Shown: piece after piece, positions 1 to 23,525 of the stretch
How the letters are laid out: the number at the start of each line of letters is the position of its first letter
Numbering within the stretch: the first letter of the stretch is position 1
The notes under the pieces: generated by a model
What the model was told of the DNA's origin: nothing
The model's input: the letters and a program-made list of their open reading frames with translations, nothing else
Database searches by the model: none
Virus record (IMG/VR): IMGVR_UViG_2526164619_000010
Span: 1-23,525 of that record
Length of the DNA stretch: 23,525 nucleotides
Direction: 5' to 3' (one strand)
DNA from: a virus
Taxonomy: Duplodnaviria; Heunggongvirae; Uroviricota; Caudoviricetes
Position numbers and translations under genes: made by a program

Positions 1-7745: not shown

Positions 7746-9668
7746 GTGACTCTTAAACGGGCCTGTTCCCTGCTGACGGTGAAATCCTTCAGTGAGGATG
7801 AACGGGTGATCACCGGGATTGCGTCAACGCCTTCTCCGGATCGGGATGGTGACATCCTGGAGCCGGAGGGCGCGGAGTTTGGCAGTGCGATCCCGTGTCT
7901 CTGGCAGCATGACCATTCCCGCCCGGTGGGGCAGTGTACGGTGCGCCGGGTCAGCGAAGGGCTGGAAATCACGGCAACACTGGTGAAGCCCGTACCGGAT
8001 ATGCCGTCGCAACTGGCTGCCCGGCTGGATGAGGTCTGGGCGGCCATTAAGACCGGGCTGGTCAGGGGGCTGTCCGTGGGCTTCCGTCCCCATGAATACA
8101 CCTTTCTGGACGGAGGCGGACTGCATTTTCTGCGCTGGGAACTGATGGAGGTGTCTGCCGTCACCGTGCCCGCGAATGCGGAATGCACCATCCGGACCAT
8201 TAAATCTTACGACCGCCCGTTTTCTGCCGCGTCCGGCAACCGGAAACCGGTGGTGAAAATCGCATCTTCTGCCGGCGCTGCGGCACAGTCAACAACCGTT
8301 TTTCATAAGGAAAAGACCATAATGAATATTGGCGAACAGATTAAAAGTTTTGAAAACAAGCGTGTAGCGCTGGCAGCCTCCCTTGAGGAGGTCATGACCA
8401 AAGCCGCAGAGGAAGGGCGCACGCTGGATGTGGAGGAGGAAGAGCATTACGACAACACCGCAGCGGAAATCCGTCAGGTGGATGCGCACCTGAAGCGCCT
8501 GCGTGAACTGGAAGCCGGTAAGGCCGCCACGGCGCAGCCGGTGAAACAGGCCGGTAACGGGAATGTGGCCGCGGTGGCTTCTGCGCCGGTGATCCGTGTG
8601 GAGCAGAAACTGGATAAGGGGATTGGCTTCGCCCGCTTTGCCAAATCGCTGGCTGCGGCTAAAGGCGTCCGATCTGAAGCCCTGGAAGTGGCCCGTCGTC
8701 AGTATCCGGATGACAGTCGTCTGCATCATGTCCTGAAATCGGCAGTGGGCGCGGGGACCACCACGGATCCGCAGTGGGCAGGCAGCCTGTCTGAATATCA
8801 GGAATACGCACAGGACTTTATTGATTACCTGCGTCCGCAGACCATTATCGGGCGATTTGGTCAGGGCGGGATCCCTGCACTTCGTCAGGTGCCGTTCAAT
8901 ATCCGTGTGCACGCCCAGGTGTCCGGCGGTGCTGCCGGCTGGGTGGGTGAGGGTAAGGCAAAACCCCTGACGAAGTTTGATTTTGAATCCATCACCTTCA
9001 GTCATGCGAAGGTGTCGGCCATTGCGGTACTGACGGAAGAGCTGATCCGTTTTTCCAGTCCGGCAGCTGATGCGCTGGCAGAAGCGGTGGTGGCGCATCT
9101 GGACACAGACTTTGTGGACCCGAAAAAAGCCGCAGTGGCAGATGTCTCCCCGGCGTCCATCACCCATGATGTGAAGGGCAAGGCATCAACCGGTAACCCG
9201 GATGCGGATGCAGAGGCGGCGTTTGGACAGTTTGTGGCAGCAAACCTGCAGCCCACCGGTGCGGTCTGGCTGATGTCCAGCACCAATGTCCTGGCGCTGT
9301 CCATGCGTAAAAATACGCTGGGTCAGAAGGAATACCCGGACATGACCCTGCTGGGGGGGACCTTCCAGGGGCTGCCGGTGATTGTCTCCCAGTACGTGGG
9401 TGACCAGCTGGTGCTGGTGAATGCCCCGGATATTTATCTGGCGGATGACGGCGGCGTGGCAGTGGATATGTCCCGCGAAGCATCACTGGAAATGCAGTCT
9501 GAGCCGACCGGCGACAGTACCACGCCGTCGCCGGTGGAGCTGGTTTCCATGTTCCAGACAGGCAGTGTGGCCATCCGTGCGGAGCGCTGGATCAACTGGC
9601 GTCGTCGCCGTACCGCGGCGGTGGCGGTGATCACCGGTGTGAACTACGGCAGTGCGTCCGGCGGCTGA
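7746..9668 (+). CDS. fused prohead protease (HK97 S78/U35 family) - linker - major capsid protein (HK97 fold)
   Basis: 640-aa ORF; RBS AGGAGG 7734-7739, GTG start 7746. N-terminal ~170 aa (...GIASTPSPDRDGDILEPEGAEF...LWQHDHSRPVG...GLSVGFRP...VSAVTVPANAECTI) matches prohead protease; central charged/coiled segment; C-terminal ~330 aa (...WVGEGKAKPLTKFDFESITFSHAKVSAIAVLTEELIRFSSP...) matches HK97-type capsid. Confidence 0.8.
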   Translation: MTLKRACSLLTVKSFSEDERVITGIASTPSPDRDGDILEPEGAEFGSAIPCLWQHDHSRPVGQCTVRRVSEGLEITATLVKPVPDMPSQLAARLDEVWAAIKTGLVRGLSVGFRPHEYTFLDGGGLHFLRWELMEVSAVTVPANAECTIRTIKSYDRPFSAASGNRKPVVKIASSAGAAAQSTTVFHKEKTIMNIGEQIKSFENKRVALAASLEEVMTKAAEEGRTLDVEEEEHYDNTAAEIRQVDAHLKRLRELEAGKAATAQPVKQAGNGNVAAVASAPVIRVEQKLDKGIGFARFAKSLAAAKGVRSEALEVARRQYPDDSRLHHVLKSAVGAGTTTDPQWAGSLSEYQEYAQDFIDYLRPQTIIGRFGQGGIPALRQVPFNIRVHAQVSGGAAGWVGEGKAKPLTKFDFESITFSHAKVSAIAVLTEELIRFSSPAADALAEAVVAHLDTDFVDPKKAAVADVSPASITHDVKGKASTGNPDADAEAAFGQFVAANLQPTGAVWLMSSTNVLALSMRKNTLGQKEYPDMTLLGGTFQGLPVIVSQYVGDQLVLVNAPDIYLADDGGVAVDMSREASLEMQSEPTGDSTTPSPVELVSMFQTGSVAIRAERWINWRRRRTAAVAVITGVNYGSASGG

Positions 9669-9712
9669 GTCTGATAAGGAGGACGGGAGGCGTGCGCCTC
9701 CCGTAACAGGTT

Positions 9713-9934
9713 ATGGCAAAGATCCGATATCTGCAGGGCACGCATGATGCCCGGGCCGGGGATATCCGTGATGTGGCACAGCCGTGCGCGGAGGTGCTGG
9801 TTCGCCTGGGAAAGGCGGAGTACATCACGGTGCGACGTCCGGCAGGTCAGAAAAAGAAACGTGATGCGGAGCATGGCGAATGTGGAACCTTTTACAGCGA
9901 ACCCGAAAAAACCAGAAATCAGGACGTGACGTAA
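9713..9934 (+). CDS. hypothetical 73-aa protein (doubtful gene)
   Basis: ORF MAKIRYLQGTHDARAGDIRDVAQPCAEVLVRLGKAEYI... between capsid and portal; no convincing RBS; 3' end overlaps the portal start by 55 bp. Confidence 0.25.
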   Translation: MAKIRYLQGTHDARAGDIRDVAQPCAEVLVRLGKAEYITVRRPAGQKKKRDAEHGECGTFYSEPEKTRNQDVT

Positions 9935-11243
9935 GAGAGGCGGGCTGGACCAGCCTGTTTCAGGCGGTGGCTGAGCCCTTTTCCGGCGCCTGGCAGCAGG
10001 GCGTGAAAGCCGATCCGGAAGCCGTCCTCTCCTTTCATGCGGTGTTTTAGTGCATTTCGCTGATATCCCAGGATATCGCCAAAATGCGGCTGCGTCTTAT
10101 GCAGACGGATGCGCAGGGGATACGCAGGGAAACTCGCCGGGGGGATATTGCCCGCCTCTGTCGTCGTCCCAACGCCCAGCAGAACCGCATCCAGTTTTTT
10201 GAACTGTGGCTGAACGCCAAACTGCGTCACGGCAATACGGTGGTGCTGAAAATCCGTAACTCCCGGGGGCAGATCAAAGAACTGCGCATTCTGGACTGGA
10301 GCCGGGTTGAACCACTGGTGGCGGATGACGGCGAAGTGTTCTACCGCATCACGCCGGATCGGAACTGCGGGATCACTGAGGCGGTGACGGTGCCTGCCCG
10401 GGAAGTGATCCACGACCGGTTTAACTGTTTTTTCATCCGCTTATAGGGTTGCCGCCGGTGTATGCCGCCGGGCTGGCCGCCACGCAGGGGCATCATATTC
10501 AGGAAAATTCGACGTATTTTTTCAGAAATGGCGGCATGCCGTCCGGGGTGATTGAGATCCCCGGCAGTATTACGGAAGAAAATGCGAAAAAACTGAAGAG
10601 CAACTGGGACAGCGGGTATACCGGCGAAAATGCGGGGAAAACGGCCATTCTGAGCAACGGGGCAAAATACAACCCCACGACGTTTTCACCGGTGGATGCG
10701 CAGACGGTGGAACAACTGAAGATGACCGCTGAAATTGTCTGTTCGGTGTTCCGTGTCTCGGCCTACAAGATTGGCGTGGGACAACCGCCTTCCAGTGACA
10801 ACGTGGAGGCGCTGGAGCAGCAGTATTATTCCCAGTGCCTGCAGACGCTGATTGAGTCCATTGAACTGTTACTGGATGAGGCGCTGGAAACGGGGGAAAA
10901 CGAGAGTACAGAATTTGATGTCACCACGCTGCTGAGAATGGACAGTGAGCGGCGCATGAAAACGCTGGGGGATGCGGTGAAAAATACGCTTCTCACGCCC
11001 AATGAGGCCCGTAAACGGGAGAACCTGCCGCCCCTGGCCGGCGGTGATGCACTGTATCTTCAGCAGCAGAACTACAGTCTGGAGGCACTGTCCCGTCGTG
11101 ATGCCCGTGAGGATCCGTTCGCGTCGACCGGGAAAACGGCCTTAGCGCAACCGCCTGACGGCGCATCTGACGGTAATAAGGCAATCAGTGAAACAGAGCA
11201 TGATGCGGTGAAAGCGATGTTCAGGGGAATTCTGAAAAAATGA
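9880..11243 (+). pseudogene. portal protein (HK97 family) inactivated by an in-frame TAG (10048-10050) and a 1-bp deletion in a T-run (10428-10433)
   Basis: Three pieces: 9880-10050 (ATG with GGAG 10 bp upstream), 10051-10446 in the same frame after the TAG, and 10449-11243 in another frame. Piece 3 carries the portal signature ...FFRNGGMPSGVIEIPG...GENAGKTAILSNGAKY...DAQTVEQLKMTAEIVCSVF...EFDVTTLLRMDSERR...LTPNEARKRENLPPLAGGD. Confidence 0.8.
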
Positions 11244-12301
11244 ATGAACGTGAACTGTCCATTATTCGTGCCCTGGGAGAAGAATTCGCCACGGTGCTGG
11301 CGGATTTACAGCGCACATTTGAGGAGAAGATGAGCGCGCAGGCACAAGCGTTTGAAGAGAAACTGGCTTCCCTGTCCGCTCTGTTACAGAAGCATGTGAC
11401 GGTGGATGAGGTTAGCCCTGTTCTGCAGGCGATGGTGGATGACGCAGTGGGGGCCATTCCGCTACCGCGTGATGGTCGCGATTATGATCCGGAAGTACTG
11501 AAGCAGGCGGTGAATGATGCGGTCGCGAAAATACCGGTGCCGGCAGACGGCAAAAGTATCACCCCCGATGATGTGCGTCCGATGCTTGAGCAGATGGTGA
11601 AAGAGGCTGTAAGCCATATTCCTGTTCCGCGTGATGGTCGTGACTACGATCCGGAAGTACTGAAGCAGGTGGTGAATGATGCGGTCGCAAATATTCCGCA
11701 GCCGGCGGACGGTAAAGGTCTCACCCCGGATGATGTGCGTCCGATGCTTGAACAGATGGTGACGGAGGCTGTAAGCCATATCCCTGTTCCGCGTGATGGT
11801 CGTGACTACGATCCGGATGTTCTGCAGAAGGCGGTTCTGGATGCGGTGAGTGCCCTGCCGGCTTCGCAGGACGGGCGTGATGCCACGGCTCTGGAAATAC
11901 TCCCCGCCATTGACGTTCAAAAATCCTTTCCCCGGGGCACGTATGCCACACACCAGGGCGGACTCTGGCGGGCGTATGAAAAAACGCACGGGATGCGGGG
12001 ATGGGAATGCCTGGTTGACGGGGTGGCGGATATTGACGTCAGCATGACGGGTGAGCGGTTGTTCTCTGTGGTGGTCCGGCAGAGCAGTGGCCAGCGTACG
12101 GAAAAAACATTTTCCCTGCCGGTGATGCTCTACCGCGGTGTGTTCAGAGCCGGTGAAACCTACCACCCCGGCGATATGGTGACGTGGGGGGGCTCGCTGT
12201 GGCACTGCAACAGTATGACCGAAGATAAACCCGGAGAAGCTCATTCATCAGCCTGGACCCTGGCTGCAAAACGTGGGCGGGATGCAGGAGGCGGAAAATG
12301 A
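11240..12301 (+). CDS. head-module protein of unknown function containing ~2.6 tandem 54-aa repeats
   Basis: 353-aa ORF translationally coupled to portal (ATGA at 11240-11243) and to the connector gene (ATGA at 12298-12301). Repeat unit IPVPRDGRDYDPEVLKQAVNDAVAKIPVPADGKSITPDDVRPMLEQMVKEAVSH. No family recognised. Confidence 0.6.
   Translation: MNERELSIIRALGEEFATVLADLQRTFEEKMSAQAQAFEEKLASLSALLQKHVTVDEVSPVLQAMVDDAVGAIPLPRDGRDYDPEVLKQAVNDAVAKIPVPADGKSITPDDVRPMLEQMVKEAVSHIPVPRDGRDYDPEVLKQVVNDAVANIPQPADGKGLTPDDVRPMLEQMVTEAVSHIPVPRDGRDYDPDVLQKAVLDAVSALPASQDGRDATALEILPAIDVQKSFPRGTYATHQGGLWRAYEKTHGMRGWECLVDGVADIDVSMTGERLFSVVVRQSSGQRTEKTFSLPVMLYRGVFRAGETYHPGDMVTWGGSLWHCNSMTEDKPGEAHSSAWTLAAKRGRDAGGGK
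11456..11880 (+). repeat. in-frame tandem repeat, 162-bp unit, ~2.6 copies (copies start 11456, 11618, 11780)
   Basis: Direct comparison of the three units shows high nucleotide identity with mostly synonymous or conservative differences; the third copy diverges after ~100 bp. Confidence 0.85.
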
Positions 12302-12624
12302 CGGCATTACTGACACTGGAAGAGATCAAGGCACATCTGCGTGTCGACCATGACGCGGATGATGACATGCTGATGGACAAGGTTCGTCAGGCTACCGCCG
12401 TGCTGCTGGCCTACATTCAGGGCAGCCGGGATAAAGTGATCCGTGAGGACGGTGAACTGATCCCGGGCGAGGCATTAACCCGGATGAAGGGGGCTGCCAT
12501 GCGACTGACCGGGATGCTGTACCGGAATCCGGATCTTGCAGAGCGGGAAAAACTGCTTCAGGGGGAGCTGCCGTTTTCTGTTTCCGTGCTGATTTACGAT
12601 TTGCGTTGTCCGACGGTGTTATGA
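12298..12624 (+). CDS. head-tail connector protein (phage gp6-like)
   Basis: 108-aa ORF MTALLTLEEIKAHLRVDHDADDDMLMDKVRQATAVLLAYIQ..., typical N-terminus of gp6-like connector proteins; position after head genes. Confidence 0.7.
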   Translation: MTALLTLEEIKAHLRVDHDADDDMLMDKVRQATAVLLAYIQGSRDKVIREDGELIPGEALTRMKGAAMRLTGMLYRNPDLAEREKLLQGELPFSVSVLIYDLRCPTVL

Positions 12625-12633
12625 GGAGGGGGA

Positions 12634-12984
12634 ATGGCAATATCTGCAGGTCGTCTGACACAGATGATAAGTGTTCTGAACCCGGTGTTAACCCGTAACG
12701 CTGCCGGAGAAATGACGGAAGAATGGGTGTCATGCGGGAAAATTCATGCGGATATCCGAGGCAGGAGCAGCCGGGAGCGGATGCAGTCCGGAGCGGAAAT
12801 GGCGCAGGCGGAAATCCGCATCTGGGTGCGCGGTCAGTCCGGTCGGGAAATCACGGCAGCGTCACGACTTCATGTGCTGAGTGGTCCATGGCGTGACCGG
12901 ATCCTGAACGTTGTCGGGCTGCCCGTGCCGGATGCGACCGGCGGGCGTCTGGAAATTCTCTGTCGGCTGGGAGGGGAAAAATGA
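12634..12984 (+). CDS. head closure / head-tail adaptor protein
   Basis: 116-aa ORF with RBS GAGGAGGGGG before ATG 12634; size and position match HK97-type head-tail joining proteins; coupled to next gene (ATGA 12981-12984). Confidence 0.65.
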   Translation: MAISAGRLTQMISVLNPVLTRNAAGEMTEEWVSCGKIHADIRGRSSRERMQSGAEMAQAEIRIWVRGQSGREITAASRLHVLSGPWRDRILNVVGLPVPDATGGRLEILCRLGGEK

Positions 12985-13427
12985 TCGAAATCCTGCTGGA
13001 TTTTTCGGGGCTGGAGGACATCAGCCGCGATTTGCAGCTTCTGAGTGGTGCGGAAAATAACCGGGTGCTGCGTGAGGCAACCCGTGCGGGTGCGAATGTG
13101 CTGAAAGAAGAAGTGATGTCACGGACACCGGTACGCAGGGGAAAACTGTGCCGCAATGTGGTGATCCTTTCCCGGCGCTCCCGCGATGGCGGGATGGAAT
13201 CCGGTGTCCATATCCGTGGTGTTAATCCGGACACCGGTAACAGCGATAACACCATGAAGGCGGATAACCCGCGCAATGCTTTCTACTGGCGGTTTGTGGA
13301 AATGGGGACCGTGAATATGCCACCGCACCCGTTTGTGCGCCCGGCGTTTGATGTGCGCAGTGAACAGGCAGCTCAGGTGGCGATTGCGCGGATGAACCGG
13401 GCCATTGATGAGGTACTGAGACGATGA
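12981..13427 (+). CDS. HK97 gp10-like neck/tail-attachment protein
   Basis: 148-aa ORF; C-terminal ...NAFYWRFVEMGTVNMPPHPFVRPAFD... resembles the HK97 gp10 family motif; gene order. Confidence 0.65.
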   Translation: MIEILLDFSGLEDISRDLQLLSGAENNRVLREATRAGANVLKEEVMSRTPVRRGKLCRNVVILSRRSRDGGMESGVHIRGVNPDTGNSDNTMKADNPRNAFYWRFVEMGTVNMPPHPFVRPAFDVRSEQAAQVAIARMNRAIDEVLRR

Positions 13428-13768
13428 CGGAGGCGGATTTGTATCCTCATCTGGCGCATCTTGCCGGCGGGCAGGTGTACCCGTATGTGGCCCCCCTGCT
13501 GGATGGCAGGCCGTCGGTGGCGCTTCCGTGGGTGGTTTTCAGCCTGATTTCATCGGTGTCAGCGGACGTGATGGGCGGGCAGGCGGAGTCCTCAGTGTCG
13601 GTGCAGATAGACGTTTATGCCGGGACTGTGACGCAGGCGCGTCAGATACGTCAGGACGCCCGTGAAGCCATAATGCTGCTGGCCCCGGGATCCGTCAGTG
13701 AAATGCAGGACTATATTCCGGAAAACCGCTGTTACCGTGCAACCCTGGAGTTTCAGGTCACGGTGTGA
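13424..13768 (+). CDS. tail terminator / tail completion protein (DUF3168-like)
   Basis: 114-aa ORF coupled by ATGA (13424-13427); position immediately upstream of the major tail gene. Confidence 0.55.
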   Translation: MTEADLYPHLAHLAGGQVYPYVAPLLDGRPSVALPWVVFSLISSVSADVMGGQAESSVSVQIDVYAGTVTQARQIRQDAREAIMLLAPGSVSEMQDYIPENRCYRATLEFQVTV

Positions 13769-13794
13769 CTTTTTCTTTTTTCTACAAAACCATA

Positions 13795-13819
13795 CCCCGC
13801 CGCGTGCGGGTTTTTTATT
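13795..13819 (+). terminator. intrinsic-terminator-like hairpin plus T-run upstream of the major tail gene
   Basis: CCCGC-CGCGT-GCGGG stem-loop (13796-13810) followed by TTTTTTATTAT; then RBS CAGGAGGC and ATG 13833. Confidence 0.45.
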
Positions 13820-13832
13820 ATCAGGAGGCAGA

Positions 13833-14549
13833 ATGTCTGCTTTGTATGAACGCTCACAGCTGACGCAGGTGATGATTTCATCTGCCCCGGCGACTGCTGA
13901 AACTATGGATAAGGCGGAATATCTGCGCCTGGACTGCACCATCAAGGAAGTCCAGTTCACCACCGGTCAGAAACAGGATATTGATGTGACCACGCTCTGC
14001 TCCACAGAACAGGAGAACATCAACGGTCTGGGGGCGTCGTCTGAGATTTCCATGTCGGGTAATTTTTATCTGAATCAGGCCCAGAACGCCCTGCGTGATG
14101 CCTATGACAATGACGCGTTGTATGCGTTTAAGGTGCTGTTTCCGTCCGGTAAGGGCTTTAAATTCCTGGCGGAAGTGCGTCAGCACACCTGGTCATCCGG
14201 TACCAACGGTGTGGTGGCTGCAACGTTCTCACTGCGTCTGAAAGGCAAACCGGTGTCCTTTGTGGTACCGCTGGCGTTTGTGAAAAATCTGGATAAGACA
14301 CTTACCGTGAATACCGGTGCGCTGCTGACAATGTCAGTCAGTGCCAACGGGGGAATGCCGCCGTATAAATACGCCTGGAAGAAGGATGGTCAGCCGGTTG
14401 ACGGGCAGACGACAGACACCTTCAGTAAGCCAGGTGCGCAGTCCGCTGATGCGGGGAAATATACCTGCGTGGTGACCGATTCGGCAGAGAAAGCACAGAG
14501 TGTGACGTCTGTTGAATGCACCGTGACAGTGAGCGCAGCTGCCGGATAA
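13833..14549 (+). CDS. major tail protein with C-terminal Ig-like domain
   Basis: 238-aa ORF from ATG 13833 (RBS AGGAGG 13823-13828). The track ORF begins at 13698 but that extension spans the terminator hairpin. C-terminal ~90 aa (...LTMSVSANGGMPPYKYAWKKDGQPVDGQTTDTFSKPGAQSADAGKYTCVVTDSAEKAQSVTSVECTVTV) looks like an Ig-like fold. Confidence 0.75.
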   Translation: MSALYERSQLTQVMISSAPATAETMDKAEYLRLDCTIKEVQFTTGQKQDIDVTTLCSTEQENINGLGASSEISMSGNFYLNQAQNALRDAYDNDALYAFKVLFPSGKGFKFLAEVRQHTWSSGTNGVVAATFSLRLKGKPVSFVVPLAFVKNLDKTLTVNTGALLTMSVSANGGMPPYKYAWKKDGQPVDGQTTDTFSKPGAQSADAGKYTCVVTDSAEKAQSVTSVECTVTVSAAAG

Positions 14550-14563
14550 GGGGATGGGTCATC

Positions 14564-14824
14564 ATGAAAAAGGATCTGAAAACGCTGGCGCTGGCCAGAC
14601 TGTCAGGGTTTCGTCATAAAACGGTGAAGGTGCCGGAATGGGGGAATGTCAGCGTGGTGCTGCGGGAGCCTTCGGCAGAGGCCTGGTATCTGTGGCAGGA
14701 AGTGCTCAATGGTGATGGAGAGGATGACGATACCCTGTCGGTGGTGGCGAAAACCCGCCGTAACCTGGAAGCGGATGTGACGCTGTTCTGCGATGTCCGT
14801 AAGCTTCCGGGGAACTCATATTGA
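14564..14824 (+). CDS. tail assembly chaperone (gpG-like)
   Basis: 86-aa ORF MKKDLKTLALARLSGFRHKTVKVPEWGNVSVVLREPSAEAWYLWQEVLNGDGEDDD... acidic small protein between major tail and tape-measure genes. A +1-frame ORF (14793-15002) continues past its stop and may be the T-like extension. Confidence 0.6.
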   Translation: MKKDLKTLALARLSGFRHKTVKVPEWGNVSVVLREPSAEAWYLWQEVLNGDGEDDDTLSVVAKTRRNLEADVTLFCDVRKLPGNSY

Positions 14825-15158
14825 CGCGTTTTTCAGGCGCGCGTCATCGGCGGCGCATACGAACGCTCGTGGTTTGATAACGGTTGATTTATTTTGTTGC
14901 ACAGAGACGATCGCCAGGCAGGTACCGGAGGCGGGCTCTGAAGTACTGAGTAGCGTGATCGCGTCAGGCCGCGAAGTACTGACTCGGATTAATTGCAGGT
15001 GATGATGTACTGACCCGGGAATGACTCCGGGCTGATTCAGGTTCTTATTCGCTGTCAGCCCGCGTGGTTGCTGGTCTGGCTCATTTCCTGCCGTCAGGAG
15101 TTCAACTCCCGACTGCAGGTTATGGCCCGGTGCACGAACACCTGACGGCAGGTATCAC

Positions 15159-16759
15159 TCACCCGGAGAAGGTAAATCCCTCAAGAGGCAGCAACTCTGC
15201 CAGTCGCTCCTCCGGCCACTCCGGCAGACGCATCAGGACGTCTGTCAACCAGGCATGCGGCTCCAGACCGTTGCGTTTCGCGGTTTCCAGCAAGCTCATT
15301 ATTTGCGCGGCGCGTTCTCCCGCCATCTGCGAACCGGCGAACAGCCACGATTTTCTGCCCAGAACCACGTTTTTGATGGCCCGTTCACACACATTATTAT
15401 CCAGCGGCACCGCACCATCTTCCAGGAAGCGGCTCAGTTCCACGCGATGAGACAGCGCATAGGCAATGGCTTTGTGTAATGCCTTTCCCGGAGAACATTG
15501 CGGTTCCTGCTCTTCAAGCCATGACCACAGTTCTTCCAGTATCGGACGGGCATAACGCTGTCGCCACTGGCGGATTTTTTCCACGGGGCGGCTACTGATC
15601 TTCTTCTCAAGACGGTACAACCCCGCGATTTTCTTCACGGCTATGGCAGCCCGTGGATCTTTACTGATTTTATACAGGTCGGCGAAGCCCCTGCGGGCAT
15701 GGGCCCAGCATCCGGCCAGCGTGATCTCCGGCACTTTGTTTGCCAGAGTCCGGTAAGCTTTATGTCCGTCGACAACCAGCGTCCCGCCCCAGCCCTGAAG
15801 CCAGTTTTCAGGATACTCATGGCTACGTCCGGTCCGGCAGTCGAAGCACACAACTGACGGTCCCGTCCTTTCTCCACTGACGTATGCCCACAGATAACCG
15901 GAGCAGGATTTACCGCCTTTCTTCGTGTTCAGGATCTTCAGGGTAGTCTCATCTGCATGCACCACCGGACGGTTTATCAACTCGCGATGGAGTAACGCCG
16001 CCAGGGGAGATAATTCGGCACCCGCCGCGCCAACCATGTCAGCCATCGAACTGACGGGCAGCCCGACATCTGAACGGGCAAAGACCTGTTGCTGGCGATA
16101 CAGAGGCAGGTGGTCACCGTATTTATTGATGATCACCTGTGCGATGACTGATGGCTCAACGGCACTTTTCGGGAGGATATGTGCCGGCATTTCACCGCTG
16201 AACACCTTCTGACAACAGGGACAACTGTATTGCGGACGGACATAACGGTTCACCACAAAGTGAGCGGGAATATACTCCAGCTTTTCACTCACCGCATCGC
16301 GGATATAGTGCAGCGGCTCGTCACATTCAGGGCAATGGTCAGTGTCCGGCTGGATAATTTTTTCCACCCGTGGAAGATGAACCGGTAAGGGTTTGCGTAT
16401 CGGGCGTGAACGGGACGCTTTTTCATCTTCTTCAGGGGATTGCGGGAGCAGTTTATCCAGATGTGCGGTAAGCGCGGCGATATCGGCATCAACATCCTCT
16501 TCGAATAGGGAGCGTTGCATACCAGCCAGCGTTTCACATTTTTTCCGAAGCGCTGTTGACGAACCAGTTTCAGCATTTCTTCCAGAAGCTGGATGCGCCG
16601 GCTTTTCTCCAGTAATTCCCGCTCTTTTTCGGCATTCTCCGACATGACTTCTTGTACCATGGCAAGTGCCATAGCACGCAGTTTTTCGATGTCATTCGTG
16701 GTGTTGAGAGCGGAGATATCCATACAGGGGAGTATATCACTCCAGATACGGATATTCAT
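15159..16759 (-). pseudogene. IS66-family transposase TnpC, frameshifted by a 1-bp deletion in an A-run (plus-strand T-run 16539-16544)
   Basis: N-terminal leucine-zipper part ...LLEKSRRIQLLEEMLKLVRQQRFGK (from 16759 or 16723) is in one frame; the remaining 453 codons (15159-16520, with CxxC...CxxC zinc motif and DDE-type core) are in another. Restoring one A gives a continuous ...RFGKKCETLAGMQRSLFEE... reading. Confidence 0.75.
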
Positions 16760-16765
16760 TATTTT

Positions 16766-17158
16766 TCACTGAGTTAGCAGTGTATTTTGCGTGTTTTCAG
16801 GGCGCAGTTCAGGTTCATTCTGCCAGACCCATTTCGTCAGGTCATGTCCCTTAACCTGCTGCCAGTCAACACCGGCAATCAGCCAGTTAAACTCGTCGGG
16901 AGTGAGGTGCCAGGCAGCGTCATTTGCACGTGGCCAGCGGAAGCTGCCTTTGTGCAGACGGCGGGTACACAACCACACCCCGTGTTTATCCCACCGGAGA
17001 ACTTTGATACGCGAACGGGCTTTGTTAACAAAGACGAAGGCGGCTCCCTCATGCCATGTCGACCGGAGTTCATCCTGTATATACTGCATCAGTGAGTCGA
17101 TGCCCCGGCGCATGTCAACAGGTTTAATTGCGATGAAGACATTATCAGGACTGAGCAT
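16766..17158 (-). CDS. IS66-family TnpB (orf2)
   Basis: About 130 aa from ATG 17158 (MLSPDNVFIAIKPVDMRRGIDSLMQYIQDEL...VLRWDKHGVWLCTRRLHKGSFRWPR...), typical IS66 Orf2; start overlaps tnpA stop. Confidence 0.8.
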   Translation of the reverse strand: MLSPDNVFIAIKPVDMRRGIDSLMQYIQDELRSTWHEGAAFVFVNKARSRIKVLRWDKHGVWLCTRRLHKGSFRWPRANDAAWHLTPDEFNWLIAGVDWQQVKGHDLTKWVWQNEPELRPENTQNTLLTQ

Positions 17159-17474
17159 ATTTGAGTGCCCTGAAGACATCGGTAAGTTGTGACGGCTGAC
17201 AGCACATCCGTACTCCACCGGGAAGGAAGAGCGTGACTGGCTCATTCGTGACGGGCTGTGGTACATCAGCATGCAGTGGTGGCGCAATATGAACGGGAAG
17301 AACGGTCGGTTCATTTGCCCGGCGTTCAGCTTTTGCGACATCCTGCGGCCATTCGCGAAGTGATGTGAAGGGAATATCGTTGAGTTCATAGTATTGCTGA
17401 CGTGTAAGACCACTGGCGCGCCAGGCAGCAACGTGCTGCCTTTTCTGTTCAATGGTCCATCGGGGTTTTGACAT
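17145..17474 (-). CDS. IS66-family TnpA (orf1)
   Basis: 109-aa ORF MSKPRWTIEQKRQHVAAWRASGLTRQQYYELNDIPFTSLREWPQD... first gene of the IS66 operon. Confidence 0.8.
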   Translation of the reverse strand: MSKPRWTIEQKRQHVAAWRASGLTRQQYYELNDIPFTSLREWPQDVAKAERRANEPTVLPVHIAPPLHADVPQPVTNEPVTLFLPGGVRMCCQPSQLTDVFRALKYAQS

Positions 17475-17617
17475 CGATTATCTCCGGTAAGTTGGTGAAT
17501 GGATGTCGGTAATACTAACTGACCGAAGATCCCTGTGAAGATGACTTCCCCGTAACGACACTCAAAATTTCGGCAAATTCACAGTCATTCCAGTCGGAGA
17601 TCCAGCGGGCGTCCCGT

Positions 17618-20600
17618 ATGGGCAGTGAATATTACCGGACCCTGCAGAATGGCGGACGTCATGCCGCTGCTGCCGCACGGGAACAGCGCCGCGCCCTTGC
17701 AGAACTGAACAGTCAGTTGACGGAAATTCGCGGTTCTGCTGTCGGAATGGCTGGCGCATTTGCCGGTGCCTTTGCCACCGGACACCTGATTTCGCTGGCC
17801 GATGAGTGGGGTTCCGTGAATGCCCGTCTGAAACAGGCATCTCAGTCATCGGATGAATTCTCGTCATCACAGAAAGTGCTGATGGATATCAGTCAGCGAA
17901 CAGGTACCGCGTTTTCGGATAATGCGGCCCTGTTTGCCCGTTCGGCTGCCTCGATGCGTGAATATGGTTACAGTGCTGATGATGTGCTGAAGGTGACGGA
18001 GGCCATTTCGACAGGACTGAAACTGTCAGGGGCTGGAGTTGCGGAATCCGGTTCGGTGATCACCCAGTTCAGCCAGGCACTGGCACAGGGTATACTGCGT
18101 GGCGAAGAATTTAATGCTGTTAACGAAAATGGCGACCGGGTGATCCGCGCGCTTGCTGCGGGGATGGGTGTGGCCCGTAAAGATCTGAAGGCAATGGCGG
18201 ATGACGGAAAACTGACAGCGGATAAAGTGGTCCCTGCGTTAATCAGCCAGCTGGGGATATTACGTGATGAATATGCGGCCATGCCGGAAACGGTTTCCGG
18301 TAGTAACACGAAGGTGGAAAACGCCTTTATGGCCTGGGTGGGCGGAGTGAATGAGGCCTGCGGGGTGACAAAAACGCTCTCCGGTGTGCTGAACGGTGTT
18401 GCCGGACAGATTGATAATGTGGCAACAGCTGTGGGGGCGCTGGTTGCCGTCGGGGTTGCCCGGTACTTTGGCAATATGGCCTCCGGAGCGATGTCTGCCA
18501 CGGCAGGACTTGTGACGGCTGCACGTAATGAAGTTGCACTGGCGGAAGCACAGTTCAGGGGAACGCAGATTGCCACGGCGCGGGCAAGGGCAGCCGTGTA
18601 CCGTGCTCAGCAGGCCGTGGCGGCAGCCCGCGGGACGGAGATGCAGATTGCTGCAGAGGCCCGTCTGGCGGCCACACAGGAACGCCTGAACAGAAATATT
18701 GCTGCCAGAAGCGCCGCCCAGAATGCGCTGAACAGTACAACGGCGGTGGGCTCACGTCTGATGAGCGGTGCGCTGGGGCTGGTTGGTGGCGTACCCGGAC
18801 TGGTGATGCTGGGGGCTGCAGCATGGTACACGCTGTACCAGAATCAGGAGCAGGCCAGGGAGTCTGCGCGCCAGTATGCACTGACGATAGATGAAATCGC
18901 GCATAAAACGCCGTCAATGTCTTTGCCTGAAGCCTCAGATAATGAAGGACGAACACGGGCGGCGCTGACAGAGCAGAACCGGCTGATTGATGAACAGGCT
19001 AGTCGGGTGAAATCCCTGCAGGAAAAAATCGCAGGATATCAGTATGTTCTGGCGAACCCGGGCTGGACGACCGGTGACGGATTCATGATAAACCATCTGA
19101 CCTCGGTGAAGACCGTAACGGAAGGGCTTGCTCAGGCAACAGAGCAGCTTGCCGTTGAGCAGTCCCGTCTGGCACTGATGCAGGAAAAAGCGCAGTCCAT
19201 TCAGGATGTGCTTGCCGGGCTGGAAGACCGTCGTGTGGCGTTAATTCGTCAGCAGGCGGCAGAGCAGAATAAGGTGTACCAGTCCATGCTGGTTATGAAC
19301 GGTCAGCATACGGAATTCAACCGTCTGCTGGGGCTGGGTAATGAACTGCTTCAGCAGCGGCAGGGACTGGTGAATGTGCCGTTACGGCTGCCACAGGCCA
19401 CTCTGGATGATAAACAGCAGAGTGCCCTGACAAAAACAGAGCGTGAGCTGGCCCTGTCCAGACTGAAAGGGGAAGAAAAAGAGCGTGTCCGACTGGGGTA
19501 TGCGGCGGATGACCTCGGTTTTGTGGGTGATCCGTATCAGGAGGCGAGACAACGTTATATCAGTAATGCCCTGGAAGCCTGGCGCAATAACGAGGCGAAT
19601 AAACCCAAATCCCGGGGTGGAAAATCAGAGACGGAAAAAGCGGAAGACAGTTTTTCCCGGCTGCTGAAGCAGCAGAAAGAGCAACTGGCACTGGCGGGGC
19701 AGAATACAGAGCTGGCGAAGCTGAAATACCAGACTGCGCAGGGCGAACTGAAAACCCTGACGGAGATGCAGAAGCAGGAACTGCTGCGCAATGCGGCCCT
19801 GATTGACCAGCAAAAAATCCGGGAGCAGTTGCGGTCCCGGGAAGAGACCCTGAAGAATGATAATGTGGCTGCGCGTGCATCAAATGAAGCGGAACTGCTG
19901 GGGTACGGGCAGGGAGAGCGGCTCCGTGAACGCATGCGGGAGTTGCAGCAGATCCGCGACAGTTTCCGCCAGAAGGATGCGGACCTTCAGTCTCAGTATC
20001 AGACCGGGGATATCAGTGAGGATTTTTACAGACAGGCTCTGGCATAGAACGCGCAGTATCTGAGTGAACGTCTGAAAGAGCAGGAAGCCTTTTATGCCGA
20101 ATCGGATGTGCAGCGTGCGGACTGGCAGAAAGGGCTGCAGGAGGGATTCAGTAACTGGGTGGATAATGCGTCCGATTACGCCTCACAGGCAGCACAGCTT
20201 GCGACGGAGGGTATCTCAGGGATGGTGAATAACATCACGGAGATGCTGAACGGAAATAAAGTGGAATGGCGCAGCTGGGCCTCATCAGTGCTGCAGGAAA
20301 TATCAAAAGTTCTTATGAATGCCGCGATTGTCAACGGGATCAAGACGGCGGCAAACAGTATGTCCGGAGCGGGAGGATTTATCGGCAGTATTGGTAGCTG
20401 GCTGGGCGGTGCGGTGGCCAATGCAAAAGGCGGTGTGTATACCTCGGCAAACCTGAGTGCGTACAGCAACAGTATTGTGGATACGCCCACGTACTTTGCC
20501 TTTGCAAAAGGGGCGGGACTGATGGGGGAGGCCGGTCCTGAAGCCATTATGCCCCTGACCCGGGCGGCGGATGGCTCGCTGGGTGTGCGAGCGGTGGGCA

Positions 20601-20779
20601 GTATGAACGGCAGTGCAGGTCTGGTGTATTCCCCGGTCTACCATATCGCCATTCAGAATGACGGGACTAATGGCCAGATAGGGCCGGAAGCTGCGGGCAG
20701 CCTTGTGCAACTGATTGACCAGCGGGTGCAGGCGGTGATGCTGTCCATGCGACGTGACGGAGGAATGCTGAGTGGCTGA
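17618..20779 (+). pseudogene. tail tape measure protein (lambda gpH-like C-terminus) interrupted by an in-frame TAG at 20045-20047
   Basis: 809-codon ORF 17618-20047 and 223-codon ORF 20108-20779 are in the same frame, separated only by the amber codon (...RQALA*NAQYLSERLKEQ...). C-terminal part ...VYHIAIQNDGTNGQIGPEAAGSLVQLIDQRVQAVMLSMRRDGGMLSG matches the lambda H C-terminus. Confidence 0.8.
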
Positions 20780-21113
20780 GATAAAAACGCTGCATCTGGT
20801 CCCGCGTGAAGGGATGCAGGTGAGTGAGAAACCGTCGGTGGCGAGGGTACGGTTTGGTGACGGTTATGAACAGCGCCGCCCGACGGGACTTAATGCCCGA
20901 CTGAAGACGTTTCAGGCGGTGTTCCGGGTGACGGATGAGGCGACCCGGCGATGGCTGGAAGAGTTTTTATCGTGGCATGGTGGTTACCGTGCCTTTTTGT
21001 GGCGACCGCCGAAACATAACCGGACGGTGAGGGTGGTATGCCGGGAGTGGAGCGTCACAGATAACGCCAGGTACAGTGATTTCAGTTGTACGATTGAGCA
21101 GGTGGTGAACTGA
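20772..21113 (+). CDS. M: minor tail protein M
   Basis: 113-aa ORF, GTG start overlapping the tape-measure stop; ...VARVRFGDGYEQRRPTGLNARLKTFQAVF...HGGYRAFLWRPP...FSCTIEQVVN parallels lambda gpM. Confidence 0.85.
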   Translation: MAEIKTLHLVPREGMQVSEKPSVARVRFGDGYEQRRPTGLNARLKTFQAVFRVTDEATRRWLEEFLSWHGGYRAFLWRPPKHNRTVRVVCREWSVTDNARYSDFSCTIEQVVN

Positions 21114-21811
21114 TGCAGGATATTCGCGAAGAAAGGCTGAACGAGTCGGTTAAGTCAGAGCAGTCACCGCGGGTGGTACTCTGGGAAATCGACCTGACGG
21201 TACAGGGTGGTGAGCGGTATTTTTTCTGTAATGAGCTGAATGAAAAAGGGGAGCCGGTCACCTGGCAGGGGCGTAAGTATGAGGCATACCCGATTGACGG
21301 CAGCGGCTTTGAGATGAACGGCCGGGGCAGCAGTGCCAGACCGTCGCTGACGGTGTCCAATCTGTTCGGTCTGGTCACCGGGATGGCGGAAGACCTGCAG
21401 AGTCTGGTGGGGGCCACGGTGGTCCGCCGCCGGGTGTATGCCCGTTTTCTGGATGCGGTGAATTTCGTTGCGGGCAATCCGGAGGCGGACCCGGAGCAGG
21501 AGCTGAGTGACCGCTGGGTGGTGGAGCAGATGTCGCAGCTGACAGCCATGACGGCCTCGTTTGTGCTGGCTACACCGACCGAGACGGACGGGGCGCTGTT
21601 TCCCGGTCGTATCATGCTGGCGAACACCTGTATGTGGACCTACCGCTCTGATGAGTGTGGTTACACGGGCGGGGCTGTGGCGGATGAGTTCGATAAACCC
21701 ACCACGGATATCCGTAAGGACAGATGCAGCAAGTGCATGCGCGGGTGTGAACTGCGCAGGAATGTCGGCAATTTTGGCGGTTTCCTTTCCATTAATAAAC
21801 TTTCGCAGTAA
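21113..21811 (+). CDS. L: minor tail protein L
   Basis: 232-aa ORF MQDIREERLNESVKSEQSPRVVLWEIDLTVQGGERYFFCNELNEKGEPVTWQGRKYEAYPIDGSGFE...NVGNFGGFLSINKLSQ, near-collinear with lambda gpL including the cysteine cluster; TGATG overlap with M. Confidence 0.9.
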   Translation: MQDIREERLNESVKSEQSPRVVLWEIDLTVQGGERYFFCNELNEKGEPVTWQGRKYEAYPIDGSGFEMNGRGSSARPSLTVSNLFGLVTGMAEDLQSLVGATVVRRRVYARFLDAVNFVAGNPEADPEQELSDRWVVEQMSQLTAMTASFVLATPTETDGALFPGRIMLANTCMWTYRSDECGYTGGAVADEFDKPTTDIRKDRCSKCMRGCELRRNVGNFGGFLSINKLSQ

Positions 21812-21821
21812 ATCCCGGTTT

Positions 21822-22565
21822 ATGACACAGACTGAATCAGCGATTCTGGCGCATGCCCGGCGGTGTGCGCCTGCGGAGTCGTGCGGCTTCGTGATAAGCA
21901 CGCCGGAGGGGGAGCGGTATATCCCTTGTGTGAATATTTCTGCAGAGCCGGAGGCGTATTTTCGTATCGCACCGGAAGACTGGCTGCGGGCAGAGATGCA
22001 GGGGGAGATTGTGGCACTGGTCCACAGTCATCCCGGTGAGCTGCCCTGGCTGAGCGAGGCTGACCGGCGGCTGCAGATAAAAAGCGCACTGCCCTGGTGG
22101 CTGGTCTGCCGGGGGGAAATTCATAAATTCCGCTGTGTGCCACATCTGACAGGACGGCGCTTTGAGCACGGGGTGACGGACTGTTACACGCTGTTCCGGG
22201 ATGCATACCATCTGGCGGGAATTGATATGCCGGATTTTCATCGCGAGGATGACTGGTGGCGCAACGGCCAGAACCTGTACCTGGACAATATGGCGGTCAC
22301 CGGCTTTTACCGGGTGCCCCTGTCCTCTGCACAGCCGGGCGATATCCTGCTGTGCTGCTTCGGCGCATCGGTGGCTAATCATGCCGCCATTTACTGTGGC
22401 AACGGTGAACTGCTTCACCATATTCCTGAACAACTGAGTAAACGGGAGAGGTATTCCGAAAAATGGCAACGACGAACGCATTCTGTCTGGCGTCACCGCC
22501 ACTGGCACACATCTGCCTTCACGGGGATTTACAACGATTTGGCCGCCGCCTCAGCCTGTATGTGA
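21822..22565 (+). CDS. K: tail assembly protein K (JAB/MPN-like HSHP motif plus NlpC/P60-like C-terminal part)
   Basis: 247-aa ORF from ATG 21822 (track ORF starts further upstream at 21561): MTQTESAILAHARRCAPAESCGFV...EIVALVHSHPGELPWLSEADRR...GVTDCYTLFRDAYHLAGIDMPDFHR..., as in lambda gpK. Confidence 0.9.
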   Translation: MTQTESAILAHARRCAPAESCGFVISTPEGERYIPCVNISAEPEAYFRIAPEDWLRAEMQGEIVALVHSHPGELPWLSEADRRLQIKSALPWWLVCRGEIHKFRCVPHLTGRRFEHGVTDCYTLFRDAYHLAGIDMPDFHREDDWWRNGQNLYLDNMAVTGFYRVPLSSAQPGDILLCCFGASVANHAAIYCGNGELLHHIPEQLSKRERYSEKWQRRTHSVWRHRHWHTSAFTGIYNDLAAASACM

Positions 22566-23139
22566 ACACGGCAGCGGAAGCCATTCGCGCCCTGTCGATG
22601 CAGATGCCGGGCTTTCGCCTTCAGATGAACGAAGGCTGGTACCAGATACGTATTGCCGGTGAAAACACGGCACCGGAGGTGGTGTACGCCCGCCTTCACG
22701 AACAGCTGGGTGAGGGAACGGTCATCCACATTGTGCCGCGACTGGCCGGGGCCGGAAAGGGTGGACTGCAGATTGTGTTGGGGGCGGCAGCCATCGTGGG
22801 CTCTTTCTTCACTGCCGGGGCATCAATGGCGTTATGGGGTTCAGCCCTGGCAGCCGGTGGTTTTTCTGCCACCACGATGCTGTTTTCACCTGGAGCCAGC
22901 ATCTGGGCGGTGTGGCCCAGATGCTGGCCCCGAAGGCAAAAACACCGGATTACCGCGCAACGGATAACGGCAGACAGAACACGTACTTTTCCTCGCTGGA
23001 TAACATGATTGCCCAGGGGAACCCGATGCCGGTGCCTTACGGGGAAATGCTGGTTGGCTCCCGTCGTATATCCCAGGACATCAGCACCCGTGATGAAGGC
23101 GGGGGCGGAAAGGTCGTGGTTATCGGGCGACAGGGATAA
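22463..23139 (+). pseudogene. I: tail assembly protein I, frameshifted by a 1-bp deletion near 22890-22900 (start codon uncertain)
   Basis: N-terminal part (22463-23008 frame, ...LHGDLQRFGRRLSLYVNTAAEAIRALSMQMPGF...IHIVPRLAGAGKGG...) and C-terminal part (22834-23139 frame, ...GGVAQMLAPKAKTPDYRATDNGRQNTYFSSLDNMIAQGNPMPVPYGEMLVGSRRISQ...) both resemble lambda gpI but sit in different frames. Confidence 0.75.
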
Positions 23140-23310
23140 AACATAAAAAAATCCCGCAGTGATCGCGGAGCTGCGGGGACAGACAAAGATTAGAGTTAAG
23201 GAGTTGTTTTTGTTACCCGGGCAAAAAAACACTAACGCAGAGAAATTATAAGCGCCACAGTCAGTGTGTGAAAATGTGAAGATATTCAGAAATTTTATTC
23301 CGTCATGACG

Positions 23311-23342
23311 CAGGCACCCGGTGAGGTGCCTGTTGTTTTTGT
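23311..23342 (+). terminator. intrinsic-terminator-like hairpin plus T-rich tract just upstream of J
   Basis: CAGGCACC-CGGTGA-GGTGCCTG stem-loop (23311-23332) followed by TTGTTTTTGTG. Confidence 0.35.
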
Positions 23343-23375
23343 GAGTGAACAATTATCACGGTAAGAGGTGATGTA

Positions 23376-23525
23376 ATGGGCAAAGGTGGCGGCAGGGCGC
23401 ACACACCGCGTGAGGCGAAAGACAATCTCAAATCCACGCAGATGATGAGCGTGATTGATGCGATTGGTGAGGGACCGATAGAAGGCCCGGTGAAAGGCCT
23501 GCAGAGTATTCTGGTGAACAAAACC
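23376..23525 (+). CDS. J: host specificity / central tail fibre protein J, N-terminal 50 codons (continues beyond window)
   Basis: MGKGGGRAHTPREAKDNLKSTQMMSVIDAIGEGPIEGPVKGLQSILVNKT is nearly identical in pattern to the lambda gpJ N-terminus; RBS AAGAGGTGA upstream. Confidence 0.88.
   Translation, partial: MGKGGGRAHTPREAKDNLKSTQMMSVIDAIGEGPIEGPVKGLQSILVNKT

Follow-up and report, generated by a model that had tools for sequence, protein, structure and literature searches.

An inherited amber codon interrupts the portal gene of a decayed lambdoid prophage in Shigella flexneri K-315, in which a shortened T-run is probably a homopolymer miscall

The portal gene of a defective Shigella prophage is interrupted twice in its database record, which raises the question of whether both interruptions are mutations carried by the organism and what each of them means for the prophage. 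We analyzed a stretch of 23,525 nucleotides (hereafter the window), in which an amber codon (TAG, 10048-10050) and a run of six T residues (T6, 10428-10433, portal codons 183-185; both on the plus strand) break what would otherwise be one continuous frame. An earlier note, made from the sequence of the window, had read both as lesions of an HK97-family portal gene.

The window corresponds to contig AKMY01000042.1 of assembly GCA_000268165.1, as indicated by identity over 7 kb and an exact-protein match, and its end coincides with the end of that contig. The record is a 2012 draft assembly, and the strain table in PMC6397287 lists GCA_000268165.1 as Shigella flexneri K-315 from Bangladesh. The head module runs in the order terS (5481-6044), terL (6041-7683), a fusion of S78 protease and capsid (7746-9668), a 73-aa gene, the portal gene, a gene for a repeat protein, a connector gene and tail genes. 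The conserved 73-aa gene (9713-9934, plus strand), which overlaps the portal start, matches PHROG 829 (E 9e-39) and is annotated in relatives, with no function assigned. The portal gene, flanked by terS, terL and the S78 protease-capsid fusion and by Phage_connect_1, head-closure and HK97-gp10-like genes, is located where a portal gene is expected in a head module. The prophage of S. flexneri K-315 is a decayed lambdoid prophage with a Stx-phage-like (Pankowvirus-type) head module.

The interrupted gene comprises 454 codons and belongs to the HK97 family of portals (Pfam PF04860). When translated from the ATG at 9880, which is the annotated portal start in relatives (position 3181 in both L001, E. 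coli YZ_2_1, and L002), the frame reads ...EAVLSFHAVF and stops at the amber codon, so that the first fragment (9880-10050, plus strand) consists of codons 1-56. The same frame continues behind the amber codon as CISLISQDIAKMRLRL... and forms a second fragment (10051-10446, plus strand), which contains an ATG at 10084 and covers codons 58 to about 185, followed by out-of-frame residues that end ...NCFFIRL at a stop codon (10444-10446). Sense reading of the portal resumes in frame 3 (...FFHPLIGLPPVYAAGLA...) and proceeds to the TGA at 11241-11243; this third fragment (10428-11243, plus strand, +2 frame relative to the first) holds residues 184-454. When the intact 454-aa portal of E. coli YZ_2_1 (L001:3181-4545) was compared with the window using tblastn, it matched two frames: from residue 1 onward in frame 1, starting at 9880, with identity dropping beyond the T-run, and over residues 184-454 in frame 3 (10428-11240; 99.6% identity, 271 residues). 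With both lesions reverted, the gene of the window encodes 454 aa and differs from the E. coli YZ_2_1 protein only by P294S. The GenBank gene calls already split the portal into pieces of 56, 115 and 264 aa. The coordinates and translations that the earlier note gave for the two interruptions of one frame are exact in the window.

The family assignment made in that note was likewise borne out. The intact orthologue matched Pfam PF04860 (Phage_portal) with 271 bits (E 1.6e-80) over model positions 2-321 of 321, the domain spanning portal residues 54-382. Further, it matched the solved HK97-family portals 9lbn (E 3.6e-30), 8cez (the HK97 portal, E 5.4e-20) and 6tba (titled "Phage portal protein, HK97 family", E 1.1e-10), and the gene also matches PHROG portal families. 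The fragments in the window carry precomputed PF04860 matches, including one on the called 264-aa gene.

To place the two lesions among related genes, we aligned the window base by base with three intact relatives, as the earlier note had suggested, and examined 80 full-length portal homologues from IMG/VR contigs. Relative to the three intact genes, the window has a C to A change at 10049, which converts TCG (Ser) at codon 57 into TAG, and lacks one T of a run that is T7 in all three. Codon 57 is TCG or GCG in the aligned relatives, phage 2851 having GCG (Ala). Among the 80 homologues, a stop never occurs at this codon, which encodes Ser in 41 genes and Ala in 38 genes; the T-run is T7 in 78 and T8 in one. 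Uninterrupted genes were found in 74 of the 80, so that about 7% of resident copies carry some lesion. The alignments and the homologue survey therefore indicate that both lesions are real features of the record and derived states, rather than chance breaks of an open reading frame. Thus, intact orthologues exist and the interruptions are derived, as is expected of a pseudogene.

The two lesions differ in their distribution. The 56-aa product truncated by the amber codon was found among the gene calls of 11 contigs. These contigs stem from at least nine sequence datasets, which include ERR6004966, ERR6006273, ERR6006294, ERR200337, ERR5961276, SRR066117, SRR066119 and GCA_049894805.1. This recurrence shows that the amber codon is a genuine mutation that the strains of one lineage have inherited, and the claim that it inactivates the portal gene thereby rests on a lesion reproducible in independent data. 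A 33-mer containing the amber codon had no match among GTDB species representatives, an absence that carries no information, as few Shigella genomes are included there. We suggest that the nonsense change from TCG (Ser57) to TAG arose once and was passed down one sub-lineage of strains, whose prophage had already lost its large terminase; in the AKMY assembly, that prophage is also fragmented by IS insertions. As lineage markers for this sub-clade of S. flexneri, the terminase lesions and the inherited amber codon could be of use.

The T6 run, in contrast, is not shared by the lineage. All six sister assemblies that carry the amber codon and cover the run have T7 (6/6), and T6 was found only in AKMY01000042 and in the Logan assembly of run SRR066117, a 2010 read set. 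Accordingly, the T6-specific products (264 and 120 aa) occur in the gene index only in AKMY and SRR066117, and a 34-mer containing T6 had no match in metagenome contigs or in the contigs of species-representative genomes. The Logan contig of SRR066117 differs from the window by one substitution (8962), and the two T6 datasets may derive from the same strain or even from the same reads. In the T7 sister assemblies, a 386-aa open reading frame extends from the ATG at 10084 to the normal stop; gene callers place the start there, and the product matches PF04860. The T-run deletion of the earlier note thus stands as a property of the record and does not extend to the sister strains. The note had named T7 together with a sense codon at 10048 as the finding that would speak against it; the sister strains have the T7, but they keep TAG at 10048.

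Is T6 then a miscall or a recent mutation of strain K-315? Over the approximately 10 kb that the window shares with the sister assemblies, the differences private to the window are four homopolymers that are each one base shorter and no substitutions. The four runs are located at 5353 (A7 in the window, A8 in the sisters), 7723, 10428 and 13776 (each T6 in the window and T7 in the sisters), the last of which breaks the gene for tail-completion protein gp17. In the IS66-family element, a T-run at 16538 is one base shorter than in two other copies of that element in the same assembly, which truncates the transposase open reading frame. The sole substitution in the region (10550) divides the lineage, and the window shares it with ERR6004966 and ERR5961276. 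In mutation spectra, substitutions should outnumber, or at least equal, homopolymer indels over a region of this length. Four to five shortened runs and no private substitutions therefore point to homopolymer miscalling in a data set of 2010-2012. Further, the SRR066117 contig starts exactly at the T-run at 7723, as expected if reads disagree on the length of the run. Three observations argue against a miscall. At 5353, the A7 of the window is also found in the intact E. coli relative L021, such that the sister strains may have gained a base there and the window need not be undercalled. Even in a pyrosequencing consensus, four errors per 10 kb would be a high rate. Finally, T6 occurs in two assemblies. 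On balance, the homopolymer pattern suggests that T6 at 10428 is probably a miscall, and a real, very recent replication slippage private to the strain is the less probable explanation, though one with an appreciable chance of being correct.

The earlier note had taken both lesions as real. On that reading, the amber codon was inherited by K-315 and the loss of one T is a recent slippage in a gene that was already dead. Consistent with it, T6 appears in two assemblies produced with different software (AKMY01000042 and Logan SRR066117), slippage in homopolymers is the commonest type of indel in genes that are not under selection, and six of the 80 homologous portals elsewhere carry frame-breaking lesions, one of them T8 at this very run. 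T6 would have to be taken as a real mutation if SRR066117 represents Illumina data or stems from another strain. However, both T6 datasets may go back to one set of reads, the sister assemblies have T7 throughout, and four shortened homopolymers accompanied by no substitution would be unexpected for real divergence, unless the strain were a mismatch-repair mutator. We therefore regard the reality of both lesions in K-315 as a tentative reading, to which we give distinctly less than an even chance. The opposite reading, that both are errors of sequencing or assembly and that the portal is intact in the organism, could appeal to the homopolymer-length noise of the 2012 draft record. The amber codon is, however, a substitution rather than a change of homopolymer length, and it recurs in at least nine datasets, several recent ERR runs and a further GenBank assembly among them, which refutes this reading as regards the amber codon; the probability of the reading as a whole is next to nil. 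Taken together, it is very probable that the portal is dead through the inherited amber codon and that T6, most likely a miscall, stands outside the inherited decay. Homopolymer frameshifts in the AKMY01000042 record should thus not be counted as pseudogenisation without resequencing.

With the amber codon, translation yields 56 of the 454 residues and breaks off where the PF04860 domain has only just begun, and a loss of portal function is inferred from this position. T6 has no further effect on function, since the amber codon has stopped translation 126 codons before it. The remaining head genes were also examined. The large terminase gene (terL, 6041-7683, plus strand; Pfam TerL_ATPase on a 392-aa piece) is a pseudogene when compared with the intact 553-aa gene of L021: codon 393 of 553 changed from CGA to TGA (7217-7219), and 19 bp flanked by CGGAA direct repeats were deleted after 7400. 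Both terL lesions are common to all sister assemblies that cover them, in which the same three fragments are called, and the terminase lesions that the earlier note had reported are therefore confirmed beyond this record. The fused prohead protease-major capsid gene (7746-9668, plus strand; 640 aa, Pfam Peptidase_S78 and Phage_capsid) has an open reading frame. Compared with E. coli YZ_2_1, it has a 15-bp in-frame deletion after 9069, between ATGCGCTGG direct repeats, and the sister assemblies that cover this site (L015-L017 and L019) do not differ from the window. With the portal gene and terL both broken, head assembly and packaging are predicted not to work. The note's conclusion that the head-assembly pathway is non-functional thus holds on account of the portal amber codon and the terL lesions common to the sister assemblies. 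Further, the prophage is defective with or without the T-run lesion, because terL is broken and three IS elements are accompanied by losses of lysis and tail genes.

Two readings in which the portal would still be of use were also weighed. An N-terminally truncated portal of 386 aa could be made from the ATG at 10084 (Met69) and might retain a function for the host, since the T7 strains keep this frame open to the normal stop and it is annotated with a PF04860 match. In the window, however, the frame itself is broken by T6. Moreover, such a product would lack residues 1-68 and with them the beginning of the Pfam domain, whose first residue is 54; a Shine-Dalgarno motif was not evident just upstream of 10084 on inspection of the sequence; the partner terminase is dead; and with one substitution in 10 kb, too little time has passed in the lineage for an open frame to be a sign of selection. 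We consider a functional truncated portal very improbable. A full-length portal might alternatively be produced by recoding, if a suppressor tRNA read the amber codon and the T-run acted as a programmed frameshift site. Slippery T-runs exist, as do phages with suppressor tRNAs, but nothing specific to this locus favors recoding. A search of the 23,525-nt window found no tRNA gene, and we therefore rejected a phage-borne suppressor tRNA. A programmed frameshift site was rejected as well, because 78 of the 80 homologues have T7 in a single frame and T6 is private to AKMY and SRR066117. The relatives use one uninterrupted frame with no stop at codon 57, the lesions are limited to one young lineage, and the lineage with the amber codon also has a dead terminase gene and, in the AKMY assembly, IS insertions. 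Recoding is thus exceedingly improbable, and the tRNA-free window and the single frame of the relatives indicate that nothing encoded in the window compensates for the interruptions. We return to the reading of a portal that is dead through the amber codon.

The rest of the prophage has been rearranged by insertion elements. An IS1 lies at the left end of the window (751-1254). An IS3-family element (3717-4873, minus strand) replaces the lysis cassette and truncates an HNH gene; about 5 kb that the E. coli relative has is missing there. An IS66-family element (from about 15159 to about 17500, minus strand) takes the place of the last part of the tail chaperone genes and of the 5' part of the tape-measure gene, with about 0.5 kb missing at this junction compared with the E. 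coli relative. The right-hand 7.3 kb of the window (16222-23525), which comprises the end of the IS66-family element, the tape-measure gene and the distal tail genes, recurs on AKMY01000006, 38 and 71. Two of these three contigs end at the same base as AKMY01000042, and the copies are identical from 18307 onward. This segment is either a multi-copy repeat or a repeat unitig that was placed several times. The tape-measure gene is split at 20047-20222 into pieces of 809 and 185 aa, whereas intact relatives encode 1080 aa. Other samples also have the 185-aa piece, which indicates that the break is shared at least in part; an exact-protein search with the 809-aa fragment returned only AKMY01000042 among the matches listed. 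A 247-aa tail protein, tried as a marker for the tail regions of sister strains, was too widespread (255 blocks), its matches being unrelated E. coli prophages.

The 3' end of the portal gene shows a further variation in run length. Near this end, at 11224-11228 (plus strand), the window has GGGGA, and relatives have G5 or G6. The G5 allele yields a separate 454-aa portal, the TGA of which overlaps the next ATG; it was found in 53 IMG/VR contigs, and 41 of the 48 that could be scored give 454 aa. The G6 allele, found in 39 IMG/VR contigs, joins the portal in frame to the downstream repeat protein; where the fused frame could be scored, it is open over 734-1023 aa in 22 of 25 contigs. The portal of phage 2851, annotated at 859 aa, is such a G6 fusion, and the NCBI pipeline PGAP flags the split G5 form as "frameshifted". 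Since each allele is widespread and the fusion remains an open frame, the G-run might act as a functional switch that is prone to slippage, at the genetic or the transcriptional level, and that determines how much plain portal is made relative to portal with appendage in this phage group. We consider such a switch unlikely; the run may instead be a neutral polymorphism. A programmed -1 frameshift on the A6 preceding the portal stop (CUG AAA AAA UGA) was rejected as a conserved feature, because other split-form phages have CGA AAA TGA; with A6 not conserved among split-form phages, no conserved slippery site was found at the junction between the portal and the downstream gene.

The downstream gene (11240-12301, plus strand; 353 aa) overlaps the portal stop in an ATGA. 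It contains a tandem repeat of 162 bp (54 aa) at 11465-11835, with 2.3 copies in the window. The number of repeats varies, E. coli YZ_2_1 and phage 2851 having one more copy and Stx1_14040 two more. Databases give the 353-aa protein the label "portal protein" solely on account of its fusion to the portal in some phages. Family and structure searches with this protein gave no informative match, returning a sub-threshold CBM_5_12 and, in the PDB, designed helical repeats only.

Shigella is a genus marked by IS expansion, accumulation of pseudogenes and genome reduction. The lesion of the portal gene is routine lambdoid prophage decay in Shigella, which is already known, and mechanistically it offers nothing new. 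It adds one more inactivated structural gene to a defective Shigella prophage that is unable to make particles and has little biological weight. Like other defective prophages of Shigella, the window carries IS1, IS3-family and IS66-family insertions, nonsense mutations and small deletions, and there is nothing unusual in this respect.

The closest known systems are the Stx-converting phages. In a megablast search with positions 9700-11400, near-full-length matches annotated as "phage portal protein" were found in 1245 of 5426 complete E. coli genomes, and 92 phage records were matched, most of them Stx-converting (2851, BP-4795, YYZ-2008, and Stx1a and PPompW prophages). At the nucleotide level, this portal region shares 94-97% identity with that of long-tailed Stx-converting phages and their lambdoid relatives; for E. 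coli prophage copies, the value reaches 99.7%. The Stx-converting phages (2851/Pankowvirus, BP-4795 and YYZ-2008, and the Stx1a and PPompW prophages of EHEC) have the same gene order as the window. Unlike these phages, the window has a stop at codon 57, the T6 run and a terL pseudogene, and its lysis genes and part of its tail genes have been removed by IS elements. When compared with the HK97 gp3 portal (8cez) and PF04860, the repaired portal of the window type matches the full Pfam model, and the match to HK97 itself is remote (E 5e-20). Further, unlike that of HK97, the head module of the window has a fused protease-capsid gene upstream of the portal.

What the first reader, a model, noticed from the sequence alone, without database searches (positions are those of the whole stretch)
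11240..12301. Uncharacterised tandem-repeat protein embedded in the head operon
The gene is translationally coupled on both sides (ATGA overlaps with portal and connector), so it is a genuine virion-module gene. It encodes an N-terminal helical segment, ~2.6 copies of a 54-aa repeat (IPVPRDGRDYDPEVLKQAVNDAVAKIPVPADGKSITPDDVRPMLEQMVKEAVSH) and a ~130-aa Trp/Gly-rich C-terminal domain (…WECLVDGV…GETYHPGDMVTWGGSLWHC…). I recognise no family. It sits where HK97-like phages put protease/scaffold and where SPP1/Mu-like phages put a portal-associated minor head protein, sometimes fused to effector domains. Repeat number could vary by slippage. Candidate roles are decoration/cement protein, internal or ejection protein, or a cargo domain carried on a head protein.
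Basis: partly seen in the sequence, partly recalled or inferred. Interest (0 to 1): 0.6.

Follow-up and report, generated by a model that had tools for sequence, protein, structure and literature searches.

The report
Portal-tethered head protein, mislabelled "portal"
The ORF is a real, uncharacterised gene that always sits just after the portal gene in a very common family of prophages (including Shiga-toxin phages), is mislabelled "portal protein" in databases, and most likely hangs from the inner end of the portal; this copy lies in a dead prophage.

Summary
Observation confirmed. ORF 11240-12301 (353 aa) is intact. It has ATGA overlaps at both ends, a long N-terminal helix, 2.6 copies of a 54-aa repeat, and a conserved C-terminal beta domain.

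It is not family-less. It matches phrog_1289/phrog_2271, both labelled "portal protein", and NCBI also names it so. That label comes from E. coli alleles in which one extra G (G5 to G6, 17 nt before the portal stop) fuses it to the portal. It has no portal domain.

The separate gene is the ancestral state. The order protease-capsid fusion, portal, this gene, gp6-like connector holds across Proteobacteria in about 110 loci. Nearly every portal-seeded viral contig with enough downstream DNA carries it.

The C-terminal domain has a CBM5/12 (chitin-binding-like) fold and is about as conserved as the portal and capsid. Repeat number varies from 0.3 to 5.3 copies.

Independent fusions to the portal C-terminus, and one fusion of its last module to a prohead protease, favour a location inside the capsid on the portal crown. 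This is inferred, not shown. An external fibre is the main rival.

The window's prophage is defective: terminase and portal are pseudogenes and three IS elements are present.

The parts
11240..12301 (+). Gene X: intact 353-aa ORF, the portal-adjacent head protein (phrog_1289 family)
   Evidence: dN/dS ~0.3
11246..11383 (+). N-terminal long helix (aa 3-48), conserved MxERELSxI..GEE motif. Proposed docking segment for the portal tail.
   Evidence: AF2; conservation. The docking role is inferred.
11456..11878 (+). 2.6 copies of the 54-aa (162-nt) repeat, made of 27-aa loop+helix half-units. Variable-length spacer.
   Evidence: TRF; AF2 helices 84-96, 109-125, 138-150, 163-179, 192-204; copy-number variation
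11879..12274 (+). Conserved C-terminal all-beta domain (aa ~214-345) with CBM5/12-like fold
12131..12289 (+). Last ~53-aa module (YRGVF..GD.VTWGGSLWHC..WTLAAKRGRD), shared with the ~100-aa 'mini-X' proteins found next to capsid or protease genes
11240..11243 (+). ATGA overlap of the portal stop with the X start
   Evidence: The same kind of 1-17-nt overlap occurs in 21 diverse loci.
12298..12301 (+). ATGA overlap of the X stop with the connector start
11224..11227 (+). Remnant of the G-run (GGGGA here; G5 in split alleles, G6 in portal-X fused alleles of E. coli)
9880..11243 (+). Portal gene (HK97 family), a pseudogene in this window: TAG at 10048-10050, 1-nt deletion in the T-run at 10427
11112..11243 (+). 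Portal C-terminal tail: Pro/Ala/Ser/Asp-rich linker plus a terminal amphipathic helix (..ETEHDAVKAMFRGILKK). Proposed tether for X.
   Evidence: The same design is conserved in 21 loci. The tether role is inferred.
12298..12624 (+). gp6-like head-tail connector (Ad1), downstream partner
   Evidence: PF05135; synteny
7746..9668 (+). Prohead protease (S78) + scaffold + major capsid fusion, the upstream module partner
   Evidence: synteny

Best explanation
Shown: gene X is a separate, core gene of one widespread HK97-type head module. The gene order is terminase, S78 protease-scaffold-capsid fusion, small ORF, portal, X, gp6-like adaptor. X is not a portal and not a broken piece of one.

Inferred: X is a portal-tethered protein on the capsid-interior side of the portal.
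- Its N-terminal helix docks on the short amphipathic helix at the end of the portal's long flexible C-terminal tail. In fused alleles it is joined to that tail covalently.
- The loop-helix repeats, which are PEPLPDI repeats or collagen-like GXY runs in relatives, form a spacer of freely variable length.
- The conserved CBM5/12-fold C-terminal domain is the working end. It binds a conserved virion partner, most likely the inner face of the capsid protein or its protease-scaffold part. That would couple the portal to shell assembly.

Whether X stays in the mature head is unknown. In this window X is intact but stranded in a defective prophage.
For: Core-gene status:
- The order portal, X, connector is kept in about 45 of 64 genome loci found through X, from Enterobacterales to Rhizobiales and Burkholderiales.
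- It is kept in all but one (L125) of the ~63 of 80 IMG/VR contigs found through the portal alone that have enough downstream DNA.
- 5782 cluster representatives match X, mostly 240-700 aa and stand-alone.
- Isolated phages BP-4795 and FSL SP-016 carry the two-gene form.

Tethering to the portal:
- Start/stop overlaps of 1-17 nt in every locus examined.
- Independent in-frame fusions to the portal C-terminus: the E. coli G6 clade (1369 places in 782 of 5426 genomes, including phage 2851), L128 (1243 aa), L132/L057 (X part has no Met of its own) and P0361.
- Portal C-termini of solved portals lie in the crown, inside the capsid (established knowledge).

Binding a virion partner rather than a host receptor:
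- The C-terminal domain is about as conserved as the portal core and capsid, and far more than the connector. Median identities at medium and large distance: domain 65/56/51%, portal 70/51/47%, capsid 80/50/44%, connector 55/37/32%.
- Its last module recurs in ~100-aa 'mini-X' proteins encoded directly after the capsid gene or the prohead protease gene. In L068 it is fused to the C-terminus of an S78 protease, the position where protease-scaffold fusions carry their capsid-binding end.
Against: - No experiment and no structure places X anywhere.
- Its build is that of an external phage fibre: an N-terminal helix, a segmented helical or collagen-like stalk (more than 200 GXY residues in L120) and a CBM5/12-fold tip. 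Foldseek matches are mostly tips of collagen-repeat phage proteins and tail fibres.
- Such long stalks fit poorly inside a ~50-60 nm head.
- In the E. coli fused allele, the ATG of X and the G-rich Shine-Dalgarno-like run are retained. Free X could still be made there, which weakens the fusion argument.
- A mini-X directly after a capsid gene is also the classic position of a decoration protein.
- Only one protease-module fusion was seen.
Confidence: 0.45

Rival explanations
1. External fibre. X is a trimeric neck whisker, head fibre or decoration protein. It is anchored by its N-terminal helix near the portal vertex or on the capsid, and it displays a glycan-binding CBM5/12 tip that aids reversible adsorption to surfaces or cells.
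For: The fibre-like build includes collagen-like GXY stalks in homologues (P0234, P0235, P0239, L120). The fold is CBM5/12. Foldseek hits are to collagen-repeat and tail-fibre proteins. Stalk length varies freely. The gene lies next to the adaptor gene. Mini-X directly after the capsid gene is the usual decoration slot. Precedents from established knowledge are the SPP1 gp12 collagen-like decoration protein, phi29 gp8.5 head fibres and T4 fibritin.
Against: X is recurrently fused in frame to the portal C-terminus, which faces the capsid interior. One lineage has no separate start for X. X is near-universal in the module, whereas decoration and fibre genes are usually sporadic. The tip domain is as conserved as the portal and capsid across hosts from E. 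coli to Rhizobiales, unlike receptor-binding tips. The module is fused to a prohead protease in L068.
Confidence: 0.25
2. Internal, gp7/MuF-like role. X is carried inside the head on the portal and acts at DNA packaging or ejection. For example, it holds a DNA end, or it leaves with the DNA and binds the peptidoglycan glycan backbone through its chitin-binding-like domain.
For: X has the same gene position and portal association as SPP1 gp7 and MuF proteins. Those genes lie immediately downstream of portal genes, and gp7 binds the portal (PMC5576092). CBM5/12 modules bind GlcNAc polymers, and peptidoglycan is a universal ligand, which would fit the high conservation.
Against: No MuF domain was detected. 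Covalent fusion to the portal would block ejection unless the protein is cleaved. The link between the mini-X module and capsid or protease genes points to a capsid partner rather than DNA or peptidoglycan.
Confidence: 0.15
3. Recoding or switch. The G5/G6 run is a programmed frameshift site or phase-variable tract, so one locus makes both free portal + X and a portal-X fusion.
For: Fused and split E. coli alleles differ only by one G in a homopolymer. Both are common: 1369 versus 715 + 113 places. The X frame is open for 12 codons upstream of its ATG.
Against: G6 alleles form a single clade in 16 loci, so there is no sign of repeated switching. Other genera have no G-run, and the frame offset is 1 or 2 with overlaps of 1-17 nt, so no slippery site is conserved. 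The window itself has GGGGA.
Confidence: 0.05
4. Artefact. The ORF is only the C-terminal third of a long portal gene, split off here by a frameshift (the reading implied by NCBI's 'frameshifted portal' annotation).
For: RefSeq annotates an 807-aa portal across this region in L001 and flags the split O157:H7 copy as frameshifted. The window's portal really does carry other lesions.
Against: The two-gene form is found in almost all lineages, including isolated phages. X has its own conserved Met and N-terminus. The portal ends with a conserved ..RG(I/F)L.K* in both E. coli and Salmonella phages. X has no portal domain.
Confidence: 0.03

Closest known systems
SPP1 gp7 / Mu gpF (MuF superfamily) portal-bound minor head proteins
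   Same: The gene lies immediately downstream of the portal gene and is coupled to it. The protein is associated with the portal. The region downstream of the conserved N-terminal part is variable (PMC5576092).
   Different: No MuF domain (PF04233/PF06152) was detected at E<=1. The fold is unrelated: helix-loop repeats plus a CBM5/12-like beta domain. X belongs to HK97-type (PF04860) portal modules and precedes the adaptor gene, not the scaffold. Copy number per virion is unknown.
HK97-family phage portal protein (PF04860), the database label of this ORF
   Same: X is adjacent to the portal. In the E. coli G6 alleles it is covalently continuous with the portal, as in phage 2851 (859 aa) and WP_001513216 (807 aa).
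   Different: X contains no portal domain. The PF04860 match lies wholly in the upstream gene. The label comes from the fused alleles.
CBM5/12 chitin-binding modules of chitinases (e.g. Serratia ChiB, Streptomyces ChiC)
   Different: X is not attached to a glycoside hydrolase. The window sequence scores 21.4 bits against a 26.2-bit cut-off. The domain is embedded in a larger ~135-aa beta domain. Sugar binding is untested.
Trimeric phage fibres and decorations (T4 fibritin, phi29 gp8.5, SPP1 gp12 collagen-like decoration protein)
   Same: X has a segmented helical stalk (collagen-like in homologues), variable length and a small globular tip.
   Different: There is no sequence similarity. X is recurrently fused to the inward-facing portal C-terminus, is present in essentially every member of the module, and has a tip as conserved as the capsid.
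P22 portal C-terminal barrel
   Same: In fused alleles a long, largely helical extension leaves the portal crown.
   Different: X is ancestrally a separate gene. It consists of helix-loop beads, not a continuous coiled coil, and ends in a beta domain.

Membership tests
phrog_1289 / phrog_2271 (PHROGs, labelled 'portal protein') | Significant profile match over the family model | tested here: met
   phrog_1289 matches at E 2.2e-174 over aa 1-353 and profile positions 1-331 of 331. phrog_2271 matches at E 1.6e-230, only at profile positions 643-859 of 859. Distant homologues hit the same families.
HK97-family phage portal protein (PF04860) | Presence of the Phage_portal domain | tested here: not met
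   There is no PF04860 hit at E<=1 in the ORF. The domain is in the upstream gene in relatives.
CBM_5_12 (PF02839) | Score at or above Pfam's gathering cut-off (26.2 bits) | tested here: not met
   21.4 bits, E 2.7e-4, aa 303-325.
CBM_5_12 (PF02839) | CBM5/12 three-dimensional fold | tested here: met
CBM_5_12 (PF02839) | Binding of chitin or another glycan | not testable with these tools
   Needs a binding assay.
MuF superfamily (SPP1 gp7 / Mu gpF) | MuF domain (PF04233 / PF06152) | tested here: not met
   No hit at E<=1.
MuF superfamily (SPP1 gp7 / Mu gpF) | Gene immediately downstream of the portal gene | tested here: met
   The criterion is taken from PMC5576092.
MuF superfamily (SPP1 gp7 / Mu gpF) | Physical binding to the portal inside the head | not testable with these tools
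   Suggested only by the recurrent gene fusions.
Collagen-like phage fibre proteins | GXY triple-helix repeats | tested here: not met
   The window ORF has none. Homologues P0234, P0235, P0239, L046 and L120 do.
   S78 and Phage_capsid are fused in the ORF at 7746-9668. X has no protease hit.

The most novel reading that the evidence does not exclude
X and its ~100-aa 'mini-X' relatives define an unrecognised class of capsid-binding adaptor. It combines a short N-terminal helix with a CBM5/12-derived module ending in WTLAxKRGRDG, and that module has been re-purposed from sugar binding to binding the HK97-fold shell. In the long form, the adaptor is hung on the portal's C-terminal tail so that the portal captures capsid subunits and nucleates a one-portal procapsid. 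In the short form, it travels with capsid or protease genes, including in tiny integrase-primase-terminase-capsid elements that look like phage satellites.
Probability: 0.2. Interest if true: 0.7.

Novelty: new variant of a known kind. Interest (0 to 1): 0.5.

Why it matters
This gene is present in several copies in most Shiga-toxin-producing E. coli. Matches occur in 1247 of 5426 complete E. coli genomes, with a median of four matching places each. It is a fixed part of a head module that spans the Proteobacteria. Yet it has no described function and is systematically mis-annotated. It is called "portal protein", and intact two-gene alleles are flagged as frameshifted pseudogenes.

Correcting that affects how prophage intactness is judged in STEC genomics.

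Biologically, how portals are recruited into shells whose scaffold is fused to the capsid protein is poorly understood. A portal-tethered capsid-binding protein would be a concrete, testable answer. If it is instead an external glycan-binding fibre, it would be a new adsorption organelle on Stx phages. Either result is accessible with existing inducible phages: BP-4795 (split) and 2851 (fused).

Tried and rejected
1. My first reading was that the ORF is a frameshift artefact of an 807-aa portal. I rejected it after the wide surveys.
2. Conserved programmed frameshift at the junction. Frame offsets and overlaps differ between lineages and no slippery motif is shared.
3. Phase variation at the G-run. 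G6 alleles form one clade among 16 loci. The sample is small.
4. Pfam, NCBIfam and PDB sequence or profile searches found nothing beyond weak CBM5/12 matches and spurious matches to designed helical repeats.
5. Seven literature searches found no paper on this protein.
6. The protease/scaffold slot idea is excluded by the S78-capsid fusion upstream.
7. Host-receptor-binding tip. This fits poorly with conservation equal to that of the portal and capsid.
8. The exact junction of the window (GGGGAATTCTG) has no match in 5426 complete E. coli genomes. The source organism was not pursued.
Full report
**1. The observation**

The ORF at 11240-12301 (+) is open and encodes 353 aa.
- Its ATG overlaps the stop of the upstream ORF as ATGA (11240-11243). 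Its stop overlaps the ATG of the next gene as ATGA (12298-12301).
- The next gene is a gp6-like head-tail connector (PF05135).
- Tandem Repeats Finder reports a 162-nt unit, 2.3 copies, 88% matches, at 11465-11835. In the protein the 54-aa unit occupies aa 73-126, 127-180 and a partial copy to about aa 213.
- Each unit is two related ~27-aa halves: a Pro/Gly/Asp loop followed by a short amphipathic helix.
- AlphaFold2 on the full protein (mean pLDDT 66.5) gives a 46-residue N-terminal helix, six short helices separated by low-confidence loops, and a C-terminal beta domain.
- The C-terminal 148 aa modelled alone reach pLDDT 84.6.
- Against close relatives, dN/dS is about 0.3 in both non-repeat parts.

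**2. State of the surrounding prophage**

The window was aligned to an E. coli ST131 prophage (L001, 97% identity over 8.8 kb). The alignment shows several lesions.
- The large terminase has a CGA-to-TGA nonsense codon at 7217-7219 and a 19-bp deletion at 7400.
- The portal has TAG at 10048-10050 and a one-base deletion in a T-run at 10427.
- About 517 bp spanning the tail chaperone genes and the start of the tape measure gene are replaced by a 2.8-kb IS66-family element.
- An IS1 and an IS3-family transposase lie further upstream.

The prophage is defective. The ORF is intact but probably no longer serves a virion.

**3. Is it a gene or a piece of the portal?**

RefSeq annotates one 807-aa "phage portal protein" across this region in L001. 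It flags the O157:H7 copy L002 as "frameshifted". PHROGs places the ORF in two families labelled "portal protein". I therefore first suspected a frameshift artefact. The comparative data say otherwise.
- In E. coli the fused and split forms differ by a single G in a homopolymer 17 nt upstream of the portal stop. G6 gives ..FRGDTEKM(T/N)EREL.. (fused). G5 gives ..FRGIL(K/R)K* overlapping ATG (split). The window has GGGGA.
- The split portal ending ..RG(I/F)L.K* is also found in Salmonella phage FSL SP-016, which has no G-run.
- Phage BP-4795 carries the split form (454 aa + 461 aa). Phage 2851 carries the fused form (859 aa).
- Junction-specific 45-nt megablast searches of 5426 complete E. coli genomes find the G6 fused junction at 1369 places in 782 genomes. 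They find the two G5 split junctions at 715 and 113 places.
- In 16 loci the G6 alleles form one clade. This looks like one successful fusion event, not a flickering switch.

**4. Distribution outside E. coli**

- An exhaustive profile-free search finds 5782 cluster representatives (627 at E<1e-30). Most are 240-700 aa. Of ten long ones scanned, only one (1237 aa) contains a portal domain; the others simply have more repeats.
- A scan of one genome per species with the C-terminal domain returned 64 loci. In about 45 of them, from Enterobacterales, Pseudomonas, Marinobacter, Burkholderiales, Rhizobiales, Acetobacteraceae and Caulobacterales, the order is S78 protease-capsid fusion, portal (~450 aa), X (195-556 aa), connector (~108 aa). 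X is a separate ORF in all of these except one Brevundimonas locus, L057.
- The converse test used only the portal to fetch 80 IMG/VR contigs. Every contig with enough downstream DNA (about 63) except L125 has X between portal and connector, down to 46% portal identity.

X is therefore a core gene of this head module, not a sporadic accessory. The start of X overlaps the portal stop by 1-17 nt, with a frame offset of either 1 or 2. That argues for translational coupling and against a conserved programmed frameshift.

**5. Anatomy across the family**

- The N-terminal helix is conserved. It reads MxERELSxI..GEE in enterics. In distant members there is a ..P(L/I)..R(I/L)..LE motif.
- The middle is replaced freely. 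It can be 54-aa units (0.3 to 5.3 copies in E. coli, giving 245, 299, 353, 407 and 461 aa), about 30 PEPLPDI..MV..AV units in L128, or collagen-like GXY runs in P0234, P0235, P0239, L046 and L120.
- The C-terminal ~135 aa are strongly conserved, with 35 invariant positions in 14 sequences.
- Foldseek against viral models finds mostly collagen-repeat and ChiC_BD proteins, with low TM-scores.
- No solved structure contains this protein.

**6. Where does it sit and what does it bind?**

This part is inference. Five lines of evidence point to the capsid interior at the portal.

(a) X has been fused in frame to the portal C-terminus independently in several lineages.
- These are the E. coli G6 clade, L128, L132/L057 and P0361.
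- In L132/L057 the X part has no Met of its own, so it can exist only as a fusion.
- In all solved portals the C-terminus forms the crown inside the head (established knowledge).

(b) Every portal of this family ends in a 25-40-aa Pro/Ala/Ser/Asp linker and a ~15-aa amphipathic helix immediately before the X start. This looks like a tether with a docking helix.

(c) The C-terminal domain of X evolves about as slowly as the portal core and the capsid protein, and much more slowly than the connector.
- Median identities to the E. coli reference, in three distance bins: X domain 65/56/51%, portal 70/51/47%, capsid 80/50/44%, connector 55/37/32%.
- That is not how receptor-binding tips behave.

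(d) The last ~55 aa of X (YRGVF..GD.VT.GGSLWHC..WTLA.KRGRDG) recur, joined to a short N-terminal helix, in a large family of ~100-aa "mini-X" proteins.
- The family has 1966 hits.
- Mini-X is encoded directly after a prohead protease gene (L058, L060, L069).
- It is encoded directly after a capsid gene (L064, L066, L070, L151).
- In L068 it is fused to the C-terminus of an S78 protease. That is the place where protease-scaffold fusions such as lambda C/Nu3, P2 gpO and Mu I/Z carry their capsid-binding end (established knowledge).

(e) X is near-universal in the module (section 4).

Together these suggest a portal-tethered protein whose conserved module binds the shell or its internal protease-scaffold part. 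That would couple the portal to shell assembly in a module that has no free scaffolding protein.

**7. What argues against this**

- The build of X is that of an external trimeric fibre: an anchoring helix, a segmented or collagen-like stalk of variable length, and a carbohydrate-binding-fold tip.
- L120 has more than 200 collagen-like residues. That is awkward inside a 50-60-nm head.
- In the E. coli fused allele the ATG of X and the G-rich Shine-Dalgarno-like run survive. Free X could still be made there.
- A small protein after the capsid gene is also the usual decoration slot.
- I saw only one protease fusion.

I therefore rate the interior, portal-tethered, capsid-binding model at about 0.45. 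I rate an external fibre at 0.25, a gp7-like packaging or ejection role at 0.15, a recoding switch at 0.05, and a pure artefact at 0.03.

**8. Comparison with known systems**

- By position and portal association X works most like SPP1 gp7 / Mu gpF. Those genes lie immediately downstream of portal genes, and gp7 binds the portal (PMC5576092). X has no MuF domain and a different fold, so it is not a member of that family.
- X is a member of phrog_1289, a family without a real functional annotation.
- X is not a portal protein (no PF04860 domain).
- Its tip has the CBM5/12 fold, but sequence membership is sub-threshold and sugar binding is untested.
- Seven literature searches found nothing on this protein.

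**9. Verdict**

The finding is real and moderately interesting. It is a catalogued but mislabelled and uncharacterised core head gene of a very common prophage family. Its architecture (fibre-like) and its genetics (portal-fused, capsid-linked) pull in opposite directions. It is best filed as a new variant of the known kind "portal-associated minor head protein". The particular copy in this window is an intact relic in a dead prophage.

Noticed in passing
window 14799-17561 (IS66 transposase 15159-16520, accessory ORFs to 17474, minus strand): An IS66-family element replaces about 517 bp present in relative L001. The lost segment covers the tail assembly chaperone genes and the start of the tape measure gene.
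   Followed up: partly
window 6041-7683: The large terminase is a pseudogene, with a CGA-to-TGA nonsense codon at 7217-7219 and a 19-bp deletion at 7400.
   Followed up: yes
window 751-1254 and 3717-4535 (minus strand): An IS1 transposase and an IS3-family (rve) transposase flank a 653-aa DUF1737 + SASA esterase + DUF6645 protein at 1447-3408. That protein resembles the NanS-p-type esterase of Stx prophage late regions.
   Followed up: no
window ~9069 (within capsid gene 7746-9668): There is a 15-bp in-frame deletion in the protease-capsid fusion gene relative to L001. The ORF stays open at 640 aa.
   Followed up: no
L002 (NZ_CP136755.1) 5640-8224 and many RefSeq E. coli genomes: PGAP marks intact two-gene portal + X alleles (G5) as a 'frameshifted' portal pseudogene, because its reference is the fused G6 form. 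This probably inflates the count of defective prophages in STEC genomes.
   Followed up: partly
L068 3380-4237: A single ORF joins an S78 prohead protease domain (aa 4-168) to a helical segment and the mini-X CBM-like module (aa 213-283).
   Followed up: partly
L151 (Polaromonas sp. JS666 CP000316.1) 1-8500; L153/L154: Mini-X (105-109 aa) overlaps the stop of a capsid gene. It lies inside a small element carrying an integrase, an AAA_25 primase/helicase-like gene, a small-terminase-like gene and little else. This layout is that of a phage satellite.
   Followed up: no
window 11215-11260: The exact junction sequence of this window (GGGGAATTCTGAAAAAATGA) has no match in 5426 complete E. coli genomes. 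The best full-length match of the ORF among the rows listed is 94.9% (higher-identity matches listed cover only part of it). The source may be a draft E. coli or a related genus such as Shigella.
   Followed up: no
window 13836-14549: The major tail protein carries a C-terminal Ig-like domain (Ig_2/Ig_3/I-set hits), as in many lambdoid tail tube proteins.
   Followed up: no
L120 5151-7577: An 808-aa X homologue mixes collagen-like GXY runs, DFDP-helix units like those of the window, and repeated small beta units (..LIDRSG.LV.TL.NGE...LG..). It is the most fibre-like member seen.
   Followed up: no

Follow-up and report, generated by a model that had tools for sequence, protein, structure and literature searches.

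Why does the tape measure gene of a prophage carry a single in-frame amber codon, and what does this codon do? The question is raised by the window, which is the whole stretch of 23,525 bases analysed here. An earlier note, made from the sequence alone, had regarded decay of the gene as the simplest reading. It had also considered that this amber, together with another in the portal gene, might form a conditional block that is lifted in a host carrying an amber suppressor. The answer depends on the ancestral state of the codon, on the reproducibility of the stop, and on what else has happened to the gene and to the element around it.

The tape measure frame

Translation of positions 17618–20779 (1054 codons) contains a single internal stop, the TAG at 20045–20047, after which the reading continues in an unchanged frame (...YRQALA*NAQYLSERLKEQEAFYAESDVQRADWQ...). 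The description of this codon as the sole interruption is thus borne out. In the list of open reading frames, the two parts of 809 aa (17618–20047) and 223 aa (20108–20779) share one frame. The assignment to the tape measure family also holds, on the basis of homologues and of matches to NCBIfam profiles. TIGR02675 (tape_meas_nterm) matches the 809-aa part with E=7e-20, and TIGR01541 (tape_meas_lam_C) straddles the stop, with profile positions 2–121 before it and 144–332 after it. Both domains of a lambda-like, gpH-type tape measure, the N-terminal and the lambda-type C-terminal one, are therefore present. An uninterrupted frame with its own start downstream of the chaperones G and G-T is absent from the window. 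The region 17562–20779 is a pseudogene of the gpH-type family and not a functional member of it. The features of the locus and of the remaining element are collected in Table 1.

The ATG at 17618 is an internal methionine, codon 28 of the intact gene. Homology to tape measure genes starts at 17562 (codon 9), directly after the end of an IS66 element; consequently, the native start codon is gone. Further upstream, the frame crosses the IS end (…EDDFPVTT/LKISANS…, with the slash at the junction) and runs back to a TAA at 17516–17518. No ATG, GTG or TTG occurs in frame between this stop and the methionine at 17618. The length of about 1053 aa given in the earlier note for the uninterrupted gene needs correction, since relatives encode 1080 aa and the supposed start is internal. 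That reading of the locus was right about the TAG and about decay, but it overlooked the IS element directly upstream of the gene.

Table 1. Features and lesions of the prophage remnant, with positions in the window
Feature	Position	Strand	Evidence
IS1 between chromosomal drpB/yedR (1–384, minus) and the prophage late region	502..1269	+	
IS600 (IS3 family) in place of the lysis cassette	about 3670..4953	-	NCBIfam IS3 transposase; 99.2% identity to annotated IS600
Large terminase opal TGA; Arg in relatives, CGA in L001 (C-to-T) and AGA in L003	7217..7219	+	Confirmed in L027
Large terminase, 19-bp frameshifting deletion	7400..7401	+	Confirmed in L027
Portal amber TAG from TCG (Ser), C-to-A transversion; TCG or TCT in relatives	10048..10050	+	Confirmed in L027 and L028
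Portal T-run, T6 against T7 in all relatives, frameshift	10421..10427	+	L027 and L028 have T7
Truncated tail assembly chaperone G, first 78 of 124 codons	14564..14798	+	Comparison with relatives
ISEc49-like IS66-family IS, 2763 bp, at nt 26–33 of the tape measure gene	14799..17561	-	NCBIfam matches to IS66 transposase and TnpB
Tape measure remnant of a lambda-like tail, codons 9–1080 of 1080, without native start	17562..20779	+	tblastn and alignment to the intact genes of L001, JLK-2012 and Lys8385Vzw; NCBIfam domains
Amber TAG from CAG (Gln, codon 837), C-to-T transition	20045..20047	+	Alignment; sister assemblies
Tail assembly gene I (gpI), 4-bp frameshifting deletion	22902..22903	+	Confirmed in L016 and L018

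Source strain and reproducibility of the amber codon

The window corresponds to the last 23,525 bases of AKMY01000042.1, a contig of assembly GCA_000268165.1 of Shigella flexneri K-315. The assembly is given under this strain name in a published strain table (PMC6397287). An exact search with the 809-aa product led to this one contig, and the product is deposited as EIQ21544.1, 'tape measure domain protein [Shigella flexneri K-315]'. Every one of the four K-315 contigs with this block has the TAG, and so do three further assemblies (GCA_049894805.1, GCA_026022055.1 and Logan ERR6006273). Because these three independent assemblies of the same lineage carry it, the TAG is not a sequencing error. 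A sense codon, the outcome of resequencing that had been named as a refutation, appeared in none of them.

In draft assemblies, a block flanked by an IS can turn up at the ends of more than one contig, and the K-315 assembly contains such a case. The block from the left end of IS66 to the start of J (window 14799–23525) recurs at the ends of K-315 contigs 6, 42 and 71, and contig 38 overlaps it (contigs 38, 6 and 71 are L005, L006 and L008). Each of these contig ends has a left flank of its own: the truncated G in the window, a tail_T gene from a different prophage in the second, and a DUF6531/Rhs-like gene in the third. Identity between the copies is 99.9%, and their differences lie mostly inside the IS and at 17914–18306. 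Either the assembler placed one repeat several times, or the block truly exists in multiple copies. Since it is repeated at contig ends of a draft, its copy number and long-range linkage are not fully certain.

Ancestral state of codon 837

Over positions 17618–20779, the window is 95.7–98.9% identical at the nucleotide level to tape measure genes of E. coli lambdoid prophages and Stx-converting phages. Searches located the stretch in 1992 complete-genome records of E. coli and in 105 phage records, and annotated relatives contain one unbroken CDS of 3243 nt (1080 aa). The closest E. coli prophage relative, L001 (E. coli O157:H16, NZ_CP062876.1), is 98.9% identical over the tape measure. Together with gene H of JLK-2012 and with BP-4795, it covers the identity range given above over the whole 3162 bases, and the tape measure of Lys8385Vzw shows about 94% nucleotide identity. 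The window and these lambdoid relatives share the downstream genes M, L, K, I and J as well as both tape measure domains. Three differences separate them: in the window the IS66 end takes the place of the start and first eight codons, TAG stands at codon 837 where the relatives have CAG, and upstream of the tape measure the chaperone G is truncated and T is deleted.

The site reads GCA CAG AAC in L001 and in phage JLK-2012 and GCA TAG AAC in the window, and the complete S. flexneri genomes examined also have CAG at codon 837. Alignment to intact homologues, the check suggested for the ancestral codon, thus identifies CAG (Gln837) and a C-to-T change. An 83-mer centred on the TAG was compared with 2881 places in complete E. 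coli genomes and with 92 in phage records; none matched it exactly, and the nearest were one base off. A TAG-bearing 34-mer likewise had no exact match in a species-representative genome collection. Because the homologues have CAG within one continuous gene of 1080 aa, both a natural gene boundary and a conserved readthrough are ruled out, and the assumption of a single ancestral gene is upheld.

The IS66 insertion and the adjacent deletion

Both ends of the IS66 element are set by independent annotated copies of the ISEc49 family, which are 99.3–99.5% identical to it; the element measures 2763 bp in the window and 2766 bp elsewhere. The same IS is present as a simple insertion in four complete S. 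flexneri chromosomes and in two drafts, one of which is K-1770. In this layout, the 2766-bp IS stands between nt 1–33 of the gene and the remainder, which resumes at nt 26, and an 8-bp duplication (TCAAAATT) lies on both sides of the IS. These genomes have intact G and T upstream and CAG at codon 837. A probe of the junction (17300–17800) was spanned by no record of the complete E. coli genomes, and the junction between the IS and the tape measure consequently appears to be Shigella-specific in the data searched.

At the left end of the IS, the window lacks 525 bp, namely the left duplication, the first 25 nt of the gene, all of T, and G from codon 79 onward. The resulting junction of truncated G and IS66 is also found in other assemblies of the K-315 lineage, among them GCA_049894805.1 and several Logan assemblies. 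The arrangement of the window equals the ancestral S. flexneri order minus these 525 bp and is therefore credible; it is a simple adjacent deletion. A chimeric assembly of head genes, IS66 and tape measure was considered, as three K-315 contigs that differ in their left flanks lead into this one block. It is no more than a caveat, since the same G lies 525 bp upstream of the same IS in complete S. flexneri.

Comparison with the other Shigella loci (CP162059, CP055124 and K-1770) shows both likeness and difference. Their right junction is identical to that of the window, and the same tail block follows at 99.2% identity. However, these loci keep G, T and the first 33 nt of the gene 5' of the IS, together with CAG at codon 837, and the window does not. 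They have lost their head genes by an IS1-bounded deletion, whereas K-315 keeps damaged head genes. The locus in the window is the IS66-interrupted allele of Shigella to which one deletion and one nonsense codon have been added. The expansion of IS elements and the degradation of the genome are known features of Shigella (PMC7373316).

The IS itself is also altered. The transposase frame is broken in the window (15159–16730, minus strand), with 453 aa against 533 aa in complete S. flexneri. Among the K-315 copies of the IS, 1-bp indels occur at 15668, 16358 and 16538, and these differences may be consensus noise from a multi-copy IS.

Other lesions of the element

Damage to the remaining element was assessed by comparison with the intact phage Lys8385Vzw and with L001. 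The second amber mentioned in the earlier note is real: the portal gene has TAG at a position where relatives have a serine codon. Sister assemblies confirm this codon, the opal codon and the 19-bp deletion in the large terminase gene, and the deletion in gpI. The only exception is the change in the portal T-run, where the draft probably has a homopolymer error or K-315 a change of its own.

In total, the element contains three nonsense codons, at least three confirmed indels and three IS elements, a variety of inactivating lesions that corresponds to a cryptic prophage. Essential modules are missing as well, namely the lysis cassette and, within the window, the early region. About 6.4 kb of L001 (2932–9365), comprising the rest of the esterase gene, holin, lysozyme, antirepressor, Rz and others, have no counterpart in the window at the search threshold. 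Between drpB/IS1 and the late genes, the window contains no early region, and the far side of the prophage is beyond the contig end.

Private lesions and the order of events

Samples that share the IS junction outside the K-315 lineage have CAG at codon 837 along with other private lesions. Consequently, the IS insertion came first, and the amber codon arose later and is lineage-specific. In L009, the tape measure gene has deletions of 157, 42 and 1 bp. L011 (Logan ERR5984630) has an independent CAG-to-TAG change at codon 572 and a 1-bp deletion, which indicates that amber codons arise repeatedly in the frame beheaded by the IS. A 4-bp insertion is found in L010 and a 1-bp deletion in L012; the contigs of both start inside the gene, with the junction out of view. 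Private secondary lesions on a shared IS66 junction, as expected for a cryptic prophage, are thus present.

The private substitutions within the clade amount to two or three synonymous against about eight non-synonymous and two nonsense changes, by a rough count in a small sample. As far as such a sample allows, they fit the absence of selection, as expected. The frame behind the IS is otherwise clean in the window, being free of indels and of further stops over its 1072 codons. Elsewhere, about 250 contigs from S. flexneri, S. dysenteriae and others have an IS-fused open frame of 1086 aa. The clean and widely open frame could reflect residual selection. However, divergence within the clade is about 0.3%, and about 3% of random substitutions create stops. 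Because divergence is low and few substitutions make stops, an open frame behind the IS is expected by chance.

The 1086-aa frame is annotated as 'phage tail tape measure protein', and its first 14 residues (MTEDPCEDDFPVTT) come from the IS66 end (P0003, P0005, P0006; L020–L025). The annotated frame starts with a CTG right after the TAA. The 1086-aa 'tape measure protein' of many Shigella genomes is the IS-fused pseudogene frame and not an intact gene.

Interpretation and alternative explanations

The amber codon is best explained, with a probability of about 0.93, as a late and inconsequential nonsense mutation in a tape measure pseudogene, which belongs to a defective lambdoid prophage remnant of S. 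flexneri K-315. An ISEc49-like IS66 element entered nt 26–33 of the gene in an ancestor common to many Shigella strains and detached the body of the gene from its ribosome-binding site and start codon. In the K-315 lineage, the 525 bp at the left end of the IS were then lost, and with them the first 25 nt of the gene, T and the 3' part of G. The C-to-T change at 20045 followed, while other private lesions appeared in sister lineages; that the frame was by then evolving neutrally is inferred. Within the window, the element has separately lost the large terminase, the portal, gpI, the lysis cassette and the early region. No phage or tail can be made, regardless of whether the ambers are read through. 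Decay, already regarded as the simplest reading, is therefore strongly supported by the IS66 insertion, the 525-bp deletion and the non-amber lesions. Nothing here departs from the known decay of prophages in Shigella. The locus is a classic example of how a prophage decays step by step in a pathogen that is rich in IS elements and whose genome is degrading, and it has little biological weight. In practical terms, regulated readthrough of an in-frame stop should be invoked only after the stop has been weighed against sister genomes and against everything else that is broken in the element.

A conditional block, in which a suppressor of the glnV/supE type reads through the portal and tape measure ambers and restores a functional phage, is almost certainly not the explanation. 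Both ambers are real. A change from a glutamine codon to TAG is of the kind for which supE gives an exact repair, and as the tape measure amber derives from CAG, a suppressor that inserts glutamine would bring back the original residue there. The portal amber, however, replaces serine and not glutamine. The tape measure lacks its start and first eight codons, T and the 3' part of G are deleted, the large terminase gene is hit by an opal codon as well as a 19-bp deletion, gpI lacks 4 bp, and the lysis genes and early region are absent from the window. Because these non-amber lesions affect the terminase, gpI, G/T, lysis and early functions, a suppressor could not rescue the element and would at most extend the translation of a fragment without a proper start. 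A tRNA scan of the window found no tRNA gene of any kind and hence no phage-borne suppressor, and a search of one literature collection for natural amber suppressors and prophages gave no paper. The occurrence of two ambers is itself no signal. Among single-base changes that create stops in the morphogenesis genes of an intact relative, 47–59% give TAG, as CAG and similar codons are common, and by chance two or more of three nonsense codons would be TAG with a probability of 0.46–0.63. Laboratory amber (sus) mutants propagated on supE or supF hosts resemble the window in having an in-frame TAG in essential morphogenesis genes. They are otherwise intact, whereas in the window not all lesions are amber: the element also has opal, frameshift, deletion and IS lesions (terL, gpI, IS66 with the 525-bp deletion, IS600) and missing modules. 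The suggestion of a suppressor-dependent block is thus not supported.

The remaining alternatives are improbable as well. A natural feature of the phage group, either two adjacent genes or a programmed TAG readthrough or recoding, has next to no probability. The shared frame alone speaks for it; none of the 14 intact window genes checked ends with TAG, but this codon is a rare terminator in E. coli in any case. Against it, every homologue examined has a continuous gene with CAG. The stop is not conserved in functional relatives, and TAGs do not recur across genes: the morphogenesis genes hold just two in frame, replacing glutamine and serine, and the window encodes no suppressor tRNA. A sequencing or assembly error that hides a sense codon is very improbable. 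K-315 is a draft, and the T-run frameshift at 10427, absent from sister assemblies, resembles a homopolymer error; the TAG, however, is a substitution and not a homopolymer indel, and it is identical in four K-315 contigs and three independent assemblies. It is also very unlikely that the IS-fused or truncated product (809 aa here, 1086 aa elsewhere) was co-opted, being expressed and kept for a host function. The 1086-codon frame open on about 250 Shigella contigs is in keeping with co-option. Against it, no canonical start precedes 17618, as a CTG directly follows the TAA, strains break the frame at different places, the substitutions look unconstrained, and low divergence accounts for the open frames. 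Equally improbable is that the tail block 3' of IS66 is kept by selection, for example through an IS-borne promoter, with the K-315 amber as a recent loss or a suppressor-dependent variant. The late nonsense mutation in a pseudogene remains the preferred explanation.

Additional observations

The left end of the window has the order drpB/yedR, IS1, a nanS-like esterase gene and IS600. The esterase gene is 84% identical to its E. coli relative over the 5' 435 nt, which is the sole matching part. The tail-only remnant of other S. flexneri adjoins pocR/cobS via IS1. In L001 (NZ_CP062876.1, 10472–12133 and 14345–16929), an internal stop in the large terminase gene and a frameshifted portal gene are annotated, and these lesions differ from those of the window. 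The open reading frame after the portal gene (11240–12301, 353 aa) contains a tandem repeat with units of about 54 aa (…IPVPRDGRDYDPEVLKQ…). Among relatives, the length of this frame changes in steps of 162 bp and 324 bp, which corresponds to a repeat-number polymorphism.
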